From positions 2,700 to 66,699 of the forward strand of contig JBDGSN010000007.1 of NCBI GenBank assembly GCA_042217505.1: 64,000 nucleotides of DNA. The letters run 5' to 3'. The notes under the pieces are model-generated. The model was not told the origin of the DNA. It was given only the letters and a program-made list of their open reading frames with translations, and made no database searches. This stretch comes from Candidatus Nanohaloarchaea archaeon. GTDB lineage: Archaea; Nanohalarchaeota; Nanosalinia; Nanosalinales; Nanosalinaceae. A program made the position numbers and the translations under genes. Shown in pieces: positions 1-64,000 of the stretch (positions are counted from its first letter, which is position 1; the number at the start of each line of letters is the position of its first letter).

Positions 1-95
1 GTAACGCCTTTGTCCTCGATCTCCACGGATGCCTCTGTTTCCACGAGGAAGTCACCAGTTTCACTGAGAACTATGGCTTCGAACCCTTGCTCCAT
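1..95 (-). CDS. N-terminal fragment of an unidentified ORF running off the left edge
   Basis: Hand translation of the minus strand from ATG (95-93) gives MEQGFEAIVLSETGDFLVETEASVEIEDKGV..., open to position 1. It begins 3 nt after the L37e stop, so it is probably co-transcribed. No family recognised. Confidence 0.3.
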   Translation of the reverse strand, partial: MEQGFEAIVLSETGDFLVETEASVEIEDKGV

Positions 96-98
96 TTC

Positions 99-260
99 TT
101 ACTCCTTCCTTGGCTTGGCCTTGTTGAAATCTTCGCGCTTCGTGGTCTTTCCGAAGCCGCAAGCGGCACAGACCCCTTTTCTAAGGTGGTATGCCTTCTC
201 TCCGCATCGGCGGCATTTGCCGTGCGTTTTCTTGTTTCGTTTACCTTTGTTCAATCCCAT
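99..260 (-). CDS. rpl37e: 50S ribosomal protein L37e (53 aa, below the ORF-track cutoff)
   Basis: Hand translation gives [53 protein letters not shown]. It is basic and has a CxxC...CxxC zinc ribbon. It lies directly downstream of the Sm gene, as in the conserved archaeal Sm-L37e pair. Confidence 0.85.
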
Positions 261-271
261 TGTTGATCACT

Positions 272-505
272 CTATTCTGGACTTACAACGATCACGTTGT
301 CGCCCCTGATGAGGAGCTTTCCGTAGTCTGTTGTTCCTTCCTCAGTCTGTACTGAAGCGTCTTCCAGCCACATGTTTAGGTGAAGGTCGAAAGCCTTCAG
401 GTTGCCGGAAACGGTTTCGCCTCCTTTGAGTTTTGTGATTACTCTGTCTCCTTTTGCTGTATCTAAAACATCTAGAGGTCTTTTGCCACTATCGTCATTT
501 CCCAT
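272..505 (-). CDS. Sm-like (LSm/SmAP) RNA-binding protein
   Basis: 77 aa with Sm1/Sm2 pattern: RPLDVLDTAKGDRVITKLKGGETVSGNLKAFDLHLNMWLEDA...LLIRGDNVIVV. Confidence 0.9.
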   Translation of the reverse strand: MGNDDSGKRPLDVLDTAKGDRVITKLKGGETVSGNLKAFDLHLNMWLEDASVQTEEGTTDYGKLLIRGDNVIVVSPE

Positions 506-657
506 AAATTAAAACACCTGTATGAACGAAATTCCCTGAAGAACTTATATAAACCTACCGTGGATCTGGTTTTTGAACGGATTTACTGGGCGAACAAGTT
601 GAACTGCCTCCAGCATTTGAATACTTTTTATAAAATTTCCTTCTTATTGATGTGAAT

Positions 658-1035
658 ATGGCAGTCTGGCACAAAAGATCGCAGAGGAAGAAGACCGGCG
701 GAAGAACCCGCAGGTACAGGAAGTCGAAAAAATACGATATAGGATCAGAGTTCTCCGCACCAGAGATGGGGGAGCAGAAGGTTATACAGAGAAAGACCCG
801 TGGAGGCAACGAGAAGAACGTTGTCAAGAAAGCGGCATCTATCAACCTAGCAGTAGACGGCGAAGTGGAGAACGTCGAGATCGAGTCCGTCGAGGACAAC
901 CCGGCGAACCCTAACTACGTCAGAAGATCTCTACTGACCAAGGGAACTATCGTCAACACTTCGGAAGGCAAGGCAAGAGTCACTTCAAGACCTGGCCAGG
1001 AAGGAGTTGTCAACGGAAAGCTAGTCGAGGAGTAG
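658..1035 (+). CDS. rps8e: 30S ribosomal protein S8e
   Basis: MAVWHKRSQRKKTGGRTRRYRKSKKYDIGSE... is typical of an S8e N-terminus. ATG at 658 is preferred over the track GTG at 652. TATA-like TTTTATAAAA lies at 626-635. Confidence 0.9.
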   Translation: MAVWHKRSQRKKTGGRTRRYRKSKKYDIGSEFSAPEMGEQKVIQRKTRGGNEKNVVKKAASINLAVDGEVENVEIESVEDNPANPNYVRRSLLTKGTIVNTSEGKARVTSRPGQEGVVNGKLVEE

Positions 1036-1125
1036 ATCTTCGGCCTATCCCACGTTCTTTCTTATATTTTCCCAGATATCTTTCTTCCATCCATTTTTAT
1101 ACATTTCTATGTCCAATTAGGTTGT

Positions 1126-1566
1126 ATGCAGCGGATACCGGACAAAAACTGCGTCTTTACAGTCTACAGCGGAGATCTTCACGACCTGGCAGAGAATGTT
1201 AGAGAGTACTGCAGCAGCCGCTACGGCGATAGATGCGAGTTCAAATCGGTTTCGATCGAAAGAGTACACCCGGATGGACACTCATGGAAGGTCCACGATT
1301 TACCTGGTTTCGATGATAGAACGATAAATGCTATAGAGAACCATCTGAAAGCCAGGAGAGATGTGGTCCACGTCAGCTTTGGTGGGGAAGACGAGCAGAT
1401 GTCTCTTGTGGTCACGCCGGCCAGGAACACATCCCAGCTGGCCCGTTATCTGAGAAGCGAAGATATGGAGGGGCTGGATGAAGAAGATCTAGTCCTCCTG
1501 GCTATCGAAAGAGAGGAAGAAGCGCTTGATCTAGCTGAAGAGATGATAGATTCGCTTGAAAAATAA
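1126..1566 (+). CDS. hypothetical acidic protein (146 aa)
   Basis: Clean ORF with an ATG and a TATA-like TTTTTATAC about 25 nt upstream. Acidic C-terminal helix. No family recognised. Confidence 0.5.
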   Translation: MQRIPDKNCVFTVYSGDLHDLAENVREYCSSRYGDRCEFKSVSIERVHPDGHSWKVHDLPGFDDRTINAIENHLKARRDVVHVSFGGEDEQMSLVVTPARNTSQLARYLRSEDMEGLDEEDLVLLAIEREEEALDLAEEMIDSLEK

Positions 1567-1634
1567 AAAGTTAGAAAGGGAATCACCTGTGCTCGGCTGC
1601 ACGCCTGACAGGTGTGAAGAACTTACTTATCCAC

Positions 1635-1655
1635 CGAAAGATCAGTGATCTTTCG
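1635..1655. other. perfect 9-bp stem / 3-nt loop hairpin between convergent genes
   Basis: cgaaagatc-agt-gatctttcg. Flanked by direct repeats atccaccg at 1630-1637 and 1664-1671. A second 7-bp stem is at 1584-1590/1608-1614. Confidence 0.35.
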
Positions 1656-1715
1656 TCGTCAAAATCCACCGGAATATGTCGCCCGGTGTCATCTAGGAAA
1701 TCAGTTCCCATCAAG

Positions 1716-1889
1716 TTAAACCTCGCACCCAACTCTTTTTAAGCTTTCCTTAGATCGGTTCATTTGGCGTATAACGGATATAGCGACGTTTTCAACGTCC
1801 TGTTCAGAGTAGATCATCTCCTCCATAGCGGTCCTTTCCTGGTTTGGAAGATACTCAAGATGTTTGCGGTAACGGTCAAGTCGAGACAT
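1716..1889 (-). CDS. small ORF, 57 aa, unannotated in the track (possible small DNA-binding protein)
   Basis: Hand translation, codon by codon, gives MSRLDRYRKHLEYLPNQERTAMEEMIYSEQDVENVAISVIRQMNRSKESLKRVGCEV. The ATG is 23 nt downstream of a perfect GTTTATAAAC box, which fits a leaderless transcript. It shares its upstream element with orc1/cdc6 and with the 40907 ORF. Confidence 0.45.
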   Translation of the reverse strand: MSRLDRYRKHLEYLPNQERTAMEEMIYSEQDVENVAISVIRQMNRSKESLKRVGCEV

Positions 1890-1911
1890 AGAGGGTGATT
1901 GCCGCCACTCG

Positions 1912-1959
1912 GTTTATAAACAAACGAGAACTCTGCCGGTAGTTCCGGTAGCGGTTAAA
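1912..1959 (-). promoter_or_regulatory. promoter of the 57-aa ORF: GTTTATAAAC TATA box plus an upstream tandem 9-bp element
   Basis: Read in the coding direction: TACCGGAAC TACCGGCAG - 11 nt - GTTTATAAAC. The TATA box is at 1912-1921 and the units are at 1933-1941 and 1942-1950. Confidence 0.55.
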
Positions 1960-2003
1960 CAGCTTTCAGGGGGACAGTAAAAGCTTTAGGACCGGGTTAT
2001 ACA

Positions 2004-3023
2004 TCATTCCTGTACCATGTACTTCCGCCAGCGGCCTTCGCCCTCTGAATCTATGAGCCGGTAGTGGTCCATCTTCTTCAGGTACTTCCTTAAAGTCCGC
2101 TCGACCTTCGGCTCATCGACCTCGTCCCTGTAATCATCGTAGAGGTCTCCTGGTGCGATCTTTCCGTTCTCCTCGATTATATCGTAGAGGACTTTCTGGT
2201 GGTGGTTAAGCTTGTCGATCGACTTCGACTTGTTCTCCTTCTCGGCTTCCGGTAAAGCATCGTCCACTATCTCGCTGGTTATCTTGTCTAGGTTGTCAGC
2301 CTCTGCTTCCTCGGCAGCAATCCTCAATGCGTTGATCGCCACCCTGGCATCTCCATCAGCCCGGTTGGCTATCTTGTGCAGCTGCGAGGTCTCTATCGAC
2401 TCCTTTCTCAGACCCCATTTCCGTCTATCTTTGAGGATATCGACCAGCTCGTCTTTTGGGTACGCCGGGAAATGTATCTCCTTTGTGCCTTCAAGAGAAG
2501 ATCTTATCCTGTCATCGAAGTCGTAGAGCGCTGTTTCCTTGTTGGCGATCATAATCAATGCGGCGTTCGACTCCCTTGCGAAGTCATACAGTATCCTTTC
2601 ATCCTCTATCTGGTCGACCTCGTCAAGTATGATTATGCTCGGCCTATCCTGCATCTTCGACTGGAACTTATCCACAAGTTCATCTGTAGGAGTCCCTGTC
2701 CGGTGTATCAGGTTGACTCCAAGGTCCTGGAGTATGTTGTAGTAGACCTTGAACCGTGAAGGGTAACGCCAGCAGTTAACGCTTCCAGCGACGACGTTGG
2801 AAGAGTACTTCTGAAGCTCATCGACCACGTATTCTGCCATAGTCGACTTTCCTGTCCCCGGCGGTCCGTAGAGAAGCATGTTTCTCGGACTCCCGTTCTC
2901 CAGTAGAGGGTTCAGGTTCCGCTTGATCTCAGTCACCTGTGAATCTCTGTGGACCATCCTGTTCGGCAGAAAGTCTGCAGTAAGTACTCTTGCGTCCTCG
3001 ATCACGGAGTTCGGTCGTCTCAC
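2004..3023 (-). CDS. cdc6: Orc1/Cdc6 replication initiator
   Basis: AAA+ Walker A LLYGPPGTGKST, Walker B IIILDEVD, C-terminal winged-helix region. GTG start at 3023-3021. Confidence 0.95.
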   Translation of the reverse strand: MRRPNSVIEDARVLTADFLPNRMVHRDSQVTEIKRNLNPLLENGSPRNMLLYGPPGTGKSTMAEYVVDELQKYSSNVVAGSVNCWRYPSRFKVYYNILQDLGVNLIHRTGTPTDELVDKFQSKMQDRPSIIILDEVDQIEDERILYDFARESNAALIMIANKETALYDFDDRIRSSLEGTKEIHFPAYPKDELVDILKDRRKWGLRKESIETSQLHKIANRADGDARVAINALRIAAEEAEADNLDKITSEIVDDALPEAEKENKSKSIDKLNHHQKVLYDIIEENGKIAPGDLYDDYRDEVDEPKVERTLRKYLKKMDHYRLIDSEGEGRWRKYMVQE

Positions 3024-3084
3024 GGAACTATAATTGTTCCGCTACATTAAAAGAGATTACAGCGGTGTTCCGCTAGTTCCGGTA
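3023..3084 (-). promoter_or_regulatory. orc1/cdc6 promoter with four CGGAAC/GTTCCG-type boxes (ORB-like or operator)
   Basis: Plus strand: cggaac (3023-3028), gttccgcta (3036-3044), cattaaaa which is the reverse complement of a TTTTAATG TATA (3045-3052), gttccgcta (3067-3075) and gttccggta (3076-3084). The first two boxes form an inverted repeat that abuts the GTG start. Confidence 0.55.
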
Positions 3085-3135
3085 CCGTTACGCTAGTACG
3101 GTGCAAGAATCCCCTCAAGGATGCGATCTTGAAAA

Positions 3136-4221
3136 TCAGATATGTCGCAGGTTCAGCTCAAGTATGTCCTCATCAGCCAGTTCATGTTCTTTCCCTACTT
3201 TCTGGTCAGGGAACTTCGAGCTTGGACCAGAAACTTTCGCTGCCTTGAACCGCTCTAGCATGTCACCGGGCAGCTCTTCCATGGCTTCTTCTATGGTTGA
3301 ACCTTCTCTGAGTATCAAGGGTTCGTCCCTGTCAACTTCCCCTCCTTTTTCTTTCATGTATACACGGATTAGACCCATTGATTCGAACACCAGGTCTTTG
3401 AGCTCGTCAAGGTTTGTCCCGTTCTCCGCTGATATAAGTAGATCGTATTTTTCTTCGAACTCTTGTTTCCGGTCAGAATTCAGCAGGTCCATCTTGTTGA
3501 CGACCTTAATGCATGGAAGATACTTCCGATTATCCATCAGCCCGTCGATAAACCTGTCCAGATCCACCTTTTCCCGTATAGTTAGATTCGCATTCGTGTA
3601 GCCGTACTGGTGCATCAGGTCTTTCAGAGTGTCCTCGTCGATATCGAGGTCGACTGTTGAGGAGATCTTTATACCGCCACGACCCTTCTTCTCCACCTTG
3701 ATATCAGGAGGAGCAGTGTTTATCCTTATACCGACGTCGTGAAGCTCTTTCTCCAGCTGCTCATCCCTCATCTCCTCAGGGTCGAGAAGCATTAGAACAA
3801 GGTCAGCCGTTCTCACAACGGAGAGGACCTGTTTTCCACCGCCTCTACCATCGGCTGCTCCACCGATGAGTCCGGGGACATCCAGTATCTGTATGTTCGC
3901 ACCCCGGTGCTTCAGCATACCCGGGAAGACATCCAGGGTTGTGAACTCGTACTCGCCGACATCGCTGTCAGCGTTCGTTATCTTGTTAAGCAGTGAGGAC
4001 TTCCCGACTGAGGGAAATCCTACGAGTGCGACCGTGGCGTCTCCTCTTTTCTCCACTGCATAACCTGAGGTGTCTCCTGTCCCTTTCTGCTTCTTCTGCT
4101 TCTCTTCCTTCAGCTTGGCTATCTGGCCTTTAAGACGACCTCTCTCCTTTTCAGTGGCTTTGTTGACCGGGGTCTTCTCAAGCTTCTCTTCCAGTTCCTG
4201 TATGCGGTCTTCGACGCCCAT
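3136..4221 (-). CDS. DRG/Obg-family GTP-binding protein with C-terminal TGS domain
   Basis: G1 GFPSVGKSSLLN, G3 DVPGLIGGA, G4 NKMD. N-terminal lysine-rich coiled coil and a TGS-like C-terminus. Confidence 0.9.
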   Translation of the reverse strand: MGVEDRIQELEEKLEKTPVNKATEKERGRLKGQIAKLKEEKQKKQKGTGDTSGYAVEKRGDATVALVGFPSVGKSSLLNKITNADSDVGEYEFTTLDVFPGMLKHRGANIQILDVPGLIGGAADGRGGGKQVLSVVRTADLVLMLLDPEEMRDEQLEKELHDVGIRINTAPPDIKVEKKGRGGIKISSTVDLDIDEDTLKDLMHQYGYTNANLTIREKVDLDRFIDGLMDNRKYLPCIKVVNKMDLLNSDRKQEFEEKYDLLISAENGTNLDELKDLVFESMGLIRVYMKEKGGEVDRDEPLILREGSTIEEAMEELPGDMLERFKAAKVSGPSSKFPDQKVGKEHELADEDILELNLRHI

Positions 4222-4272
4222 GATGTCTATCTCATCGAAAAATGTAATAAGGATATTTTTGAAGATTTAACT

Positions 4273-4804
4273 ATGGTTGGGATCGAATCTAGGCTTCATT
4301 TCAAAGGAATTATGTCTGCTGACGGGGGTTTACGGTGTAGCCGCTACTCTAGGCGCTCCTGGAAACGAAGTTATGTACACTCAGGAGGGTGACGGTAACA
4401 CTGGCACCAATATACTGGAGTTCGAGAACCCTGAGGAGATAGAAGCGTATATGGGACCTGTGTCGGGTATCATGAGAATCCACAGCCAAGATCAGAGGAA
4501 AACGCAGATTTCTATGTGCATGAGGGAAAGATAACAGGTATACTGAATCCGGCAAAGCTGGAAACGCAAAAACGGCGTCGGTACTGAGGAAGAGGTAGAG
4601 TTCAGTTACGAAGGAAACCAGGAGAAGAACGGGGGAAAAATAGGCTACCAGGTCTTTATCTCTATGCGCAGCCGGGTCGATGGTATCGCAAGCGGGAAAC
4701 TTCGGGCGACCGGTTTCAGAGAGATCGAGGGTTCAAACGAGGTTGAACGCATAGAGAATGCGGTGAAGATTATAGACACACTTGCCAAGCATTTCAACCG
4801 TTAA
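4273..4804 (+). pseudogene. apparently frame-disrupted gene (about 176 aa if repaired), family not recognised
   Basis: Coding-like sequence alternates between two frames. The segments read MVGIESRLHFKGIMSADG | VYGVAATLGAPGNEVMYTQEGDGNTGTNILEFENPEEIEAYMGPVSGIMRIHSQD.. | ..NADFYVHEGKITGILNPAKLETQ | NGVGTEEEVEFSYEGNQEKNGGKIGYQVFISMRSRVDGIASGKLRATGFREIEGSNEVERIENAVKIIDTLAKHFNR, ending at the stop at 4802-4804. The switch points sit on G5 (4324-4328), A4 (4499-4502) and A5 (4568-4572). Confidence 0.35.
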
Positions 4805-4849
4805 CATGTAAGAAGAATAAAGTTGAGGGGTATGTGGTTTCTCGAGGAT

Positions 4850-5161
4850 CTACTCCTCAGTTTTCTCGATGCCGCCGTCACGACCTATGTTGAGCTGTAT
4901 GTCGTCAGCCCATTCGCGGACGTAGGCGCCTGTGATCTTGACATCGGCACCTTCATCAACGGCATCGATCTCTTCCTCCCAAAGCGTCAGGTCGATAGAA
5001 CCTGTATCGTCTTCGAAGGTGCAGGTAGTGATCTTTTTCTGTCCGTACCTGGTCGAAACTGCTCTTGGAGTTGGAAGTTCGGTTATGGTTCCCGTGATTT
5101 CAACGTCATCTGATTCGGGCGTGAGTTCCTCGACAGTCATTTCGGTCATATCTGATCCCAC
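4850..5161 (-). CDS. single OB-fold ssDNA-binding (RPA/SSB-like) protein
   Basis: ITGTITELPTPRAVSTRYGQKKITTCTFEDDTGSIDLTLWEEEIDAVDEGADVKITGAYVREW is the classic archaeal short-RPA OB pattern. The start is ambiguous: GTG at 5161, or ATG at 5149 or 5140. Confidence 0.7.
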   Translation of the reverse strand: MGSDMTEMTVEELTPESDDVEITGTITELPTPRAVSTRYGQKKITTCTFEDDTGSIDLTLWEEEIDAVDEGADVKITGAYVREWADDIQLNIGRDGGIEKTEE

Positions 5162-5242
5162 TAGCCATAAAATACCGTTATTATCTTTAAAACGATTTCG
5201 CCCCGGTCAAGGTTTAAACCGCTAAGCCACGAGTTTAATGGT

Positions 5243-6127
5243 ATGAGACTGCCCTGGAACGAAGGACGGGAAGAGAAAAACGAGAAGATCGAACAGCTCC
5301 AGGAAAGGATACAGGAACTGGAAGAGGAAAAAGATAGTTTCAAGCAGAGGTTCCAGGCAGAAAAGGAGCGAAGAAGCGAATTATCCCGGAAAAAACAGGA
5401 TGCGGAGAAGGAGCTTAACAGGTTAAGAGATCGTTTAAGAGCTGATGAGGGAAAAGTTGAAGAGGATGAATCACGGCAGAATGACTTCACAAAGATATCT
5501 TATGGGAGAGTGAAGAAGATGCTTCAGAAACTTGGAACTGTAAGTTCGGAGGAAAAAGATATGGTAACTGTCTACTCTCCCGGCAAGTTCGAGAACCATC
5601 CTCGGCTGAAAGATATCAAGAACTCGGTTAACCGGGAGGGATATCAGGTATTGAAAAACAGAGAAAGCTTTGTGGCATTCATCGATCCTGATCTATCCAG
5701 CTATCTTGTGGAGCTATCCCCGTTCTACAGCGAAAAACTTTCTATCGACGACGGCTTCTACACAGGTCGGTTGCTCCAATTCATTGAGGAGGAGAAGCAC
5801 TGGCTGCTCGTTACAGCTGGCGATACAAGGCTTTACAGGGAGAAAGACGGAGAGTTCGAGGAGATCGATAGAGAAGCCTCAAGGGTGGAGAAGAAGCATT
5901 CGAAAGGAGGTTTCTCCCAGCAAAGGTTCGAGAGGAAAAGAGAGGACCAGATCGAGAAACATGTCAAAGCAGTTGCCGAGATGATCAAAGAGAAAGATCT
6001 TGAAGAGGTCTACATCCTCGGAGATAAGAGGATCTGCAGCGATCTCCCCGGCAAATACCTGGGCAACTTTGATCCAAATATGAAGAAACCTGAGCAGTTC
6101 TACGGATTCCAGCTACTGCAGTTCTAG
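5243..6127 (+). CDS. eRF1 middle-domain paralogue (Vms1/VLRF1-like) with N-terminal coiled coil
   Basis: HSKGGFSQQRFERKREDQIEKHV aligns by eye with RAGGQSAQRFERIRKSMYETF of the aRF1 in this window. The N-terminal 80 aa are E/K/R-rich coiled coil. Confidence 0.6.
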   Translation: MRLPWNEGREEKNEKIEQLQERIQELEEEKDSFKQRFQAEKERRSELSRKKQDAEKELNRLRDRLRADEGKVEEDESRQNDFTKISYGRVKKMLQKLGTVSSEEKDMVTVYSPGKFENHPRLKDIKNSVNREGYQVLKNRESFVAFIDPDLSSYLVELSPFYSEKLSIDDGFYTGRLLQFIEEEKHWLLVTAGDTRLYREKDGEFEEIDREASRVEKKHSKGGFSQQRFERKREDQIEKHVKAVAEMIKEKDLEEVYILGDKRICSDLPGKYLGNFDPNMKKPEQFYGFQLLQF

Positions 6128-6188
6128 GAATTCAACCCTGTCTTTCGATAGCAAGAGGATTTAATTCTCACGACGGAAACCGGTTAAC

Positions 6189-6842
6189 ATGAACATCCGA
6201 GAGATCAACCAGTACCTGGAAGACAAATACGGTGAACCGTCGAAGATGCCGGAGATGTCCGGTGTCAACTGGGTTGTCGAGACCATCCTTTCGCAGAACA
6301 CGAACGATAAGAACCGGGATAAAGCGTTCAAGAAGCTGACAGAGAGATACGATTCCTGGAAAGAGGTGGAGAACGCTGACTACGAGGAGCTTGTTGACAC
6401 TATCAGGATAGCCGGTCTAGGACCGACCAAGGCTGAACGGATACAGAGGGCTTTGACGATAATAAGGGAGAAATCGCCGGATGAGGACGAGTACAGCGTG
6501 GAGTTCCTGGACGATATAAGTCTTGAGGATGCGAAAAAATGGCTTACAGATATACCTGGGATAGGACCGAAGACTGCCTCGGTGATACTGGCGTTTCACT
6601 TCGACAAACCGACTATACCTGTCGATACCCACGTCTACCGTCTTTCAAAGAGACTGGGTCTCGTCCCCGAAAACGTTTCGCGGGAGAAGGCGCATGAGAT
6701 ACTGGAGGAGAAAGTTCCGGATGATATCAAGTACGAGTTCCACAGACTTCTCATAAAACATGGACGCGAGACCTGTACCGCCCGTGTGGATGGATGTGAG
6801 CTCTGTCAAGAGTTAGTGCCTGGGAATCATTCGGAAAAGTAG
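6189..6842 (+). CDS. nth: endonuclease III-like HhH-GPD DNA glycosylase
   Basis: LSQNTND, HhH-GPD GIGPKTASVIL with the catalytic Lys, and VDTHVYR with the Asp. The C-terminal CTARVDGCELC carries only 3 of the 4 usual cluster cysteines. Confidence 0.85.
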   Translation: MNIREINQYLEDKYGEPSKMPEMSGVNWVVETILSQNTNDKNRDKAFKKLTERYDSWKEVENADYEELVDTIRIAGLGPTKAERIQRALTIIREKSPDEDEYSVEFLDDISLEDAKKWLTDIPGIGPKTASVILAFHFDKPTIPVDTHVYRLSKRLGLVPENVSREKAHEILEEKVPDDIKYEFHRLLIKHGRETCTARVDGCELCQELVPGNHSEK

Positions 6843-6923
6843 AGTTCTATAAGGAATAAAAGCGGGTCGAGGATTAGAAACCGGGAGGTTTCGACACCCC
6901 AGATTTAATGCAGATCGACTGTT

Positions 6924-7154
6924 TTACTCGTCGTCTTCAAGCTCGTCCTGCAGTCCTTCCTGCATCTGAGCCTGCTGCTCCTGCATCTCTTCGACAATCT
7001 CCTGAGCCTTCTCGTTGATGCGCTCCTGGTCAATCATGTCTTCTTCATCCATAACTGATAGAAGGGCGTGAACTGTTAGCTCTAGGTTGCCGATTTTCTG
7101 CTGAAGTACTTGCATGATCTGCTGTGAATCCATCTGCTGTGGTTGATCTGGCAT
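6924..7154 (-). CDS. small acidic Q/E-rich coiled-coil protein (76 aa)
   Basis: MPDQPQQMDSQQIMQVLQQKIGNLELTVHALLSVMDEEDMIDQER... The internal ATG at 7154 is preferred over the track start at 7178. Confidence 0.4.
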   Translation of the reverse strand: MPDQPQQMDSQQIMQVLQQKIGNLELTVHALLSVMDEEDMIDQERINEKAQEIVEEMQEQQAQMQEGLQDELEDDE

Positions 7155-7278
7155 AAAATACACCTTGAAAGAGAACAACAGGTAATCAACCTGCCATCCC
7201 TACACCTATCCTACCGTTTACCCTTAACTCTTTTAAATGAACTCATATATGGGTTTGAAGAGCGGGAAAAACGGAGGT

Positions 7279-7686
7279 TTAAAGCGGGTTCCTTGCCCCG
7301 CATGCCTGGCACTTCAGGATCTCGACACCTTTCTCCTTGATTATCTTTGTGTCAGGCCTGTTGCACTCTGGACAGTAGACATAGTCCTCGGCGTACTGCT
7401 CTATCTTCCTCTGAACATTCCCTCGCCTAAATTCCCCGTTAAGGACAAGTTCTTTACCTTCGATGTGTCCCGCTGTTCCAAGCTCGTTCTGGATGTACTT
7501 CGAGAAATGCTTCTCATCTCTTCCAAACTTGTCAGCTATGCTTCCGAAGTTCGTGATTATAGTTTTCGAACCTTCCTTCCTTGTATCTACATCCGGTACC
7601 TCAAAACGCTCCGAGGAATCCTCTATATCCGGTTTCTCCTCCTGCGCTTTATCCAGTAGATCATCGTAATCGCTCATTTTTAACAC
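7279..7686 (-). CDS. eif2b: translation initiation factor aIF2 beta subunit
   Basis: The C-terminal zinc ribbon YVYCPECNRPDTKIIKEKGVEILKCQACGA and the preceding eIF2-beta/eIF5 core are characteristic. Confidence 0.9.
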   Translation of the reverse strand: MLKMSDYDDLLDKAQEEKPDIEDSSERFEVPDVDTRKEGSKTIITNFGSIADKFGRDEKHFSKYIQNELGTAGHIEGKELVLNGEFRRGNVQRKIEQYAEDYVYCPECNRPDTKIIKEKGVEILKCQACGARNPL

Positions 7687-7732
7687 CTTACAAACAGAGA
7701 AACGTGCTGAAGATTCTTAACTTGGAGGGTAT

Positions 7733-8014
7733 CTACTTCCACTTGCCAGTATCCTCAAGGAACTCGGCGAAGTCTTTCCAGTCAGGTCTCTCAAAAGCCC
7801 CTTTCATCGAGCTCACCGGTAGAATACGGTTCTTCCCGCTCAACTTGATGGTACCTCTATCATAGTTCAGTTTGACCTTCACCCTGTCAGAAAGTATGTA
7901 GGTCTGCTCCACCGCACTTTTATGGTCATGCTCTGAAAGAATAACATCAACATTGTGCGGATACATCGACCCGTTAACCCGGTACTCTGGCTCGCCTGGA
8001 ATTCTTTCAAGCAC
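7733..8014 (-). CDS. hypothetical protein (93 aa)
   Basis: Clean ORF between aIF2-beta and the RPA32-like gene. No family recognised. Confidence 0.45.
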   Translation of the reverse strand: MLERIPGEPEYRVNGSMYPHNVDVILSEHDHKSAVEQTYILSDRVKVKLNYDRGTIKLSGKNRILPVSSMKGAFERPDWKDFAEFLEDTGKWK

Positions 8015-8070
8015 TTCAACCGCTTTACTCGGGCCTTGAATGTCTTTGTAGCAGTGTAAGACATCTTATA

Positions 8071-8820
8071 TCACAGCTTCTTGATCTTGCCGGGCTGCGG
8101 CTCGTAGAACGTTCCCTCGCTTAGAAGCGAGTTGATGGTGTCCTCAAGCTGGTCCTCAGGTGCATCTACTTCATCTGCGATATCCGCATAGTCAGCTCCG
8201 TCGCCTTCATCCAGCTTCTCGACAGCATCGATGACATCTCTCTCCAGGTTCTCTCTTTCCTCTGTCTGGATGTCGAACTGCTCGCCGAACGACTGGAGAA
8301 GTGAATCAACTTCATCCTCGTCAAGCTTTCCAGCCATCTCCTTCTCGATCTCTTCCTGGTCTTTGCCAGAATCTTCAAGCTGCTTAACTGTCTCCCTTAT
8401 CTGGTTCCACTCCTCGATAGCCTTCTTGTGCTTCAGCTCGTGAAGAAGCTCTTTCTCGACATCTCTCTTGACCATGATCTCAGCGTTCATGTAGATCTGG
8501 CCCTGGTACTCTCTTACCTTTCCGACCGCCTCAACGATATCTCCTGTCTCGAAATCCTCCATCATCTCCAGCTCGTTGAAGAACTTTAGCTGTACAGTGT
8601 CTGTTCCATCATCCAGAGTTATCGATCCATATGTTTCGTCCTCGTTGATGAACGTATCAACAACGGTTCCGATTATCCTTGCCCTTGAGAACCTTCGTCC
8701 TCTCGGGGTGAGAAGGTAGTTGGGTGTGAAACCTTCTTTCTGAAAGTATTTTCCTGAATGAAGTTCTTCAGCTGTTGTCAGCTTTGCTGTCTGTCTTTTC
8801 TGTTGAGGCATAGTATTCAC
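8071..8820 (-). CDS. RPA32/Stn1-like OB-fold protein with acidic linker and C-terminal winged helix
   Basis: OB core ARIIGTVVDTFINEDETYGSITLDDGTDTVQLKFF...GDIVEAVGKVREYQGQIYMNAEIM followed by ELLHELKH. C-terminal wH-like LEDTINSLLSEGTFYEPQPGKIKKL. Sits immediately upstream of MCM. Confidence 0.65.
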   Translation of the reverse strand: MNTMPQQKRQTAKLTTAEELHSGKYFQKEGFTPNYLLTPRGRRFSRARIIGTVVDTFINEDETYGSITLDDGTDTVQLKFFNELEMMEDFETGDIVEAVGKVREYQGQIYMNAEIMVKRDVEKELLHELKHKKAIEEWNQIRETVKQLEDSGKDQEEIEKEMAGKLDEDEVDSLLQSFGEQFDIQTEERENLERDVIDAVEKLDEGDGADYADIADEVDAPEDQLEDTINSLLSEGTFYEPQPGKIKKL

Positions 8821-8867
8821 GTTAAGGTTGATTCTTTTGTATTTTTAGTAGGCCGAACTTTTTTCTT

Positions 8868-10862
8868 CTAGATCCTCTGGATGAAGCCCTGCTTCGGCTC
8901 GAACAGTTCACCATCTCTCTTCAGTCTCTCGATGACCTCCTCAGCTCTGTCCTCGGAGATACCCTGGGAATCTGCTTCCTCCAGGACCTTCTCTATCTCA
9001 GCCGAGTCATCATCGCCTGCCAGGGATTTGATTATCTGCTTGACCGTCTGGACGCGGTTCCTCTCACTTGAAGTCACTCCTGACTCTATCCTGTCGATAT
9101 CGAAATCTCCTGTCTCCGGATCTACTCCGACCTGCTTGAGGCAGTAGGTCAGTATCTCGATCGCTCTCTGTGCATCGCTAACTTCAACTTTCTCCTTCAG
9201 TTCCGAACGGGCTGAAGCCTCTGCGACTCGGATAAGTGCCTCAAGCTGTCGAGCAGTTATAGGAACACCGTCTCCCTCCTCGCCACTGCCTTTCTTACGC
9301 ATGTTGACGTAGAACTCCTGTATCTCATCGGCAGCGCCCTGGGTTAGCTGGGGCCGGTAATGCTTCTTGGCATGTGCCACGTACTTCCTCAGGGTTTCCT
9401 GCTCTATCTCTGCTTCAGTCTCCTCAGGCTCTATATGGTTCATCAAGACCTGGGAGGAAAGCTTCTCGTCCTTGTCCTCATCCGGCTCGTCCTTCACCGG
9501 GAAGATGAAGTCGAACCTGGAGAGGAGTGTATCCCCGATGTTGATCTGCTGCGGGATCGGCTCGTAAGGATCGAATCTTCCGAGCTTCGGGTTACCAGCA
9601 GCAAGGATAGAGGTCTGCGCATTAAGAGTTGCCTGGATGTTCGCCTTCGAGACAGATATCTGCTGCTGCTCCATGGCCTCGTGAAGACTGGAACGGTCTT
9701 CTGCGTCCATCTTGTCTATCTCGTCGATAGCTGCCAGACCCTTGTTCGCAAGTACAACAGCTCCAGCCTCCAGTGAGAACTCTCCCGTCTGCTCGTCTCT
9801 TACAACTGCAGCTGTCAGACCGGCTCCTGTAGAGGATTTACCTACGACGTAACGTCCTTTAGGTGAGAGCTGACCGGTGAACTTAAGCATCTGTGATTTA
9901 CCGGTTCCTGGCTCTCCGATAAGCAGTATGTGCAGGTCTCCCCTGCTTTTAACACCGTCTTCACGGCCTTTCTTCACTCCACCGAAAAGCTGGAGTGCGA
10001 TAGCCTTCTTTATCTGGTGATGCCCGTAGATCGATGGTGCGATCGAACGGGCGATCTTGTCAAATATCCCATCGTCCTTCGCCATCTCCTCAAGCTCCTC
10101 GACCTCTTCATCATCCAGCTGGAGCTCCTCGAACTCCTGCTGTGTTGGCTCGAGGTAGTTGGCATCCATGTAGATATCATATTTCTTCGAGTTCTTCTTC
10201 AGCGGTCTCTCCCGTACTATACCGGTTATCTCAGCTATATTACCCGGGACGACCTTCTTCTGGAAATCTGGGTCAACCAGGTCGCCTTCAAGTCTTACCT
10301 GTAGCGTGGAAGGCTGCTCTGAACCTGAACGGTTCTCCGGGTTCTCTTCTACGATTATGTTCTGCGTGTCGGTCATCTTCTTCTCGACGACCTCGAACTT
10401 TCTTGACCCGCAGTCGCATTTGTAAGGGCTCTTTAACTGTGAGGAATCCTGCTCTTTCTCGTATCTATCACCGCACTGCGAGCACTCGAAAACCGCTGAA
10501 ACGACCTCTGGTTTAACCTGTGAAGCTCTCTTTATCATACCTTCAACAGGTATGTACCGGCTGATATGCTTTGATCTTAGGTTCTTCAGCAGAACAAAAT
10601 CCTCTTCCGGCATATGTGTGAAACGTATCTTGAATGTCTCATCTGAAACGATATCGACTCCTAGAACACCTTCTTCAGCAGCGTTTATAGCGCTCTCTGG
10701 ATCCTCTCTAAGGTACTCTGTGAGCTCAGGATTGAATATATCCAGTTCCTGGAAGTCAACTACAATAGATTCCTCTCCCTCCTGTACGGCGTTAGCGACC
10801 TTCTTGTAGCTCTTCTGAGAGAAAAACTCCTCGAACTCGCTGACAGCCTCCCCGAACTCCAT
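8868..10862 (-). CDS. mcm: MCM replicative helicase (no intein)
   Basis: Zn finger CSQCGD...CDCGS, Walker A LLIGEPGTGKSQ, Walker B AAIDEIDKM, arginine finger SRFDFIF, C-terminal wH. Confidence 0.97.
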   Translation of the reverse strand: MEFGEAVSEFEEFFSQKSYKKVANAVQEGEESIVVDFQELDIFNPELTEYLREDPESAINAAEEGVLGVDIVSDETFKIRFTHMPEEDFVLLKNLRSKHISRYIPVEGMIKRASQVKPEVVSAVFECSQCGDRYEKEQDSSQLKSPYKCDCGSRKFEVVEKKMTDTQNIIVEENPENRSGSEQPSTLQVRLEGDLVDPDFQKKVVPGNIAEITGIVRERPLKKNSKKYDIYMDANYLEPTQQEFEELQLDDEEVEELEEMAKDDGIFDKIARSIAPSIYGHHQIKKAIALQLFGGVKKGREDGVKSRGDLHILLIGEPGTGKSQMLKFTGQLSPKGRYVVGKSSTGAGLTAAVVRDEQTGEFSLEAGAVVLANKGLAAIDEIDKMDAEDRSSLHEAMEQQQISVSKANIQATLNAQTSILAAGNPKLGRFDPYEPIPQQINIGDTLLSRFDFIFPVKDEPDEDKDEKLSSQVLMNHIEPEETEAEIEQETLRKYVAHAKKHYRPQLTQGAADEIQEFYVNMRKKGSGEEGDGVPITARQLEALIRVAEASARSELKEKVEVSDAQRAIEILTYCLKQVGVDPETGDFDIDRIESGVTSSERNRVQTVKQIIKSLAGDDDSAEIEKVLEEADSQGISEDRAEEVIERLKRDGELFEPKQGFIQRI

Positions 10863-10914
10863 GTAATTTAATTGGGTGGTAAAAGTGAAAAACCCTTACC
10901 GGTGTTGAGTATAT

Positions 10915-11214
10915 ATGTCCGATACTCTCGATGAAGATGAAATAGATGAAAGGCTTGAAGAACTGCAGATCTGGGGCCTGGAGTTCGGTAATCTTGTTAC
11001 AAGAGTGGAGTTCGACGGTTACAGGGACGCAGTATTCTTCGCCAACATGGTGTTCTCACTTGCAGAGGAGGAGTTCCACCACCCCACTGTAAGGGTCGAA
11101 TACGGCGCAGTAGAGATCGATCTGTACAGTCACGAGGAAGACGGTATAACTGAGAAAGATCTCGAGATGGCCAGGAAGATCGAGGATAAAGTCGGAGACG
11201 TGGAGTGGAGCTGA
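10915..11214 (+). CDS. pterin-4-alpha-carbinolamine dehydratase (PCD/DCoH)
   Basis: AEEEFHHPTVRVEYGAVEIDLYSHE matches the PCD signature. Confidence 0.85.
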   Translation: MSDTLDEDEIDERLEELQIWGLEFGNLVTRVEFDGYRDAVFFANMVFSLAEEEFHHPTVRVEYGAVEIDLYSHEEDGITEKDLEMARKIEDKVGDVEWS

Positions 11215-11215
11215 T

Positions 11216-11671
11216 ATGGAGATACCAGAGGACGCCAGAAGAGATTTTGTGGCAGGATGCCTTATACTGAAAGATAAACGGATTTTACTTATAGACCACG
11301 ATAAATACGGCATCTGGCTCCCACCGGGAGGTCACGTCGAGGAAGGCGAGACACCGGATACGACAGCGGTCAGAGAGACAAGAGAGGAAACCGGATTTGT
11401 AGTGGATATAATGGATGAGGAGAACGATATATCAGAGGAAGGTTATTATGGGCTTCCAAGACCTTTCAACGCCAATCTTCACAGGATAGAGGATGGTCAC
11501 TGGCACTGCGATTTCCTGTACCGGGGAAGGATAGTCGAGGAAAAAGAGCCCACGCATCCTCATGAGCACAACGGCATGAAATGGTTCGCCTATAAAGAGC
11601 TTCAGGATGAGGGGTATGATATACCTGAATACGTCAGAAAAGCAGCTTCATCAGCGCTAAGATCTGAGTAA
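11216..11671 (+). CDS. NUDIX hydrolase
   Basis: Nudix box GGHVEEGETPDTTAVRETREETG. The start abuts the preceding stop. Confidence 0.85.
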   Translation: MEIPEDARRDFVAGCLILKDKRILLIDHDKYGIWLPPGGHVEEGETPDTTAVRETREETGFVVDIMDEENDISEEGYYGLPRPFNANLHRIEDGHWHCDFLYRGRIVEEKEPTHPHEHNGMKWFAYKELQDEGYDIPEYVRKAASSALRSE

Positions 11672-11714
11672 GACAAGACTTGTTGAATAAGATAAAAGAA
11701 AAGTTGAAAGGGGA

Positions 11715-12281
11715 TTAAAGAGCCCCTATCTCTTTAAGGTTCTCTTTAAGCTTCTCGATCCCCTGTCTGACATCTTCGTAGGTCCTTCCTCCTGTGCAGA
11801 CTATTCTGCCTGAGGAGAAAAGCAGGAACACTACGTTAGGCTCGTCTATCCTGTAGACAAGTCCTGGGAACTGTTCTGGCTCGTACTCTGTACCAACTAG
11901 TTCGAACGCTATCCTGTTCAGGTTGAGTGTGTGTCCCAGCTCGGATGAGGCCACCATGTTCTGGACCTCGATATCCGGCTTTGTTCCGATCTCGACATCT
12001 GCTTCTCTCAACTCGTCGATAATCTTGTGGACTGCCTCCTTTGCCTGTTCAGGGCTCTGCGTTCCTGTGCATACGACCTTTCCGGATCCGAACAGCAGCG
12101 CTGCTGCCTTTGGTTCTTTAAGTCGGTAAACGAGTCCTGGGAACTGTTCTGGTTCATATTCAGTGTTCTCAAGGTAGATCGCTATCCTGTCGAGCGGCAT
12201 GCGTCGGTCGAGTGTTGTAGAAGCTACAACGTTCTCGATTTTGATGTTTTCGTCTTCTCCAAATCCTTCTTCTTCAGTCAT
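11715..12281 (-). CDS. tbp: TATA-box binding protein
   Basis: Two direct repeats, each containing EYEPEQFPGLVYR...LLF.SGK.VCTG. Confidence 0.95.
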   Translation of the reverse strand: MTEEEGFGEDENIKIENVVASTTLDRRMPLDRIAIYLENTEYEPEQFPGLVYRLKEPKAAALLFGSGKVVCTGTQSPEQAKEAVHKIIDELREADVEIGTKPDIEVQNMVASSELGHTLNLNRIAFELVGTEYEPEQFPGLVYRIDEPNVVFLLFSSGRIVCTGGRTYEDVRQGIEKLKENLKEIGAL

Positions 12282-12368
12282 TAGTAAATCACCTATTGGA
12301 CCGCCCCTGAAATCGGGGTTTTAAAGGGCTTAAATAGTCCTTTATAAATAAACTCTTTTAAAAGGTGG

Positions 12369-12378
12369 GTTTATAAAC
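12369..12378. promoter_or_regulatory. palindromic TATA element GTTTATAAAC
   Basis: Exact 10-mer in the divergent spacer between tbp and the 12419 ORF. Confidence 0.5.
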
Positions 12379-12418
12379 GGGCCCAACTACTATAAAAGAA
12401 ACAGGCTATTCTTTGAGT

Positions 12419-12625
12419 ATGAACTCCGAGCAGCGCCAGCTTGTACTTCTTATATCATTTATGGCTTTACTGGTCGTGATAACGCTTTTTCTATTCGTTT
12501 ACGCTCCTGAACCGATGAAGCCGATCGATATAGGCTTCCACACGCCAAAAGTCCTTGGAGGAGTTATTAAACCGATAACGGCTCTTGTAAAACTGATAAT
12601 CGATGGATTCAATCTTTTCGTCTAG
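12419..12625 (+). CDS. small single-pass membrane protein (68 aa)
   Basis: MNSEQRQLVLLISFMALLVVITLFLFVYAP... has one clear TM helix. The ATG is about 40 nt after GTTTATAAAC. The 3' end overlaps the Pop5 3' end. Confidence 0.35.
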   Translation: MNSEQRQLVLLISFMALLVVITLFLFVYAPEPMKPIDIGFHTPKVLGGVIKPITALVKLIIDGFNLFV

Positions 12626-12950
12626 ATCCCAGCGACTTCATGCTACCTGAGACACCGGTTATCTCGATGAAGCCATCTGTGCCGGAAAGATGCTTCTGCG
12701 TGACCAGTGCGGCTCTCACGTCCTCGACATAATCTCTTCTCACACGGATGACTCCTTCCTGACTTTCTTCATCGAACTTGTTGCCGATGACCCAGAAGTT
12801 CGATTCTCCTGCGCCCTTCGTGCCCATGTACCTGAGAACCGAGCTCCAGACTGCTTCAACGATATCTCCTATCTCAAGATCATCTTCCGAGTGGATCCTG
12901 AAACCCAGGTACCGCTGCTTCTCACGCTGTGACGGCGGTAGGCGCTTCAT
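12609..12950 (-). CDS. rnp2: RNase P protein component Pop5 (Rnp2)
   Basis: The N-terminus LPPSQREKQRYLGFRIHSE is the Pop5 hallmark. 4-nt overlap with the upstream Rpp30 gene. Confidence 0.85.
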   Translation of the reverse strand: MKRLPPSQREKQRYLGFRIHSEDDLEIGDIVEAVWSSVLRYMGTKGAGESNFWVIGNKFDEESQEGVIRVRRDYVEDVRAALVTQKHLSGTDGFIEITGVSGSMKSLGSRRKD

Positions 12951-13558
12951 TCTTCCACCTCTCCTGGCCTCACAAAGCCTTCTGAGCTCACTCTTTCAGC
13001 TCTTTCAAGTACCTGTTCCGGATAGTCTGAGACCGCCTTCATGCCTTCCCCTCCCAGAGATTCAATGAGGGAGGCCAGGTCTCTTGGAGCTCTAAGGTCG
13101 TATACCTTTTCTGCTCCGGATGTTATGATGTATGGTGTGTCGTACTTCTCACAGAGCTCGATGTTTCTCATCCAGTGCTTCAGAATGTGGCTCTGATGCT
13201 TGTCCGGGCTGAAAAGCTGTTTTAGATCGAAACCTATCGCAACCCTGTTTTCCGCAGCTATCTCTGCTATAACATGGTTTATGCCGGAGTCCTTCCTCCC
13301 TTTTTCAGGGCGAAGTATGATATCGATCCTTGAATCGGATGCAGCCTTTCTATTAAGTTCCTCGTCGCCGCCTCTGAAGACGAGTACGTCTGCGTTCTTC
13401 CTCTCGGACTTGATCTTCCGTTTCAGTTCGCCCCAGTCGTCGGCTTCAAGAAAAACTGTGTCGAAATCTCTGTTTGTCGCTTTCCACCCGATATCACGGG
13501 CTTTATCGCCTATCTCTTCAGAAGTCTCTTCCAAACAAAGATCGTAGAAATCTGGCAT
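12947..13558 (-). CDS. rnp3: RNase P protein component Rpp30 (Rnp3)
   Basis: PHP-like TIM pattern DVLVFRGGDEELNRKAASDSRIDIILRPE...GINHVIAEIAAENRVAIGFDL...YDTPYIITSGA. The internal ATG at 13558 (MPDFYDL) was chosen because the track N-terminus runs into the L15e 3' end. Confidence 0.8.
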   Translation of the reverse strand: MPDFYDLCLEETSEEIGDKARDIGWKATNRDFDTVFLEADDWGELKRKIKSERKNADVLVFRGGDEELNRKAASDSRIDIILRPEKGRKDSGINHVIAEIAAENRVAIGFDLKQLFSPDKHQSHILKHWMRNIELCEKYDTPYIITSGAEKVYDLRAPRDLASLIESLGGEGMKAVSDYPEQVLERAERVSSEGFVRPGEVEE

Positions 13559-13592
13559 AGAATAAAGATTAGAGGGAAATAAGAAAAATGTT

Positions 13593-14168
13593 TTACTTCC
13601 CACGGTTGTTGTTCGCAGCCTGGGAAGGTCTGACCTTCTCTGCACCTGTTCCCCTGTTCTGTAGTCCACGGGACTCTCTTCCTGCAGGTGTCAGTCCTTT
13701 CTCGGCCCTGTTCTCCTGGTCGCAGATCCAGTTGATATCGTCATCTTTCTGGATCGATGGCTCTTCAGGGTCAACCAGAAGGACTTCGAACCATTTGTAT
13801 GTTCCGTCTTCAGCCACCCAGTAGCTGTCAAGAACTTCCATGTTCCCGAACTTCTTGTTGACTCTTTCTTCTGCGATAAGTCTCTTCGACTTCTTTGGAG
13901 AGTAGCGGTTCTGACCCATCCTTTTCGGTCTTCTACCGCCTGAAGGGCGCTGTCTCTTGGTGCCTCCCTTTTTGACCCTTATCCTTACAACATTGAAACC
14001 TTTCTTTGCCTTGTAACCTTTCTGACGTGCCTTCGGAAGCCTTGTCGGATTGTCTTCCTTGACTACGGCGTCTTCCTGTCTCCATTTGACAAGTCTCTGC
14101 TGCCATAGCTCGTCTAGATTGTCCTTAGGCTGCTCGTACTGATCCCGAGCGTATTCGTAATATCCCAT
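13593..14168 (-). CDS. rpl15e: 50S ribosomal protein L15e
   Basis: MGYYEYARDQYEQPKDNLDELWQQRLVKWRQE...KGYKAKKGFNVVRIRVKKGGTKRQRP... Only the C-terminal 191 aa of the 329-aa track ORF are L15e. Confidence 0.9.
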   Translation of the reverse strand: MGYYEYARDQYEQPKDNLDELWQQRLVKWRQEDAVVKEDNPTRLPKARQKGYKAKKGFNVVRIRVKKGGTKRQRPSGGRRPKRMGQNRYSPKKSKRLIAEERVNKKFGNMEVLDSYWVAEDGTYKWFEVLLVDPEEPSIQKDDDINWICDQENRAEKGLTPAGRESRGLQNRGTGAEKVRPSQAANNNRGK

Positions 14169-14298
14169 CTTTTTGACTACCTCGTGTGTTTTGTTCAATC
14201 GGAAAACTATTATAAACCCTACCGAATCTACCATTGAATTCCCGCTGACGTGGCGAAACACATAAAACAACGATGTGTTATTACATCGATGTGATACC

Positions 14299-14679
14299 AT
14301 GCATCCAGCAATTAAAGTTTTGATTGGAGCACTGATGGTGGTAATCGGTGTATACTCAACAGTAACCTTCTGGCAGGAGCTATACCTGTTCATCAAGGCA
14401 GGCATCGGACCACTGCTGATCCTCGTCGGAGCATTCATCGTATGGCTTGAAAGTGATGAGTGGAAGATGAGAAGAGAGCAGGGCGCCGACAGAGGTCTCC
14501 AGCAGCAGTTCGAATCCGCTGCACAGGAGACAAGGACTTCCGCACAGGACGTCAAGGAAGAGGTCACAACGCAGGATAACATGCAGGAAGGAACAGAGGG
14601 CTACACATGCCCAGAATGCGGTAAGACCTTCGACACCGAGCGCGGAATGCACATCCACCAGGCACAGAAGCACGAGTAG
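14299..14679 (+). CDS. two-TM membrane protein with C-terminal classical C2H2 zinc finger
   Basis: TM helices AIKVLIGALMVVIGVYSTV and AGIGPLLILVGAFIVWL. The C-terminal YTCPECGKTFDTERGMHIHQAQKH fits C-X2-C-X12-H-X4-H. Confidence 0.6.
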   Translation: MHPAIKVLIGALMVVIGVYSTVTFWQELYLFIKAGIGPLLILVGAFIVWLESDEWKMRREQGADRGLQQQFESAAQETRTSAQDVKEEVTTQDNMQEGTEGYTCPECGKTFDTERGMHIHQAQKHE

Positions 14680-14692
14680 AAACCCTTCGCCA

Positions 14693-14720
14693 TTTTTTCC
14701 CCACTTTTTATTTCTCTTTA
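14693..14720 (+). terminator. oligo-T tracts downstream of the C2H2 gene
   Basis: T6 at 14693-14698 and T5 at 14705-14709, followed by T-rich sequence. A T5 on the opposite strand (14790-14795) could serve the ligase gene. Confidence 0.4.
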
Positions 14721-14820
14721 TTATCTCTGAGGTTAAGGCCGGTCCAACATCTGTATTATAAATGTATTACAATTTGTACTTATATAGCGAAAAAGCCGGT
14801 TTACGTATTACAAATCTGTA

Positions 14821-17529
14821 TCACTGGCTGTCGTACAGGTTCTCTACCTTCTCCAGTTCGTCCGGGTTCTGCTTGTCGTCCCTGAACTGTTTCATCCTCG
14901 GGAACCTTAACGCATAGCCGGAGGTGTAGTTCGGACTCTTCTGTATCTCCTCGTACTCAGCCTCGACAATAACTTCGGGCTTCACCTTAACGTCACGGCC
15001 ATCCTCCTCGACTATCAAGGGCTCCAGTTTTTCGGTTATCTCCTCTAGCTGCTCATCGGTAAGACCTGTGGCCATCTTTCCGACCTCCAGGTACTCATCG
15101 CTCTTCGGGTCATAACAGCCCAGCTTTAATCTTGAAAGCCATCCTGAACGGCGGCCTTCGCCCCATTTAGCGCCGATTATAGCGAGGTCAAGGGTCTCCA
15201 TTACCGGCTTTAATTTTACCATGTAGCCTACTCTCGAGCCGGGCTTGTAGATAGCGTCGGTCGACTTCATCATGATTCCTTCCTGGCCTTCGCTAAGAGA
15301 TTTCTGCTGCATTTGCTGGACCTCCTGTTTTTCAGAGGTTTCGCCGTGGTCAACCAGTCTTAGCTCGTGTTTCTCGTCGTTGCAGATCTTGCCTAGCTTC
15401 TTCCATCTCTTACTGTAGGGAGTGTCAAGCATAGATTCATCGAGATACATGATGTCGAACGGCCGGACCTCTACAGGTATCTTCTTGACCAGTTGCTCAA
15501 TGTCGTACTTCCGCTTCACACGTTTCGACAGCTTCTGGAAAGGCACCATCGAGCCATCCTCCGGACTGTAAGCGACTATCTCTGAGTCGATTATGCAGTT
15601 GTCAGCGTTGATGTTGTTCTTCACAGCCTCGACAGCGTCCGGGAACTGCTTCGTGATATCTTCAAGCCGCCGGGTGAAAAGTCTGACATTATTGTTTTGG
15701 ACGTGGATTTGACAGTTATGCAGGGCTACAGTTGTAGTGCAGTAGCTTTCATCGTCTTCAACCTGTAAGTTGTATACTTTCTGCCGTGGATCAACTTCTC
15801 TAGGCGAATTTCTTGATAACTTATTTTTCTTAAGAATACGGACTTTCATTTTCCCGTTTTCTATAAATGCATTTCTTTTAGAGACTGTGAAAATAAGCCT
15901 ATAGTATGTTTTATCGTCAATCCTGAGTTTTCTTATACCAGAAACAATACCGTGTTTAGCAGCTATGAGTTGAGCTGTAGTTGCTAAAGATCTTTCTTTC
16001 GTGGTAACATTTTTTATACGGCCTTTTTCATCTCTCTGACCGTCTGCGTCTACCCAGCCCTCCAAAAATTTCTTGAATTCTTTTTTCTTGAGATTCCAGA
16101 ACCATTTAGGTATTTTTTTATCTTTCCAGCCACTTTGATCTTGTTTTCGGAAGTTTTGCGAAAGCCAGTTTAGCAGAGGAGGATCAGTCCAATAGAGTGT
16201 TTTTCCACCATTGTGAGTATGTGTTGAAAACTCCTCTTCGGGAACTTCAAGGATTTCTTTCAAGAGAGTAGAGTACTCTTCAAATTTCTTCACTTCTATT
16301 TCGTTAAAAACTAGACCTATCCGCTGATTACCATTAGCTTGATTGGAGTAGCCATCGCCCACCCAGAATCCTATGAATTTCCAGAAATCAGGGTTGACGT
16401 TTATCTCTTTCTTGTATCCGCCTTTCCTTTCAAGCGTAAGTTTTTCAGGTACTTCTTCTCCCGCTTCTATGTTAGGGATCGGAAATACTACGTGTTCTTC
16501 TTGGTCGATTTCTTCGACATTTTTCCAGCCACTTTCGGTTAAAATTTCGTGTCCTTCAGTGATTTTGAAGTCGTTACCTAGGTATGTTGAAAATTCGAAA
16601 ATCTGTTCATCGCTTTTTATAGTTCTCTTATTCTTTGCAGTGACCTCTTTGAAGTTTCCTCTATGAGTCAAAACTTTATCTCCGATTTTGACATCTCTAA
16701 CAGAGATAATTCCTTTATTCTGTACATAAATAGGAGTATAACCTGAAATGCATCTCACGCCGTCGTACTTGTAATCGATAGCTGCCGGTTTTCCAACGGT
16801 CTCGAATCCTTCCTCTATAGTATCTACTTTCTTCGCCAGCATTGAGTTGATCGGCCGGAAAAGCTCCATTTCCATTTCTTTCAGGGCCTCGACTCCTTCT
16901 GTACAGGCTTCGGCTACTTCACTAAAATCGTTTCTCAGGTCGTAAGCTCTCTGTATGATTTCCGTGTTCTCTCCGTCGAAAAAGGCTTCTGACAGGGCGT
17001 CCCTGACAATTCCTTCTCCCACTCCAAGACGCAGGTTTTCAATAAATGTTCTGGCTATCCAGCGGGCTTCCTCCGGTTCAGCGTCTGAAAGTAGTGATGC
17101 GACCTCCTTCTTTTTCTTGTCCATGTTAACGGAACCAAGCGATTTTTTCCCCATCCTGGCCACTTTATCGAGTTTCTCCACCACTCTTTCCACTGTGAGA
17201 TCCTTTGAGATCAACCTCTGCTGGGTCTTCTTCTCCACCATCTTCTCCGCTGCGTAGCCGAGGTCGCCTTCGTCCTTCCAGACTTCCTCGATCTCTTTCT
17301 CGTTTCTTCCAGTGGCCTCTGCGATTATATCGACCATGGTCTTGCTTGAGATACCGAGGTCCAGTTTCTTCCAGGTCGGGAACGGTCTTCCCATGGACAG
17401 TAAAACGATACTGCCTAGCTCGTCCTCATCGACTCTCTGGTAGAAATCTGCGAGTATGGATGTCTTCTCCAGGGTTGACTGCGTTGCCTCCAGTTCTTCG
17501 TAGACCTCGACGAGTTCGGCGTAGTCCAT
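14821..17529 (-). CDS. lig: ATP-dependent DNA ligase interrupted by an intein
   Basis: Motif I AIDYKYDGVR, then the intein, then CQIHVQNNNVRLFTRRLEDIT. Later motifs are EGIMMK and YMVKLKP. The protein is 556 aa after removing 346 aa. Confidence 0.95.
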   Translation of the reverse strand: MDYAELVEVYEELEATQSTLEKTSILADFYQRVDEDELGSIVLLSMGRPFPTWKKLDLGISSKTMVDIIAEATGRNEKEIEEVWKDEGDLGYAAEKMVEKKTQQRLISKDLTVERVVEKLDKVARMGKKSLGSVNMDKKKKEVASLLSDAEPEEARWIARTFIENLRLGVGEGIVRDALSEAFFDGENTEIIQRAYDLRNDFSEVAEACTEGVEALKEMEMELFRPINSMLAKKVDTIEEGFETVGKPAAIDYKYDGVRCISGYTPIYVQNKGIISVRDVKIGDKVLTHRGNFKEVTAKNKRTIKSDEQIFEFSTYLGNDFKITEGHEILTESGWKNVEEIDQEEHVVFPIPNIEAGEEVPEKLTLERKGGYKKEINVNPDFWKFIGFWVGDGYSNQANGNQRIGLVFNEIEVKKFEEYSTLLKEILEVPEEEFSTHTHNGGKTLYWTDPPLLNWLSQNFRKQDQSGWKDKKIPKWFWNLKKKEFKKFLEGWVDADGQRDEKGRIKNVTTKERSLATTAQLIAAKHGIVSGIRKLRIDDKTYYRLIFTVSKRNAFIENGKMKVRILKKNKLSRNSPREVDPRQKVYNLQVEDDESYCTTTVALHNCQIHVQNNNVRLFTRRLEDITKQFPDAVEAVKNNINADNCIIDSEIVAYSPEDGSMVPFQKLSKRVKRKYDIEQLVKKIPVEVRPFDIMYLDESMLDTPYSKRWKKLGKICNDEKHELRLVDHGETSEKQEVQQMQQKSLSEGQEGIMMKSTDAIYKPGSRVGYMVKLKPVMETLDLAIIGAKWGEGRRSGWLSRLKLGCYDPKSDEYLEVGKMATGLTDEQLEEITEKLEPLIVEEDGRDVKVKPEVIVEAEYEEIQKSPNYTSGYALRFPRMKQFRDDKQNPDELEKVENLYDSQ
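15715..16752 (-). mobile_element. LAGLIDADG-type intein (346 aa) in DNA ligase
   Basis: Starts at Cys (CISGYTPIYV), has block B TEGHEILT and LAGLIDADG motifs FIGFWVGDGYS and FLEGWVDADGQ, and ends VALHN followed by a +1 Cys. Visibly AT-rich: a hand count of 15841-15900 gives 19/60 GC, against 31/60 in the extein line 15241-15300. Confidence 0.9.
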
Positions 17530-17584
17530 GTTAACAGAGTTTTTCCTGAAAGGTTTAAACTGTGGTTATCAAATTTAACTGTAG

Positions 17585-18229
17585 ATGACATCCTTTGACT
17601 CCATACGAGAGCTTTCCTCTTTCAGGAACGCCAAAGACGAGATGATCTCAAGGAAAACAGTCGGCAAGATACTGGAAGCAGGCAGGCAGACTCCATCGCC
17701 GGGAAACGTTCAGAGCCTGGAGTTCATCGTGGTCGAGGATGAACACAAGAAACACATGTTCGCAGATGCCTCAGGCGATGAAAGAGTGGAGCACGCCCCG
17801 ACACTTGTCATAGTGCTTGCTGATATCGACAGGATGGCCCGGCGTGTCGGCGATGGCAGAGCAAGAGAGTTCTCGGCAGCTGAAGCTGCCAGTGCGATCC
17901 AGAACATGCGTCTGACTGCATGGGAGGAAGATATCGCATCCTGCTGGATATCTGGTTTCGACGAACAGCAGGTCGCTGGACAGTTCAATATACCAAGTGG
18001 AAAGGTCCCTATGGGGGCGGTGGCGTTTGCGTATACCGATACACCTGTCGAGAAGCCTTCAAGATTCGGTATGAACAGTGTTGCTTTCTACGATGAGTAC
18101 GACAACCAGATAGGAAGCGTCTTTGATGGCGTGGAATGGAAAGGTTTAGAGGAGAACAAGAGGATCTACGGTAAGAAAGCTTCAGGTCTGACTCACAAGT
18201 TGCGGAGAAAACTAAGAAAGTTTTTATAA
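17585..18229 (+). CDS. nitroreductase-family protein
   Basis: RKTVGKILEAGRQTPSPGNVQSLEFIVVED is the typical nitroreductase N-terminal pattern. Confidence 0.8.
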   Translation: MTSFDSIRELSSFRNAKDEMISRKTVGKILEAGRQTPSPGNVQSLEFIVVEDEHKKHMFADASGDERVEHAPTLVIVLADIDRMARRVGDGRAREFSAAEAASAIQNMRLTAWEEDIASCWISGFDEQQVAGQFNIPSGKVPMGAVAFAYTDTPVEKPSRFGMNSVAFYDEYDNQIGSVFDGVEWKGLEENKRIYGKKASGLTHKLRRKLRKFL

Positions 18230-18300
18230 AGTTTCAATATAATCAATTATTACCGGTCAATGATAAACGATTAACTGGTGCGAGACAAAACACCGGATAA

Positions 18301-18310
18301 GGTTTATAAC
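18301..18310 (+). promoter_or_regulatory. TATA element GGTTTATAAC upstream of the TrmB-family gene
   Basis: One-base variant of the recurrent GTTTATAAAC, 32 nt before the GTG at 18342. Confidence 0.45.
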
Positions 18311-18341
18311 TGGCCGTACAGAAAGGTTTCCATAGAACCTG

Positions 18342-19205
18342 GTGTATCAAGTTATGGTTGCAAGTCAAGAGACTCTGGATAAGTTGGAAGACATAGGACT
18401 AAACATGTACGAGAGAAAAATATATTCTGCACTTCTCGGAAGAGGAGTTTCAACTGCAGGAGAGCTCTCGGAGATGACTAATGTCCCGAGATCTAGGGCT
18501 TACGATGTTCTGGAATCTCTGGCAGAGAAAGGTTTTGCAGTAATCAAGTCAAGCAAGCCTATGGAGTACGTTGCAATACCACCTAACCAGGCTATAGAGA
18601 ATATTAAGAAGCAGCACAGGCAGGAGCTTGAGGACAAGCTGAACAAGCTTGACGATTTCAAGACTTCTGAAGCTGTTGAGGAACTTGAGAACCTTTACGA
18701 TCAGGGTCTTGAACTTGTGGAGCCGGAGGAGATGTCCGGTTCTCTGAAAGGAGAACACCAGATCAACCAGCACATGGGAACCATGTTCCAGGATGCTTCT
18801 GAAAGCATCAAGGTAGTTACTTCTGAAAAAGGGCTTAACGACCTGTATGAGAACCACGCCGACCTTCTGAGAGAGGCGAAAGAGCAGGGTGTCAACGTGA
18901 AAGTTCTAGCACCTGTAACCGACTCCAACCGTGAATCCTTCAAAGGATTAAGAGAGTTCTCCGAGGTAAGACATCTTGAAGGAGAGGGCGAGTTCGATAT
19001 ACCTAACGGACGCTTCGCCATAATCGATGGAGATGCTTTAACCATGTCCATGACCCACGACGATGTCCACTCTACACAGGACACAGCTTTCTGGACAAAG
19101 TCAGATCATATGGCCCAGGAGACGATGGGCCCTGTCTTCGACATGCTGTGGCATCACTCAAAGGATCCTTCGGAAGAAGGTCCAGAAGGTCCGAAGAGGG
19201 AGTAA
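18342..19205 (+). CDS. TrmB-family transcriptional regulator
   Basis: N-terminal wHTH LEDIGLNMYERKIYSALLGRGVSTAGELSEMTNVPRSRAYDVLESLAEKGFA. Alternative ATG at 18354. Confidence 0.8.
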   Translation: MYQVMVASQETLDKLEDIGLNMYERKIYSALLGRGVSTAGELSEMTNVPRSRAYDVLESLAEKGFAVIKSSKPMEYVAIPPNQAIENIKKQHRQELEDKLNKLDDFKTSEAVEELENLYDQGLELVEPEEMSGSLKGEHQINQHMGTMFQDASESIKVVTSEKGLNDLYENHADLLREAKEQGVNVKVLAPVTDSNRESFKGLREFSEVRHLEGEGEFDIPNGRFAIIDGDALTMSMTHDDVHSTQDTAFWTKSDHMAQETMGPVFDMLWHHSKDPSEEGPEGPKRE

Positions 19206-19304
19206 TCCTCTGAAGACTTCCTCATTTTGATATATGGCCCACTACTTAGCCCGGATCTATCGTGCCGAATTTTCTAAGAGACAGTTATTAACCGGGTGAA
19301 ATTT

Positions 19305-19829
19305 TTAATTTGCAAGTATCCCGAGTTCCCGGGAGATGCTTCTCAGGTGTGTCATATCTGTTCCTCTCTTCGGATCTTTTCCATCCAGTTTCTTGCGTGG
19401 GATGGCCTTTGATTCAACGCCTGCCAGTCCCTTGTCCTGGTTTCTCTTGAGATGTATCTTCTTGCGCTCTGTATCCAGTATAACGTCCCCGTTCTTCAAC
19501 TGTTCAAGCTCTGTCTCATTCAGTCTATTCCTGTCTATAACCAGGCCGATGATCTTCCGGTGGATGCTGTCAGCCCGGTTTTCCAGTAGCCTGATCTCTT
19601 TCTTTGTAGAATTCCTGTAGGATAGCTCCAGTCCTCTGTAACGTGGAGAGTAGACATTGATGTACTTTGACCTGAATCCTGTGAAGAAACCTTCTATGAC
19701 CGTATAAGGGCTGTTAGAGTTCTGGCTCTGGTAAAGCGCCAGATCGGTTGAGCGACCGTCTGTACCGTGTGCAGCGGCAGCACCACCTATCAAAAGCAGA
19801 ATTGCTGCCGTTAAAGCCAGTTTCCTCAT
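19305..19829 (-). CDS. secreted, unusually basic hypothetical protein
   Basis: Signal peptide MRKLALTAAILLLIGGAAAAHG. The mature part is K/R-rich, unlike the acidic proteome around it. Confidence 0.5.
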   Translation of the reverse strand: MRKLALTAAILLLIGGAAAAHGTDGRSTDLALYQSQNSNSPYTVIEGFFTGFRSKYINVYSPRYRGLELSYRNSTKKEIRLLENRADSIHRKIIGLVIDRNRLNETELEQLKNGDVILDTERKKIHLKRNQDKGLAGVESKAIPRKKLDGKDPKRGTDMTHLRSISRELGILAN

Positions 19830-19882
19830 AACCGTGAAAGAGGGTGCTGTTCTTTTTAACCTTTAACATATATCACGACTGT

Positions 19883-21466
19883 ATGTCCAAGCTGAAGAAG
19901 ATCTCCCGCAGTATAATCGAAGAGATAGAGTCGGGAGAGCTGGAGTCGAAGGAAGAGATCGAGCAGAGAAAGAAAGATCTGTGTAGGGAAACTTCTCTCG
20001 ATGGGATGCCGAAGAACTCAGACATGCTTAACTTCGCTGAGGAGGATGAGAAGAAGGCCCAGCAGCTTCTGAAGACGAAGCCTATGAGAACCATCTCGGG
20101 CATAGCTAACGTGGCTATAATGGCAAGGCCTGCACCCTGTGGAGGTGGATGTATTTACTGTCCTAAAGGGAAGAACGCTCCACAGAGCTACACGGGTAAG
20201 GAGCCAGCGACACGTAGAGCTATCAGGAACAACTATGACCCGTTCGACCAGGTCCATGACAGGCTTGGACAGTACAAGAAAAACGGTCACCCTGTGGACA
20301 AATCCAAACTGATCGTTATGGGAGGAACGTTCCCGTTCCAGGACCCGGATTACCAAAAAGAGTTCGTTAAAAGAGCTTTCGACGGTTTCAACACTTTCCA
20401 GGACGAAGAAGGGGCAGAATCCGAGACACTGGAGGAAGCCCAACTGCAGAACGAGACCGCAGAGGTCAGGAACGTCGGTATAACGTTCGAGACACGACCG
20501 GATATAGCCGAGACAAAACACATAGACCGGATACTGGAGATGGGAGGAACCCGTGTAGAGATGGGAGTCCAGACAGTCTTCGATGGTACACATGAGTTAA
20601 CGAATAGAGGTCACGGCATGGAACCGGTCATAGAAGCCACTAAAAGGCTGAAAAACGCAGGTTTCAAGGTCGCATACCACCTGATGCTTGGTTTACCCGG
20701 TGAGGATTATGAAGACGATATACAGAAGTTCAAAGAAGTCTTCAACAACCAGGATTACCAGCCGGATGAGGTCAAGATATATCCGTGCGAGGTCATACAG
20801 GGAACAGAGCTGTACCGTAGATACGAGGAAGGAGAGTTCGAGCCTATAACAGATGAGGAGGCCAAAGAACGTCTGAAGTACGTTCAAGAACATATCATGC
20901 CTCCGCACGTTCGTGTGAAAAGGGTTATGAGGGATATACCATCGACAGAGGTCGATGCCGGACCGCAGTTGACCAACATGAGGCAGATGGCATTACAGGA
21001 ACTGCATGAAGAAGGCAAAAGATGCCGTTGTATAAGATGTAGAGAGGTCGGGCACGTCAGGCGTACACACGATCTTGAGCCTGAAGACGTCGAGATGGTT
21101 GGAAGAAGCTATGAGGCATCGGGCGGTGAGGAGTATTTCATAAGCTTTGAGGATGTTGATCAGGATATAATACTTGGATTTGTCCGGCTAAGGGCGCCAC
21201 CTGAAAGCCACCGTGAAGAGATAGACGGGAATACTCTACTGGTCAGACAGTTGAAAGTACTTGGATCCGCTACAGCTATAGGAAGTGAGGGAGAAGACAC
21301 CCAGCACAAAGGATATGGTAAGAAACTGATGCAGGCAGCAGAAGAGAAGGCCGAAGAACTCGGTAAGAACAAGGTAGTCGTTATCGCAGCTGTCGGCACA
21401 CGTGAATATTACAGAAAATTAGGTTACGAGAAGGAAGGGCCGTACATGGTCAAGTACCTTGATTAA
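19883..21466 (+). CDS. elp3: Elp3-family radical SAM / GNAT tRNA modification enzyme
   Basis: Radical SAM cluster CGGGCIYCP and C-terminal GNAT HKGYGKKLMQAAE. ATG at 19883 (MSKLKK) is preferred over the GTG at 19844. Confidence 0.9.
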   Translation: MSKLKKISRSIIEEIESGELESKEEIEQRKKDLCRETSLDGMPKNSDMLNFAEEDEKKAQQLLKTKPMRTISGIANVAIMARPAPCGGGCIYCPKGKNAPQSYTGKEPATRRAIRNNYDPFDQVHDRLGQYKKNGHPVDKSKLIVMGGTFPFQDPDYQKEFVKRAFDGFNTFQDEEGAESETLEEAQLQNETAEVRNVGITFETRPDIAETKHIDRILEMGGTRVEMGVQTVFDGTHELTNRGHGMEPVIEATKRLKNAGFKVAYHLMLGLPGEDYEDDIQKFKEVFNNQDYQPDEVKIYPCEVIQGTELYRRYEEGEFEPITDEEAKERLKYVQEHIMPPHVRVKRVMRDIPSTEVDAGPQLTNMRQMALQELHEEGKRCRCIRCREVGHVRRTHDLEPEDVEMVGRSYEASGGEEYFISFEDVDQDIILGFVRLRAPPESHREEIDGNTLLVRQLKVLGSATAIGSEGEDTQHKGYGKKLMQAAEEKAEELGKNKVVVIAAVGTREYYRKLGYEKEGPYMVKYLD

Positions 21467-22551
21467 CTGGTTTTCAGTTCTTCGCTCATAGAGTTTAAGT
21501 TCTCGTAACCGTCTTCTGTCACCAGCACCATATCTTCTATCCGAACACCGCCTTTGTCCCTGTAGTAAAGACCTGGTTCAATTGTCAGTATCTCACCTGC
21601 CTCCAGCTCGTGTTCACTATCCTCGGCTATACGAGGACCTTCATGCAGGTCAAGACCTACTCCGTGACCGGTAGAGTGGATAAAACCCTCTGATTCTGTC
21701 GTCTCGAAACCGTGTTCTTCAAGTGTCCGTACCACGGTTCTGTGAACTTTCGAGGCAGCTACTCCGGCTTTTATCTCATCCAGGCCGTTTCTCTTGGCTT
21801 CTTTGACCGCTTCATGCATCTCTTCGATATCCTCGTTGTCTTCTTTCAGGAAAGTTCTTGTCATATCTCCGAAGTACATCTCTTTTCGAGGGAAGATATC
21901 TATCACGACCGGTTCATCTTTCTTTATAGGACCGGATCCGAGCACGTGAGGGTCAGCTGACCCGGAACCACTTGATGTGATAGGCTCCATCACGTTCTGG
22001 CAGTTTGCTTCCAGCAGATGCTTCTGTATCTCCTGTTTCAGTCTCTCGGAGGTCAGTTTCTCATCTTTCCAGACCAGTTCATCGCCCTCTATATCAGAGT
22101 CTTTGATGACAGATTTTGCGTGTTTCATGGCGTTCTCAGTCGCTTTCTGGGCCGAAATTATCTTTTCTATCTCCTGTTCTGATTTCACCATCCGTTCTTC
22201 GGTTAGAGGGGACTTCCTCACCTCTACATCGAAACTTCTCTCCAGCTCTTTCAGGAGCCCGGAAGGGTACTCCTCGGGCACCGCTACTTTCGATACTTTT
22301 TCGTCTTTGAGCATCTCTTTCATGTCCTCAAAGTTTCCAGTCTTTACCTCATCTGCTGTGGATTCTTTGATCGCTCTTGATCTCTCCATAGATGAGACGA
22401 ATAGAACGGTGCCGCTTCCAAGCGTCGCTGCTTCAACTGCATCTGATGTGGTGAACCCTACTGTGTAGAATAGATCTGCGTTCTCCGAGCTACCGTGCTG
22501 TAGGTAGGCATCGATACTGCTTTCCTGAAGCCAGGTGCGTAATCCGGCCAT
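21463..22551 (-). CDS. M24B Xaa-Pro peptidase (creatinase/prolidase fold)
   Basis: HSTGHGVGLDLHEGP and EPGLY...GGVRIED metal-ligand motifs. Confidence 0.85.
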   Translation of the reverse strand: MAGLRTWLQESSIDAYLQHGSSENADLFYTVGFTTSDAVEAATLGSGTVLFVSSMERSRAIKESTADEVKTGNFEDMKEMLKDEKVSKVAVPEEYPSGLLKELERSFDVEVRKSPLTEERMVKSEQEIEKIISAQKATENAMKHAKSVIKDSDIEGDELVWKDEKLTSERLKQEIQKHLLEANCQNVMEPITSSGSGSADPHVLGSGPIKKDEPVVIDIFPRKEMYFGDMTRTFLKEDNEDIEEMHEAVKEAKRNGLDEIKAGVAASKVHRTVVRTLEEHGFETTESEGFIHSTGHGVGLDLHEGPRIAEDSEHELEAGEILTIEPGLYYRDKGGVRIEDMVLVTEDGYENLNSMSEELKTS

Positions 22552-22616
22552 GCAGAAGTTTTACTGAGTAAAAATAAAAAGAGGTGATCTCCCCTCCCCT
22601 GGGAAGCTCACCGATG

Positions 22617-22898
22617 CTAGTTGGAATGACTCTCCTTGAGTGTCTGCCACTTTTCCGAAAACTCGTCCTTCATCTGTCTGAGCGCTACTTTCTCCTCGTC
22701 GCTCAGTTCGTTGGACTCAACAATCCGCCTGTATATTTTGTATGGGTGTGTTGGTACGTCGTTGCTCATGTTTTTCTCGAATTTGTCCTCGAATTTGTGC
22801 CGATGTTCCTCGACCATCTCTTCGTACTGGTCGTTGTCCTTCCATTCATCGGCGAGCTTCTCCTCAGAACTCTTCCCTATGTCCCAAAGGCTCGCCAT
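22617..22898 (-). CDS. hypothetical helical acidic protein (93 aa)
   Basis: Clean ORF. No family recognised. Confidence 0.45.
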   Translation of the reverse strand: MASLWDIGKSSEEKLADEWKDNDQYEEMVEEHRHKFEDKFEKNMSNDVPTHPYKIYRRIVESNELSDEEKVALRQMKDEFSEKWQTLKESHSN

Positions 22899-23095
22899 AT
22901 AGTAGATTCATCGCATGTAACTCTTTTTAACGTTATGCTCAAATCGGGGTTAGAAGGCCGTTCAAACCGTTTTTTTCTGTATTTAGCGAGCAGTGACAAC
23001 ATTATTCTGGAAATAAAGCCCGGAGAGAGGTCAACCGGACTTGATCCAATCATGTTTTCAGATTATAATTAAAGCTGGAGATACAAGGCTATAAC

Positions 23096-23791
23096 ATGAC
23101 AGGTTTCAGAAAAGTGCTTGTGGACAGCTTCAGGATGCTTTACAGGCGTCCGAAGATATTTGCGCCGAAGATCGTATCGATGGCCATGAGCTCCACGCTG
23201 CTGATACTTTTCCTTTCAAGCAGGATAGACTACTTCACGATGCTTGTTTTACTTCCGATACTCGGGATGGTAGGACTTTTCGCATCGGTGATGGTTGCCT
23301 ACATGGTGAAAGAGGAGGGACAGGACAACATACTGAAGAACTCATTCTACGCCGCTCTTTCCCGCTGGAAACCTGCGGCAGCTGTATCTATCGTTATACT
23401 CGTTATAGGTTTTGTCACAGCGATACCGCTCACATTCGCACTTTTCTACTATGCGGAAACAGGGTCTGTGCTTGCTGTCACTGTAGGCGTAGTTATCGCC
23501 GTTGCAGCTGTATTGCTGGCCGGTTTTGCTTCGTATTTCCTCCCGATAACTCTACTTGAAGAGAACAGTCTGAAAGGAAGTATACTTGACTCTTTCAGGA
23601 CGTCACGGGAAAACTCGAAGGAGGTCACTCTTCTCCTCTTGGTTTCACTGATACTCTTGGGGGTAGCATTCGCTTCCGACAGCTATCTTCAAGTGCTTGG
23701 CTACGCCGGGTTTATAGTCGGGAGGGTGATATCAACGGTTGTCAATACCTACCTCTTCGTTGTCTCCCCGACATTCTACCTGGAGAACTAG
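23096..23791 (+). CDS. polytopic membrane protein (about 6 TM)
   Basis: Repeated hydrophobic helices, for example LLILFLSSRIDYFTMLVLLPILGMVGLFASVMVAYMV. No family recognised. Confidence 0.55.
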   Translation: MTGFRKVLVDSFRMLYRRPKIFAPKIVSMAMSSTLLILFLSSRIDYFTMLVLLPILGMVGLFASVMVAYMVKEEGQDNILKNSFYAALSRWKPAAAVSIVILVIGFVTAIPLTFALFYYAETGSVLAVTVGVVIAVAAVLLAGFASYFLPITLLEENSLKGSILDSFRTSRENSKEVTLLLLVSLILLGVAFASDSYLQVLGYAGFIVGRVISTVVNTYLFVVSPTFYLEN

Positions 23792-24357
23792 CCTCTAAGT
23801 GTGTTGATAAGTTCTTCAGCAGCCTTCTCGGCTCTTCCTTCCTCGTTCTCGATAACTTTCAGATAGGCTCCTGTCTGGACTGCACCTGCTGCTGCCATCT
23901 CTCTTGCTACATCCAGGTATTCCTGTACATCTTCGACTGATTCGTGCTCTCTTGATCTGTCGCCATCACCCTGGCTCCTGTTGAATATATCCTTCGCCTC
24001 GGCTGTCAGCATGATTATCTTGCTCGGCTCCAGGTTCTCAAGCGTCCATTTTGGAAGCCCTGGGATGTACCCGAAAGGTGATTTGATCGCAGCATGAGTG
24101 TCTACGATAACATCTTTTTCCTCAGATTCTTCGACTATCCTTTCAGCCGCATTCATCTGGATCCTCTTGTACGTCTTTGTATCGAGTTCCTTCATCTCGT
24201 CCCTGTTGTCGACAAGTCCCTCGTCCTTCGCTGTCTCGACCATCTTGTCACCGTAGTTGATGACCTTGTAGTCTTTATCGGAAAGCATCATAGCTTCCTT
24301 AAGGACTGTGGATTTTCCTACTCCTGAAAGACCGACTAGGATGTTAACTTCGCTCAT
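23788..24357 (-). CDS. adkA: archaeal-type adenylate kinase
   Basis: P-loop GLSGVGKSTV and DTHAAIKSPFGYIPGLPKWTLENLEPSKIIML, which matches the archaeal AdkA family pattern. Confidence 0.9.
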   Translation of the reverse strand: MSEVNILVGLSGVGKSTVLKEAMMLSDKDYKVINYGDKMVETAKDEGLVDNRDEMKELDTKTYKRIQMNAAERIVEESEEKDVIVDTHAAIKSPFGYIPGLPKWTLENLEPSKIIMLTAEAKDIFNRSQGDGDRSREHESVEDVQEYLDVAREMAAAGAVQTGAYLKVIENEEGRAEKAAEELINTLRG

Positions 24358-24396
24358 TTTAGCGTCACCATGTGGTTTTCTGCGTCAAGCAGATTT

Positions 24397-25761
24397 TTAA
24401 CTTGATTTGTTTTTATCATCGTTCGTCTCTATGTGAAGTTTCTCGCCCAGGTAGTTCAACCAGTTTTCATCGTTCTGGACCGGATCGATAAAACGGTAAT
24501 CTTCGATCCTTTCGGCAACGTTTTCCGGGATGCCTTTATCGACAAGATCATCTTCCAGGAAATTCTGGAGGAACTTTTTTGCATCAGGGTACTCTCTTTT
24601 GATCTTTGCTGTCAGTCTATCCCCGCATACGAAAGTGTTATCGTACTTTGAGCTGAACTTCTTGATGTGGTTTATCCCATGGAAGACGCTTGGTCCTTTC
24701 TGTTCGGTTGAATCTGGAAGATTTCTATCCATCTCGAAAAGTATCCTCGTCTTTTCCCCGACGTGGAATCCTGAGGTGAATATCCTGAAATCTCTCTTCC
24801 TCAGCTCCGACTCCAGCCTCGAAAGGGTTTTTCTCATCTGCGGGTAGACGATATCATCCACTTCATCGATGTTCTTGAACTCCAGTACAAGGAAGTCGGC
24901 TCTGGAGTCTATCTCCTGCTCTACCTCGAACTCCGTGTAATCGATCTCTTCCTCCCGGAAACTGTCGACTCCAGGTTTCTCGAGGAACTCCCAGCTGTAG
25001 TATATGAACTTTGCCAGGTTCTCCTTTGAAAGGACAGATGCAACATTTCTTTCCTGGTCGACAGGATCGATGACTACGAGCGGTTCGTCCCTGAATTTTT
25101 TCTTCAACTCCGTCGGTAGCTCTTCATGATGTTCTTCCGGATCTATTAACTCATTCTCCTTCCATTCGTCAGCAGCCTCGAGGAGGTTCTTGAAGCTGCC
25201 GTACTCCTCTATAAGTATCTCGCAAAGGTAACCGGAGAAACCCTCTATCTTCAGCGAGCTTCCGTAGATCCCGTGGACTGACAGGAATTTTTTGAGAAGG
25301 ACGACATCCTTTCTCTGCTGTCTATCAAGATTCTCATCGACCCATCTGGAATGGTGAGGCGTCCTGTCCACGCTGCTCTTGATATCCTCCGGGTCAGTGT
25401 CGAAACATGGGACTATCTCCACTTCGTGACTCTCTATAACTCCCTTCGTGTAGGGATGCTCCGCATAGTCGATCTCGAACTCGCCATCAAACCTTTTGAA
25501 CACTGATTTACCGATCTCAAGCCCTTTTCTTTCCAGTTCCTGTCTTTCGGTATCTTCAGGGAATAGAACGAAAAGGTCTATATCTTTGTCTCCAGCCATA
25601 CAGGTCTCTCTTGAGACAGATCCTGCGAAGTGGGTGTCCAGTCCGTGCTCTTTGTTGATGTATTCTGAGAGCTTTCTGTACATCTTCTTCGTCTCTTTAA
25701 GTTCTTCTTCGCTGGGGTAGACTTCTTCCAGAACTTTTTCTCTTACTCTTTCCCATTCCAT
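24397..25761 (-). CDS. cca: CCA-adding enzyme (archaeal class I tRNA nucleotidyltransferase)
   Basis: AGSVSRETCMAGDKDIDLFVLFPED nucleotidyltransferase motif. Length and layout are typical. Confidence 0.9.
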   Translation of the reverse strand: MEWERVREKVLEEVYPSEEELKETKKMYRKLSEYINKEHGLDTHFAGSVSRETCMAGDKDIDLFVLFPEDTERQELERKGLEIGKSVFKRFDGEFEIDYAEHPYTKGVIESHEVEIVPCFDTDPEDIKSSVDRTPHHSRWVDENLDRQQRKDVVLLKKFLSVHGIYGSSLKIEGFSGYLCEILIEEYGSFKNLLEAADEWKENELIDPEEHHEELPTELKKKFRDEPLVVIDPVDQERNVASVLSKENLAKFIYYSWEFLEKPGVDSFREEEIDYTEFEVEQEIDSRADFLVLEFKNIDEVDDIVYPQMRKTLSRLESELRKRDFRIFTSGFHVGEKTRILFEMDRNLPDSTEQKGPSVFHGINHIKKFSSKYDNTFVCGDRLTAKIKREYPDAKKFLQNFLEDDLVDKGIPENVAERIEDYRFIDPVQNDENWLNYLGEKLHIETNDDKNKSS

Positions 25762-25842
25762 GTTTAGTAAGAAGGCCTGCGTCCGTATTAATCCTTTTGT
25801 CTGACAGGTACTCTTTTATTAAATAAGATCTACCGGTTATCT

Positions 25843-26262
25843 ATGAGACTTGATAGGAAAGGAATCTCGCCTTTGATCGCTTCTGTACTTCTTCTGGCGT
25901 TCGCCCTTACCATCGCAGGCATGTTCAGCGAGTGGGGTAACGGGCTTTTCATGAATGCCAAGGATAGGAACACGAAGCAGCAGAAGCAGCTTCTTAACTG
26001 CAACAACATGCGTATAGAGATCACATCTGTGAAGGAGAACTACGGCAGCAATAACCTACAGGTAGTTCTCAAGGATCACGGTGGAAAGATCGGTAATGTA
26101 ACCGTTATCGCTTACCCTTCGATCAAGAGAGGCTATGTTTCGAACAATCTTACAGAGGATAACCAGGTCGAGACCGTGAACATACCGGTCGGGACACAGC
26201 AGGACAAGATCACGGCTGCATCGCTTGACTGCTCTCTTTCATCGACTGAGAAACTTAACTGA
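25843..26262 (+). CDS. archaeal type IV pilin-like protein (class III signal peptide)
   Basis: MRLDRKGISPLIASVLLLAFALTIAGMF is a KG/ISP prepilin-type N-terminus. Confidence 0.75.
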   Translation: MRLDRKGISPLIASVLLLAFALTIAGMFSEWGNGLFMNAKDRNTKQQKQLLNCNNMRIEITSVKENYGSNNLQVVLKDHGGKIGNVTVIAYPSIKRGYVSNNLTEDNQVETVNIPVGTQQDKITAASLDCSLSSTEKLN

Positions 26263-26322
26263 TCAAAAACGGGATGTATGTTTTAGAGAAAAAGTTAAGT
26301 GAAGGGAAATGGAAAGGGGAGT

Positions 26323-26706
26323 TTACTTCTTTACTCCCTTGACAAGCTTCCTGTCATCGAAGACCTGGAACTCGATCTCCTGACCCTCTGAAACGTCCAG
26401 ATCTTCTGGAAGCTGCATCTCTTCGGTCTCGTAGGACTCCATGTCCATGACCTGTGCGATGTCTCCTTCCTTGGAGACTACCTGTCCTATCTTCTTGTTG
26501 ACGTCAGGACTCATCATCATGGAGTCTCCTGGCTTCGTGATGTGTCTATCCTTGTCGTCGAATACTCCTCGAGCCTTGATCTTTACCTTGGCGGAACCGT
26601 GCTTTCCTGGTGAGGACTTTGAAGTACCTCTTACTTCACATGGCTCTCCGTCGATTATAACGTAGCTTCCCTTCCTGAGGCTTGACGCTTCTACTTGGTG
26701 CGGCAT
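26323..26706 (-). CDS. eif5a: translation initiation factor 5A
   Basis: Hypusine loop TSKSSPGKHGSAKVKI. ATG at 26706 is preferred; the track GTG at 26715 abuts the histone stop. Confidence 0.92.
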   Translation of the reverse strand: MPHQVEASSLRKGSYVIIDGEPCEVRGTSKSSPGKHGSAKVKIKARGVFDDKDRHITKPGDSMMMSPDVNKKIGQVVSKEGDIAQVMDMESYETEEMQLPEDLDVSEGQEIEFQVFDDRKLVKGVKK

Positions 26707-26715
26707 TTCTGGCAC

Positions 26716-26913
26716 CTACTGGGAGGCCATCTGGATATCTTCTTTCTTAACTGTTTTTCTTCCAGCGTGGTCTGCAAGCTCCATCGCTTCCATCGCAATT
26801 TCCTCTCCTGCTTCCTCGACTGCGTCTCTAAGTTCTTCTACTGCATCGTCTGAAACTCTTTCAGCGCCTGCATTCCTGATTATTCTTTCGATTGGTGCGT
26901 TAGGTAAACTCAT
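26716..26913 (-). CDS. archaeal histone (HMf family, 65 aa)
   Basis: [63 protein letters not shown]. Uses the internal ATG at 26913. Confidence 0.9.
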
Positions 26914-26978
26914 TGTTAGATCACATTTCAGGAATGACAGAGCAATTTTTAATATAGATTGGGTGGTCTGATAAAGAT

Positions 26979-27437
26979 ATGGGCGCTGTAGTCGATGCAA
27001 ACGTGTTCCTTCACGGTAGAGGACGATACCGGTTCGATAAAGCTTTCACCGTTCCAGAGGTTGTGGAAGAGGTAAGAAGCGGTAAAGGCAGGAACAACCT
27101 GAGGAACCTCGACTACAGTACAGGGAAGCCATCTCAAAGCTCTCTGGAGGAAGTTCGGAAGAAGTCGGATGAGATCAACTCTCCTACCTCAGATGTCGAC
27201 GAAAAGCTCCTGGCGCTTGCCAGGGATATCCAGGGAACGCTTGTAACCGATGATAAAGCTCTCCAGAACCTTGCAATACACCTTGATATTGATTTTGAAG
27301 GATACCTGGAAGACAGGGTTGAGGAAAAGTTCGAGTGGGAGATGATATGTGAGAACTGTGGCAGGAATGTTTCAGGAGAACGATGTTCGAGCTGTGGTTC
27401 TACTCTTCTTCGGAGGAGACTAGTTCGGAATAGTTGA
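26979..27437 (+). CDS. nob1: Nob1-like PIN endonuclease with C-terminal zinc ribbon
   Basis: PIN N-terminus [11 protein letters not shown] and [10 protein letters not shown], then [18 protein letters not shown]. Confidence 0.75.
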
Positions 27438-28503
27438 GGATGAATTCTTTTGACAGGATCAGCATTATAGGTCCCAGCACCAGTCCCTTTACTCCCAGGG
27501 TAAGCGGTCCTGCGATGAATCCTGTGAAGATGATCAGCGGGTGCTCGTTCATCTGTTTTGAACCCACCCATGGTCTCAGCAATATCTCGGGCAGTATGTT
27601 GAGCACGATGGTTCCGAAAAGCAGTATCAAAGTCCCCTTTATCGGTTCTCCGAATAACAGGTAGTATAGTCCGATCGGACCGTATATCATGAACGCTGCG
27701 AAAAGAGGCATCAGTGCTGCGATCGCTATAAGAAGAGACCAGAGAAGTATGAACGGTATGCCTGTGGTGGAGAGAGCTATAAGGTAGAAGCCGACGAAAG
27801 CTGTGATACCAAGTATCAGTGCGACCGTGAACTGCGTCAGAAATACGCCACGGAAGATGTTGTCGATCGACCTTATCAGACTTCTAAGTATCTTCTCCTC
27901 GTTTTCAGGCATGCTTTCGATGACCTCGAAGACTTTCTTCTCTATATACGCTCCGTCTCTGTACAGGTAGATCGATGTCACGAGGAATATACCGAGGTCG
28001 ATGAATAGTCGTGGTATAGATGCCAGTGTCGACTTCAGCCACACCTGCAATCCGTTGGACATCGAGGTTATGAACTGCATCATCTCCGTCCTGAAGGTGT
28101 TCGGGAAGTGCAGCACATCAAGTAGATGGCTGACATTGGTCTGTAGATCCAGTGCGAAAACGTTGACTGCGAATATTATGTCATAGAAGTTGTTGATGAA
28201 GAAGAACACTCCTAGTGCAAATATGCCGATCACTGAGGTCGTTACGACAAGTGATGACAGAAAATCGTTTTCCAGGTAGCTGTTAAGCCGTCTGTGTGCG
28301 AATCTTAGAAGGTATGATGTAGCAACTGCGAGTATTATCGCATCCAGGAAAGGATAGACGATGAGAAGGCTACCAAGTATAAGTATTATAGCGACCCCGA
28401 GGATTTCTCTCTTGAAACGGAGGTTCTCCTGCTCCATAAGCCTAGGTGATTGAAGAAGCCATTTATTACCACTGGTGACCCTAACGCCGTGATTAGTTGT
28501 CAC
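27400..28503 (-). CDS. AI-2E (PerM/UPF0118) family membrane transporter
   Basis: About 8 TM helices. The C-terminal pattern LRPWVGSKQMNEHPLIIFTGFIAGPLTLGVKGLVLGPIML is typical of the family. Confidence 0.7.
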   Translation of the reverse strand: MTTNHGVRVTSGNKWLLQSPRLMEQENLRFKREILGVAIILILGSLLIVYPFLDAIILAVATSYLLRFAHRRLNSYLENDFLSSLVVTTSVIGIFALGVFFFINNFYDIIFAVNVFALDLQTNVSHLLDVLHFPNTFRTEMMQFITSMSNGLQVWLKSTLASIPRLFIDLGIFLVTSIYLYRDGAYIEKKVFEVIESMPENEEKILRSLIRSIDNIFRGVFLTQFTVALILGITAFVGFYLIALSTTGIPFILLWSLLIAIAALMPLFAAFMIYGPIGLYYLLFGEPIKGTLILLFGTIVLNILPEILLRPWVGSKQMNEHPLIIFTGFIAGPLTLGVKGLVLGPIMLILSKEFILNYSELVSSEEE

Positions 28504-28638
28504 TGATCGATGACTACTCCACCAAAACCTATTTAAAGATTCGGGTCGCTTATCTTAATCTACAAGTTCAATAGATTTGAACTTTTTGCTAAATCGACAA
28601 GATTAATTTCGAACAACAATTCCCGGAGTAAGAATACT

Positions 28639-29739
28639 ATGTCAGACCAAGCGCATAACGTTCCAAGACGAGAATTCGATGATTATCAAATTCCCGAAGA
28701 ATGGGAAGAAGATGAGGATCAAAAGGCAGAGAAAGCCCAGGAGGCTGAAGAGAAGCCGGAATCTGAAGATGGTGCCGTAGCTGAAGGAAAAGGTTACGAA
28801 GTAAGACGTGAAGAAGCATCTGAAGGAGATACCGTCCTTACCTGTCCAGAGTGTGGATCCCAGAGGTTCGAGGAGAACTCGGCCCAGGGAGAGCTCGCAT
28901 GTGTAGAATGTGGACTCATCATCGACGAAGACCGTATCGATGAATCCGCAGAGTGGAGAGCTTTCAACGAAGAAGAAAGAGAGAAGAAGGCAAGAGCAGG
29001 CCAGCCACTAACATACACCAAGCACGACATGGGAGTATCCACAGAGATCGGTAAAGGATCCGGAGAGCTCTACAAGGTTTCAGGTAACAAGCGTGCCCAG
29101 TACTACAGACTAAGGAAGTGGCACAAGAGGCTTACAAAGTCGAAAGACCGTAACCTTGGATTCGCTCTATCCGAGCTGAACTCCATGGTTTCCAATCTCA
29201 ACCTTCCGGAGTCAGTCCACGAAGAAGTCGCACGACTCTACGAGAAGGCGGTCGATCAGGGACTGGTCAGAGGAAGAAGCATGGAGTCCATAATCTCTGC
29301 ACTTCTCTACATCGTTGCAAGGAAGCAGGGAACACCAAGAACTCTTGACGAGATCTCGGAAGCATCAGGTATCGAGAAAAGAGAGATTGGACGTGCATAC
29401 AGGTACGTCGCAAGAGAACTTGGATTGAGGATCCTACCGGCAAAGCCACAGGATTACGTACCGAGGTTCGCTGGAAAACTCCAGCTTTCTGGAGAGGTCC
29501 AGGCAAGAGCACGTAACATCCTCAAAGAAGCAAGAGAAAGAGATCTTCTATCCGGTAAAGGACCGACAGGTCTTGCGGCAGCAGCGCTCTACATCGCTGC
29601 AGTCCTTGAAGGCGAGAAGAGGACACAGAGAGAGGTAGCCGATGTAGTCGGTGTAACCGAAGTAACGATCAGGAACCGTTACAAAGAACTCGCAGAGAAA
29701 CTCGAGCTCGAGGAAGAGCTTGAAGAGAAGTCCAGCTAG
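28639..29739 (+). CDS. tfb: transcription initiation factor TFB with a long acidic N-terminal extension
   Basis: Zn ribbon CPECGS...CVECG, B-finger/linker and two cyclin repeats. About 65 acidic residues precede the ribbon. Confidence 0.95.
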   Translation: MSDQAHNVPRREFDDYQIPEEWEEDEDQKAEKAQEAEEKPESEDGAVAEGKGYEVRREEASEGDTVLTCPECGSQRFEENSAQGELACVECGLIIDEDRIDESAEWRAFNEEEREKKARAGQPLTYTKHDMGVSTEIGKGSGELYKVSGNKRAQYYRLRKWHKRLTKSKDRNLGFALSELNSMVSNLNLPESVHEEVARLYEKAVDQGLVRGRSMESIISALLYIVARKQGTPRTLDEISEASGIEKREIGRAYRYVARELGLRILPAKPQDYVPRFAGKLQLSGEVQARARNILKEARERDLLSGKGPTGLAAAALYIAAVLEGEKRTQREVADVVGVTEVTIRNRYKELAEKLELEEELEEKSS

Positions 29740-29793
29740 GGTAATACCTGGCACCACTTTTTCATTTCCCTATATTACTTCTGGATGATGTAA

Positions 29794-30810
29794 ATGGAGA
29801 TAAACCCCGATATACCAAGTTCGCAGAGAGTAGTGGATGTTGGTCTTCACAACCTCGAGATGATGGGTGTGGAGTATGACGAGCCAAACCGTGTCGTTGT
29901 GGGATATACCCCTTATGGTGCTGCAGCATGTGACCATATAGCGGATACGATATTCATAGGCTCTGAAACCATGCTCAACCGTGATTCTTCCGTGATAGAT
30001 TTCGAACACGAAACAGTCCATTATACCCAGCACGGCTACCTCTGGCCGGATGTGGAGGAAGGATTTCATGATGCCCGTCAGAGGGTGGAGCAGAGGGCAC
30101 TGGGCAACAGCGTTTCATCTCTAGGAGACAGCGACTATGTCGAAAGCCTTGTTGGTGAAGGGCATCTGACATACGACAACTTCGAAGTCATGCTTGCCCT
30201 GGCATCGGGTAAAGAAGGTATACTTGAAGATATAGTCCAGATGAAGGACGGCCGTGAAAGATATCTTAACTGGCTGAGGGAGGAACATGAATCCCGGGAG
30301 GAACAGTTGATGGATGATGACTCCGGTTTAACCCGGCAGGAGTACAGCGAACTCGCACAGAGCCATTCAGCGTGGAAAGCGCAGGAGGCAAGGACAGAGT
30401 TCGATTTTGTAGAGGAGGTATTGGAGTACGTCGAGCACCGCTGGGATGAGATCCTGGCTTTGGAGGCCACGGATTTCGCTGAACCTGTCATCGATCGATA
30501 CGAGTCAGATATTGAAAAACCAGACGATATGATGGAGGCCCAGGCACAGTTCTGGAGTCTTTTCCGGGCTGGTGCTTTCGAAGATATAGCTGAAGACGGT
30601 TCGGATTTCTACTCTGATCCTCTTGAAGAACGTCTCAGCGATATAGATGAGTACTACACAGATCACCGCTGGTACGATCACGGCGATAACGTCCGTAACG
30701 AACTCGAGGATCGTATCGAAAGATTCAGGGAAAGGGTCAGTGATGGAGCTGAACCCGGTGTTACAGCTGTCGATATAGTTAACCAGGATTACAGGGCTCT
30801 TGCAGACTGA
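29794..30810 (+). CDS. cytoplasmic acidic protein with a HExxH...EEGF gluzincin-like motif
   Basis: FEHETVHYTQHGYLWPDVEEGFHD. No signal peptide. The C-terminal two thirds are acidic and helical. Confidence 0.5.
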   Translation: MEINPDIPSSQRVVDVGLHNLEMMGVEYDEPNRVVVGYTPYGAAACDHIADTIFIGSETMLNRDSSVIDFEHETVHYTQHGYLWPDVEEGFHDARQRVEQRALGNSVSSLGDSDYVESLVGEGHLTYDNFEVMLALASGKEGILEDIVQMKDGRERYLNWLREEHESREEQLMDDDSGLTRQEYSELAQSHSAWKAQEARTEFDFVEEVLEYVEHRWDEILALEATDFAEPVIDRYESDIEKPDDMMEAQAQFWSLFRAGAFEDIAEDGSDFYSDPLEERLSDIDEYYTDHRWYDHGDNVRNELEDRIERFRERVSDGAEPGVTAVDIVNQDYRALAD

Positions 30811-30818
30811 AAGACTTT

Positions 30819-31145
30819 TCAGGGAAAGATGTCGTGAGCGTTCTCGGTGACTGCTCCACTGTAACTCTCGAACTCTCTGCCGTCAACGACCAGAGTGGCA
30901 TCGTAGTTCGCAGTGACCTCGTCATTGAACATCAGGTAGTCTGAAAAACATTCTCCTCTGTACTGATGGAATAAGGTGACCTCATTATCGAGATAAACTT
31001 CATCGCCTTGGCTCTCAGCTCTTGAGAGCACTTCTTCGGGGTCTTCATCGGTTAACTTTTCAAGTACGTCTATTATGCGTTCTTTATCCGTCATAGGGGC
31101 GTTATCAGGCGATTTCGCATCTGAGTCGTGTGTTCTAGCAGCCAT
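30819..31145 (-). CDS. hypothetical acidic protein (108 aa)
   Basis: Clean ORF. No family recognised. Confidence 0.45.
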   Translation of the reverse strand: MAARTHDSDAKSPDNAPMTDKERIIDVLEKLTDEDPEEVLSRAESQGDEVYLDNEVTLFHQYRGECFSDYLMFNDEVTANYDATLVVDGREFESYSGAVTENAHDIFP

Positions 31146-31212
31146 TCCTTTAGAAATTCGGCCGACGGATTTAAAAAAGTTTCCTGGCTGAAAGGATTGT
31201 TCCTAAACCCAC

Positions 31213-32313
31213 TCACTCTCCGGAGACCTCTCTGAGGATATCCTGGATGTCCTCATGAGGTGCGTCGGTCCTGAAACCTGTCGGGGAGAGGTGTGTTTTT
31301 GAGACCGGGTATCCACGCTCTCTTATGGCTTCTATAACCTCTTTACTCTTTGGAACCTGAATTCCAAGGTCGGAAGACATGCTGTGAATGTCGTAAAACG
31401 GCTTCAATATCTCCGCTTCGCTATCGATCTTCTTTAGGAGCTTGTAGCTGTTTTCCCAGTCCTCTGGCATTTCTTCAAGCATATAACTGGTGAAACGCTG
31501 GTCTGAAATTTTTCCTGTCCATAGGGGCCCTGCTATATCAGTTTCAGATCCACATACCGGGCATTCTTCGATCCTATCAAGTTTACGCCAGCGGCAGTCT
31601 GGACAAAACGATAGATGGCCTATATTGTCCAGTGTCCTGTTGGTCCTCTTCTTTGACTCGGTGACACGTCCCATGATCCGGGAGTAATGCCTTTCCTGGA
31701 ATGATATCCTGGGTTCGAAGCATTTGTCGTACCTTGCGAAATTTTCGAACGCTTCCTTGATGTATATCCTTAATGCTGTTTCATGCATGAAGCTGTTTTT
31801 CAGCGGTCTGGAGCCGTATCTTCTTCTGCAAACGGTCGGATAGCTTCCAGAGGCTGCGGAGTTATCCGTTGCGGTAAGTCCGACAAAGCTCTGGTAGTTC
31901 GCTGCTCTCGCAGTGGAGTCAAGGAAGTTGACGAACGGTCCGAATGGGTCGATATCTATCAGGTTGAGATGGTTCCTGTGCTCGCTGAGGAATACGTTCG
32001 CATCCTCGTTGCTCACCTTCCCCTGTATATTATTGTGTTCAAGCCCTTTTTTGATGCTCTTCACTGCTTTCGGATTGGCATCGTTGAGGTAGAGCTCATC
32101 CGCTATCTCTGCGTAACGAAAACCTCTGATACCTGAACCGGAAAGAGGGTCAGCTGCAGTAAATATCTCTGTATCTATCTTCTGTCGGAACACTTTCCCG
32201 GCTATAGCTGAAAGATCTCTGTTGTGCAGCATCTTGTCGTTGAAGAAGACTTCTGAGTCCTTGGTGGGTTCATCTTCTTCCGGGGCGAAAAGCTGGTATC
32301 CTCTTTCTTCCAT
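31213..32313 (-). CDS. trm1: tRNA (guanine26-N2)-dimethyltransferase Trm1
   Basis: FFNDKMLHNRDLS, IDIDPFGPFVNFLDS, and zinc motif CPDCRW...CPVCGS. ATG at 32313 (MEERGY) was chosen; the track start at 32481 would overrun the atp promoter. Confidence 0.85.
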   Translation of the reverse strand: MEERGYQLFAPEEDEPTKDSEVFFNDKMLHNRDLSAIAGKVFRQKIDTEIFTAADPLSGSGIRGFRYAEIADELYLNDANPKAVKSIKKGLEHNNIQGKVSNEDANVFLSEHRNHLNLIDIDPFGPFVNFLDSTARAANYQSFVGLTATDNSAASGSYPTVCRRRYGSRPLKNSFMHETALRIYIKEAFENFARYDKCFEPRISFQERHYSRIMGRVTESKKRTNRTLDNIGHLSFCPDCRWRKLDRIEECPVCGSETDIAGPLWTGKISDQRFTSYMLEEMPEDWENSYKLLKKIDSEAEILKPFYDIHSMSSDLGIQVPKSKEVIEAIRERGYPVSKTHLSPTGFRTDAPHEDIQDILREVSGE

Positions 32314-32409
32314 ACTGTGAAATAGTTCCCGAAATTTTTTTAAAGAAAGCAAGTTGTCATCACCGCAATAATTCTTATAAACGTAACTTGGAGAGACCCT
32401 GGAAGTAGG

Positions 32410-32419
32410 GTTTATAAAC
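32410..32419. promoter_or_regulatory. palindromic TATA element GTTTATAAAC (atp operon promoter, possibly bidirectional)
   Basis: Exact 10-mer 37 nt before the atpH GTG. A GGTGA Shine-Dalgarno site at 32443-32447 lies between them. Confidence 0.55.
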
Positions 32420-32455
32420 TTCCCGAGTGGTGACGTTAATGTCGGTGAATTATAG

Positions 32456-32773
32456 GTGTCTAACGTAGTTGAAGAAGTCAAGAAAGCCGAGAAAGATGCT
32501 CAGTCGATAGTAGAAGAAGCACATGAAAAGGCTGAGGAGATTCTCGAAAATGCGAGAGAAGAGGCAAACAGTAAAGTAGAGGACGCAGAGTCCGAGGCGA
32601 GCCAGGAGAAAGAAAGAAAGATGTCCAGGTTCAAGGATGCGGTCGCTGAAGAGAAGGAAGAGATAGTCGAAGAAGGACATGACTCAGCGCAGGATATCAG
32701 GAAAAAAGCCGAAGAAAACATGGATGACGCCACCGACTTTCTAGCGGATAAGTTCGAGTCAGAGTTCCTATAG
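32456..32773 (+). CDS. atpH: A-type ATP synthase subunit H
   Basis: Short E/K/A-rich helical protein VVEEVKKAEKDAQSIVEEAHEKAEEILENAREEA in first position of the operon. Confidence 0.8.
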   Translation: MSNVVEEVKKAEKDAQSIVEEAHEKAEEILENAREEANSKVEDAESEASQEKERKMSRFKDAVAEEKEEIVEEGHDSAQDIRKKAEENMDDATDFLADKFESEFL

Positions 32774-32798
32774 GTGATCAAAGATTAAGCCGGCAGAG

Positions 32799-34613
32799 AT
32801 GACCAAGATATCAGTAACAGGTTCCAAGCGAGACATGGAGCAGGTGATAGAAGAACTTTACCGGCTTCAGGTCCTTGACCTCGATGATTACGAGGGAGAG
32901 TTCGACCTCGAAAAAGGTTCTCCTCTTGAAGAGGCAGAAGATCTTTCCGAGTTCCTTATCGATGTTCGTTCCCTTATCTCCAAGTTACCAGATGTAGAGG
33001 AGACCAGAGAGAGGACTATGAACATCTCCGATGTCCAGGACAAACTGCCTGAACTGACGGAGGAGATCGAATCCATAAACAACGAAAAAGCTCAGATCGA
33101 GAGCAAGATCAACTCAGTCAAGGAGCAGAGAAAGTTCTTCAGAAAGCTCCAGGGAACAGGACTTAGAGCAGAAGATCTTGAAGGAACAGGTACACTTGAA
33201 TCATTCATCGGGGAGTTCGATCAGGAAAGATTCGAGGAACTCATACCGAATGATAGATACGATATATTCAAGGGAGAAGGAGCAAAAGTTGTCTTCTACC
33301 CCAGTGATTACAGCGAAGAGTTCAGATATGCGATCGATGAATCCAGGACAGAGGAGCTTACCCTGGTTGATACAGATATGGAGGGTGCTGTTGAAAGCAT
33401 CAACCATAGGTTGAAGACAAGACGATCGGAACTCGAAAGTGAGGTCGAGGATCTCGAAAGAGACCTTGAAAGCATCTCGGAGAAATGGAGAGGTACACTT
33501 GAAGACACTGAAGAATTCCTCACTGAGAGAGTCGAGAAGGCAGAAGCACCTCTAAGTTTTGCGACCACTTATAATGCATTTATTGGGCAGGGATGGATAC
33601 CGTCCCAGAAATTCCAGGAGGTTGAGGAAAAGCTTGCTGATGTAACAGATGGAAGGATCCATGTCCAGAGAGAGGAGGGAGAGAATCCTCCTGTCAAGCA
33701 TGAGAACAACCGTTTTGTCCAGCCGTTCGAATCATTGACTGATCTCAGAGCGGTTCCTAAGTACAACGAGATCGATCCTTCATTAATAATATTCCTGACC
33801 TACCCACTGTTCTTCGGTTTCATGATCGGGGACGCTGGATACGGTCTGACAACACTGGCCATATTTTATCTAGGCTACAGGCTGTTTGATGCGAACGATC
33901 TGTTCAAGTCACTGATGTACGGTTCGATCGCTACTATAATCTTCGGACTGGCATTCGGTGACGCCTTCGGATTCGTCTTATTCGGCGAGCATTCTGTCCT
34001 GGCACAGCAGTTTGGTTTAAGCGCTTTCAGCCAGGTACCGATACTGTTCCACAGGGCGGAAAACCTGGACATGGTGTTCCAGATATCGGCGCTGATCGGA
34101 CTGGCACATGTCAATCTGGGCTACCTGCTCGGCGCATACAACGAGTACAGGAACCATGGATACAGGCAGGCACTGCTTGAGAAAGGTTCCTGGATAGCGC
34201 TCGAGATGGGTGCAGCACTATGGTACTTCGAAGGTATGACAGCCGGTCTACCGGTGATATTGCTCTCGATAATCACTCTCTACATGGGAGAGGGTATCGC
34301 AGGAGTGGTGGAGATACCATCACTGCTTTCAAACGTGCTTTCCTACCTCCGGATATTCGGTGTTTCGGTAGCAGCAGTTGCACTGGCAGCAGTAGTGAAC
34401 TCGTTGGCACAGCCGTTCTTCCAGATGGGGAGCGTAGTAGGCATCGCACTGGGAGTTATGGTGCTTATATTCGGACACACGTTCAACTCGTTTATCAAAA
34501 TCATCGAGGGCTTCCTTCAGGGAATCCGACTCCACTACGTGGAGATGTTCACAAAGTTCTTTGAAGGCGGCGGAAGAAGATACGCTCCATTCGGAGCAGA
34601 GGGTTCAGCATGA
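32799..34613 (+). CDS. atpI: A-type ATP synthase subunit I (a-subunit homologue)
   Basis: N-terminal soluble coiled-coil half and C-terminal multi-TM half containing LSYLRIFGVS (essential Arg region). Confidence 0.9.
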   Translation: MTKISVTGSKRDMEQVIEELYRLQVLDLDDYEGEFDLEKGSPLEEAEDLSEFLIDVRSLISKLPDVEETRERTMNISDVQDKLPELTEEIESINNEKAQIESKINSVKEQRKFFRKLQGTGLRAEDLEGTGTLESFIGEFDQERFEELIPNDRYDIFKGEGAKVVFYPSDYSEEFRYAIDESRTEELTLVDTDMEGAVESINHRLKTRRSELESEVEDLERDLESISEKWRGTLEDTEEFLTERVEKAEAPLSFATTYNAFIGQGWIPSQKFQEVEEKLADVTDGRIHVQREEGENPPVKHENNRFVQPFESLTDLRAVPKYNEIDPSLIIFLTYPLFFGFMIGDAGYGLTTLAIFYLGYRLFDANDLFKSLMYGSIATIIFGLAFGDAFGFVLFGEHSVLAQQFGLSAFSQVPILFHRAENLDMVFQISALIGLAHVNLGYLLGAYNEYRNHGYRQALLEKGSWIALEMGAALWYFEGMTAGLPVILLSIITLYMGEGIAGVVEIPSLLSNVLSYLRIFGVSVAAVALAAVVNSLAQPFFQMGSVVGIALGVMVLIFGHTFNSFIKIIEGFLQGIRLHYVEMFTKFFEGGGRRYAPFGAEGSA

Positions 34614-34676
34614 ACCCGCTTAACAGGAAATCTTCAGGATTTTCAAAAACCCAATATTTGAGGTGAAAACCACACA

Positions 34677-34910
34677 ATGGCAGCAGAAACAGCAGCAGTC
34701 GGCGGACTACAGGCAATCGGAGCAGGCCTAGCTATAGGTCTATCCGCACTTGCTACAGGAATCGCACAGGCAAAAATCGGATCAGCTGGAGTTGGAGCTC
34801 TAGCAGAAGATGAAAGCCTGTTCGGTCAGGTTCTTATCCTACTAGTTATCCCGGAAACAGCAGTAATTTTCGGACTGGTAGTTGCGCTGATCGCAGCAGG
34901 ATTCATTTAG
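34677..34910 (+). CDS. atpK: A-type ATP synthase subunit K (proteolipid c)
   Basis: 77-aa helical hairpin, G/A-rich, with the carboxylate in LLVIPETAVIFGLV. Confidence 0.9.
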   Translation: MAAETAAVGGLQAIGAGLAIGLSALATGIAQAKIGSAGVGALAEDESLFGQVLILLVIPETAVIFGLVVALIAAGFI

Positions 34911-35032
34911 AAAAACCCAACAGGGGGCCAAGCGCCCCTCCCTATTAATTATTTACCAAACAAGATAACGAGGCGAAAACAATACTATGAAACAAGAAAT
35001 AAAAACAAGCTCGGAATCCGCTGAAGGCGGGT

Positions 35033-35056
35033 TAACGGGTAACTTAGGGTGATAAC
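35033..35056 (+). promoter_or_regulatory. conserved translation-initiation leader TAACGGGTAACTTAGGGTGATAAC before atpE
   Basis: Near-identical to 40129-40151 before atpD. Contains the GGTGAT Shine-Dalgarno site. Confidence 0.5.
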
Positions 35057-35059
35057 CCA

Positions 35060-35596
35060 GTGGGACTACAAGAAGTCAAATCAGACATCCTTGAGGATGC
35101 AGAATCCAGGGCCGACGATATAGTCAAAGAGGCCGAGGAACAGGCACAGGAGATACTGGATGAAGCAGAAGAGGAAGCTGAAGAAATCAGGGAAAAGTAC
35201 GAGAAACAGCTAGAAGATGAAAAAGAGGCCTACAGGAAAAAAGAGATCTCGAACGCCAACATGAAGGCGAGAGAGAAAGAGCTCCAGGCCAAGCAGGAAA
35301 AGATGGAGCAGGTCTTTCAGGAGTTCAGGGAAGAGCTGAAAGATCTTTCTGACGATGAAAGAGAGAACTACATCAAGAACTGCATGGACTCAGTCGACTT
35401 CGAGGTCGGAAAGGTACTCGGCGGTTCAGAGTTCGAGGCGTTTGTCGACACCGATTTCGAGGAAGAAGACATCGACGGCATCATCGTCGTCTCGAAAGAT
35501 GGAAACAGGAGACAGAACTTCACGTTCAGCAAAATCGTTGACCAGTTCGAGGACGAGTACAGGAAGAACGTGGCTGAAAAGCTGTTCGAGGATTGA
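35060..35596 (+). CDS. atpE: A-type ATP synthase subunit E
   Basis: Position in the operon. N-terminal long E/K helix and C-terminal globular part. GTG start 6 nt after the Shine-Dalgarno site. Confidence 0.85.
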   Translation: MGLQEVKSDILEDAESRADDIVKEAEEQAQEILDEAEEEAEEIREKYEKQLEDEKEAYRKKEISNANMKAREKELQAKQEKMEQVFQEFREELKDLSDDERENYIKNCMDSVDFEVGKVLGGSEFEAFVDTDFEEEDIDGIIVVSKDGNRRQNFTFSKIVDQFEDEYRKNVAEKLFED

Positions 35597-36600
35597 TACA
35601 AGTGATAATTGAGCGCGACTACCCCTACATGTACGCCCGTGTAAGTGCCAAGAAGGCCAAGCTGCTTGAGAAGAACGACTACGAGAACCTTCTCAAGATG
35701 GAGCCTAACGAGATAGCAAGGCAGCTCCAGGAAGGCGAGTACAATGACGATATCGACGACCTCGGTGCAAAACATGACGGCGTTGAACTGGTGGAGCTTG
35801 CGCTCATGAGAAACGTTTCCAGGACGATGAGCGAACTCATAGAGATGTCGCCTGAATCCCTTAAATCGGTGCTACAGGCATACCTGAGAAGGTACGACCT
35901 CATGAGCTTCAAGAGGCTTCTAAGATGGAAGAAAGGAGGAGAGATGAACGGTATAGAAAGCTTCCTTGTACCGGTGGGAAGATACGATCTGGAGGATCTG
36001 AGAGAGCTATCTGAGAGGAGCTTCGACGAGATAAAAGACGCTATCAGGTTTCCTGAATCAGAGGTCGACTACCATGAAGCAGCGATGAACGCTGATACCC
36101 TCAAGGATATAGAAAGGGATCTTGACAGGAAGTACTACGAGGAGATGAAGAAGCTTCAGAGAGAGATCAATAGCAACTGGTTCAGCAAGTTCATCAATGA
36201 TGAGATAAGGTACGAAAACCTGAAGATCGCTCTGAGACTGAAGAAGTACGAGATGGAGGAGTCTGATATCCAGAGCTGGCTTGTAACAGATGATAAAGAC
36301 GATATAAAGGAAGTGCTTAACGCCAAAGATCTTGGAAGCGCTTTAGATGCGGCCAAGTCCTCAGGACTCATCGACTCAGATGCCGGTGAAACACTTGAGG
36401 AAGTGGAGCACAGCATCGAGGTAAGCCGTCTTAACCGTGCCCTGAAGACGCTTCACGTCGAACCGCTTGGAGTCACATCTATACTTGGTTACATAGTGGC
36501 GAAGCTTATCGAGGTCAAGAACCTCAGGATGCTTATCAGGGCGAAGGAGACGGGCATACAAAACCTGGAGACTATCAGGGGCAACCTTGTGCTTTCGTAG
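35593..36600 (+). CDS. atpC: A-type ATP synthase subunit C
   Basis: The YPYMYARVSAKKAKLL N-terminus and all-helical 335 aa are typical of subunit C (d homologue). The start (TTG 35593 or GTG 35602) is uncertain. Confidence 0.85.
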   Translation: MIQVIIERDYPYMYARVSAKKAKLLEKNDYENLLKMEPNEIARQLQEGEYNDDIDDLGAKHDGVELVELALMRNVSRTMSELIEMSPESLKSVLQAYLRRYDLMSFKRLLRWKKGGEMNGIESFLVPVGRYDLEDLRELSERSFDEIKDAIRFPESEVDYHEAAMNADTLKDIERDLDRKYYEEMKKLQREINSNWFSKFINDEIRYENLKIALRLKKYEMEESDIQSWLVTDDKDDIKEVLNAKDLGSALDAAKSSGLIDSDAGETLEEVEHSIEVSRLNRALKTLHVEPLGVTSILGYIVAKLIEVKNLRMLIRAKETGIQNLETIRGNLVLS

Positions 36601-36610
36601 GTGAAGAAGA

Positions 36611-36928
36611 GTGGATATGGAAGAAAAAACAAAGAAGTCGATTGCGGTAATAGGTAGAGACGAGTTCACGCTCGGTTTCAGGCTTGCCGGAATCCAGAAG
36701 ATATTCAACCCTGAGAACTATGCGGAAAAGATCCAGGAGCTCGTTAAGAGGGATGATATAGGAATCCTTGTCGCAGAGCAGAGAGATGTCGAGGAACTAC
36801 CTAACCGTGTGAAGAACAGGGTAGAGGAATCGGTCGATCCTGTAGTTGTTCAGCTATCAGAGGAAGGAGAGTCAATGAATCTAGGAGAGAAAATCCAGAA
36901 GGTAATCGGAGTGGACATCACTCAGTAA
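36611..36928 (+). CDS. atpF: A-type ATP synthase subunit F
   Basis: About 100 aa with IAVIGRDEFTLGFRLAGI, the subunit F signature. Confidence 0.85.
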   Translation: MDMEEKTKKSIAVIGRDEFTLGFRLAGIQKIFNPENYAEKIQELVKRDDIGILVAEQRDVEELPNRVKNRVEESVDPVVVQLSEEGESMNLGEKIQKVIGVDITQ

Positions 36929-36957
36929 AATTCTATATTATAAGGTGAAACAATAAA

Positions 36958-38697
36958 ATGGCAGACGCAAATGGCGAAATTTACAAGGTCACAGGACCTG
37001 TCGTCGTTGCGACCGGGATGAACCCTCAGATGTACGACGTTGTACACGTCGGCGACGAGGGACTGATGGGCGAAGTTATCCAGATAGAAGGAGACAAAGC
37101 CTACATCCAGGTCTACGAGGACACAACAGGCATCAAACCAGGAGAACCAGTAGAGAACACAGGAGAACCTCTATCCGTAGAGCTCGGACCAGGACTACTT
37201 GGCTCGATCTACGACGGACTTCAGAGACCTCTTCCAGTACTCCAGGACAAGACCGGAGACTTCATCGAGAGAGGAGAGGCAGCACCAGGAATCGATCTAG
37301 AGGAAGAATACGAGTTCGAACCAGTGGTTGAGGAAGGCGACAACGTGGAGCCGGGACACCAGCTTGGTAAGACAGAGGTCAAGTTCGGAGAGCACAAAGT
37401 CATGCTACCTCCACACTTCGAAGGCGGAGAAGTGGATGAGATCAAGGAAGGCAGCTTCAACGTTGAGGAGACGATCGCCGTAGTAGATGGCCAGGAAGTC
37501 TCCATGAGACAGGACTGGCCTATCAGGGAGCCAAGACCGGTCGGAGAAGATCTTAAACCGGAAGTGCCTCTGATCACAGGACAGAGAGTTCTCGACGGAC
37601 TGTTCCCTATCGCAAAGGGAGGGACAGCAGCTATCCCAGGACCGTTCGGTTCAGGGAAAACTGTTACGCAGCAGTCTCTTGCCAAGTTCTCCGACGCCGA
37701 TATAATCGTATACATCGGTTGTGGAGAGCGTGGGAACGAGATGACAGAAGTTCTGGAAGAGTTCCCGGAACTGGAAGATCCACAGACAGGAGACAAAATC
37801 ATAAACAGAACAGTTCTCATCGCGAACACATCCAACATGCCTGTAGCAGCTCGTGAAGCATCGATCTACACTGGAGTAACGATCGCAGAGTACTTCAGGG
37901 ACATGGGACTGGATGTCGCACTGATGGCAGACTCAACAAGCCGTTGGGCAGAAGCAATGCGTGAAGTATCCGCAAGACTGGAAGAGATGCCTGGTGAAAG
38001 AGGTTACCCGGCATACCTTGCTTCAAGACTTGCAGAGTTCTACGAAAGAGCAGGAAGAGTAGAGCCTATGGGACCAGAAAACCCTGGTTCCGTATCGATC
38101 ATCGGAGCTGTTTCTCCTCCGGGAGGAGACTTCTCCGAGCCTGTAACCCAGAACACGCTGAGAGTTGTCAAAAACTTCTGGGCACTGGATGCAGATCTTG
38201 CAGAGAAAAGACACTTCCCGTCCATCAACTGGGATGAGTCGTACTCCGGTTACTCCGAGATGCTTTCCAAGTACTTCGAGGATAAAGTCGAGGATGACTG
38301 GCAGGAAAACGTCCAGAGGATGAAAGATCTTCTCCAGAAGGACGGAGAGCTCCAGGAGACAGTGCAGCTCGTCGGTAAGGACGCACTTCCTGACAGGGAA
38401 AGACTTACACTGGAGATCGCAAACCTGATCAAAAGGTTCTATCTCCAGCAGAACGCTTTCCACGATGTCGACCAGTACTGTGGACCAGAGAAAACCTACG
38501 ACATACTCGATCTGATCCTTGAATGGGGAGACAGGGCCTACGACGCACTTGAAGAAGGTGCGATGGTAGAGGACATAGTTTCCCTTGACTCGAGGAGCAG
38601 GATCTCTGAGATGAAGTTCGAGGCGGACTACAGACCGCTTAAGGAAGAGCTTCAGGACCAGATGGAGAAAGAGTTTGAAGAGGTCGTAGAGGAGTAG
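36958..38697 (+). CDS. atpA: A-type ATP synthase catalytic subunit A (no intein)
   Basis: P-loop GPFGSGKTV, the non-homologous region, and [13 protein letters not shown]. Confidence 0.97.
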
Positions 38698-38708
38698 AGG
38701 TGATCAAA

Positions 38709-40100
38709 ATGCAAGAAGAATACCAGACGATCAACGAGGTCAGAGGACCTCTAGTATTTGTTGAGAAAACCGAGAACATCGCCTACGGAGACATCGTAGA
38801 GGTAGAGACTCCTGATGGAGAAGTCAAGCAGGGAGAAGTACTCGAGACCAGCAAGGACGTTGTAGTTGTCCAGGTCTACGAGGAAACACAGGGAATCGGT
38901 CAGGATGCTCACGTAAGGTTCCTCAACCAGAACGTACAGATGCCGGTCACAGATGACCTTCTGGGAAGAGTTCTGGACGGTAGAGGAAACCCTATCGACG
39001 GCGGACCAGAGATAATCCCGGATGAGGAGAGAGATATCATCGGGGAAGCCATCAACCCTTACTCAAGAGAGCTTCCAGAGGACTTCATCCAGACAGGAGT
39101 CTCATCGATCGATGTCATGAACACACTGGTTCGTGGACAGAAGCTACCGATCTTCTCAGGATCTGGTCTTCCACACAACGAACTGGCGATGCAGATCGCT
39201 CGACAGGCGGATGTAAAGTCTGATGATGGCGATGAGGATTTCGCTGTAGTCTTCGCAGGTATGGGAATCACCGAGGAAGAATCCCAGGACTTCATCGACG
39301 AGTTCAGGGAGACCGGAGCACTAGAACGCTCAGTAGTATTCCTGAACAAGGCAGATGACCCTGCCCCAGAACGTATCATCACACCAAGGATGGCACTGAC
39401 GACAGCAGAGTACCTTGCCTACGAGAAAGGCATGGAAGTACTGGTCATCATGACGGACATGACCAACTACTGTAACGCACTGAGAGAGGTCTCAGCAGCA
39501 AGAGAGGAAGTGCCTGGTAGAAGAGGTTATCCGGGATACATGTACACGGACCTCGCTAACCTGTACGAAAGAGCAGGTATCATCGAGGGAAGAGAAGGTT
39601 CGGTCACACAGCTTCCGATCCTTACTATGGTCGGAGACGACATGACACACCCGATCCCAGACCTCACAGGTTACATCACAGAGGGACAGATCGTTGTTGA
39701 CAGAGACCTAGACAACCAGGGATACCAGCCACCTATCGATGTCCTGCCAAGCCTTTCCAGGCTGATGGACAACGGTATCGGAGAAGGATTCACAAGAGCT
39801 GATCACGGAGATGTTTCCGACCAGCTCTATGCGCTCTACGCGGAAGGCCAGTCCCTCAGAGACCTTGTTGCGATCGTCGGTGAAGACGCTCTCTCCGACA
39901 AGGACGAGAAGATCCTTGACTTCACAAGACAGTTCGAGAAGAGGTTCGTCGACCAGGGTGATAGGACCAACAGGGATATCATCGAGTCACTTGACCTGGC
40001 ATGGAGGCTACTTGACATAGTTCCGGAGTCAGAGCTGACAAGGATCGATCCAGAAACCATAGAGAAATACCTTTCAAGCAAACAGGAGGGAAACGAGTAA
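38709..40100 (+). CDS. atpB: A-type ATP synthase subunit B
   Basis: [18 protein letters not shown] and [16 protein letters not shown] at 38709 follows the GGTGATC Shine-Dalgarno site. Confidence 0.97.
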
Positions 40101-40128
40101 ACCTTTAAAGGCCGTGCTCTGCACGGTC

Positions 40129-40151
40129 TAACGGTAACTTAAGGTGATAAC
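40129..40151 (+). promoter_or_regulatory. conserved translation-initiation leader TAACGGTAACTTAAGGTGATAAC before atpD
   Basis: Near-identical to 35033-35056. Preceded by a 6-bp hairpin ccgtgc-tct-gcacgg. Confidence 0.5.
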
Positions 40152-40154
40152 TAG

Positions 40155-40787
40155 ATGGCACAGGACGTAAAACCGACGCGCAGCGAAGAACTTCGCCTGA
40201 AGGAAAGGATAGACCTGGCCGAGAACGGCCACGATATCCTTGAGAAGAAGAGAGATGGCCTTATCCATGAGTTCATGGAGATAGCCGGCGATGCGAGAGA
40301 GGTCAGTGAAGAACTGGCAGATCTCTACTCAAAGGCAAGGCTCAAGCTTCTCATGGCAAAGGTCTACGACGGGGAGGACTCCATAAGGGCGAACGCATTC
40401 CCTGTAACGACAGAGCCTATGATCTCAACCACGACGCAGAACATCATGGGCGTAGTGGTACCGGAGATCGAGTCCGAGCAGATAAGAAGGGATATCTTCG
40501 ACAAGGAGTACGGTATCACATCCGCATCCTCAAGGATCGACTCGGTAGCGGACAACTACGAGAAACTTCTCGAACAGATAGTCCAGGCAGCAGAGACCCA
40601 GACCAAGATCCTCAAACTTCTCAACGAGATAGAGAAGACCAAGAGAAGGGTTAACGCGCTCGAGCACAAAGTCATCCCAGAACTATCGAACAACTTGGAC
40701 AAGGTATCTCAGATGCTGGAAGAACGTGAGAGAGAAGAGACCTTCCGCATGAAGAAGATCAAAGAGATGCAGGAAGAGGAGGCATAA
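40155..40787 (+). CDS. atpD: A-type ATP synthase subunit D
   Basis: VKPTRSEELRLKERIDLAENGHDILEKKRD is typical of subunit D. Last gene of the operon. Confidence 0.95.
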   Translation: MAQDVKPTRSEELRLKERIDLAENGHDILEKKRDGLIHEFMEIAGDAREVSEELADLYSKARLKLLMAKVYDGEDSIRANAFPVTTEPMISTTTQNIMGVVVPEIESEQIRRDIFDKEYGITSASSRIDSVADNYEKLLEQIVQAAETQTKILKLLNEIEKTKRRVNALEHKVIPELSNNLDKVSQMLEEREREETFRMKKIKEMQEEEA

Positions 40788-40840
40788 CTGCCTCACCACT
40801 TTTACTCTTGTTATTATTCTTCGAGTAGTTCTTAGTTAGT

Positions 40841-40880
40841 CTAGCGGAACTGTCGGAACTATCTTCGCTTGTTTATAAAC
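40841..40880 (+). promoter_or_regulatory. promoter of the 50-aa zinc-finger ORF: tandem 9-bp element plus GTTTATAAAC
   Basis: C TAGCGGAAC TGTCGGAAC - 11 nt - GTTTATAAAC. About 29/40 identical to the promoter of the 57-aa ORF at 1912-1959, with the same spacing and orientation. Confidence 0.55.
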
Positions 40881-40906
40881 TGAGCGTCGGTAATCAAAGG
40901 ATACCG

Positions 40907-41059
40907 ATGAGTGGTGGAAAGCTGAGAGAAGTTTACAGTCCAGATGAGAAAGCTGCAAACGAGGAAGGGGAATGCTTCAGGGAGGAGGGGCATGCCTGGG
41001 TCGGAGACGACAAGGTGGAGATCTGCATCCACTGCGGTGCCGAGATCAGGCTGGACTGA
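40907..41059 (+). CDS. small zinc-finger-like protein (50 aa), unannotated in the track
   Basis: Hand translation gives MSGGKLREVYSPDEKAANEEGECFREEGHAWVGDDKVEICIHCGAEIRLD (C..H...CxxC). The ATG is 27 nt after the TATA box. Confidence 0.45.
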   Translation: MSGGKLREVYSPDEKAANEEGECFREEGHAWVGDDKVEICIHCGAEIRLD

Positions 41060-41113
41060 GCCACTCCTCTCATTTTTCTATATTATTCTTTTTACTAGCT
41101 ACCCTGTCGAAGA

Positions 41114-41275
41114 TTAACATGAAACTGCTGCAAAGCCCCAGACAAAGAATACTGTGACTGCTAAGGCGATGGCATCAATTTTGCCGAGAAAGTATGCATA
41201 GACTGAGGCGCCTGCTACACCGCCAAATAAGCTTATGCCAAAGTCTTTAGCTGCACTGGCAATTTTATCGTTCAT
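41114..41275 (-). CDS. small membrane protein (53 aa), unannotated in the track
   Basis: Hand translation gives MNDKIASAAKDFGISLFGGVAGASVYAYFLGKIDAIALAVTVFFVWGFAAVSC, with two hydrophobic helices. Its ATG overlaps the SGNH hydrolase stop (ATGA). Confidence 0.4.
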   Translation of the reverse strand: MNDKIASAAKDFGISLFGGVAGASVYAYFLGKIDAIALAVTVFFVWGFAAVSC

Positions 41276-41898
41276 ATCATCCTTTCTTCTTCCATGTAGT
41301 CTTTTACTATGTCTTTCAGCAGTTCGTGGCCTTCTGCGTTAGGGTGAAGTCCGTCTTCCAGCAGTTCGGCGTAGTCGCGGTCGATGAAGTTGTCATAGAT
41401 CTCGATGAAGTGGACGTCGTATCTTACACAGAGCTCGTATATCGCATCCTCGTATCTTCTGATCTCCTTGTACCGGTAGGCTTTCCTGCTGTTCCAGGGA
41501 AGAGGATCGACGTCTCCCTCGACTACCGGTGTTAGTCCAAGAATGAGCACTTCATCCGCTAGATCAAGAGCTCTGAGTATGATCTTCTCCATGTTCTGTT
41601 GTGTCTCCTGTATGTTGACCTGGTTCTCACGGTCGTTGACCAGTAGTACCAGGCTATCATTGATGCCGACCTGAAAGATAAGGACTGTCTCAGAGCTTTC
41701 ATCTACTACTCTACGACTTTCCAGCTCATCTTCAAACCGTCTGAGGGTATCCCGGGTGGTGTCTCCTGACACTCCAAGATTGTAGATAAAATAGTCTTCG
41801 TCTATATCAAGTTCTTTCCTGAATCTTTCAGTCCATCCACCTTCGGGATCTTTCTCTCCCATCGCTATGCTGTCGCCGAAGACGAGAACGTTCTTCAT
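41272..41898 (-). CDS. SGNH/GDSL-family hydrolase
   Basis: Block I VFGDSIAMGE, block III GINDS, block V DGLHPN. Confidence 0.8.
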   Translation of the reverse strand: MKNVLVFGDSIAMGEKDPEGGWTERFRKELDIDEDYFIYNLGVSGDTTRDTLRRFEDELESRRVVDESSETVLIFQVGINDSLVLLVNDRENQVNIQETQQNMEKIILRALDLADEVLILGLTPVVEGDVDPLPWNSRKAYRYKEIRRYEDAIYELCVRYDVHFIEIYDNFIDRDYAELLEDGLHPNAEGHELLKDIVKDYMEEERMI

Positions 41899-41983
41899 AC
41901 TCTAGAATTGGCGTAACCGATTGACATCATTAATGGAAAGAAAAAAACGGTTGAAATATGTGGCCGTGTTTTTCCGTGGGTTT

Positions 41984-43240
41984 CTAATCCTTCTCTTCCT
42001 TTTCCTTATCGCTCTCGGCCTTCTTCGCAGCCTTTTTCTCAAGGTTAGGCACCATTTCTTCCGTGTCCGCTGCCTTGGCGATGCTGGAGGTATCCATTTC
42101 TGGAGCCATCTTTTCTGCCTCCTGGCTTTCCTCTTTCATCTTCTGGATATCTCTACCGACTTCGGAGACGAACTCTCTTGTATCGTTCTTGAGTTCGTAG
42201 ACCTCCTTCTCGTTGACCTCGTCCATCTTCTTGTCCTTGACCTTCGATATCACGTCTTCCCACTTGTCGAACATCTCGATGTGGTGTTCGTCGACGTCAA
42301 GGTTCTCTGCAACTACATCAGGTAGATCCTCCCTTTCCTCTGGCGGCTCTATATCCTGGGCTCGTAGAGCAGCGACGTTGGCTTTGAGGAATTTCTTGTA
42401 GTCGTCCACTATCCCTTTTACCTTCTTCCTTGCTCCTAGCTGTGATACCAGCTGATGCATCCTCTTGACGAAATCATCGGCTTTCTCCAGGTGGTCCTCT
42501 ACCTCCTGACCGGTGACATCTTCAGGATGCTTCTCTCCTTTGTTACCGAAGTCATGAAGTTCTCTCGCTATCTCGATGTACTCTGGTTCAAGCATATCCT
42601 TCTCGACGAACATCTCTTCAAGGACATCTGCGGTCTTCTCCTTCGGTGGAGGATTTCGGCCTACAAGCATTATAGGTGCCTGGCCTGCGTTCGCCATGAC
42701 CTGCTCCAGCTTGTGAGGTATCGATGACCGGAGATTTTTCTCGGCCTTCTTGTATCCTGCTGCAGCGAGTTTAAGTCTTTTCTTCACAGACTCCCGTGTA
42801 GCTGAAATCTTTCCTCTCTGAAGCAGTCTTTTGGCTGGCATGAAGATACCGGTATCGTATACCGGTTCACCGTTTCTCACCGCTTCGATAGCTAGAGGTT
42901 CTCCTTTTCTAAGTGAGTCCCAGAACTCTGTCAGGAACGGGAAGTACTGTATAGTTATCCTGTCGTCGGTCTCTTTAGCGAGATCAGTAACCTTTTTCCT
43001 GATCTTCTGCCTTGCATCCTTTGGAACATCGTTCTGCAGCTTTGTGTCGTCCAGGATCACAAGTGTATCTATATCGCTTTCATAACCGTGCTCTCCTTTC
43101 GAGACACTTCCCCAGACAGCGACTACTTTTACCTTGTCGCCGAGCTTATCCTTCAGCTTTTCGGCGAACTCTTCTGCTGCCTGCATCCTTCTTTCCTTTG
43201 ATTTCTCCCGCATTTCTTTCATCTTGTCTTTGGAGCTCAT
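41984..43240 (-). CDS. Pol-beta-type nucleotidyltransferase fused to a helical (HEPN/KNTase-C-like) domain and a long charged tail
   Basis: NTase motif VAVWGSVSKGEHGYESDIDTLVILDD, then GEPLAIEAVRNGEPVYD, a helical domain, and an E/K-rich C-terminal stretch of about 130 aa. ATG at 43240 is preferred over the TTG at 43270. Confidence 0.7.
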   Translation of the reverse strand: MSSKDKMKEMREKSKERRMQAAEEFAEKLKDKLGDKVKVVAVWGSVSKGEHGYESDIDTLVILDDTKLQNDVPKDARQKIRKKVTDLAKETDDRITIQYFPFLTEFWDSLRKGEPLAIEAVRNGEPVYDTGIFMPAKRLLQRGKISATRESVKKRLKLAAAGYKKAEKNLRSSIPHKLEQVMANAGQAPIMLVGRNPPPKEKTADVLEEMFVEKDMLEPEYIEIARELHDFGNKGEKHPEDVTGQEVEDHLEKADDFVKRMHQLVSQLGARKKVKGIVDDYKKFLKANVAALRAQDIEPPEEREDLPDVVAENLDVDEHHIEMFDKWEDVISKVKDKKMDEVNEKEVYELKNDTREFVSEVGRDIQKMKEESQEAEKMAPEMDTSSIAKAADTEEMVPNLEKKAAKKAESDKEKEEKD

Positions 43241-43303
43241 AGGATCACAGTTAAGGTTCTCGGTGTTCAACCTTAAAAGCTTTCAAAGTCAATTTGTTAC
43301 CTT

Positions 43304-43732
43304 ATGGTGAATGAAGAGCTTGTCGGTAGGTCAGTTAACTCCCAGGAATATTTTTCCAGTGATGACTACAGGAGCATAGGCGAGGATTTCCTGACATATG
43401 AGTGGGAAAACCCTGTACTTGTGCTTCACGGAGACGGAAACCTGGATGCAAAAGCAGAGGTAGGTGACTCAGTTATGAGTTACCTGAAGGAAGCTGATGC
43501 ATTAGTAAGCAGAGATTATGCCGGTCTGCTCGATGAAAACGAGCTTTCCGAAAGAAACTGGAACGTGCTACGAAGACCTGGACTGTCCAGAGAGTCGATC
43601 GATTCTATCGACCAGGTGGATATAAAGAATACTATGATACACGTGGTCGATGAAGAACAGGTAGACGAACTTGAATCATACATCGAACCGATACCACAGG
43701 ACTATGCTATACTTGGAGTGCCGGAGAGCTAG
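43304..43732 (+). CDS. hypothetical acidic protein (142 aa)
   Basis: Clean ORF with TATA-like CCTTAAAAGC about 25 nt upstream. Its stop overlaps the stop of the 868-aa ORF inside CTAG. Confidence 0.45.
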   Translation: MVNEELVGRSVNSQEYFSSDDYRSIGEDFLTYEWENPVLVLHGDGNLDAKAEVGDSVMSYLKEADALVSRDYAGLLDENELSERNWNVLRRPGLSRESIDSIDQVDIKNTMIHVVDEEQVDELESYIEPIPQDYAILGVPES

Positions 43733-46335
43733 CGGTACTGTTCTTCCTGCCATTCCTGAGGTCTTTTACCGCCCTCTTCCATCGCTGCTCTACCTGAGTA
43801 GGTGTAGTCGAAATCCTCTGCCTCAAGAAGACCTTTCAGTGGGTCGAAGGCATGCTCCTCTATCTTCGCCCATTCACGGTTGTAGTTAGGCTTGTCAAGC
43901 CCGAAGAACCTCGCTACTAAGGCCTGTTTCTCGTTCTCGTACTTCTCTCCAGGATTGATCTCGGAAAGTATCTCGTCCAGATCCTGGGGTCTTATCCCAA
44001 GTTCTATCATGTTCAGCGCAACTCTTATGGTGTACATCTCCTCATGGTACTCTCCTCCTACCTCGAACATGACGATGCCAGGATCACTTGGATCCCTCGT
44101 GAAACCTGCCTCGACTAAAGTGTAAAGCCAGCGGTAAAGAGTCTTGTCACCTCTTGAGAAAGGTCCGTGTCTATGTCCCTGGGACTGCTCCCATCCCGGT
44201 TTGGTGAGGTGGTAGGTCTTCACTATGTGGGAGAGCGGCTTGTTCTTTTTGATCCCGAGTTCGTCTCCATGATCGTCTACGAGCTTCTTCTCCTGGTCGA
44301 TAAGATGGTTTATCTCGTTTACAGGGTCTACGCCGTAACTGGAGGTGTGCTCCATATCTATTGTGAACTTCACCATAGTGTTTTCGTAACCATCTCCAAG
44401 CTGTTTTTTCGCAGTCATATCGATGGCGTGACAGAGTATCGCTATATCCTTCGGTCGCCAGACCCGTCTTAACTCGCCTGGACTGCCGTACATAGCTTCG
44501 ATGTTTACTTTCAGACCGAACTCGTTCATCCACTGGATCCAGGTCCGGCTCACCGATTCCTTCCCTTCCAGATGTTCGGGGACGAAACCTTTTCTATCGT
44601 TGAAAGCCTCAACGTTGAAGTTACCAGGGTTCTGGGTGAAATGACCCCATATGTAGCACGCACCTACCGCTGCGATGACATCGAGCTGGTTCTCACGGTC
44701 CTCCTGGATGAAATTGTTGAACTCATCGTAATCTCTGAAGTCGCTTCTACCCACTATCTGATTCCATATGAACTGTGGTGCTTTGAAACCCTGTTCTTCA
44801 GCAGCCATCATCCATGCCGGCATTATATGGAAAAAGATCGAGGATTCCTTGTTGAACTCATCTGACAGTCTTCCCTCGGATAACTGCTGCAGTATACTTA
44901 CGTAGGATGGCGGCATATCATCCCGGTTTCTCATTCTCTCATCGGCGTAATCTCCTGAACCAGAGAAAGCGTTCGGAGCTGCTTCGTCTATTATGGCTGG
45001 ATCGCTCTCCGCTTCCTCGAATATCTCGGATCTCTGTATATCCAGGTTCCTGGAGAGGGCGTTCACCTTTGCCTCGGAACTGGACTGCTCCCAGATTCTG
45101 TGAAGTATGTCTTCAACTCTATCCTGGATCTCCTCGAAACTATCCATTATTCTCTGCTTCAGCAAATCGTTCATCTGCCGTATCAACTGGTCTCCACCTC
45201 TGCTGGGTATCTCGAAGTTACCTTTCTCGAGGTCGTATATGTCCCGTGAGATCGATCTTGGGTTGTTAAGAAGTCTTCTACCGCCCGAGCTGAGATCCTG
45301 TAGATCGCTGAGTTTCTCGTACCGGAATGAATCTGAAAGAAAAATATCCTCTAAGGTCTCCTTCGCATTGCTTCTAAGGTCGCTGGCTGAATCATCTCCT
45401 TGTTTCTCTTCCGCCCTGGCCTCGAAATCAATATCATCTAGGAGAGATTCGATATCAGAGTCTTCTATCTTTATCGTGTTATCCAGATCAGCATCGTTTA
45501 TCATGTCGAGGAAAGTCCTGTCCAGTCCCTGGTCAACGCTTGAAACTGTCTGGACCACGCCCTCATAGTCTCTTATACTGGGTTCATATGCCTCGAATCT
45601 CTTCTTGGCAGCTTCTTCTTTAGCCTCTTTCCATGCCTCGTTGAACTCAGGCGATAGATCGGAGAACACATTTTCATAGAACTGCCATGGCCTGTCAACC
45701 TTCTCAAGGAACCAGAAGTAGAAAAGCTTTCTCAGGAACTTCGAGTTATCATATATATTGGTCTTTTTCCCGCTACTGTCGATATCAGTGATGAAGTAGC
45801 CGAAAGGGTCGACTGAGACATCGCTGGCAAGTCTTTCCTCCAGTGCGGGAATCATCTCGTTTGATGCGTGGACGTTGACGTAACCGACCTCAAAGCTGAG
45901 TTCGTCTTTCTCACGCCTTTCATCCACCTCGTACTTGAAAGCAGCCATCTGCTCCAGGTAACGTTTGAAGTACCTGTGGACGATATTGTATCCCGTTACT
46001 CTACCCCCTGTCGCATAGGCTGCGGTGAAACCGATATTCGGGTCGCCGTGGAGGGTCATGTCAAGGTCGAGTCGGTCGACAACGTTGATTATCTCAGGTC
46101 GATCGATCTGGAAGGTCGCTGGATTCGTTATCTGCACCTCCATGATGCTTCCACCGAGCTGTGCCATCCTACCGATCCTCTGGTCAAGAGGAGAGGGAAC
46201 ATTTCCGACATCCATCCCCGAGGTGTTTCCTACGATATAGGACATATCAGGGAAGCCGTCCTCATCGTATTTGTAGCCGTCTTCGCCACCGAAGTTCTCT
46301 TTCAACTTGTTGAGTATGTAGCTCGTGGTTTCCAT
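43729..46335 (-). CDS. 868-aa orphan protein; N- and C-terminal parts resemble a split metal-dependent TIM barrel (xylose isomerase / Endo IV-like) around a roughly 400-aa acidic insertion
   Basis: Long uninterrupted ORF with no P-loop, TM helix or signal peptide. Its motifs are DMTLHGDPN, VNVHASNE, FTIDMEHT, TYHLTKPGWEQSQGHRHGPFSRGD and VMFEVGGEY. These parallel VVLHPN, LCVENM, MCFDTGH, HLHLQDT..DLHLPIGSSEIDF and CMEIF of the canonical barrel at 60446-61204. Confidence 0.7.
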   Translation of the reverse strand: METTSYILNKLKENFGGEDGYKYDEDGFPDMSYIVGNTSGMDVGNVPSPLDQRIGRMAQLGGSIMEVQITNPATFQIDRPEIINVVDRLDLDMTLHGDPNIGFTAAYATGGRVTGYNIVHRYFKRYLEQMAAFKYEVDERREKDELSFEVGYVNVHASNEMIPALEERLASDVSVDPFGYFITDIDSSGKKTNIYDNSKFLRKLFYFWFLEKVDRPWQFYENVFSDLSPEFNEAWKEAKEEAAKKRFEAYEPSIRDYEGVVQTVSSVDQGLDRTFLDMINDADLDNTIKIEDSDIESLLDDIDFEARAEEKQGDDSASDLRSNAKETLEDIFLSDSFRYEKLSDLQDLSSGGRRLLNNPRSISRDIYDLEKGNFEIPSRGGDQLIRQMNDLLKQRIMDSFEEIQDRVEDILHRIWEQSSSEAKVNALSRNLDIQRSEIFEEAESDPAIIDEAAPNAFSGSGDYADERMRNRDDMPPSYVSILQQLSEGRLSDEFNKESSIFFHIMPAWMMAAEEQGFKAPQFIWNQIVGRSDFRDYDEFNNFIQEDRENQLDVIAAVGACYIWGHFTQNPGNFNVEAFNDRKGFVPEHLEGKESVSRTWIQWMNEFGLKVNIEAMYGSPGELRRVWRPKDIAILCHAIDMTAKKQLGDGYENTMVKFTIDMEHTSSYGVDPVNEINHLIDQEKKLVDDHGDELGIKKNKPLSHIVKTYHLTKPGWEQSQGHRHGPFSRGDKTLYRWLYTLVEAGFTRDPSDPGIVMFEVGGEYHEEMYTIRVALNMIELGIRPQDLDEILSEINPGEKYENEKQALVARFFGLDKPNYNREWAKIEEHAFDPLKGLLEAEDFDYTYSGRAAMEEGGKRPQEWQEEQYR

Positions 46336-46336
46336 C

Positions 46337-47968
46337 TTACTTCATAGTGTTCAGTCCAAGACCGATCTTCATATCAAAGTAATACTTGAACTTGAGATCG
46401 TTGTTAAGATCTTTCAGCAGACCGCCAACGTCTTCCATGTGGTACTGGTCGTACTGTCCTGTGAACTCTCTCAGGGTTTTCTCGAAACCATCATACTGAT
46501 CCTCTGTAGAACCTGAATCGCTGCTGAAGTCTACGTCAAGTATGTCTTTTAGAGCATCCATGACGTCTGAACCGTACTCTTCTTCGACCTCGTCAGGCGA
46601 GTCAAGACCGTCTTCCAGCCTTCTGATCGCTGAAGAAAACTCCACTGGCAGATCTTGATCGACATCATCGTGCTCTGATATCTTCTCCCTGAGCTCCCTG
46701 ACCGAGAGATCTTCTTCGTTCCGGGCCTTCCTGATCTTGGAGCCTGTTTCAGTGTCGAAATCTCCTGTATAATCATCGATCAGCTGCTGTAGCCTGTGAC
46801 TGCTGCGCTCTATCTTGTCCTTGAATATATTGTTGAAAACATGACGACATACGATAGCCGGGAAGATGAATGCGACCCCCACAGTCGGTCCTTCTGTGGA
46901 ACTGGTAGGGTTGCCTGCTCCTGCTATGTTGACATGCACGGCGTGTATATAGACGACTTTGAAATGCGTGGCTTCATCGTCACCTACCTCTTCGAGATCT
47001 CCGTGGTGCTTGGCAAAGCCCTGGTGTGCGATGAACTCGAACTCCTTTTTCTGGCTGGAATGCCCCTTGAAAGTCCAGTAGTTGGTCATATCCGAGTCAT
47101 CACGTGAGTGGTCGTGTATCATCAGCAGATCTCTTGCATAAGGTTCAAGCCAGTCCTCTGTCTCCTCTATAGATCGTTCTATGCTTCTTAACTGTGATTT
47201 CAGATCATTGAGCTTCCTCTGGATCTCGCTTCCGTAAAGATCCTTCCATTTCTCGTACATCGTGTACTTCTTCTTCAGTATAGCTTTCTCATTCGCCGGT
47301 AGCTCAGAAAGGCTTCCATCTTCTTCCAGGTCCTCAAGACCGCTCATCTCGTTGAAGTCTGCTACTATGGAGGGGTAGAAGTTGTTATCCCTGTAAAACT
47401 TTAGTGAGGCCTCATCTCCTCCCTGGCCTGAAGCACCTGCTCCATCCACAAGTTCGATGAAGTCGCCTTTGATACGATCCTCTTTACCCTGTCTGATAGC
47501 TTCTGCTCTCGATCTAAGCTTCCTTATATCGTGCTCCAGCATATGCTTCTGTTTCTTCAGCTGGGACAGGTTCTGCATAGTGTTCTTTATGTTCTGCTCT
47601 GCCTGCTGCTTTCTCTGCATGAATTCGGCGTGGAGGTTGGATTGCGGTGAGACGAATATACGGTCCATCGTCTTGTTGACGGTCCATCCCCAGGAATCGT
47701 CGAACCTGTCAGCAGCATCAAGTATGAACATGTGCGGCAGGCCCTGTGACCCAGCTGCTACCTCAAGATGCTTGAACGGGTGACCCATTATAGGTCTTAA
47801 AAGGTCTGTGTCGGTCGTATTCTCCAGGTCTTCGACACTTGTTATCTCTTCCTCCAGTATCGCATCTCGAAGATCTCCGCCGGGCGCTCCCGTACCATCT
47901 CTGTCGAATACCTCGAAGATGTGGCCGAACTTGCAGGTGTCTCCGTCTTCTGGACCGTGTGAACTCAC
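46337..47968 (-). CDS. 543-aa orphan protein with two coiled-coil segments and a beta-rich C-terminal region
   Basis: GTG start about 30 nt after a TATA-like box. Its stop TAA is 1 nt before the ATG of the 868-aa ORF. Coiled coils: AEFMQRKQQAEQNIKNTMQNLSQLKKQKHMLEHDIRKLRSRAEAI and IQRKLNDLKSQLRSIERSIEETEDW. No family recognised. Confidence 0.7.
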   Translation of the reverse strand: MSSHGPEDGDTCKFGHIFEVFDRDGTGAPGGDLRDAILEEEITSVEDLENTTDTDLLRPIMGHPFKHLEVAAGSQGLPHMFILDAADRFDDSWGWTVNKTMDRIFVSPQSNLHAEFMQRKQQAEQNIKNTMQNLSQLKKQKHMLEHDIRKLRSRAEAIRQGKEDRIKGDFIELVDGAGASGQGGDEASLKFYRDNNFYPSIVADFNEMSGLEDLEEDGSLSELPANEKAILKKKYTMYEKWKDLYGSEIQRKLNDLKSQLRSIERSIEETEDWLEPYARDLLMIHDHSRDDSDMTNYWTFKGHSSQKKEFEFIAHQGFAKHHGDLEEVGDDEATHFKVVYIHAVHVNIAGAGNPTSSTEGPTVGVAFIFPAIVCRHVFNNIFKDKIERSSHRLQQLIDDYTGDFDTETGSKIRKARNEEDLSVRELREKISEHDDVDQDLPVEFSSAIRRLEDGLDSPDEVEEEYGSDVMDALKDILDVDFSSDSGSTEDQYDGFEKTLREFTGQYDQYHMEDVGGLLKDLNNDLKFKYYFDMKIGLGLNTMK

Positions 47969-48047
47969 GATAAAGCATTGTCTTAACTTCTACTTAAAAT
48001 CTCGATTTTCCGTAACCTTAATCAACGAGTCCGGTGCAAAGTAAAGC

Positions 48048-48737
48048 ATGAGCGTCATTGATGACCTGAAAGAGACTTTTAACAGGTCTTCAAACAATTC
48101 CTCCGGCTCCAGTTCTAGCTTTGGAGGAGACGATGATTTTAAAGGCGGAGGCTTCGATGACTCCTTCTCAGATGGTGATTCCGGGGGCAGTTTCGACTCC
48201 GGTCCACCAGGACAGGGTTCACAGAGCAGTCCTGGACAGCCGCAGAAAGGTAATTCTCCAGGAGGGCCATCCCAGGGAGGCCAACCCTATAGAGGAGGGT
48301 CTCCGGGCAACCAGGGTTCGTCACAGAATTCTCAGAATATGAACCAGGGAGGTCCAGGTAACTCTATCGGACAGAACAGCGGTCAGAGACCCCAGAACCA
48401 GGGAAACCGTTCTCGGGGACAACAGATTCAGGGCCAGAATGATCCGGATCCAGCTCGATCCCATAACAGTGGATCCCAGAACTCGGGAGGAGGCGGCTTC
48501 AACGATTCGCCTAACGCACAGGCAGGACGTCCCAGCAGGGGAAGCGCTCAGCCACAGTTAAGCTCACGGACCGAGAAGAAGCTTGAAAACGCAGGTTTCA
48601 CCGGTAGAAGCAGCAACACAGACGGTAAAAGGAGAGGTGGGTCGATGGAGCAGGATATCCAGGAGCTGAGGCAGCAGAACGATCAGATAATCGATCTCCT
48701 TGAACAGATAGTTGACTCTCTTAACAATCAGCGTTGA
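48048..48737 (+). CDS. intrinsically disordered G/S/Q/N/P-rich protein with C-terminal coiled coil
   Basis: About 150 central residues are almost only G, S, Q, N, P and R (GPPGQGSQSSPGQPQKGNSPGGPSQGGQPYRGGSPGNQGSSQNSQNMNQGG...). The C-terminus is MEQDIQELRQQNDQIIDLLEQIVDSLNNQR. Confidence 0.65.
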   Translation: MSVIDDLKETFNRSSNNSSGSSSSFGGDDDFKGGGFDDSFSDGDSGGSFDSGPPGQGSQSSPGQPQKGNSPGGPSQGGQPYRGGSPGNQGSSQNSQNMNQGGPGNSIGQNSGQRPQNQGNRSRGQQIQGQNDPDPARSHNSGSQNSGGGGFNDSPNAQAGRPSRGSAQPQLSSRTEKKLENAGFTGRSSNTDGKRRGGSMEQDIQELRQQNDQIIDLLEQIVDSLNNQR

Positions 48738-48908
48738 ATGCATGTTATGAATATAGAATCCGAACTGCCGGAAAACTTCGACCAGCTTTCAGACGATGAG
48801 AAGGTCAGGGAACTTGAATCGCTTCTTGAAAAGATAGATGACGGTTCAGGTTCAGGAGCTTTGAAGAAGAGGATGGTCGAGGAGCTTATACGAGAATACC
48901 GTTCATAG
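48738..48908 (+). CDS. small acidic ORF (56 aa) abutting the disordered-protein gene
   Basis: Hand translation gives MHVMNIESELPENFDQLSDDEKVRELESLLEKIDDGSGSGALKKRMVEELIREYRS. Its ATG directly follows the upstream TGA (TGAATG). Confidence 0.4.
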   Translation: MHVMNIESELPENFDQLSDDEKVRELESLLEKIDDGSGSGALKKRMVEELIREYRS

Positions 48909-49229
48909 ACGCATCATACCGCTCAGGCTCCAGATGCCTTTCAGGAGCATGACTCCAGCTATGATTATCTTATAATCCGCCAGTATCGGCGGGTGACCCG
49001 TGAAAAGTATGGCTGACGACATTATATCGGCTGCACCTCCAATTATGTAGAGCGGTATAAGTCCTGAAAGACCTCCCAGCTGTGGGAAGAATCCTAAAGA
49101 ACCTTTTACCAGCAGAAATGTTGCATGGACTGTCGCCACTATAGCAGGTAGAGGCGAGACAGTGTTGAAAAGCATCAAGGCAGCTGCGATATCAATCCAT
49201 CCGAGAACGTTGAAGTTGAGTGTCGGCAT
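48903..49229 (-). CDS. small polytopic membrane protein (108 aa)
   Basis: Three to four hydrophobic helices. Its ATG directly abuts the NYN gene stop (TAAATG). Confidence 0.55.
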   Translation of the reverse strand: MPTLNFNVLGWIDIAAALMLFNTVSPLPAIVATVHATFLLVKGSLGFFPQLGGLSGLIPLYIIGGAADIMSSAILFTGHPPILADYKIIIAGVMLLKGIWSLSGMMRL

Positions 49230-49694
49230 TTAGTCCAGCTCGATGACGTTGTCAGCAGCGTTTTGAAGTGCTGTTGAGAACCCTGGATCCATGCCGATTA
49301 TGACTGTCTCCTTTCCATGCTCCTTGGCCTTCTGGATGACTGGCAGGAAGTCTGCGTCTCTTGTCACGAGAACTATGACATCTATGTTCTCGTTGTGGAC
49401 AGCCTCCATCGCATTGACTGCCATGTAGACATCGACGTCACTTTCCTTCTTCTTTTCGCCGCCCAGACCGAGAGCCGCCTCGAAACCCTGGGATACGATG
49501 GCCTCGATAAGTTTCTGGGACGCATACTGGTTCAGGAACACCTTGCCGACTTTTATACGGCCGAAATCCTGTATGTCTTCTCTTAGGGCGTCCAGATCAA
49601 GTTCGAACTCCTTTCTGATGACGTTCGGTCCGTCGACGAACACTGCGACGTTAGGTTCCTTGCTAACCTTGTCCTTGAATTTTTCTAGTACCAT
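49230..49694 (-). CDS. NYN/LabA-like domain protein (predicted RNase fold)
   Basis: [10 protein letters not shown]...[52 protein letters not shown] at 49694 or 49700. Confidence 0.75.
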
Positions 49695-49776
49695 GCACAT
49701 GATTTGAATCCAAGAATATAAAGACCTAATCACTCAGGAAGATAGACAGTTAAAGAGATATCTTTATCGCCGAGTA

Positions 49777-50538
49777 TCACAGGAAAAGCCGCTGAGCGTT
49801 CTTGGTTGTGGCCTCAACGACTTTTTCAACCTCCAGATCTTTGATCTCTCCGATCTTTTCCGCACTCTCCTTCACGTTCCCCGGCTCATTTCTCTCGCCC
49901 CGGTAGAGGAAAGGTGAGTCTGTCTCAAGTAGCATGTTTTCAACAGGGATCTGTTGAACGATATTATTTACACGTGTAGAGTAGAGAACCTGTGTCGTCA
50001 CACCTATCAGCATACCCTCTTCTACAGCCTCTTCAGCCAGTTCCGGTCTGCCGTTGAAACAGTGTAGCATGACTCCGGGTAGATCATACTCCTTCAGTAT
50101 CTTGAACGCCTTTCTCTCTGCATCACGTGAATGAACGACTACAGGTTTCCCAAGTTCCTCAGCTAGCTCAACCATCTCTCTGAACACTTCGGTCTGTCTT
50201 TCACGCATATCCTCATCTTCCACGTGGTGGTTGTCAAGCCCTATCTCTCCGACTGCGGCAGGGTCCTCTTTTCTGACCTGATCCTTGATCTTATCCAGGT
50301 CATCGAAATCATCTGTGTATGTGGGGTGGATACCAAGGTTAGGGATTATGAAGCCTCGGTGATTTTCTGCCAGTTCGAGTACTTCTTTATTGTTCTCGTA
50401 GCTGCTTCCTGCATCGACGATGAACTCCAGTTCATCTGCCGCTCTTTCTATTATCTCATCTCTATCATCATCGTACTGCCTGAAATCGACGTGGCAGTGG
50501 GCGTCAACGGGCTTCATAGAGAATCTTTTGGACATCAC
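49777..50538 (-). CDS. tatD: TatD-family metal-dependent hydrolase/DNase
   Basis: DAHCHVDF, GEIGLD, VVHSRDA, HCFNG, ETDSPF. Confidence 0.9.
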   Translation of the reverse strand: MMSKRFSMKPVDAHCHVDFRQYDDDRDEIIERAADELEFIVDAGSSYENNKEVLELAENHRGFIIPNLGIHPTYTDDFDDLDKIKDQVRKEDPAAVGEIGLDNHHVEDEDMRERQTEVFREMVELAEELGKPVVVHSRDAERKAFKILKEYDLPGVMLHCFNGRPELAEEAVEEGMLIGVTTQVLYSTRVNNIVQQIPVENMLLETDSPFLYRGERNEPGNVKESAEKIGEIKDLEVEKVVEATTKNAQRLFL

Positions 50539-50792
50539 GTTTTAACAGGTTGACGTGTTCGACAAGAGCAAACATGTTTTCTGAATTGTAATGGTTGTTT
50601 TATACAGTCCGTGAGAAACTTTTCAACGGGAGGGGAAAATAATTCCAACTGTTGTGAAACAGCTTGGTTTCTGTAGGGTCTGCGGTAACTCTGTACTTGC
50701 GGACCAGGAGTTCACAGAGACCGATGACGGCTTTATCCACGAGAGCTGCCTTTAAACGGCATGCCAGCTTCTTTTTCCCTTTTTATTTTATC

Positions 50793-51032
50793 CTAGATCT
50801 CTCTATCGATGAGGAATAGATAGGTCTTATCCTTGTGTATATGTGCTCTGGAGCCACTGTAATCATCATCGCTATGATATGTTCCGAGCTCCATGTTACG
50901 TGCCTTTATCCATGAGAAACCTGCATCTGAAAGCCGGTCTTTCACGTAATCCGTGTCGGACTGGCTGACATACATCTCATCTTTTTCATCGACATCTGTT
51001 TCCTCCCATTCAACCCCGAAGAACTCTGGCAT
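50793..51032 (-). CDS. hypothetical acidic protein (79 aa)
   Basis: Clean ORF. No family recognised. Confidence 0.4.
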   Translation of the reverse strand: MPEFFGVEWEETDVDEKDEMYVSQSDTDYVKDRLSDAGFSWIKARNMELGTYHSDDDYSGSRAHIHKDKTYLFLIDREI

Positions 51033-51072
51033 CCCGGACTGTTATTAACACGTGAAAGTTAAATCGTTGACG

Positions 51073-52215
51073 CTAGAACGTGTCCAGTTCACCTTTGACA
51101 ACGAGATCTGTGACCCGTGTCACATCCTTTAGGTTCTCTAGGACGACTTCTTCTATAGAGTCTCTTCCAGCTTCAGAGCTTACGTGGACGACAAGAGGCT
51201 CATCTATAGGCGATCCGATCTGGGAAAGGATCTTCACCTGTGCGAACTCTCCTGACTCCTGATTAATCTCCCTTGCTATCTTGCTTGATAGAAGGTTGTA
51301 GATCTTTCCGACGTGGGTTACTGGATTCTTCCCTGAAGCAGCCTCCATGCTCATCGACCTGTTAGGAGTTATTAACCCGTTGACACGGTTGCCTCTTCCA
51401 ACGCTTCCATCGTCCCCCATCTCAGCTGAGGTGCCTGTAACGGTTATGTAGACCGAACCGTGATCGATATCGTCAGCAGTGTTGACGTTGACCTCGACTT
51501 CAAGATCGGTATGTTCTCTAGCTTTTTCAAGAGCTGCTTCTTCCACATCCTTCTTGAACTGGATATACTCCTCGATATCGGCTATCCGGGAGTCAATCGC
51601 TGCCACAGCGATGGTAAGTATCATCTTATCGCCTCTTCTAAGCCCCATCACTTTGATATCCTCTCCCCCTGCAGGTATCTGTTTTATCCTTTTCTCCATA
51701 TTTCTGACGATCCTCTCAGTGTCAGAAAGCGGTGCGTGACCTACCCCGAAGCTTGTATCGTTAGACTTGGGAACCCCTTCTCTTGTGAAAACATCTTTCA
51801 GGTCTGTCGAGGTCTCGCCTATCTTCGATTCGAACTCGATATCGTCGCTGCTCAGGACCTTGAAGTTGTTATCGATATAGTCTTTTGCGGCTTCAAGCGC
51901 TATCCTGTCCACAGGGATCTTTTCTCCATCGAACTCTTTCGTTGCTCTGCCTGTCAGAAGTATGTATATCGGGTCGACTATCTCTCCGCCTCCGAAATCA
52001 GGATCTGACTCTCCTGCGACCAGCTGGACTTCATCCGTGTTATGGTGCAGTATCTTGCCGAATCTTTTCCTGTACTCTCTGCAGAGCGCTCTTGAAACCG
52101 ACTCCGCTATACCGTCGGATATAGAATCTGGGTGTCCTGTGCCCTTTCTCTCCACCAGTTCTGTGGAATCCTTCTTGATCGGATCCCCGGACTCATCTAT
52201 CTCAATGTTATTCAT
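51073..52215 (-). CDS. mat: archaeal-type S-adenosylmethionine synthetase
   Basis: [74 protein letters not shown]. Very close to the archaeal MAT pattern. Confidence 0.95.
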
Positions 52216-52221
52216 ATTATT

Positions 52222-52806
52222 TCACCGCTTCTCGTTGCCGAGCCTTGAACCTGTGGCGCCTGTCTGCCCCATGTATTTTGAGTCTTTCTTGTCTCCGTAA
52301 GGCTTCTCTGCCTCGCTCGTCATGGTTTCGAAGACCACCTGGCAGATCCTGTCTTCGGGGTAAAGTTTGACAGGTGCGTTTCCAAGGTTCTGTATCTCGA
52401 GCGTTATCTCGCCTTCAAAGCCGGGGTCGATATAGCCAGCGGTGGCATGTACTATTATACCAAGTCTTCCGTAACTGCTTCTTCCTTCAACTCTTGCGAC
52501 CAGATCGTTAGGGACGTTTATGTTTTCCAGAGTGCTTCCAAGTATGAACTCTCCTGGATGGATGACGACTCCTTCATCCGACTCATGCCTCTCCTTGTTC
52601 ACGTAGTTGCTGTACTTCTTCATGTCCCTGGTGTCGACCATCTCCACCTTTCTGGTATTGAGGACGCCGAATTCGTATCCCAGTCTCAGATCCATTGAAG
52701 AAGGGCCAAGCTGGAGATCGAAATCGATCTCAGGTCCTTCTTCGACTGTAACTGCGTTTTCCTTTTTTACTAGCCCTCTAATATCTTGGTCGGAGAGTAT
52801 AGCCAT
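52222..52806 (-). CDS. dcd: dCTP deaminase (dUTPase superfamily)
   Basis: MAILSDQDI..., SSMDLRLG, GRSSYGRLGI. ATG at 52806 is preferred. Confidence 0.9.
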   Translation of the reverse strand: MAILSDQDIRGLVKKENAVTVEEGPEIDFDLQLGPSSMDLRLGYEFGVLNTRKVEMVDTRDMKKYSNYVNKERHESDEGVVIHPGEFILGSTLENINVPNDLVARVEGRSSYGRLGIIVHATAGYIDPGFEGEITLEIQNLGNAPVKLYPEDRICQVVFETMTSEAEKPYGDKKDSKYMGQTGATGSRLGNEKR

Positions 52807-52860
52807 GTATTCATTTAGGGACGGCATTTCTTTTATTCATTCACCACGCATAACATCTCC

Positions 52861-54330
52861 ATGAAACGACTTTTCATCGTACTGCTTCTTGCACTAGTTA
52901 TCCTGGCACCTACAGCCGCTGCAAAAACGACTGTTCAGGAGGTCCAGTATGCGATGAATATAAACCTGCACGACGCCTATGTCAACACTTCGATTGTTGT
53001 CAACTGTGATATCTACTGCAGCGGGATCCAGTGGCAGCTACCGGATAACAGCAACGTGCTTTTCGTGAATGACAGTGGAGGAAAAGCAGACTACAGTGTT
53101 AAAGGTGATATGTTGAGTATCTCCGGTCACTCTGCTGCAGGGATGGATTCGGAAACCTACAGGATAGGTACACATATCGACAGTAACCCGGAGGAGGTTG
53201 AGAAAGGGCTCTACAAGTGGAGGATATCTATTCCGTCGTTCTCGGATGTGAAGACAACCGGTTTCATACATGCCGACAACCTCATATCTGGTTGGATAGG
53301 ATTCGGTTTCGACTACAGCTTCAATGGAGATGAGATGAAGTTCAAAGGCACGGGTCCAACAACGGTGAGAGTTAACTTTGGAAAGGGTGAACAGAAAGAG
53401 TACTACACGGTTTTCGGTAACACGATGGAAGACCTGAAACAGCCTTATGAGATACCAGTGGGCACTCTTGGAGTCGTCCAGGATTTCCGACGTTTCCCGG
53501 TTGCGGTCATGGATTCTGGCAAGTATGATCGAACGGTTAACAAGTGGAGCGCCGGCGAGTACATAGCGGGAAGCATCCGGGTCAGAGATAACCTGGATGA
53601 GGACTTTGTACCCATACTTGCACACGAGACAGTTCACGGATTGAATGATAGACGACTGAGATGGGATGGCACTAACTCTGCTTACTTCGATGAGGGTACA
53701 GCGACCTACTTTGAATACCTGATGAAGAACAAGCTGTACAGTGACAGGGAGATCGATGTAGGTCCAGCAGCGTTATTCGGCAAGGACCGGACTTATAAAG
53801 TGAAGAAAGGCCACCAGCTCTACACGTACACTGTCCCTTCTAGAGGGGATAGAGATGAGTTATGGAACTATTACCAGGACAACAGAGATTTCATGAAAAA
53901 ATGGAATGCATACGATTATCCCCAGGTAAGGGATTTCGGTTACGCATACTCCCAGCTCATAATCCGGAACTATGTAGCCAACCGGAACGGTTCTTTAAGA
54001 GAGGTTTACCGGGATATGGACTTCGATCACAAGATCACAGATCCTGATGTAAAATGGCGGTTCTTCAGTAACCATATGGATATGACTCCGTGTGACTACA
54101 GTTCAAGGGACCGGTTCGATGCCTGTCTTGACAGGATAAACAGTTACGACTACCCGGTTTACTCCGCAGCACCTAATTCTGCCCAGAGAGAGCTGGATAT
54201 CAAGAAGGTTGAGATACCGAACAGGACGAGAACAGACTACGGCAGCAGCTTCAACACTCGGAGTATCGTGGATTCGATAAACGGTTTCATCGACTGGTTG
54301 GTCAGTTTCTTCAATTCTCTAGGTCGATGA
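52861..54330 (+). CDS. secreted M1-like gluzincin metallopeptidase
   Basis: Signal peptide MKRLFIVLLLALVILAPTAAA. LAHETVHGLNDRRLRWDGTNSAYFDEGTATYFEY fits HExxH-X18-E with an EG.ATY context. Confidence 0.7.
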   Translation: MKRLFIVLLLALVILAPTAAAKTTVQEVQYAMNINLHDAYVNTSIVVNCDIYCSGIQWQLPDNSNVLFVNDSGGKADYSVKGDMLSISGHSAAGMDSETYRIGTHIDSNPEEVEKGLYKWRISIPSFSDVKTTGFIHADNLISGWIGFGFDYSFNGDEMKFKGTGPTTVRVNFGKGEQKEYYTVFGNTMEDLKQPYEIPVGTLGVVQDFRRFPVAVMDSGKYDRTVNKWSAGEYIAGSIRVRDNLDEDFVPILAHETVHGLNDRRLRWDGTNSAYFDEGTATYFEYLMKNKLYSDREIDVGPAALFGKDRTYKVKKGHQLYTYTVPSRGDRDELWNYYQDNRDFMKKWNAYDYPQVRDFGYAYSQLIIRNYVANRNGSLREVYRDMDFDHKITDPDVKWRFFSNHMDMTPCDYSSRDRFDACLDRINSYDYPVYSAAPNSAQRELDIKKVEIPNRTRTDYGSSFNTRSIVDSINGFIDWLVSFFNSLGR

Positions 54331-54682
54331 GTTTTTCCTTCAGTTCAGGGTACTGGTACCCGCCCAGTCCGTCGCTGGCGACTATGCGGTGACATGGGAT
54401 GATTATGGGAACTGGATTTCTACCGCCTCCCTGTCCGATCGCTACAGGAGAACTGTCGATCTTTTTCGCAAGTTCTCCATAGGTCATGGTCTCGCCGTAG
54501 CCTATTCGGGACATCGCTTTCATAACTTCCCCGGTGAAGCTATCCGGGTACTCTATATCAAGATCGAAAATCTTTCTTTCACCTTTCAGGTACTCCCTTA
54601 GCTGTCTACGTATCTCCTTTTCCTCACCGTCTATGAGTGATTCTTTGAATCGGACTTCTGCGCCCAGGATCTTGGCTTCCAT
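54311..54682 (-). CDS. ogt: methylated-DNA-protein-cysteine methyltransferase
   Basis: Active site IIIPCHRIV. 20-nt 3' overlap with the convergent peptidase gene. Confidence 0.9.
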   Translation of the reverse strand: MEAKILGAEVRFKESLIDGEEKEIRRQLREYLKGERKIFDLDIEYPDSFTGEVMKAMSRIGYGETMTYGELAKKIDSSPVAIGQGGGRNPVPIIIPCHRIVASDGLGGYQYPELKEKLIDLEN

Positions 54683-54694
54683 AGTTTTACATAG

Positions 54695-55381
54695 TTGAGG
54701 AAGCTGAGATCATTCATGGTTCTTGAAACAGCTGTACAGCAGATACTCGCACTTATCGCCCAGCACGGAGTAATAGCCGTTATGGCGGGGATGGTTATAG
54801 AAGAGGTCATAGTGCCAATACCGTCGCCGGTGATACCGATGGCGGCCGGTTTCATGCTGATAAACGCCACTACTATCCCGGCAGCGCTTGTACAGGTGCT
54901 TTTCATGATCGCACTTCCAGCTTCGATAGCATCTGTTGTAAGCTCCTACTTTGTATACGGTATAGCATACTTCGGCGGTAAACCTGTTCTTGAGAAGTAC
55001 GGTAGATACATCGATGTTTCATGGGAGGAAGTCAGGCATCTGGAAGGATATTTTGACTCCGGAAAGGAGAAATACTACGTCGCCGGTTTCCGTGCAGTTC
55101 CTATCGTACCCCTTTCCCTGATATCCGGTAGTGCTGGACTGTTCAGGATGGACTGGAAGACCTACGGCATCTGGAGTTTCATAGGTATGATGCCGAGGAA
55201 CTTTGTGCTCGGCTTCATCGGCTGGTACGTCAAGGATGACTTCATGGCCCTGGCATCCAAGATAGATACTGTTTCAACTGCTATAGCCGTTGCAGTTGCA
55301 GGTATTATCGCCGCATGGGTGATCTACAGGAACGTGAAGGATCTCTACAGGAAGTTCCTTATCGAGGATTCAGTACTTTGA
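54695..55381 (+). CDS. DedA/VTT-domain membrane protein
   Basis: YYVAGFRAVPIVPLSLISGSAGLFRMDWKTY resembles the DedA signature. Alternative ATG at 54716. Confidence 0.65.
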   Translation: MRKLRSFMVLETAVQQILALIAQHGVIAVMAGMVIEEVIVPIPSPVIPMAAGFMLINATTIPAALVQVLFMIALPASIASVVSSYFVYGIAYFGGKPVLEKYGRYIDVSWEEVRHLEGYFDSGKEKYYVAGFRAVPIVPLSLISGSAGLFRMDWKTYGIWSFIGMMPRNFVLGFIGWYVKDDFMALASKIDTVSTAIAVAVAGIIAAWVIYRNVKDLYRKFLIEDSVL

Positions 55382-55948
55382 TTCCCGTTTTCTCGCTTCT
55401 TCCAGAGACTGCTTTATCTGGTCGTTGACGTTCTTCTTCGCTGCTTCTTCGTGGCCGCAGTACATCTCTTTCACATCAAGATCTGCTATCTTTTCTATCG
55501 ACTCTATGAGCTCATTTCTGTCACCTTCGTCTAAATCAGTTCTCCCAAAACTTCCGTCAGGGAAGATCAGGTCGCCGGTGAATAGTATACCTGAATCGCT
55601 GTAGAGGCATATGGAATCGTTTTTGTGTCCCGGAGTGTGTAAGATCCTGAACTCTTCGCCGGCCAGTTCAAGTGCATCGTCTTCAGAGATCTTTTCGGCA
55701 TCGACAGGAAGATTTCCTGGTTCGTAGGCGTATATCTCGGCGTCGAACATGTTCATTATCTTCGGCAGGTTGTCGACGTGATCATAATGAGAATGGGTTA
55801 TAACGACTTTTTCCACATTCTCCAGTTTGAGTATCCTTTCCCAGCAGGTATCGGTGCCAGTATCGATAAGAACGTTTTCAGAGTTTTCCATCAGCCAGAC
55901 GTTGCCTGTGAATCCTTCAGTGTCCTCGGCGAGATTGGTTACCTTCAT
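55370..55948 (-). CDS. MBL-fold metallo-hydrolase
   Basis: ITHSHYDHVDN (HxHxDH) and HTPGH. Confidence 0.85.
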   Translation of the reverse strand: MKVTNLAEDTEGFTGNVWLMENSENVLIDTGTDTCWERILKLENVEKVVITHSHYDHVDNLPKIMNMFDAEIYAYEPGNLPVDAEKISEDDALELAGEEFRILHTPGHKNDSICLYSDSGILFTGDLIFPDGSFGRTDLDEGDRNELIESIEKIADLDVKEMYCGHEEAAKKNVNDQIKQSLEEARKRESKY

Positions 55949-55992
55949 GTATCAGGTTGTTAATGCATAATAGAAAAAATGGAGGGGGAAAG

Positions 55993-56136
55993 TTATCTGT
56001 TAAGCAGTCCGGAAACTGAGCCGGCTTCATGCAGCGGGGCCTGGAGATCTTCCACGCCTCCTGTTTCGACTCTACCATGGTATGCGTCATCTGTGCTTCC
56101 GACCAAGGTACCTCTTTCTTCATCATAGTCTATCAT
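55993..56136 (-). CDS. possible small acidic ORF (47 aa)
   Basis: Hand translation gives MIDYDEERGTLVGSTDDAYHGRVETGGVEDLQAPLHEAGSVSGLLNR. It is the only protein-like frame in the 315-bp gap. No clear promoter or Shine-Dalgarno site. Confidence 0.25.
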   Translation of the reverse strand: MIDYDEERGTLVGSTDDAYHGRVETGGVEDLQAPLHEAGSVSGLLNR

Positions 56137-56263
56137 CTCCAGCTCCTGCTTCCGGTCATCTTCTTCTCGATAATGTCTGCCGCTGTCAAAAATATTTACT
56201 ATCTAGTGACAACAATTTATATCTGTTCTGGTCTCTCATCTTTGACACCAACAGAGATCTGTT

Positions 56264-57082
56264 CTAGTTGCCTTCAAGAGCGTCTATCGCTATTGAGGCA
56301 GCGACCAGGGATTCCTTTGGTATATCTTCTGGATCGTCTATCTCTATGCTGTATGCATCCCTGATACTGAACTTTCCTTTTATCCGTCCGATCTCTCTAT
56401 CATCAGGATTCTTTATGACATACGAGTGTGGTATGAACGCAAATATATTCGGTAATACAGGTATGAAACCGCCGAGAACTCTGAGAACGGCTACCGCTTC
56501 ATTGGCACTTTCCACGTTGGCGAGAAGTCTTTCGTCGCTGTCTCCTGATTTGATCTTCCAGTGATGGGTGAATATTGTGTAGTTTCTTTTGAGCACTGCC
56601 ACTTTGTCCCCGGACTCCTCGTCTACGACTGCGTAATCTCCAGCTACATCGATTATCTTCTGGCCCTTGACCCTGAATACCACGTCGCCGTCGGCGTTGT
56701 AAAATGGTACCTTCTCCTTCAACCTGAACAGTTTCTGCTTCGCCCTGAGAATAAGTTCGTCATCGTCGTCCCAGACCTTGTACCGGTTAAGGATGAAGTT
56801 CTGCCTTACTCTGTAGACATCCCCGGATAGGTCGACACCGCCGATAACGTCTTTATCTGTCTGAGAGACCGTTTCGACCTGTTCATCCCCTGTCTCACCG
56901 GTGGGTTTACTGGGGTCCTGTCCCTGTTCAAGCTTTCTTCTCAGATCATGGACTGCCTGTTGTATCCTTTTCTGATCGACTCCTTCGTCCTGGAGAGTCC
57001 TGTTTATCTCGTCTATAGAATAACCGTCCTGAAATGCGTTTTCTATCCAGTTCTCAAGCTCTTGCTGCTCCATCAACCACAA
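56264..57082 (-). CDS. LURP-one-related / tubby-C-like (DUF567-type) protein with N-terminal helical domain
   Basis: YRVRQNFILNRYKVWDDDDELILRAKQKLFRLKEKVPFYNADGDVVFRVKGQ... has the repeated beta-hairpin pattern typical of the fold. Confidence 0.55.
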   Translation of the reverse strand: MWLMEQQELENWIENAFQDGYSIDEINRTLQDEGVDQKRIQQAVHDLRRKLEQGQDPSKPTGETGDEQVETVSQTDKDVIGGVDLSGDVYRVRQNFILNRYKVWDDDDELILRAKQKLFRLKEKVPFYNADGDVVFRVKGQKIIDVAGDYAVVDEESGDKVAVLKRNYTIFTHHWKIKSGDSDERLLANVESANEAVAVLRVLGGFIPVLPNIFAFIPHSYVIKNPDDREIGRIKGKFSIRDAYSIEIDDPEDIPKESLVAASIAIDALEGN

Positions 57083-57106
57083 CTTGGAGAAACTCGCTTT
57101 TTAGAT

Positions 57107-59842
57107 TTACCTGATTCTGTAGCGCAGAATCGCAGCGATTCCTCCCATGTTAAGAAGTCTCTGACCTTCCTCGTGGTCGTCGGAAATGATCTCGACATCG
57201 CTGGACATCTCCTCTGCCTTCTCCGCCATCACATCGACTATATCCTGGAACTCCTCAAGGTCCATCTCCTCACCGCATTCATCACAGGTCTTCAAACCGG
57301 AGATCTCTGGATCTTCCTCGAAAACCTTTTTCTCATGGCCGTTCGGACATATATAAGTGGCTTCAAACATATCGTAGCTCTCCGAGATCAGTACTGTGTC
57401 AACAGCCCCCATCTCCATAGCTTTCAGAACATGCTCAAGACCGTACTCTGACTTCCCGTTCTCCTCCTTCAGGTTGGTGAAGAACTCGGTAACAAGGTTC
57501 TTTTCCCGCACTACCTGGGAATCCTCGATAGCGTCTTCCGCCTTCTGCACAAGCTCGCTTAAAGCATCCTCTCCCGAGTAGTTGGTAGATTCCCGAGCAA
57601 CGATCCTTTCCTTCAGTTCGTTGTGAAGATAGTTGTCATCGATAAGCTTGTCCTTCGTGAAACCTGGACCTCCAACGATTATACCGAGAAGCTTATCCTC
57701 CCTCGCTTTTTCAAGGAAAGCGGTCTTCGCCTTGTCCGCTATATCGGAAAGGAATGTTTCATACATCGATTTCCTGATTCGCTCGAATCTCTGGGCTGAG
57801 TTATGTACTATTAGTCCGTTAGCGACAAAGTTTTTGGCTTCTACAGAGATATCTATAGTCCTGTTCTCGCCAATTTCTTCTATCGAATCTATTTTCGCTG
57901 GAAGTATTTCCGGTTGAGATATTGCTTCTAAATCATTCTTGAGGTTTCCAGAGGAGTTTTGTACGAAGTTTTTGTTAAATGCTTTCTTACTTATCTCTCT
58001 ATCTCCCTGTAGATAGGTATTCGCAGATTTGAAGTCTTCCATAGTTCTCCCGTGCTCTTCCAACTTCTTTCTGACTTCAGGACCCTGAGTTAATATTTGC
58101 CGGTTATTGTTCCTTGAGTTTAGGTTCTGGACTATTTTTTCTAGTTCAACTGTTTTTCTTTCTGCGGTAAAGCCTATTTTCTCCGCAAATTTTTCAGCCG
58201 ATAGCTGGTCTGAGATACTGATTGTGTAGCGGAGATTGTCTGAGTAAGGATTTTTAGAGTTATCGTAAGTTCTTAGAGAAGAGATTACTCCATATCTCAT
58301 TAATTGCTGTTGAAGTTGCTGCATGAATTTCTTGTTATTTGCAGATATCCCTATTCTGCCTCTTGATTCAGAACAATATCCTTCAGCATCATAGAACCCT
58401 TTAATGAATCCTGAAACGATTTTATCGCCTGATATCATTATTTTTTCAGGTATCTCAGTGTTATGAGATTTCTTGATTTCAGGAAACTCTTTTTCAAATA
58501 GTTTTACTAGGGGTTTTCCAAATGCTCTTAGGTTGTAGTAATTCTTTTCTTCCCTGAATCTGATTGAGGTGTTGCAGCCAAACTTTTTCTCAAGTAATTC
58601 TCTATATTTTTCTGCTACTTCCTTGTCTTGTTCGTGGAAATTGAGCCTCTTCGGGTCAAAGCTTCCATCGCCAGCGAAGTATCCTATTATCTGGGCGAGC
58701 TCATGGTCTATTTCTGTTGGCAGACTGTAGTCTTTCCCTCTACAGTTTTCTCTTACAAAGCTTTCTCCAAGATCAAGCTCTTCAATTAGATCTTCTAAGA
58801 ACTTCCTTTTGATGTCTCGTTCTCCTTTCTCAATTTTTGATATTGCTGTCTGTGTTTTACCTAGTTTCTCTCCAAGTTCTTTCTGGCAAAGATCTTTTTC
58901 CTTTCTTGTCTCCTTGATTTTTTGTCTCCCTTTCTCAGAAATCTTGAATGAATTGTATAGCCTTTCTACATTTAGACTAGGTTTATGACGGCTTGTCTCG
59001 TATTTTTCAGGTAGCAGAAGCTTTTCTCCCTCTGTCAGATCTTCTACATTCCTTGTTTCAACGGTTTTATTGGTTACAAATACTTCATGGTCTCCGCTGG
59101 CTCTAATAGTCATTTTCGGATACTTGGTTTCAATCTTGTACAACTTCTTCTTGTTCTCCCATTTGTCGGTCACTTTGGAGTCTTTCATCCTCATAGAGTT
59201 GAAATCAGCGGATTTGACTCTATCGCCGACTTCTATATCTTGAATCTCTTTTACTTCTCCGTTGGATAGCTGTACAACTGTTTCTGGATGAAGACACTGT
59301 CCTCCGGCTCTTGTCTTCCCGGGAACGTTAGATTCAAGGGTGTAGGCAGTCTTTATACTGTTGCCTTGAAGATAACCTATCGCAGCATCTTGTTTATCTG
59401 CCACTATAAGACCGTAGACCCTGTCATCCACAATCATTTGCCGTAGAGGCTCTAAGACGAATTCTTTATCGCATCTGTAACGACGTGATTCGATTGGCTC
59501 CGGTGGTACGACCTCCCATATCTGGATGTCCGGCCGACCCTCTGTATCGGAAACATTGCCTGAGAAAAACACGACCCCGTTCTCAGGGGTCACAGGCTCT
59601 TCTTTGACTCTTCTACCTATCTTGTCAAGAGCTGCCTTGACATTCTTCCGGGTCTGCTTCGACTTGATGTTCTCCGCTTCGGAAGCTTCCGATGTTATGA
59701 ACTCCGAGATTTTTCCCATATCATAACCTGCCGGGATGTAAAGAGAGACCAGCTCAGTGTTCCGTCCGCGGATATCTTCAAGCTTCTTGATCAGCTTCTT
59801 CAGCTGGTACTTCGACATCTCTGAATGTTTTTCGTTGCTCAT
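57107..59842 (-). CDS. prf1: peptide chain release factor aRF1 interrupted by an intein
   Basis: NIKS motif (AENIKSKQ). GGQ motif split as KTRAGGQ / intein / SAQRFERIRK. The protein is 412 aa after removing 499 aa. Confidence 0.95.
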   Translation of the reverse strand: MSNEKHSEMSKYQLKKLIKKLEDIRGRNTELVSLYIPAGYDMGKISEFITSEASEAENIKSKQTRKNVKAALDKIGRRVKEEPVTPENGVVFFSGNVSDTEGRPDIQIWEVVPPEPIESRRYRCDKEFVLEPLRQMIVDDRVYGLIVADKQDAAIGYLQGNSIKTAYTLESNVPGKTRAGGQCLHPETVVQLSNGEVKEIQDIEVGDRVKSADFNSMRMKDSKVTDKWENKKKLYKIETKYPKMTIRASGDHEVFVTNKTVETRNVEDLTEGEKLLLPEKYETSRHKPSLNVERLYNSFKISEKGRQKIKETRKEKDLCQKELGEKLGKTQTAISKIEKGERDIKRKFLEDLIEELDLGESFVRENCRGKDYSLPTEIDHELAQIIGYFAGDGSFDPKRLNFHEQDKEVAEKYRELLEKKFGCNTSIRFREEKNYYNLRAFGKPLVKLFEKEFPEIKKSHNTEIPEKIMISGDKIVSGFIKGFYDAEGYCSESRGRIGISANNKKFMQQLQQQLMRYGVISSLRTYDNSKNPYSDNLRYTISISDQLSAEKFAEKIGFTAERKTVELEKIVQNLNSRNNNRQILTQGPEVRKKLEEHGRTMEDFKSANTYLQGDREISKKAFNKNFVQNSSGNLKNDLEAISQPEILPAKIDSIEEIGENRTIDISVEAKNFVANGLIVHNSAQRFERIRKSMYETFLSDIADKAKTAFLEKAREDKLLGIIVGGPGFTKDKLIDDNYLHNELKERIVARESTNYSGEDALSELVQKAEDAIEDSQVVREKNLVTEFFTNLKEENGKSEYGLEHVLKAMEMGAVDTVLISESYDMFEATYICPNGHEKKVFEEDPEISGLKTCDECGEEMDLEEFQDIVDVMAEKAEEMSSDVEIISDDHEEGQRLLNMGGIAAILRYRIR
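57800..59296 (-). mobile_element. 499-aa intein (Hint + HTH + LAGLIDADG homing endonuclease) in aRF1
   Basis: Starts CLHPETVVQL, has block B SGDHEVFV, an XRE-like HTH LCQKELGEKLGKTQTAISKIEKGERDI, and LAGLIDADG motifs IIGYFAGDGSF and FIKGFYDAEGY. It ends LIVHN followed by a +1 Ser. AT-rich: a hand count of 58441-58500 gives 17/60 GC, against 31/60 in the extein line 57241-57300. Confidence 0.9.
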
Positions 59843-59878
59843 ATGTAGAAAAGAAGGATGAACACTTTTAACCCTCCT

Positions 59879-60430
59879 CTATCGGATGGCAGGATACACT
59901 TTTCCATCGACATCTTGTTCGATGCCTGTCTCCGGGAACCGTTTTCCATGCTCTAAACTGTGCCATCCATCGTTCAGTTCGGGTATCTCTGCCAGCATAT
60001 CCTCCACCTGGCTGTAGCACAGACCGTTCAACTCGCCTGCGACATATACCGTAGATCCTTTTTCTAAAATCGAGAGTGCATCAGCCAGGTTTTCTCTGCC
60101 TTCTCCACCCGGCCATCCTGAGCCATCGACTGTTGTGATGTGAAAATCTGCTTCTCCGAAAAGATCTCCAAGATATTTTTCTGCATCACCGGTTTTCCTT
60201 TCCTCCATGAATGCGATCTTTGTACCTGATTCTGATTGAGAGTCAAGCTCTACTCTCAAATCATCGGTGTATTCCTGGTAGTCCTGTTCGGAAAGACCTA
60301 CCCTCTTCTACAGATCGTTGTTGAGGGAGTGTCCGGGATAGACCAGTATGTAAAGCTCATTGTACCCGCCTTCCTTCTCTATGAAAGAATCGACGGCATG
60401 TGCCTGTATCTTCGGTTTCAAACTCGGCAA
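59879..60430 (-). pseudogene. ORF with an in-frame TAG at codon 41 (60310-60308); nonsense-disrupted gene or two short ORFs
   Basis: AGGAGG, 9 nt, then TTG (60430) opens MPSLKPKIQAHAVDSFIEKEGGYNELYILVYPGHSLNNDL-TAG-KRVGLSEQDYQEYTDDLRVELDSQ..., continuing into the track ORF 59879-60259 in the same frame. Confidence 0.35.
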
Positions 60431-60445
60431 AGTATGTTGCCTCCT

Positions 60446-61204
60446 TCACTGACCGAATTGTTCTTCGACCTTCCTCTTCGAAAGCAGTATGTAATCACGG
60501 CTCTCCGTGAATATCTCCATACATGCAGTACCCTCGAACTCTCCAAGTGCGTCTGAGACGCCTTCGAAATCGATCTCTGAGCTCCCGATCGGCAGGTGAA
60601 GGTCTTTGCCTTCACGGGTATCCTGAAGATGAAGGTGTGATATGTTGTGACCAAACTCTTTGAGGAAAAGCTCCATATCCTCCTTTCCCATACTGGAGAA
60701 GCCGTGTCCTGTATCGAAACACATCGAAATATTGAGTTCTTCAAGCATCTCCGCCAGTTCAAAGTTGTTGATGAAAGTCGGTACCGGATCAGGCATGTTC
60801 TCGACACACAGCTCGATATCTCTTTCATCGCAAGCTCTATCAAGATGGCTTAACTGCTTTTTCAAGTCCTCTGTCATATCAGTTTCTTCCCCGTAACGGA
60901 TGTTAGGGTGCAGAACAACTTTTTCGGCGTCGAACTCTACAGCTTTCTCCACTATACGGGTCAAATAATCTATCTCAGCCTGGTTGAACTCTTTTACCGT
61001 GGTGACGATCGGCTGTCTGAAAGGAAGATGTACTGTTACATCAAGATCCTTCTCCTCCAAGATCTTGTTGATAGCTTCGACATCGATCTCTCCGGGAGGG
61101 TTCTCCATCTCCCCCAGAGGGAACTCGATGAAGTCGAGCTCATCAGGTATCTCCTCGAAATCTTTTACTTCAAGACTTTTTCCGAGCGATCCACCGATCC
61201 TCAT
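60446..61204 (-). CDS. xylose isomerase-like TIM-barrel protein (sugar phosphate isomerase/epimerase family)
   Basis: VVLHPN, LCVENM, MCFDTGH, HLHLQDT...DLHLPIGSSEIDF, CMEIF. 4-nt overlap with the ValRS stop. Confidence 0.85.
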   Translation of the reverse strand: MRIGGSLGKSLEVKDFEEIPDELDFIEFPLGEMENPPGEIDVEAINKILEEKDLDVTVHLPFRQPIVTTVKEFNQAEIDYLTRIVEKAVEFDAEKVVLHPNIRYGEETDMTEDLKKQLSHLDRACDERDIELCVENMPDPVPTFINNFELAEMLEELNISMCFDTGHGFSSMGKEDMELFLKEFGHNISHLHLQDTREGKDLHLPIGSSEIDFEGVSDALGEFEGTACMEIFTESRDYILLSKRKVEEQFGQ

Positions 61205-63801
61205 CGGTCCTTCACCACGATGATAGCGTTCTCGGTTTCGATCATCTCTCCTTCACCCGTGAAGGTCCTCTCTTCTCTTACCTCGAACATCTCAGGTTCA
61301 AGATGTTCTCCAGCCACTTCAAGGTGTCCGGCATCGATGTTCCACTCGTTGTTCTCAAGAGATTCCTCGATCTCGGAGATCCTGTTGCCGTACTCTGGAC
61401 CGGCCTTTGAGTAGTCGAGCTTGATCTCGACGATCTTGTCCTCAGTCTCAGGTTCTCCATCACGGGAGGAGAGATCGTAGACATGCATTGCATCCTTGAT
61501 TGCGCTTTCAAAGCCTTCGATGTTTCCAAAGACTTTGACCTCTTCAAGCTCTTCGTTTAAAGCCATACGGTTCTGATTCTTGTAAGTCCTAAGAGCTGAG
61601 ATGACTTCCATCGCTGTCTCACCGGCTTCAAGATCGGCCTCGACTCCTGTCGCTTCAGGCCATCTGCTGGTGTGGATAGAGTTCTCGCCGTACATCTGGT
61701 CCCAGAGCTCCTCAGTTATGTGGACGAGGAAAGGAGCGAACAGTTTCAAGAATCTTTTATGAACCTCCTTCAATGCGTACTTCGCCGAGTTGTTGTCCTC
61801 CGAGTCAAGCCTCTGCTTCGTTATCTCAAGATAGTTGTCGCAGAACGTGTTCCAGAACCTGTGTCGAAGCTCGTCTCTAGCCTTCGAGAACTCGTATTCG
61901 CTCATCTTCTCTGTCATGAACTCTGTAAGATCGTCGACTTCGGCGAGCATCCATCGGTCGATCTCTTCGAGTTCATCCTCATCGATATCAGGTTTTTCCT
62001 CTGCCAGCATATCAACTAGCTTGGAAGCGTTCCACAGCTTTCTCAACAGCTTCTCTCCTGCGACCAGTTCTTTCTCCTTGAACGGGAAGTCATCTCCTAC
62101 GCTTGAACCGGCGGCCCAGTAACGTGCCGCGTCAACCGGGAACTTTTCGAGTACTTCTGCCGGTGCGACGACGTTGCCTTTCGACTTGGACATCTTCTGC
62201 CTGTTCTCATCCAGGACGTGACCGTGGTTCATAACTGTCTTGAAAGGAGCCTCTCCGGTGTGTTCGACCGATTTGACAACGGTGTGGAACAGCCAGAAAG
62301 TGATTATATCGTGGCCCTCCGGTCTCAGGTTGAATGGATAGAGCTCCTCTCGGTCCATAGTGAACTCTTCCTCATCCTGATCCCAGTCCCAGCCGGCGTT
62401 GACCAGCGGTGTAAGGGAGGAGGTCGCCCATGTATCGAATACATCCTCTTCTGGTTCCAACTCTGTGTGTCCACATTCAGGGCATTCATTTACAGGAGGC
62501 TTATCCTCGATCGGATCCACTGGAAGCGATTCCTTCTCAGCTATGATCTCCTCACCACATTCTTCACAGTACCAGACAGGGAACGGTATCCCGGAGTCTC
62601 TCTGACGTGAGATACACCAGTCCCACTGGAGTCCTTCTATCCAGTTCTTGTAACGTGTAAACATCTTCTCCGGCTGCCAGTCCATCTGTCTACCGGCTTC
62701 CAGGTATTTTCCCTTGTGGTCGAGTACTTCGACGTACCACTGCTTTGTGACCATGAACTCGATATCGGTTCCACATCTCTCGTGGACCTGAACGGTGTGA
62801 GTGATATCTCTCCTTTCGACCAGGTAATCGTTTGATTCAAGGTCCTCTACTATCTTTTCACGTGCTTCCTTGGTGGAAAGTCCTTCGTATCCTTCTGCGA
62901 GATCTGTCATGGTGCCGTCCTCGCTGATAGCTATCCGTAGATCGAGGTCGTATGCCTGGTACCACTCGATATCTGTCTGGTCACCGAAGGTACAGGTCAT
63001 GACGACTCCGGTACCGGTCTCAGGATCGACTCTCTCGTCCTCTATTATAGGGACCTCGTAGTCGAAGAGAGGCACTCTGACTTCTTCACCTGCGAGAGGA
63101 GCGTTAGCCTCGTCATCAGGATGAACGATTATACCGACACACGCCGGTAGAAGCTCTGGTCTTGTCGTCGAGATGGTGATGGAGCCGTTTCCGGACGCCA
63201 GTGGAAAATCGATATCGTTGAAGTGCGACGGTCTTTCAGCGTCCTCTGTTTCAACCTGGCTGATAGCTGTCTCACATTCCGGACACCAGATAGCCGGTGC
63301 TTTCTGACGGTACTCCCGTCCTTTCTCGTATAGATCTATGAACGATAGCTGGCTGATCCGCTGTACACGAGGCTCGATCGTCTTGTAAGTATTTGTCCAG
63401 TCATGGCTTATCCCCAGTGACTGCATGTTCTCCGTGAACTGCTCCTCGTAGTCCTTGCAGACTTTCCGGCACTTCTCCTGGAAATCTCTGCGGGAGAAAT
63501 CCTGGTGTCGGATATCCAGTTCTTTTTCAGTAAGTCTTTCGGAGGCGATACCGTTGTCATCGTATCCGAACGGCATGAAAACTTTTTTGCCGCTCATCCT
63601 CTGGAACCGTGCCATGAAGTCCTGAAGTGTCTGGCCGTATAGATGGCCCATGTGGAGGCTGCCTGACACGGTTGGAGGAGGTGTATCTATAGAGAATACC
63701 TCGTCACTGTCGTCCGTGCCGTGGTATTTGTAGGTCTGGTTGTCAACCCATTTTTCCTGCCATTTTGATTCAACTTCTTCCGGTGAGTAATCGCCTTCCA
63801 T
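61201..63801 (-). CDS. valS: valyl-tRNA synthetase
   Basis: IDTPPPTVSGSLHMGH (HIGH region of the ValRS type) and KMSKSKGN. 866 aa, with zinc motifs CPECE and CEECG...CPECG. Confidence 0.9.
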   Translation of the reverse strand: MEGDYSPEEVESKWQEKWVDNQTYKYHGTDDSDEVFSIDTPPPTVSGSLHMGHLYGQTLQDFMARFQRMSGKKVFMPFGYDDNGIASERLTEKELDIRHQDFSRRDFQEKCRKVCKDYEEQFTENMQSLGISHDWTNTYKTIEPRVQRISQLSFIDLYEKGREYRQKAPAIWCPECETAISQVETEDAERPSHFNDIDFPLASGNGSITISTTRPELLPACVGIIVHPDDEANAPLAGEEVRVPLFDYEVPIIEDERVDPETGTGVVMTCTFGDQTDIEWYQAYDLDLRIAISEDGTMTDLAEGYEGLSTKEAREKIVEDLESNDYLVERRDITHTVQVHERCGTDIEFMVTKQWYVEVLDHKGKYLEAGRQMDWQPEKMFTRYKNWIEGLQWDWCISRQRDSGIPFPVWYCEECGEEIIAEKESLPVDPIEDKPPVNECPECGHTELEPEEDVFDTWATSSLTPLVNAGWDWDQDEEEFTMDREELYPFNLRPEGHDIITFWLFHTVVKSVEHTGEAPFKTVMNHGHVLDENRQKMSKSKGNVVAPAEVLEKFPVDAARYWAAGSSVGDDFPFKEKELVAGEKLLRKLWNASKLVDMLAEEKPDIDEDELEEIDRWMLAEVDDLTEFMTEKMSEYEFSKARDELRHRFWNTFCDNYLEITKQRLDSEDNNSAKYALKEVHKRFLKLFAPFLVHITEELWDQMYGENSIHTSRWPEATGVEADLEAGETAMEVISALRTYKNQNRMALNEELEEVKVFGNIEGFESAIKDAMHVYDLSSRDGEPETEDKIVEIKLDYSKAGPEYGNRISEIEESLENNEWNIDAGHLEVAGEHLEPEMFEVREERTFTGEGEMIETENAIIVVKDR

Positions 63802-63886
63802 CGTTTTATTCAGCCTCCTGCAAAAACAGTCTCTTGGTACTCTTAAATTCCTTTTTCAGCTTTCGATTTGGTTTTAACAGATATAC

Positions 63887-64000
63887 ATGGATATGGCTGG
63901 CTGTTTTTTTGATGTCAATGTTTTAACACGGGGTGTACTTCTGATGGAGTTTGTCCGGCTTAGAAGGGCGAATAAGGCATTATATGCGGGAGGGTGCATC
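63887..64000 (+). CDS. possible 5' end of an ORF running off the right edge
   Basis: ATG at 63887 opens MDMAGCFFDVNVLTRGVLLMEFVRLRRANKALYAGGCI, open to the window end. FFDVNVL is faintly PIN-like. Very weak. Confidence 0.2.
   Translation, partial: MDMAGCFFDVNVLTRGVLLMEFVRLRRANKALYAGGCI

What the first reader, a model, noticed from the sequence alone, without database searches (positions are those of the whole stretch)
40841..40880. Tandem 9-bp element TA[GC]CGGAAC at fixed distance upstream of the TATA box, shared by three promoters
Three promoters read the same way along the coding strand:
- Before the 50-aa zinc-finger ORF: TAGCGGAAC TGTCGGAAC - 11 nt - GTTTATAAAC (40842-40880).
- Before the 57-aa ORF: TACCGGAAC TACCGGCAG - 11 nt - GTTTATAAAC (reverse complement of 1912-1950).
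- Before orc1/cdc6: TACCGGAAC TAGCGGAAC - 12 nt - TCTTTTAATG (reverse complement of 3045-3084).

Orientation relative to the gene, the head-to-tail 9-bp periodicity and the spacing to the TATA box are the same in all three. The two small-ORF promoters are about 29/40 identical over the whole element.

The exact 9-mer TAGCGGAAC occurs three times, at 3036-3044, 3067-3075 and 40842-40850. About 0.5 occurrences are expected on both strands of 64 kb. All three are in promoters.

This looks like a binding site for one factor that co-regulates the replication initiator and two unannotated micro-proteins. That would be a candidate cell-cycle or replication regulon.
Basis: seen in the sequence. Interest (0 to 1): 0.7.

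Follow-up and report, generated by a model that had tools for sequence, protein, structure and literature searches.

The report
Conserved CGGAA-box promoter element, Nanohaloarchaea
Two head-to-tail 9-bp "CGGAA" boxes about 12-14 bp upstream of the TATA box form a real, conserved control element shared by the replication-initiator gene orc1 and two tiny protein genes of a nanohaloarchaeon; the initiator itself, or else a dedicated regulator, probably binds it and couples their expression.

Summary
A weight matrix built only from other genomes ranks the three window sites 1-3 (23.2-24.5 bits). The next hit scores 15.2 and lies in coding DNA.

The window is a Nanohaloarchaeota (DPANN) chromosome. 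The tandem boxes keep their position and orientation upstream of BRE/TATA in orthologous orc1 promoters and in the promoters of both micro-protein families. This includes a Zn-micro-protein homologue in a different genomic context. Box pairs also precede short-type orc1 genes of only 36-52% identity, including high-GC haloarchaeal loci.

A third box lies directly after the TATA box, and a fourth, inverted box overlaps the leaderless GTG start. Together they form GGAA-N9-TTCC, an operator-like pair.

The box resembles the core of haloarchaeal origin recognition boxes (CAGCGGAAAC). My best reading (about 0.45) is that Orc1/Cdc6 itself binds these boxes, activating from the upstream pair and repressing its own gene at the downstream pair. 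A separate transcription factor is nearly as likely (about 0.37).

No AT-rich unwinding element or canonical ORB is present, so the element is a promoter module and not a classical origin. No binding or expression data exist.

The parts
3067..3084 (-). orc1 promoter, tandem boxes 1-2 (TACCGGAAC TAGCGGAAC), about -61 to -44 from the inferred TSS
   Evidence: 24.5 bits. Conserved in 7 of 8 window-clade orthologues. Box pairs also precede orc1 at 36-52% Orc1 identity.
3045..3054 (-). orc1 TATA-like box (TCTTTTAATG)
   Evidence: Aligns with TTTTAAAC or ATTATAAAC in the orthologues. It lies 29 nt upstream of the invariant GTG, which fits a leaderless mRNA (inference).
3036..3044 (-). orc1 box 3 (TAGCGGAAC), directly downstream of the TATA box (about -21 to -13)
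   Evidence: TA.CGGAA is invariant in all 8 orthologues.
3020..3028 (+). orc1 box 4, inverted (reads GTTCCGTGA on the gene strand). It overlaps the TSS and GTG start, and with box 3 forms CGGAAC-N7-GTTCCG (GGAA-N9-TTCC).
   Evidence: TTCCGTGAGA is invariant in 8 of 8 orthologues. The TTCC lies upstream of the start codon, so coding constraint does not explain it.
2004..3023 (-). orc1/cdc6 gene (339 aa, GTG start)
   Evidence: AAA_22, Cdc6_lid. The homologues are named Nanohaloarchaea Orc1/Cdc6.
1933..1950 (-). Tandem boxes of the 57-aa ORF promoter (TACCGGAAC TACCGGCAG), about -60 to -43
   Evidence: 23.2 bits. Conserved in L081-L083, L091, L092, L094 and L095.
1912..1921 (-). Palindromic TATA box GTTTATAAAC, preceded by the conserved TCGTTT (BRE region)
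   Evidence: TTTATAA and CG.TT are invariant in 10 promoters.
1716..1889 (-). 57-aa micro-protein gene (family motif YLxYLPEKEREA...IIRQxNR)
   Evidence: AlphaFold2 predicts three helices with pLDDT 84. No Pfam or PDB relative was found.
40842..40859 (+). Tandem boxes of the 50-aa Zn-finger ORF promoter (TAGCGGAAC TGTCGGAAC)
   Evidence: 23.3 bits. The only homologue (L086) lies in another genomic context but has the same promoter: TACCGGAAC TTCCGGCAA...TCGTTTCTTTATAAT.
40871..40880 (+). TATA box GTTTATAAAC of the Zn-finger ORF
40907..41059 (+). 50-aa micro-protein gene with a conserved core, CFREEGHAWVGDDxVExCIHCG (C-H-C-C)
   Evidence: The AlphaFold2 model of the C-terminal half shows short beta strands with pLDDT 75-80.

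Best explanation
The 9-bp CGGAA boxes are recognition units for one sequence-specific DNA-binding protein that binds each unit with a defined polarity. I think this protein is most likely Orc1/Cdc6 itself, so the boxes would be compact ORB-like 'initiator boxes' built into promoters.

Proposed mechanism:
- Two head-to-tail units sit at about -60 to -43, just upstream of BRE/TATA, in the promoters of orc1, the 57-aa gene and the 50-aa Zn-finger gene. From there the bound protein would help recruit TFB/TBP and so activate transcription.
[quoted passage not shown] Occupancy at higher protein levels would block RNA polymerase, giving negative autoregulation.
- The result would couple initiator level to the expression of a few micro-proteins, much as DnaA boxes do in bacteria and the Orc1-2 DDRE does in Sulfolobales.

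Shown: the element, its conservation, its geometry and its linkage to orc1.
Inferred: binding, the identity of the binder, the direction of regulation and the transcription start sites.
For: - The element is real and rare.
- Register, orientation and the 12-14 nt distance to TATA are conserved in orthologous orc1 promoters and in both micro-protein families, while the flanking DNA diverges.
- The Zn-ORF homologue keeps the element in a different locus.
- The only gene common to all clades that carry the boxes is orc1. Box pairs precede orc1 in the window clade, in the 50% clade (L098-L101) and in short-type orc1 genes of GC 50-69% loci (L102-L110). They recur in the intergenic region just downstream of orc1. 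Published haloarchaeal ORBs show the same pattern of flanking orc genes on both sides with linkage specificity (PMC3528665).
- The box TA[GC]CGGAAC resembles published haloarchaeal ORB cores: TAACAGCGGAAACAGTGGGG and GTTTCACCGGAAAC.
- Boxes in both orientations imply a monomeric, polar binder, as Orc1 is on ORBs.
- Boxes 3 and 4 lie over the core promoter of the binder's own gene, the classic layout for autoregulation.
- There is a precedent. Orc1-2 of Saccharolobus binds a short asymmetric motif in its own promoter and in a regulon (PMC9738581).
- Unrelated orc loci lack the motif.
Against: - No binding data exist.
- A 9-bp period is too tight for two full Orc1 monomers with the usual footprint of 20 bp or more. 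Either one monomer spans both boxes, or only the winged-helix domains bind.
- The canonical ORB 13-mer is not enriched. There is no G-string and no AT-rich unwinding element next to the boxes in the window.
- The strict spacing to TATA and the site 38 kb from orc1 are what a conventional transcription factor would give.
- The L115, L116, L117 and L118 orc1 promoters lack the boxes, although their Orc1 recognition helix is similar. Box presence does not co-vary with winged-helix or wing sequence.
- L115 and L118 still have a box promoter about 580 bp downstream of orc1.
Confidence: 0.45

Rival explanations
1. A dedicated transcription factor other than Orc1, for example a small winged-helix or HTH protein, binds the boxes. 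It would act as an activator from the upstream tandem site and as a repressor at the orc1 boxes 3 and 4. This would define a small replication, cell-cycle or DNA-damage regulon.
For: - Distance and orientation relative to BRE/TATA are fixed in three unrelated genes. Known archaeal activator sites such as the GvpE UAS, Ptr2 and TFB-RF1 sit in this position (own knowledge).
- A site lies 38 kb from orc1, and another in the unrelated L086 context.
- L115 and L118 (Nanosalina clade) keep a box promoter but not at orc1.
- There is no origin-like anatomy.
- In L103 a target is a Rad51/RadB-like gene, which points to a repair or replication theme.
Against: - No candidate factor gene is consistently linked to the boxes.
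- The micro-proteins driven by the boxes differ between clades. The 57-aa protein shows no DNA-binding fold.
- The motif follows one orc1 subfamily across Nanohaloarchaeota and into high-GC haloarchaeal loci. A separate factor would have to be conserved or transferred along with it.
- The box resembles the ORB core.
Confidence: 0.37
2. The boxes are the chromosome's replication origin proper, that is, ORBs used for MCM loading. Their position in promoters would then be incidental in a very compact genome.
For: - The highest box density (4 boxes in 65 bp) is directly upstream of orc1, with more boxes downstream.
- The origin-associated genes oapB and oapC lie 5-8 kb from orc1 in L081 and L082.
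- No other ORB-like repeat was found near orc1.
Against: - No AT-rich DUE lies between or beside the boxes in the window. The spacer between the inverted boxes is only 7 bp.
- The position is locked to TATA and the start site rather than to an unwinding region.
- An identical tandem site lies 38 kb away in front of a micro-protein gene.
- GC skew is uninformative.
Confidence: 0.08
3. The boxes are an extended core-promoter element read by a general factor such as a TFB or TBP paralogue, or they are simply copies of one strong promoter with no dedicated binder.
For: - The two small-ORF promoters also share TCGYTT plus the palindromic GTTTATAAAC.
- GTTTATAAAC is used by other promoters in the window.
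Against: - The other GTTTATAAAC promoters (12369, 32410) lack the boxes.
- The boxes lie beyond the known reach of TFB on BRE.
- Conservation is concentrated in the boxes while the spacers vary, and boxes also occur downstream of TATA and inverted. This argues against plain duplication.
Confidence: 0.07
4. The pattern is a chance similarity with no function.
For: None beyond the short length of each box.
Against: statistics; conservation across genomes down to 36% Orc1 identity.
Confidence: 0.02

Closest known systems
Archaeal origin recognition boxes (ORB / mini-ORB) bound by Orc1/Cdc6, especially haloarchaeal ORBs (PMC3528665, PMC3936714)
   Same: - They are linked to an orc1 gene and occur in the intergenic regions on both sides of it.
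- They are polar units found in direct and inverted orientation.
- The core is similar: TA[GC]CGGAAC here, against CAGCGGAAAC and CACCGGAAAC in published haloarchaeal ORBs.
   Different: - Each unit is only 9 bp, packed at a 9-bp period.
- There is no dyad 5' half, no G-string and no AT-rich unwinding element.
- Units sit at a fixed distance from TATA boxes, and one site is 38 kb from orc1.
- The canonical 13-mer is not enriched.
Orc1-2 DNA-damage-response element (ANTTTC) regulon of Sulfolobales (PMC9738581)
   Same: An Orc1-family protein acts as a transcription factor through a short asymmetric promoter motif. The motif is present on its own promoter and on a small set of other genes.
   Different: - The sequence and the phylum differ.
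- That protein is a non-initiator paralogue.
- No tandem 9-bp architecture has been described for it.
- Here the Orc1 concerned looks like the chromosomal initiator, and binding is untested.
DnaA boxes in the dnaA promoter and the DnaA regulon (bacteria)
   Same: 9-bp initiator boxes in the initiator's own promoter give autoregulation and co-regulate other genes. This is a functional analogy, cited in PMC3936714.
   Different: The protein, the sequence and the domain of life are unrelated. It is an analogy only.
Archaeal upstream activating sites abutting BRE (GvpE UAS of Halobacterium gvp promoters, Ptr2, TFB-RF1), and position-dependent dual regulators such as SurR and TrmBL1 (own knowledge)
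   Same: - Two short direct repeats sit immediately upstream of BRE/TATA.
- The same motif placed downstream of TATA would repress.
   Different: The motif sequence, the repeat spacing (9 bp here against 12 bp for the GvpE UAS) and the lineage all differ. No regulator is identified here.
aCcr1-box of Sulfolobales cell-cycle repressors (PMC9976878)
   Same: [quoted passage not shown] This is comparable to boxes 3 and 4 at orc1.
   Different: - Its sequence differs: A(T/G)G(A)TA(G)A(T/G)TACN.
- It is palindromic and bound by an RHH protein restricted to Sulfolobales.
- It has no upstream tandem site.
NrpR operator GGAA-N6-TTCC of methanogens (own knowledge)
   Same: It is an inverted GGAA/TTCC half-site pair overlapping a core promoter.
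   Different: The spacer is 6 nt, not 9. It controls nitrogen genes and has no direct repeats. The resemblance comes from memory and was not tested.

Membership tests
ORB / mini-ORB (Orc1/Cdc6 binding site) | Located in intergenic DNA adjacent to an orc1/cdc6 gene | tested here: met
   There are 4 boxes in the 112-bp region upstream of orc1 and 2 in the region downstream. The same holds in the orthologues. One site, at 40842, is not adjacent to orc1.
ORB / mini-ORB (Orc1/Cdc6 binding site) | Sequence matches the ORB consensus (dyad TTCCA-N-TGGAAAC, with a G-string in halophiles) | tested here: not met
   The canonical 13-mer gives 21 hits at 3 or fewer mismatches against 19.9 expected, none near orc1. 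No core plus G-string lies near orc1 in the window clade. Only the 3' half-core resembles published haloarchaeal ORBs.
ORB / mini-ORB (Orc1/Cdc6 binding site) | Inverted ORBs flank an AT-rich duplex-unwinding element | tested here: not met
   The inverted boxes 3 and 4 are separated by only 7 bp. No 50-bp stretch of at least 78% AT lies in the orc1-flanking intergenic regions of the window.
ORB / mini-ORB (Orc1/Cdc6 binding site) | Bound by the cognate Orc1/Cdc6 protein | not testable with these tools
   This needs EMSA, footprinting or ChIP. Comparing the winged-helix domain with box presence was inconclusive.
Archaeal upstream activator site (UAS abutting BRE/TATA) | Fixed position and orientation immediately upstream of BRE/TATA in several promoters | tested here: met
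   The end of box 2 lies 11-14 nt before the TATA box, in the same orientation, in the 8 orc1 and 10 small-ORF promoters aligned, all but L094 of which carry the upstream pair. The same holds in distant clades.
Archaeal upstream activator site (UAS abutting BRE/TATA) | Conserved in orthologous promoters while the flanks diverge | tested here: met
   The invariant columns are the boxes and the TATA box, while the spacers vary.
Archaeal upstream activator site (UAS abutting BRE/TATA) | Binding of the factor stimulates transcription | not testable with these tools
   No expression or in-vitro transcription data are available.
Archaeal operator overlapping the core promoter (repressor site) | [quoted passage not shown] | tested here: met
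   CGGAAC-N7-GTTCCG spans about -21 to +4 of orc1 and is invariant in 8 orthologues. GGAA-N9-TTCC abuts the TATA box in the L098 and haloarchaeal clades. The start sites are inferred, not mapped.
NrpR operator | GGAA-N6-TTCC in the promoters of nitrogen-assimilation genes | tested here: not met
   The spacer is 9 nt, and the targets are orc1 and micro-protein genes.
aCcr1-box | 9-bp motif A(T/G)G(A)TA(G)A(T/G)TACN bound by an RHH protein of Sulfolobales | tested here: not met
   The sequence differs and the organism is a nanohaloarchaeon.

The most novel reading that the evidence does not exclude
In Nanohaloarchaeota (DPANN), and in a related short-type Orc1 lineage found in haloarchaeal loci, the replication initiator Orc1 doubles as a transcription factor. 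An 18-bp tandem 'mini-ORB' placed upstream of BRE/TATA would activate transcription. An inverted pair over the start site would autorepress orc1. This would wire initiator abundance directly to a set of lineage-specific micro-proteins, and in one haloarchaeal locus to a RadB-like recombinase, that may control replication or division in these host-dependent cells. It would be an archaeal counterpart of the bacterial DnaA regulon.
Probability: 0.4. Interest if true: 0.75.

Novelty: new member of a known kind. Interest (0 to 1): 0.6.

Why it matters
Almost nothing is known about gene regulation, replication control or origins in Nanohaloarchaeota and other DPANN archaea.

This element gives a concrete, testable handle:
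- a defined 40-bp probe;
- three target promoters in one genome;
- a clear candidate binder, Orc1;
- a set of conserved but uncharacterised micro-proteins whose expression appears tied to the initiator gene.

If Orc1 is the binder, initiator autoregulation and an initiator regulon would be extended to a chromosomal archaeal Orc1. ORB-type recognition would also be shown to shrink to 9-bp units that work as promoter elements.

If another protein binds, it would define the first regulon of this phylum.

Tried and rejected
- Genome-contig scan with a full-length Orc1 alignment. The tool chose the Walker-A peptide as its pattern and returned unrelated AAA+ loci. The scan was wasted, though I later used those 856 kb as a negative control.
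- Canonical ORB search, GC skew, repeat search around orc1, and a search for G-strings and AT-rich DUEs. None gave evidence of a classical origin.
- Co-variation of the Orc1 winged-helix or wing sequence with box presence: inconclusive.
- Orthologous atpD loci (L087-L090). The Zn-ORF is not syntenic there, so only one independent homologue (L086) could be compared.
- Identity of the micro-proteins. Pfam gave only sub-threshold hits. HMMER against 1.8 billion representatives gave 7 hits, one of them spurious. The AlphaFold2 model had no Foldseek match in the PDB. The 57-aa protein therefore gains no support as the regulator.
- Viral-contig scans with two patterns: 0 hits, then 14 hits that are coding repeats or low-GC phage DNA unrelated to this element.
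- Rfam on the window and the Nanosalina loci: nothing.
- Literature and supplement searches for the motif itself: only primers, or no match.
- Candidate sites at 13015, 48757 and 53964/53982: rejected because all lie inside coding sequence.

Full report
**1. The observation**

- TAGCGGAAC occurs three times against 0.32 expected, and no shuffle out of 100 reaches three.
- TASCGGAAC occurs five times against 0.58 expected.
- All copies lie in three short intergenic regions: upstream of orc1 (2004-3023, minus strand), upstream of a 57-aa ORF (1716-1889, minus strand) and upstream of a 50-aa ORF (40907-41059, plus strand).

To avoid circularity I trained an 18-mer weight matrix only on 13 sites from other genomes.
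- The three window sites rank first to third, at 24.5, 23.3 and 23.2 bits.
- The next hit scores 15.2 bits and lies inside a small ORF.
- Simulated 64-kb sequences reach a mean maximum of 12.9 bits and a highest value of 20.4.

Other CGGAAC pairs, at 13015 and at 53964/53982, lie in coding sequence.

**2. Organism and context**

The proteome is acidic and the GC content is 48%. Orc1 and AtpD homologues are named Nanohaloarchaea, and the 50-aa ORF is NCBI hypothetical protein ABEJ99_00735 on a 71-kb MAG contig. The orc1 neighbourhood holds replication genes: an SSB-like OB-fold protein, an RPA-like protein, MCM and TBP. Its synteny is conserved in relatives.

**3. Conservation in the window clade**

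I obtained orthologous loci through exact-protein look-ups (L081-L085) and through a metagenome scan with the Orc1 winged-helix domain (L091-L114).

In eight window-clade genomes (75-80% Orc1 identity) the orc1 promoter alignment shows the following.
- Invariant or near-invariant columns fall in four boxes and the TATA box, while the spacers and the upstream DNA diverge.
- The four boxes are two tandem boxes upstream of TATA, a third (TA.CGGAA) immediately after TATA, and a fourth, inverted box (TTCCGTGAGA) overlapping an invariant GTG.
- L094 has a rearranged upstream region. It lost the tandem pair but kept boxes 3 and 4.

The small ORF next to orc1 (57-65 aa, motif YLxYLPEKEREA) keeps the layout TA.CGGAAC, N3, CGG.A, N5, YCG.TT, N, TTTATAA. 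This holds even in L092, where the gene has moved 1.1 kb away.

The Zn-micro-protein has a single detectable homologue (65% identity). It sits in a different context in L086 and carries the same promoter. Orthologous atpD loci lack this ORF.

**4. Deeper distribution**

Box pairs in an 8-9-bp register, followed after about 13-15 nt by a TATA-like box and a leaderless ATG, precede several more distant orc1 genes.
- They precede orc1 in the 50% clade (L098-L101). There the second box is degenerate, and the pair abuts the TATA-like box (about 4 nt) instead of standing 13-15 nt upstream.
- They precede short-type orc1 genes of 36-44% identity (L102-L110), including loci with GC 66-69% that must be haloarchaeal.

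Further tandem-box promoters occur close to orc1.
- In L098 and L100 one drives two tiny ORFs 360 bp upstream of orc1.
- In L103 one drives a Rad51/RadB-like gene downstream of orc1.
- In L102 there is a site downstream of orc1.

At orc1 promoters of most box-carrying clades, though not in L102 or L106/L107, an inverted GGAA-N9-TTCC pair recurs. It lies between TATA and the start in the window clade, and abuts TATA in the others.

Four nanohaloarchaeal loci lack boxes at the orc1 promoter: L115 and L118 (Nanosalina clade), L116 and L117. L115 and L118 nevertheless have a conserved box promoter about 580 bp downstream of orc1. An Aenigmatarchaeota orc1 (45% identity) lacks the boxes, and so do the orc1 genes in the 856 kb of unrelated loci.

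**5. Geometry and inferred mechanism**

I placed the transcription start about 30 nt after the first T of each TATA box.
- The 57-aa gene and orc1 would then be leaderless, and the Zn-ORF would have a leader of about 5 nt.
- The tandem pair spans about -60 to -43, roughly 5 nt upstream of the BRE. Archaeal activators that recruit TFB/TBP bind in this position.
- Boxes 3 and 4 at orc1 span about -21 to +4, where bound proteins block RNA polymerase.

The use of the same unit in direct and inverted arrangements points to a polar, monomer-type binder.

**6. Who binds?**

Evidence favouring Orc1:
- orc1 is the only gene common to all box-bearing clades.
- The boxes flank orc1 on both sides. This matches published haloarchaeal ORBs, which show linkage specificity to their orc gene and are used for initiator titration.
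- The box resembles published haloarchaeal ORB cores, CAGCGGAAAC and CACCGGAAAC.
- Boxes over the core promoter of the binder's own gene suggest autoregulation.
- Orc1-2 of Saccharolobus is a documented Orc1-family transcription factor with a short asymmetric motif on its own promoter.

Evidence against Orc1:
- The canonical ORB is not enriched, and there is no G-string and no DUE.
- The 9-bp period is tight for full-length Orc1.
- The spacing to TATA is strict, and one site lies 38 kb from orc1.
- Some orc1 promoters lack the boxes, with no matching change in the winged-helix domain.

I therefore rate Orc1 as the binder at about 0.45, a separate factor at about 0.37, a bona fide origin at about 0.08, and the remaining readings at under 0.1 together.

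**7. The micro-proteins**

- The 57-aa protein is predicted to form three helices (pLDDT 84) and has no PDB or Pfam relative. Its family is small and lineage-specific.
- The 50-aa protein has a conserved C-H-C-C core and a modest beta-rich model.
- Neither is supported as the regulator.

**8. Verdict**

The finding is a genuine, conserved promoter module that links orc1 to micro-protein genes in a DPANN lineage. In kind it is a transcription-factor or initiator binding site, which is a known class. The motif, its architecture and its distribution appear to be undescribed: my literature searches found nothing on it. Binding, direction of regulation, start sites and the full regulon all remain to be tested.

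Noticed in passing
window 1583-1732 (-): A third conserved micro-protein gene (about 40-49 aa, motif FLDDTGxQIPVEFE) lies directly after the 57-aa ORF. It has its own TATA box and no CGGAA boxes. It is present in all window-clade loci, so orc1 is followed by a conserved micro-protein cluster.
   Followed up: partly
L098 2865-3150; L100 1535-1820: In the 50%-identity clade, a tandem-box promoter (TACCGGAAC TGGCGGAAA ... TTTTTAATA) 360 bp upstream of orc1 precedes two tiny ORFs (about 29 and 40 aa). Both are conserved between diverged genomes.
   Followed up: partly
L115 4590-4800; L118 4597-4830: In the Nanosalina clade, a conserved promoter (GCGGAAC TGCGGAAAG TTCCGG AGTTG TTTAAATA) lies about 580 bp downstream of orc1. 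It is followed by about 150 nt with patchy conservation, no conserved ORF and no Rfam match. This may be a non-coding RNA.
   Followed up: partly
L082 9870-9935; L083 9880-9935; L092 about 3100-3155: A pair of TGTAATACA / TGTATTACA words flanks about 35 bp of AT-rich DNA just upstream of the orc1 boxes in three genomes, but not in the window. The word resembles the Sulfolobales aCcr1-box consensus, which may be coincidence. It could also be a second regulatory site or a small unwinding element.
   Followed up: no
L103 3233-7461; L116 3001-7032: The gene order orc1, Rad51/RadB-like gene, small ORF, family-B DNA polymerase occurs in a GC-69% haloarchaeal locus that has CGGAA boxes. A RadB-like homologue followed by DUF8156 and PolB occurs in a nanohaloarchaeal locus that has no boxes.
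   Followed up: partly
window 12369-12378 and 32410-32419: The palindromic TATA box GTTTATAAAC also heads other promoters, including the A-type ATP synthase operon, without CGGAA boxes. It appears to be the strong-promoter consensus of this genome.
   Followed up: partly
L081 15597-16368; L082 18361-19126: The origin-associated genes oapB and oapC (Pfam OapB, OapC), preceded by a GTPase gene, lie 5-8 kb from orc1. In haloarchaea such genes sit next to oriC1.
   Followed up: no
L098 4228-4629; window 1716-1889: In the 50% clade a DUF123 (GIY-YIG-like) gene overlaps the end of orc1. The window's 57-aa protein, in the syntenic position, gives a weak sub-threshold Pfam hit to the DUF123 C-terminus (E = 0.035).
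   Followed up: no
window 48750-48910 (+): A small acidic ORF (about 53 aa, MNIESELPENFDQLSDDEK...) lies between two convergent genes. It contains the fourth-best PWM hit, which is therefore coding sequence and not a site.
   Followed up: partly

Follow-up and report, generated by a model that had tools for sequence, protein, structure and literature searches.

Nanohaloarchaeota and Aenigmatarchaeota share a conserved operon of three genes, which encode a coiled-coil partner protein of 543 aa, a split-barrel protein of 868 aa, and a nucleotidyltransferase of 428 aa. The operon was analyzed in a window of 64,000 nucleotides from a Candidatus Nanohaloarchaea MAG; no earlier description or known function of the three genes together was found. 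Model and alignment show the 868-aa protein to belong, in a highly derived form, to the endonuclease IV/xylose-isomerase-like TIM-barrel superfamily. Taken as a whole, the data are best explained, with a probability of about 50%, by a housekeeping module of three genes that specifies an endonuclease-IV-like metallo-phosphodiesterase complex, probably with a nucleic acid as its substrate.

All three genes are located on the minus strand. The partner gene (46337..47968) starts with GTG and is followed by the barrel gene (43729..46335). Their junction (46333..46339) reads ...aag TAA g ATG gaa, with the stop codon at 46339-46337, a single g at 46336, and the ATG at 46335-46333, and the two ORFs and their TAA-g-ATG junction are exactly as given in the preliminary description of this DNA. 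The 1-nt spacer implies co-transcription, and to judge from the sequence, translation of the two genes is probably coupled. The called genes are spaced by 8 nt in N. constans and by 4 nt in JALDAJ01, and in most Aenigmatarchaeota loci, the two ORFs abut. A TATA-like box, TTTTAAGT, is found at 47992..47999 of the same strand, ∼28 nt upstream of the partner GTG start and within a divergent intergenic region of 79 nt, a position suggesting a leaderless or near-leaderless operon transcript. A bacterial promoter and terminator scan of the window, based on a model irrelevant for an archaeon, stayed at chance level, and neither the Rfam nor the tRNA scan found anything in the window. Because the nucleotidyltransferase gene (41984..43270) follows the pair, the unit is one of three genes; in the window, a convergent ORF of 142 aa lies between it and the barrel gene.

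An exhaustive HMM search yielded a barrel family of 129 cluster representatives, which is also present in Aenigmatarchaeota with 74 species loci. Homologs of the partner are found in 65 of these 74 Aenigmatarchaeota-type loci; in 63 of these 65, the partner gene shares the strand of the barrel gene and lies upstream of it, as it does in both Nanohaloarchaea reference genomes. The two genes thus remain adjacent in related genomes of both phyla, in line with the paired arrangement first described. In ∼45 of the 64 loci with enough sequence, the barrel gene is followed downstream, on its own strand, by an ortholog of the nucleotidyltransferase gene. The module is present in a single copy with conserved synteny in both phyla, and its neighbors are the A-type ATPase operon or ABCE1. 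Since it stands beside these genes and neither the barrel nor the partner matches PHROGs or PADLOC, the module is regarded as housekeeping and not mobile.

Searches of Pfam, NCBIfam, PDB sequences, PHROGs, and PADLOC with the 868-aa and 543-aa proteins returned nothing or coiled-coil noise only, and no characterized family was matched, as had been expected from the sequences. The earlier label "orphan" is accurate for these curated libraries but not otherwise, as both families are conserved across Nanohaloarchaeota and Aenigmatarchaeota. Both proteins also lack a Walker A motif, a TM-grade stretch, and a hydrophobic N terminus (maximum KD19 hydrophobicity of 0.76 and 1.48, below TM grade), in agreement with the reported absence of a P-loop, TM segment, and signal peptide. 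The UniRef name "Portal protein" for one barrel homolog is unsupported because no PHROGs match exists.

The AlphaFold2 model of the 868-aa protein (pLDDT, 84.6; pTM, 0.80) shows strands and helices in the order expected of a (β/α)8 barrel that carries a single insertion. Four barrel strands precede the insertion (residues 33-38, 64-68, 92-96, and 150-156) and four follow it (residues 610-613, 655-660, 705-710, and 753-757). The split TIM barrel proposed earlier is borne out by this model, in which the termini form the barrel and a helical insertion of ∼370 aa separates β4 from β5. The N-terminal barrel part (residues 1-197; 45745..46335, minus strand) comprises β1-β4 and carries the ligands H96 and H156. 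The C-terminal barrel part (residues 571-868; 43729..44625, minus strand) comprises β5-β8 and the tail and carries E613, D660, H663, H709, the variable H721, H723, and E758. Between them, the insertion (residues 198-570; 44626..45744, minus strand) is helical in the model and contains 21-24% D+E, corresponding to the acidic helical middle noted between the two groups of motifs. The insertion is kept in all relatives at differing lengths, with the conserved aromatics W415, W508, W524, and W563 in its flanks, and residues 250-480 are the least conserved of the protein, with 21% identity compared to 53-65% in the barrel halves. The C-terminal tail (...EHAFDPLKGLL...EW..EEYR) shows strong cross-phylum conservation, and the AlphaFold2 confidence is low there in places.

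Endonuclease IV (TIGR00587) provides the reference for the metal site; it belongs to the PF01261 superfamily and is both a trinuclear-zinc AP endonuclease and a 3'-repair diesterase. Every one of the motifs quoted in the preliminary description (DMTLHGDPN, VNVHASNE, FTIDMEHT, TYHLTKPG...GHRHGPFSRGD, and VMFEVGGEY) is found in the 868-aa protein, and a further ligand motif that the description did not list, VNIEAMYG, contributes E613. In a global hhalign alignment with the barrel profile, E. coli Nfo is covered over its full length with a score of 21.1, ∼8 SD above shuffled-Nfo controls (2.65±2.26; maximum, 8.0), at an hhalign probability of only 13%. All nine metal-ligand positions of Nfo align in register with the barrel (H69-H96, H109-H156, E145-E613, D179-D660, H182-H663, H216-H709, D229-H721, H231-H723, and E261-E758), and eight of them share the residue type; the roles of the Nfo ligands follow bioRxiv 10.1101/2024.09.16.613364. 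Around the ligands, the local motifs of Nfo and the barrel pair as NFH with N[VF]H, IEN with IE[AN], IDTCH with ID[MF]EH, MHLND with YHLTK, DRH with HRH, and ILET with MFEV. The eight ligands are invariant in 37 of 37 Nanohaloarchaea homologs and present in at least 26 of 28 distant homologs, which confirms the conservation of the His, Glu, and Asp ligands proposed earlier, and in the AlphaFold2 model, the retained ligands are located at or just past the C-terminal ends of the predicted strands. The equivalent of D229, H721, is His in 27 of the 37 Nanohaloarchaea homologs, with Thr or Ser in the others, and in 17 of the 28 distant homologs; over both sets, the residues other than His are Thr, Ser, Pro, or Gln. 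Because of this variability, the third metal site may be incomplete.

The conservation of the ligands bears on the idea that the barrel is catalytically inactive and that the two proteins serve structurally, as a scaffold or as an assembly resembling a cytoskeleton. Such a role would suit the long coiled-coil helices of the partner, the large helical insertion of the barrel, and weak coiled-coil matches of the SMC, PspA, and JetC types. Inactive homologs normally lose their ligands, yet eight are invariant here over the divergence of two phyla, and a purely structural function is therefore disfavored and appears very improbable.

Structure comparison places sugar enzymes closest to the barrel. 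Foldseek searches of the PDB with the model are led by xylose-isomerase-like barrels, which form most of the best 50 matches, with probabilities of up to 1.00 but E values of 0.017 or worse, partial alignments, and target-normalized TM-scores of ∼0.3. The best matches are L-ribulose, D-tagatose, and D-psicose 3-epimerases, that is, sugar epimerases and not nucleases; xylose isomerase and the ASFV AP endonuclease (6khy) are also among the best 50. With the insertion deleted, the barrel profile weakly matches D-tagatose 3-epimerase, MJ1311, and the ASFV AP endonuclease in the PDB, behind spurious PPR-repeat matches that rank first. The 868-aa protein matches none of TIGR00587, NF002196, and PF01261 at an E value of ≤1, and P0202 likewise gives none. 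Distant relatives reach 16-26 bits against PF01261 (cutoff, 31.1), four with the N-terminal part of the profile and one with its C-terminal part.

The ketose 3-epimerases and xylose isomerase (3vyl, 2ou4, and 4xkm) thus raise the alternative of an insertion-decorated, xylose-isomerase-like sugar or sugar-phosphate isomerase or epimerase. The barrel contains the E-D-H-E core used by epimerases (E613, D660, H709, and E758), and one relative is named "sugar phosphate isomerase/epimerase" in JGI/IMG. Mononuclear epimerases, however, are not known to need the extra endonuclease IV-type His ligands, and four more invariant His residues of the barrel (H96, H156, H663, and H723) match ligands specific to endonuclease IV. 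The insertion is a further difference, and the operon joins the barrel with a nucleotidyltransferase and a coiled-coil protein, not with genes of sugar metabolism. Both the additional His ligands and an operon unrelated to sugars count against placing the barrel in the ketose 3-epimerase/xylose isomerase group, whose E-D-H-E metal site is mono- or binuclear, and an isomerase or epimerase function is considered improbable.

Compared with Nfo, a compact single domain of 285 aa (∼280-300 aa for such proteins) with the same (β/α)8 barrel and ligand register, the 868-aa protein is enlarged by the insertion and by a conserved C-terminal extension of ∼110 aa with the tail. It further differs in the His or variable residue at the D229 position, in leaving the curated Nfo and PF01261 models unmatched, and in its operon with the coiled-coil partner and the nucleotidyltransferase. 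A domain of ∼370 aa within a TIM barrel, matched by no curated model, is a notable elaboration of an enzyme.

A second barrel is encoded in the window by a 252-aa ORF (60446-61204). This ORF is a canonical PF01261 barrel (E value, 5e-29), as stated before, but it is not the useful comparator for the motifs that it was taken to be, as no meaningful alignment is obtained. The 252-aa protein is CbiR-like, with 100.4 bits against the NF041277 cutoff of 105, and as a candidate close relative of the 868-aa family, it was rejected since the two do not align. CbiR itself (NF041277) belongs to the same superfamily as the 868-aa protein, but there is no sequence-level match in NCBIfam, and size and operon are different. 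The cobamide-remodelling phosphodiesterase CbiR demonstrates that endonuclease IV-like metal sites can hydrolyze phosphodiesters other than DNA (bioRxiv 10.1101/2020.09.02.280537). As the superfamily includes this small-molecule phosphodiesterase, the metal site does not imply a nucleic acid substrate.

In a salvage role for small molecules, cofactors, or lipids, the barrel might hydrolyze the phosphodiester of a metabolite taken from the host (the head group of a phospholipid, a cofactor with a nucleotide loop, or a nucleotide-sugar, for instance), and the nucleotidyltransferase might reactivate the product. This salvage would suit symbionts without biosynthetic pathways, and it is consistent with the place of CbiR in the same superfamily and its use of the same conserved metal residues, the CbiR-like barrel in the same window, the aminoglycoside nucleotidyltransferases as the nearest curated models of the nucleotidyltransferase, and the lack of a demonstrated nucleic-acid-binding domain. 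On the other hand, the conserved neighbors of the module include no genes for transporters, cofactors, or lipids, a coiled-coil partner of 543 aa and an insertion of 370 aa are unusual for a metabolite enzyme, and the family aligns to Nfo and not to the CbiR-like barrel of the window. Metabolite salvage is judged rather unlikely.

The partner protein shows a predicted fold (pLDDT, 77; pTM, 0.60) with a small N-terminal α/β part, followed by two long helices (residues 111-159 and 225-283) that run antiparallel and flank a conserved helical stretch. Next in the AlphaFold2 model come a β-sheet (residues 305-374) and, at the C terminus, a helical part. Fold searches gave no credible match in the PDB or BFVD. 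Among 185 homologs, every named one is from Nanohaloarchaea. Alignment of 61 Aenigmatarchaeota partners to the partner profile with hmmalign delimits a cross-phylum core of residues ∼90-285 (47114..47701, minus strand) with the invariant residues H146, D147, R149, F170, V174, D175, P199, D204, F205, L231, K234, W241, and P276; no relatives of this core were found outside Nanohaloarchaeota and Aenigmatarchaeota. In non-halophiles, the partner is basic, with a pI of 8.55 overall and a median pI of 9.2 for the core. For the HTH/MBF1 domain (MBF1/XRE, cro/C1 type) that PGAP and IMG names suggest in the C-terminal region of the partner, profile searches gave no support. HTH_31 is matched in 1 of 43 members (E value, 0.005), and the profile of residues 400-480, a region that is unalignable to the Aenigmatarchaeota partners, weakly matches (E value, 0.31) the N terminus of a transcriptional regulator. 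No DNA- or RNA-binding domain is demonstrable in the partner.

The adjacent and probably co-translated genes for a putative nuclease and an antiparallel coiled-coil protein resemble Mre11-Rad50 and SbcD-SbcC in organization only. The partner is devoid of the Walker A/B ATPase head and the zinc hook of Rad50/SbcC, and the TIM fold of the barrel contrasts with the calcineurin-like phosphoesterase of Mre11/SbcD. An SMC/Rad50-like nature of the partner finds low-probability coiled-coil matches only and no Walker A motif, and its resemblance to SMC arms in Foldseek does not reach significance.

The nucleotidyltransferase combines a Pol-β-type domain (PF01909; E value, 2.6e-9) with a HEPN-like helical C-terminal domain. 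Its orthologs match PF01909 and, below threshold, the HEPN family PF05168 (17-19 bits; cutoff, 22). The nucleotidyltransferase motifs G54-S55, D66-x-D68, and D74-D75 are 100% conserved in 38 orthologs. The Rx4H motif of HEPN is unconserved: the window protein contains R181-x4-H186, but 92% of the orthologs carry Glu at position 186. The closest curated models are the small-molecule aminoglycoside nucleotidyltransferases, and the domain also matches PADLOC candidate families (PDC-S09 and oligonucleotide cyclase). Judged by domain description and context, and compared by description only, the protein fits a published DPANN signature gene, cls.004259/NEQ050 ("MNT fused to HEPN, house-keeping context"), a signature cluster whose role was given as unknown (Makarova, Wolf & Koonin 2019, PMC6393860). 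The searched text of that study (PMC6393860) mentions neither an endonuclease IV-like or TIM barrel nor a helical partner for the MNT-HEPN gene.

MNT and HEPN domains are in most cases parts of toxin-antitoxin systems (PMC6393860), and together with the PADLOC candidate matches, this would allow a toxin-antitoxin or antivirus defense module around the MNT-HEPN protein with the barrel as the effector. The single-copy module with its housekeeping synteny in two phyla, the barrel and partner free of PADLOC and PHROGs matches, and the unconserved Rx4H RNase motif speak against defense, as does the atypical, housekeeping-like conservation of the MNT-HEPN gene in DPANN noted by Makarova et al. (PMC6393860). 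A defense function is hardly to be expected.

In the favored reading, an endonuclease-IV-like metallo-phosphodiesterase complex, the 868-aa barrel would be an active metal-dependent phosphodiesterase working in complex with the 543-aa partner, presumably at a fixed stoichiometry. The basic helical core of the partner may bind the substrate or else the insertion or tail of the enzyme. The substrate would most likely be a nucleic acid backbone or a blocked 3' end, as with endonuclease IV, and the co-operonic Pol-β-type nucleotidyltransferase would act next on the 3'-OH so produced. A more far-reaching and tentative proposal is an unrecognized core nucleic-acid-processing machine of the Nanohaloarchaeota-Aenigmatarchaeota DPANN branch, composed of an endonuclease IV-derived nuclease with a clamp-like insertion, a subunit with coiled-coil arms that represents a new family, and the MNT-HEPN nucleotidyltransferase. 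The three proteins might then act on DNA or RNA ends, which they would cleave, heal, and extend, e.g., in repair or in the salvage of host nucleic acids. If this holds true, it would provide the first functional context for the DPANN signature gene.

DPANN archaea have tiny genomes with mostly unannotated genes. A module that almost all sampled members of the two phyla have kept probably matters for their biology, and two of its "hypothetical proteins" now offer a lead, predicted from sequence and model, to a metallo-phosphodiesterase of the endonuclease IV type whose ligand residues can be named. The placement of Nanohaloarchaeota is disputed. As the cluster is found in Nanohaloarchaeota and Aenigmatarchaeota only, it bears on this placement as a rare genomic character and possible phylogenetic marker. 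By domain description and context, the module is also connected with the MNT-HEPN gene, which Makarova et al. singled out as a DPANN signature lacking an explanation.

The surroundings of the operon in the window, at 41.1-49.7 kb, were previously described as a block of uncharacterized genes, but recognizable domains (GDSL lipase, NTP_transf_2, and NYN) occur inside it. The divergently transcribed prion-like protein is present as reported, with a length of 229 aa (48048-48737) and a composition of 18% G, 17% S, 13% Q, and 10% N.

The two minus-strand ORFs of the preliminary description were recovered, the first encoding a 543-amino-acid (aa) partner protein with a GTG start (46337-47968) and the second an 868-aa barrel protein (43729-46335). 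Their junction reads TAA-g-ATG, which confirms the single-nucleotide spacer, and every motif quoted earlier is present in the sequence. The window belongs to a "Candidatus Nanohaloarchaea" MAG, and identical proteins in source records bear the locus tags ABEJ99_00760 and ABEJ99_00765. As had been stated, neither protein contains a P-loop (Walker A), a hydrophobic stretch of transmembrane grade, or a signal-like N terminus, and neither falls into a known family, with scans of both against Pfam, NCBIfam, PDB sequences, PHROGs, and PADLOC giving at most coiled-coil noise. Divergent from the pair lies a gene for a 229-aa protein (48048-48737, plus strand) in which G, S, Q, and N make up 58% of residues; it has a short coiled coil at the C-terminal end and matches no family. 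The same position is occupied by a 230-aa gene in JALDAJ01 and by a 156-aa coiled-coil gene in Nanohaloarchaeon N. constans (CP040089).

The barrel homologues (n = 37), aligned end to end, show two well-conserved barrel halves and a hypervariable middle. The AlphaFold2 model built with this alignment is confident (pLDDT 84.6, pTM 0.80) and predicts four β-α units (strands 33-38, 64-68, 92-96, and 150-156), an all-helical block at residues about 198-570, four further units (strands 610-613, 655-660, 705-710, and 753-757), and a helical C-terminal extension. The model thus supports placing the insertion between β4 and β5 of the predicted barrel. Residues 198-570 are helical and acidic, as proposed, and residues 250-480 are poorly conserved. 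A Foldseek search of the PDB with the model gave no match at E ≤ 0.001; the leading matches are xylose-isomerase-like TIM barrels, which also form the majority of the best 50, with probabilities up to 1.00. Interrupted by the insertion, the alignments are only partial. L-ribulose, D-tagatose, and D-psicose 3-epimerases, xylose isomerase, and the ASFV AP endonuclease are among the matches. That the barrel is itself a sugar isomerase or epimerase, as several of these are, is considered unlikely.

An exhaustive HMM search with the barrel family yielded 129 cluster representatives. Many distant relatives are 500 to 860 aa long with an HMMER match confined to the C-terminal third, and profile-profile comparison shows them to be homologous over the whole of their own length (E 2.4e-51; 1.6e-54 for the relative P0271). 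Sub-threshold PF01261 matches of several distant relatives fall on the N-terminal part of the profile in four cases and on the C-terminal part in one. In the barrel homologue P0214 (QQG39307.1, Aenigmatarchaeota MAG), annotated "glutaredoxin," a glutaredoxin-like extension is present at the N terminus; this could point to a redox link or be an artifact of gene fusion. Another, P0289 (WEL19683.1, "Ca. Nanohalococcus occultus"), has the UniRef name "Portal protein," which looks like a misannotation, since PHROGs was empty for the window protein and for the homologue P0202.

The nine metal ligands of E. coli endonuclease IV (Nfo) have been described (bioRxiv 10.1101/2024.09.16.613364). In a global alignment of the Nfo sequence, taken from the annotated E. 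coli K-12 genome, with a profile of both barrel subfamilies from which the insertion had been deleted, the score was 21.1 over all 285 Nfo residues, compared to 2.65 ± 2.26 (maximum, 8.0) for 25 shuffled Nfo sequences; the HH probability is only 13%, and the relationship is therefore remote. All nine ligands align with conserved residues of the barrel family: H69, H109, E145, D179, H182, H216, D229, H231, and E261 of Nfo correspond to H96, H156, E613, D660, H663, H709, H721, H723, and E758 of the window protein. Conservation of the proposed ligands holds, with eight positions invariant in 37/37 Nanohaloarchaea and present in at least 26/28 sequences of the distant set; the D229-equivalent position is His in 27/37 and 17/28, respectively. 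In the model, the ligand positions lie at, or directly after, the C-terminal ends of predicted strands. In TIM barrels, these ends form the catalytic face. The earlier reading of an endonuclease IV-type TIM barrel split by a giant insertion is thus supported by predicted fold, Foldseek matches, and ligand register, and the barrel is endonuclease IV-like, with an essentially complete and strictly conserved metal-ligand set. Beside such a set, an inert scaffold role of the pair appears scarcely credible.

The 252-aa ORF at 60446-61204 (minus strand) is a canonical PF01261 barrel, as described, but proved unsuitable as a direct motif comparator, as it does not align with the 868-aa family. Its best model is the cobamide-remodeling phosphodiesterase CbiR (NF041277, E 1e-28, 100.4 bits, cutoff 105), and it matches deoxyribonuclease IV more weakly. 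For a nanohaloarchaeon, an enzyme of cobamide salvage would be of interest in its own right. CbiR also shows that non-DNA phosphodiester chemistry is within the capability of the superfamily of the 868-aa protein (bioRxiv 10.1101/2020.09.02.280537); a CbiR-style phosphodiesterase acting on a small molecule or lipid, with nucleotidyl reactivation, is a lesser possibility.

Partner homologues number 185, and all matches bearing a source name are from Nanohaloarchaea. The AlphaFold2 model of the partner is of moderate confidence (pLDDT 77, pTM 0.60) and predicts a small α/β N-terminal part, two long helices (residues 111-159 and 225-283) on either side of a helical region, a β-sheet (residues 305-374), and a helical C-terminal part; no credible fold match was found in the PDB or BFVD. 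Some homologues are named "MBF1 family" or "HTH" in source records, an identity treated here as unproven: a weak HTH_31 match occurs in 1/43 family members, and a profile of residues 400-480 found nothing significant. The core conserved across phyla (residues ∼90-285) includes the invariant residues H146, D147, R149, F170, V174, D175, P199, D204, F205, L231, K234, W241, and P276 and is therefore a real domain rather than a generic coiled coil. In nonhalophiles, this core is basic (median pI 9.2), and a database search with it returned members of Nanohaloarchaeota and Aenigmatarchaeota only.

The adjacency of the two genes extends to related genomes. In N. constans and JALDAJ01, the partner gene precedes the barrel gene by 8 and 4 nt, respectively, followed by an NTP_transf_2 gene, directly after the barrel gene in JALDAJ01. 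Scanning GTDB species genomes for the pattern of the distant barrel subfamily gave 74 loci; by source-record labels, most of those named are Aenigmatarchaeota, a few are Nanoarchaeota or Micrarchaeota, and many are only archaeal MAGs. A partner homologue (partner HMM, E 1e-10 to 1e-31) is found at 65/74 loci. At 63 it is upstream on the same strand, mostly abutting the barrel gene but separated from it at a few loci by as much as ∼600 bp; at the other 2 it is on the opposite strand, ∼1.2 kb upstream. The upstream sequence is too short for a call at 7 loci and available without a partner match at 2. Directly upstream of the partner gene, 21 loci contain a family of 105- to 340-aa proteins (mostly 105 to 210 aa), without a Pfam match in two members tested.

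When neighboring ORFs were clustered, a third gene emerged as conserved; it follows the barrel gene on the same strand at about 45 of the 64 loci where the sequence suffices and is, in the window, a 428-aa ORF (41984-43270). It encodes a Pol-β-type nucleotidyltransferase (NTase) with a sub-threshold HEPN match; among orthologues, conservation reaches 100% at the catalytic residues of the NTase, and the HEPN Rx4H motif is not conserved. The gene fits, by description, the published DPANN signature gene of an MNT fused to HEPN (cls.004259/NEQ050; PMC6393860). It is tandemly duplicated, a ∼290- to 330-aa copy preceding a ∼370- to 410-aa copy, in at least 15 Aenigmatarchaeota loci (L003, L006, L016, L019, L030, L035, L038, L040, L042, L052, L053, L055, L057, L058, and L060), and both copies tested in L003 carry PF01909. 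Between the barrel and NTase genes of the window lies a convergent 142-aa acidic ORF (43304-43732, plus strand), which overlaps the barrel stop codon by 4 nt, has no family matches, and shows no similarity to the 200-aa gene at this position in N. constans.

A TA or defense module is very improbable. The neighbors are housekeeping genes: in Nanohaloarchaea, the A-type ATPase operon together with genes for TatD and NYN proteins, and in Aenigmatarchaeota, ABCE1 and a cytidylate-kinase-like gene. ABCE1 (4Fe-4S and two ABC domains) recurs upstream of the barrel gene in 23 Aenigmatarchaeota loci, and such neighbors lie ∼3 to 4 kb from it in L007, L014, L018, L023, L025, L026, L032, L044 to L046, and others. 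Genes for a TatD-family DNase and an NYN-domain (RNase-like) protein lie shortly upstream of the module both in the window (49230-50538, minus strand) and in JALDAJ01 (3571-4835), a local concentration of nuclease genes, and not in N. constans.

The barrel gene has obligate neighbors, which encode a basic helical protein that is conserved and an NTase that appears active. The barrel protein is very probably an active metallo-phosphodiesterase. It would form a complex with the partner and act on a nucleic acid backbone or blocked 3' end, yielding a 3'-OH usable by the NTase; this nucleic acid complex is put forward tentatively, and enzyme class and complex, combined in one statement, are given a probability of roughly 0.5. 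The barrel fails the curated Nfo and PF01261 models and differs in architecture and is therefore not assigned to the Nfo family; it is placed in the superfamily of Nfo as a highly derived, new branch, within an undescribed three-gene module. Neither the barrel family and its insertion nor the partner or operon is described in the literature searched.

Rfam (gathering threshold) and tRNA scans of the whole 64 kb (1-64000) gave no family and no tRNA gene. A 911-aa ORF (57107-59842, minus strand) encodes the release factor aRF1 (eRF1 domains 1 to 3), interrupted by an intein that contains a LAGLIDADG homing endonuclease and an HTH_3 domain.

What the first reader, a model, noticed from the sequence alone, without database searches (positions are those of the whole stretch)
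57800..59296. Intein inserted exactly after the catalytic GGQ of aRF1, carrying an extra HTH domain
- The release factor reads ...NVPGKTRAGGQ | CLHPETVVQL...FVANGLIVHN | SAQRFERIRK...
- The 499-aa insertion splits the universally conserved GGQ peptidyl-tRNA hydrolysis loop. Until it splices, the host protein cannot be functional.
- The element has all the hallmarks of a full-length intein: Cys1, a block B His, two LAGLIDADG motifs, and a terminal HN followed by a +1 Ser.
- It also has an XRE-type helix-turn-helix segment between the Hint N-lobe and the endonuclease.
- It is much more AT-rich than the exteins, about 28% against about 52% GC in hand-counted 60-nt lines. This points to horizontal arrival.
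- I do not recall aRF1 among the classic intein hosts. An essential translation termination factor gated by protein splicing would be worth documenting.
Basis: partly seen in the sequence, partly recalled or inferred. Interest (0 to 1): 0.6.

Follow-up and report, generated by a model that had tools for sequence, protein, structure and literature searches.

The report
Homing intein in aRF1 GGQ loop
The only release-factor gene of this tiny salt-loving archaeon is split, right after its catalytic GGQ motif, by a genuine self-splicing mobile intein with a DNA-cutting enzyme and a DNA-binding helper domain. It is a conventional element, common in DPANN archaea in public data, and I found no paper that describes it.

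Summary
ORF 57107-59842 (minus strand, 911 aa) is aRF1, interrupted after Gln182 of GGQ by a 499-aa intein (57800-59296). Removing the intein restores NVPGKTRAGGQ|SAQRF, the sequence of intein-free orthologues.

- **Motifs:** All class-1 splicing residues and both LAGLIDADG acidic residues are present and near-invariant in 107 homologues.
- **HTH:** An XRE-type HTH (PF01381, 42 bits) lies between the N-terminal Hint lobe and the endonuclease. A second helical accessory domain follows the endonuclease.
- **Structure:** The AlphaFold model (pLDDT 95) best matches the TliVMA, PI-TkoII and PI-PfuI inteins.
- **Distribution:** The allele is not rare. I found it in 12 of 70 species genomes of the host phylum, 39 of 401 in the Woesearchaeota-type sister phylum, and 182 species genomes overall, nearly all DPANN. 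Presence is scattered, with presence/absence differences within genera, and mini and HTH-less derivatives exist. This fits a homing cycle.
- **GC content:** The GC contrast is 38% against 49%, not 28% against 52%. All inteins in these genomes are AT-richer than their hosts, so GC alone does not show recent arrival.
- **HTH modules:** They are common in inteins of this genome and its relatives.
- **Literature:** I found no paper on an aRF1 intein.

Verdict: a real, ordinary homing intein at a host site missing from the searchable literature. Moderate interest.

The parts
59297..59842 (-). aRF1 N-extein (residues 1-182). Contains domain N with NIKS and YxCxxxF, and the first part of domain M, ending in GGQ.
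   Evidence: ORF list and translation. eRF1_1 and baeRF hits, and TIGR03676 positions 2-174.
57800..59296 (-). Complete 499-aa intein (Cys1 ... His498-Asn499), followed by Ser+1.
   Evidence: AlphaFold model with pLDDT 95 and pTM 0.92. Foldseek best hits are the TliVMA, PI-TkoII and PI-PfuI inteins.
58997..59296 (-). Hint N-terminal lobe (intein residues 1-100). Includes block A Cys1 and block B S67-x-x-H70 (59078-59107).
   Evidence: Intein_Nterm TIGR01445 and Hint hits. C1 and H70 are conserved in 107/107 homologues, and residue 67 is S or T in 107/107.
58745..58945 (-). XRE/Cro-C1-type helix-turn-helix module (intein residues about 118-184, five helices).
   Evidence: PF01381 scores 42-45 bits against a cut-off of 23. 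Model helices are 121-133, 138-145, 149-157, 164-174 and 180-184. Q138, Q149, S153 and E156 are conserved in at least 102/107 homologues. The module is cleanly absent in HTH-less variants.
58112..58708 (-). Two-motif LAGLIDADG homing endonuclease domain (residues 197-395). Motif 1 is LAQIIGYFAGDGS (58661-58699) and motif 2 is VSGFIKGFYDAEGY (58376-58417).
   Evidence: LAGLIDADG_3 at 87 bits in two stretches. D210 is conserved in 107/107 and residue 305 is E or D in 106/107. The sequence aligns to the TliVMA intein 7qss.
57911..58111 (-). Second helical accessory domain (residues about 396-462), in the position of the accessory domains (ACDs) of solved archaeal inteins.
   Evidence: Model helices are 405-414, 419-429, 437-445 and 450-460. 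No Pfam match. The position matches the ACD described in PMC8966425.
57800..57910 (-). Hint C-terminal lobe (residues 463-499). Includes block F D482 and block G ...NGLIVHN.
   Evidence: Intein_Cterm TIGR01443. D482, H498 and N499 are conserved in 107/107.
57107..57799 (-). aRF1 C-extein (Ser+1 to the stop codon). Contains the rest of domain M and domain C with its zinc-ribbon-like insert.
   Evidence: eRF1_2, eRF1_3 and TIGR03676 positions 174-402. The spliced sequence aligns end to end with Halobacterium aRF1 4af1.

Best explanation
This is a canonical class-1 mobile intein occupying one fixed site in aRF1, between Gln of GGQ and the following Ser. It belongs to an intein family spread through DPANN archaea.

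**Protein level (inferred from motifs).** The 911-aa precursor is translated whole.
1. Cys1 makes the N-S acyl shift.
2. Ser+1 attacks in the transesterification step.
3. Asn499 cyclises, helped by His498.
4. The exteins are joined into a 412-aa aRF1 with an intact GGQSAQRF loop.

Splicing must be efficient, because this is the genome's only aRF1.

**DNA level (inferred).** The freed 57-kDa intein is a monomeric two-motif LAGLIDADG endonuclease. It would cut intein-free aRF1 alleles at the GGQ-coding site, and it is then copied in by repair (homing).

**Accessory domains.** The XRE-type HTH before the nuclease and the helical domain after it are most likely extra DNA grips. They would lengthen or loosen target recognition, as shown for the accessory domains of the TliVMA intein and the DNA-recognition region of PI-SceI.

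**Evolution.** The family goes through the usual homing cycle of gain, fixation, decay to HTH-less and mini forms, and loss.
For: **Shown directly**
- The insertion is exact and in frame, and the spliced junction equals that of intein-free orthologues.
- All splicing residues are present and conserved in 107/107 homologues, with Ser+1 in 106/106.
- The nuclease acidic residues D210 (107/107) and E/D305 (106/107) are conserved, and the endonuclease region has one of the two lowest column entropies in the intein, after the C-terminal Hint lobe.
- The model has pLDDT 95, and its best fold matches are endonuclease-bearing inteins: 7qss (TM 0.77), 2cw7 and 1dq3.
- aRF1 is single-copy in a 97%-complete genome.

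**Evidence for mobility**
- Presence is 12 of 70 species in the phylum, with presence/absence differences within genera g6, g10, g18, g20 and g21.
- Intein presence needs 8 changes on the extein tree, at least 5 of them forced by well-supported branches, and is no more clustered than shuffled labels.
- The closest exteins in 5.8 billion proteins (79-82% identity) are all intein-free.
- Against L009 the intein is 72% identical and the extein 73%. Against L013 the intein is 55% and the extein 77%.
- Mini-inteins of 145 and 184 aa and HTH-less forms sit at the same site. The HTH-less forms nest inside HTH-bearing clades.

**Evidence on the HTH role**
- The HTH is conserved as strongly as the Hint lobes.
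- The same arrangement occurs in a 30%-identical intein in aCPSF1.
- Accessory domains of solved inteins have been shown to modulate DNA cleavage (PMC8966425).
Against: - No experiment shows splicing or cleavage for any member of this family.
- The test of intein against extein tree conflict within the family is only borderline (AU p = 0.054). At the scale of families and phyla the intein tree follows the host tree. Much of the pattern could therefore be vertical descent with repeated loss.
- In solved VMA inteins the Hint-to-nuclease linker, where this HTH sits, lies away from the DNA-binding face (PMC8966425). I could not inspect model coordinates to see whether the HTH can reach DNA bound by the nuclease.
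- No near-identical intein-free allele was found, so current homing in this population is not shown.
Confidence: 0.88

Rival explanations
1. The intein still splices but no longer homes. The endonuclease and HTH would be inactive relics in this lineage, and the scattered distribution would reflect ancient presence followed by many independent precise losses.
For: - The intein and extein trees agree on the large clades, and the AU test does not reject congruence at 5%.
- The gene lies unbroken inside a 70-kb contig with no sign of an intein-free allele.
- Mini-inteins show that decay does occur at this site.
Against: - The catalytic acidic residues are conserved in 107/107 and 106/107 homologues, and the nuclease region is among the two most conserved parts of the intein. 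That is not expected for a dead domain.
- Presence differs within five genera.
- Intein and extein similarity ratios are discordant between pairs.
- Another intein in the same assembly is caught as a presence/absence fork, so inteins are polymorphic in this population.
Confidence: 0.08
2. The element has been co-opted by the host. In one version, splicing is conditional (on salt, redox state or DNA binding through the HTH), so that the supply of active aRF1 is gated. In another, the freed HTH-nuclease protein acts as a DNA-binding regulator, as WhiA does.
For: - The HTH recognition-helix residues are almost invariant across phyla.
- The precursor must be inactive, because the GGQ loop is split. 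This follows from established knowledge of the eRF1 mechanism.
- Conditional splicing is documented for other archaeal inteins (cited, reference 76).
Against: - About 83-90% of related species, including the closest relatives, lack the intein. No host function can therefore depend on it.
- The HTH has been lost at least twice without loss of the intein.
- The nuclease catalytic residues are kept, unlike in WhiA.
- No Cys partner for Cys1 is conserved; only C1 is invariant.
Confidence: 0.03
3. It is not an intein at all. It would be an assembly chimera or an insertion that has turned aRF1 into a pseudogene.
For: None beyond the fact that the genome is a metagenome assembly of 54 contigs.
Against: - The frame is open over 911 codons, and the boundaries are exact to the residue.
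- The same architecture appears in more than 100 independent assemblies from many studies.
- It is the only aRF1 in the genome.
Confidence: 0.01

Closest known systems
TliVMA and PhoVMA inteins (Thermococcales V-ATPase A subunit, VMA-b site; PDB 7qss, 7qsu, 7qst; Beyer & Iwai 2022, PMC8966425)
   Same: - Best sequence hit (phmmer E 2.8e-19) and best fold hit (Foldseek E 9e-25, TM 0.77 on the target).
- Same order of Hint-N, two-motif LAGLIDADG nuclease, helical accessory domain and Hint-C.
- Also inserted in a catalytic loop of an essential protein.
   Different: - The host protein and insertion site differ.
- The VMA inteins have only an unstructured loop of 28-32 residues between Hint-N and the nuclease. 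This intein has a folded XRE-type HTH there, so it carries two accessory modules.
- Fold-alignment identity is only about 12-17%.
PI-TkoII (PDB 2cw7) and PI-PfuI (PDB 1dq3), archaeal polymerase and RNR inteins
   Same: Endonuclease-bearing inteins with extra DNA-binding domains (stirrup, domain IV, HTH-like ACD). Foldseek E-values are 1.6e-19 and 2.3e-19.
   Different: Their accessory domains lie after the nuclease. Neither has a Pfam HTH_3 module before it.
PI-SceI (yeast VMA1 intein) with its DNA-recognition region
   Same: An intein whose extra DNA-binding region on the N-terminal side of the nuclease contributes to recognition of a long target site. It appears among the fold matches.
   Different: The PI-SceI region is an elaboration within the Hint domain, not an XRE HTH. 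Overall superposition is poor (TM about 0.4).
Archaeal aIF2 (IF-2) intein, the translation-factor intein host listed by Novikova et al. 2016 (PMC4760082)
   Same: An intein in an essential archaeal translation factor. The NCBIfam model PRK14845 gives a weak hit to the intein part.
   Different: The host protein and site differ. That survey states that core translation proteins contain few inteins, and its main text does not mention a release factor.
aCPSF1/FttA HxHxDH-site intein of Nanohaloarchaea (relatives G008 and G033)
   Same: It is 30% identical over intein residues 1-418. The module order is identical: Hint-N, XRE HTH, LAGLIDADG, accessory domain.
   Different: The host gene differs, and the +1 residue is Cys. 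It is absent from this window's genome at the thresholds used.
WhiA (LAGLIDADG fold plus HTH transcription factor)
   Same: It combines a LAGLIDADG fold with an HTH, and it appears among the weaker fold matches 3hyi and 8dy9.
   Different: WhiA has lost the catalytic residues and has no Hint domain. Here both catalytic acidic residues and all splicing residues are kept.

Membership tests
Class-1 intein (Hint-domain protein-splicing element) | Nucleophilic Cys or Ser at position 1 (block A) | tested here: met
   Cys1 is present here and in 107/107 homologues.
Class-1 intein (Hint-domain protein-splicing element) | Block B T/S-x-x-H | tested here: met
   S67-G-D-H70 is present. H70 is conserved in 107/107 homologues, and residue 67 is S or T in 107/107.
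Class-1 intein (Hint-domain protein-splicing element) | Block F Asp, block G penultimate His and terminal Asn, then Cys, Ser or Thr at +1 | tested here: met
   D482, H498 and N499 are conserved in 107/107 homologues, and Ser+1 in 106/106.
Class-1 intein (Hint-domain protein-splicing element) | In-frame insertion whose removal restores the uninterrupted host motif | tested here: met
   The spliced sequence GKTRAGGQ|SAQRF equals that of 20 intein-free orthologues. The spliced protein aligns end to end with aRF1 structure 4af1.
Class-1 intein (Hint-domain protein-splicing element) | Hint fold | tested here: met
   PF14890 scores 77 bits. The model has pLDDT 95 and matches solved inteins.
Class-1 intein (Hint-domain protein-splicing element) | Demonstrated protein splicing | not testable with these tools
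   This needs expression of the precursor followed by SDS-PAGE or mass spectrometry.
Two-motif (monomeric) LAGLIDADG homing endonuclease | Two LAGLIDADG helices, each ending in a catalytic Asp or Glu before Gly | tested here: met
   The motifs are ...YFAGD210G and ...FYDAE305G. D210 is conserved in 107/107 and E/D305 in 106/107. PF14528 matches in two stretches.
Two-motif (monomeric) LAGLIDADG homing endonuclease | Site-specific cleavage of the intein-free allele, and homing | not testable with these tools
   There is only indirect support: a scattered distribution and discordant similarity ratios.
XRE / Cro-C1 helix-turn-helix (Pfam PF01381 HTH_3) | Profile score above the curated cut-off | tested here: met
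   The score is 42.2 bits in the intein and 44.6 bits for the segment alone, against a cut-off of 23. PDB sequence hits are XRE-type regulators 9sf2, 8tac and 2b5a.
XRE / Cro-C1 helix-turn-helix (Pfam PF01381 HTH_3) | Five-helix bundle fold | tested here: met
   The model has five helices between residues 121 and 184, with pLDDT of 87 or more.
XRE / Cro-C1 helix-turn-helix (Pfam PF01381 HTH_3) | Sequence-specific DNA binding | not testable with these tools
   This needs a gel-shift or footprinting experiment, comparing the intact intein with an HTH deletion.
aRF1/eRF1 class-I release factor (TIGR03676) | Equivalog score over the cut-off, with NIKS, YxCxxxF and GGQ motifs | tested here: met
   The score is 416.4 bits against a cut-off of 234.7. 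ENIKSKQ, YRCDKEF and AGGQ are visible in the translation.
Accessory domain (ACD) of endonuclease-bearing archaeal inteins, sensu Beyer & Iwai 2022 | Extra folded domain between the nuclease and the C-terminal Hint lobe | tested here: met
   A four-helix module at residues 405-460 occupies that position. The definition comes from PMC8966425. The XRE HTH lies at a different position, before the nuclease, so it is an additional module rather than this ACD.

The most novel reading that the evidence does not exclude
The aRF1 GGQ-site intein would be an ancient, DPANN-wide element that is absent from the searchable literature. Its two DNA-binding modules would be captured transcription-factor domains that let one intein lineage retarget and colonise several essential genes (aRF1, aCPSF1 and others). 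In some lineages the freed HTH-nuclease protein, or the timing of splicing, would have acquired a host-level role that affects translation termination.
Probability: 0.06. Interest if true: 0.7.

Novelty: new member of a known kind. Interest (0 to 1): 0.35.

Why it matters
- **A new host site.** It adds the translation termination factor, at its catalytic loop, to the list of intein hosts. A major survey says core translation proteins carry few inteins (PMC4760082). This single allele occurs in roughly 10-17% of species in two DPANN phyla.
- **Annotation.** NCBI names many of these precursors 'LAGLIDADG family homing endonuclease' or 'helix-turn-helix domain-containing protein'. As a result, aRF1 appears to be missing from those genomes. 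aRF1 is also, from my own knowledge and not checked here, used as a phylogenomic marker.
- **A natural series for experiments.** The family offers full-length, HTH-less and mini forms at one site. These could be used to test what accessory DNA-binding domains do for homing endonucleases.
- **Limits.** It does not change how inteins or release factors are understood.

Tried and rejected
- **Closest intein-free allele.** A search for a near-identical intein-free aRF1 found nothing closer than 82% identity.
- **Tree conflict.** The AU test of intein against extein tree conflict within the family gave p = 0.054, which is not decisive.
- **GC as evidence of recent transfer.** Rejected as a stand-alone argument, because 8 of the 9 aRF1 inteins compared and the other inteins examined in this genome are also AT-richer than their exteins. 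This intein is, however, the most AT-rich (GC3 0.37) and most basic (pI 8.4) of the six inteins compared in its genome.
- **C-terminal accessory domain.** A Pfam scan of this domain alone gave nothing.
- **Literature.** Nine full-text searches found no aRF1/eRF1 intein paper; one search was aimed at HTH domains in inteins and found PMC8966425. The Novikova survey does not mention a release factor, and its supplementary tables were not held.
- **Cross-phylum jump.** Rejected, because nanohaloarchaeal inteins form one clade, as their exteins do.
- **Second aRF1.** Rejected. The only other hits are a pelota-like ORF and a VLRF1-like ORF.
- **Not attempted.** I could not inspect model coordinates to place the HTH relative to the nuclease's DNA-binding face.
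Full report
**1. What is there**

The window holds one long minus-strand ORF, 57107-59842, of 911 aa. It reads ...NVPGKTRAGGQ|CLHPETVVQL...NFVANGLIVHN|SAQRFERIRK.... Profile searches name every part.

| Part | Model | Score |
|---|---|---|
| Exteins | eRF1_1, eRF1_2, eRF1_3 | hits |
| Exteins | aRF1 equivalog TIGR03676 | 416 bits, cut-off 234.7 |
| Insert | Intein_splicing, Hint | hits |
| Insert | LAGLIDADG_3 | two stretches |
| Insert | HTH_3, intein residues 127-177 | 42 bits, cut-off 23 |

GC content is 37.9% for the intein, 48.4% and 48.9% for the two exteins, and 47.9% for the window.

**2. The junctions are right**

Twenty intein-free aRF1 genes from species of the same family read ...GKT[RK]AGGQSAQRF... 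without interruption. This is the predicted spliced product. The spliced 412-aa sequence aligns end to end with the solved Halobacterium aRF1 structure 4af1 at E 1.8e-88, straight through GGQSAQRF.

The genome has 1.01 Mb in 54 contigs and is 97% complete. It has no second aRF1. The only other hits to the aRF1 model are a pelota-like ORF and a VLRF1-like ORF. The precursor therefore has to splice for the cell to terminate translation. That last step is an inference from the established role of the GGQ loop.

**3. Anatomy**

I aligned 106 full-length homologues to the intein.

| Feature | Residues | Conservation |
|---|---|---|
| Block A nucleophile | C1 | 107/107 |
| Block B | S/T67, H70 | 107/107 |
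| Block F | D482 | 107/107 |
| Block G | H498, N499 | 107/107 |
| +1 residue | Ser | 106/106 |
| Nuclease acidic residue 1 | D210 | 107/107 |
| Nuclease acidic residue 2 | E/D305 | 106/107 |

The AlphaFold model built on that alignment has mean pLDDT 95 and pTM 0.92. From the model and the alignment I read this layout:

- residues 1-100: Hint N-lobe
- residues 121-184: five helices forming the XRE-type HTH
- residues 197-395: two-motif LAGLIDADG domain
- residues 405-460: a four-helix module
- residues 463-499: Hint C-lobe

Foldseek ranks the TliVMA intein first (7qss, E 9e-25, TM 0.77 on the target). PI-TkoII, PI-PfuI, PhoVMA and PI-SceI follow.

Beyer and Iwai (PMC8966425) describe 'accessory domains' between the nuclease and the C-terminal Hint lobe in these solved inteins. 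Some are HTH-like, and they were shown to change DNA cleavage behaviour. The four-helix module here sits at that position.

The XRE HTH sits elsewhere, in the Hint-to-nuclease linker. In the VMA inteins that linker is an unstructured loop away from the DNA-binding face. This intein therefore carries two accessory modules.

The HTH is as conserved as the Hint lobes. Its signature residues Q138, Q149, S153 and E156 are present in at least 102 of 107 sequences.

**4. It is a family, not a one-off**

- A search with the whole precursor returned 226 proteins. Among the best 120, 118 carry the GGQ|C junction at the same site, and where the C-terminal junction could be located it reads HN|S. The other two are truncated.
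- The sources name Nanohaloarchaea, Woesearchaeota, Nanoarchaeota, Pacearchaeota, Aenigmatarchaeota and Diapherotrites/Iainarchaeum.
- In species-representative genomes the intein occurs in 11 of 70 in the host phylum. One more genome has a contig that breaks inside the intein.
- It occurs in 39 of 401 genomes in the Woesearchaeota-type phylum.
- A junction pattern, GK[TFM][RK]AGGQC, matches 182 species genomes in all. The best 80 are almost all DPANN.
- Derivatives sit at the same site. HTH-less forms lack exactly residues about 113-195. Mini-inteins of 145 and 184 aa lack the HTH, the nuclease and the accessory domain.
- The HTH-less forms nest inside HTH-bearing clades and need 2-4 changes on the tree. 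The HTH is therefore ancestral in the sampled family and has been lost repeatedly.

**5. Mobility**

- On an aRF1 extein tree of 30 species from the order, intein presence needs 8 changes. At least 5 are forced by well-supported branches, and presence is no more clustered than shuffled labels.
- Five genera contain both states.
- The window's extein is sister to two intein-free species (support 97).
- The closest exteins in a 5.8-billion-protein collection, at 79-82% identity, are all intein-free.
- Similarity ratios are discordant. Against L009 the intein is 72% identical and the extein 73%. Against L013 the figures are 55% and 77%.

These points fit horizontal spread by homing within the family.

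Two results temper this. At the scale of families and phyla the intein tree follows the host tree. The formal test of conflict within the family is borderline, with AU p = 0.054. Repeated loss must therefore account for part of the pattern, and I cannot say when this lineage gained its copy.

GC content is weak evidence. Seven of the eight relatives' aRF1 inteins (all but L016) and five other inteins of this genome are AT-richer than their exteins. This intein is nonetheless the extreme case in its own genome, with GC3 of 0.37 against 0.58 for its exteins and pI of 8.4 against 4.8.

**6. The HTH is not special to aRF1**

This 1-Mb genome holds at least six more inteins:

- two in a Hel308/Ski2-type helicase
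- one in HerA
- one in a T2SSE/FlaI-like ATPase
- one in a polymerase-like fragment
- one in Cdc48

Several of these carry HTH segments. HerA has an HTH_3 of 34 bits after the nuclease. The second helicase intein has a sub-threshold HTH_3 (21.7 bits, cut-off 23) before the nuclease.

Two relatives carry an intein in aCPSF1, directly after the HxHxDH motif. It is 30% identical to the aRF1 intein and has the same module order.

Earlier notes of this scan say the same about both the aRF1 allele and HTH modules in inteins. I treated those notes as leads and checked the points above myself.

**7. Literature**

Nine full-text searches found no paper on an intein in aRF1, eRF1 or any release factor. 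One of them was aimed at HTH domains in inteins and turned up PMC8966425. The large survey by Novikova et al. lists aIF2 as the frequent translation-factor host. It says core translation components contain few inteins and does not mention release factors in its main text. Its supplementary tables were not available.

A 2023 census counted only two DPANN genomes. The named Nanohaloarchaea among the closest intein-free hits (Ca. Nanohalovita haloferacivicina, Ca. Nanohalococcus occultus, Ca. Nanosalina sp. VS9-1) lack the intein. This probably explains the silence in the literature.

Public annotations do partly see the intein. JGI calls some of these proteins 'eRF1/intein/homing endonuclease'. 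NCBI calls many 'LAGLIDADG family homing endonuclease' or 'helix-turn-helix domain-containing protein', which hides the release factor.

**8. Verdict**

- The GC figures were overstated.
- The HTH is not unusual among inteins.
- The suggestion that splicing gates termination has no support here. Most relatives do without the intein, so no host function can depend on it.

It is a new member of a well-understood kind, at a host site missing from the literature I could search. Splicing, cleavage and the role of the HTH are all inferred and remain untested.

Noticed in passing
Own genome contigs C50 (end; locus L002) and C45 (start; locus L005), outside the window: The two contigs share an identical 55-nt overlap that ends exactly at an intein insertion point in a Hel308/Ski2-type helicase. 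C50 continues intein-free (EYEQM|TGRA) for 13 nt and then ends. C45 continues into a 456-aa LAGLIDADG intein (EYEQM|CLPYDQ...LLHN|CGRAGRP). This looks like an assembly fork caused by an intein presence/absence polymorphism in the sampled population. The +1 residue is Thr in the empty allele and Cys in the occupied one.
   Followed up: partly
window 5243-6127 (+): A 294-aa ORF with an N-terminal coiled coil and a VLRF1-like release-factor domain carrying GGFSQQRF in place of GGQ. It is probably an archaeal Vms1-like peptidyl-tRNA hydrolase for ribosome rescue, and not a second aRF1.
   Followed up: partly
L134 355-3945 (-) and L135 1220-4894 (+), from relatives G008 and G033: aCPSF1/FttA is interrupted directly after its zinc-binding HSHMDH motif by an intein with the same Hint-N, XRE-HTH, LAGLIDADG and accessory-domain order. 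It is 30% identical to the aRF1 intein over residues 1-418, and a second HTH-like segment follows the nuclease.
   Followed up: partly
Own genome loci L002-L007: There are at least seven inteins in a 1.01-Mb genome: aRF1, helicase (two), HerA, a T2SSE/FlaI-like ATPase, a polymerase-like fragment and Cdc48. All five that I measured are AT-richer than their exteins. This is a high intein load for so small a genome.
   Followed up: partly
Proteins P0002-P0120 (public records): NCBI names many intein-bearing aRF1 precursors 'LAGLIDADG family homing endonuclease' or 'helix-turn-helix domain-containing protein', so the release factor goes unnamed in those genome annotations. In a six-frame search each extein half alone scores about 215 bits, below the TIGR03676 cut-off of 234.7.
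   Followed up: no
window 56264-57082 (-): A 272-aa ORF lies directly downstream of aRF1. It has an acidic N-terminal helical part and a conserved C-terminal domain, and the same neighbour is seen next to aRF1 in relative G035 (locus L018). I did not examine its function.
   Followed up: no
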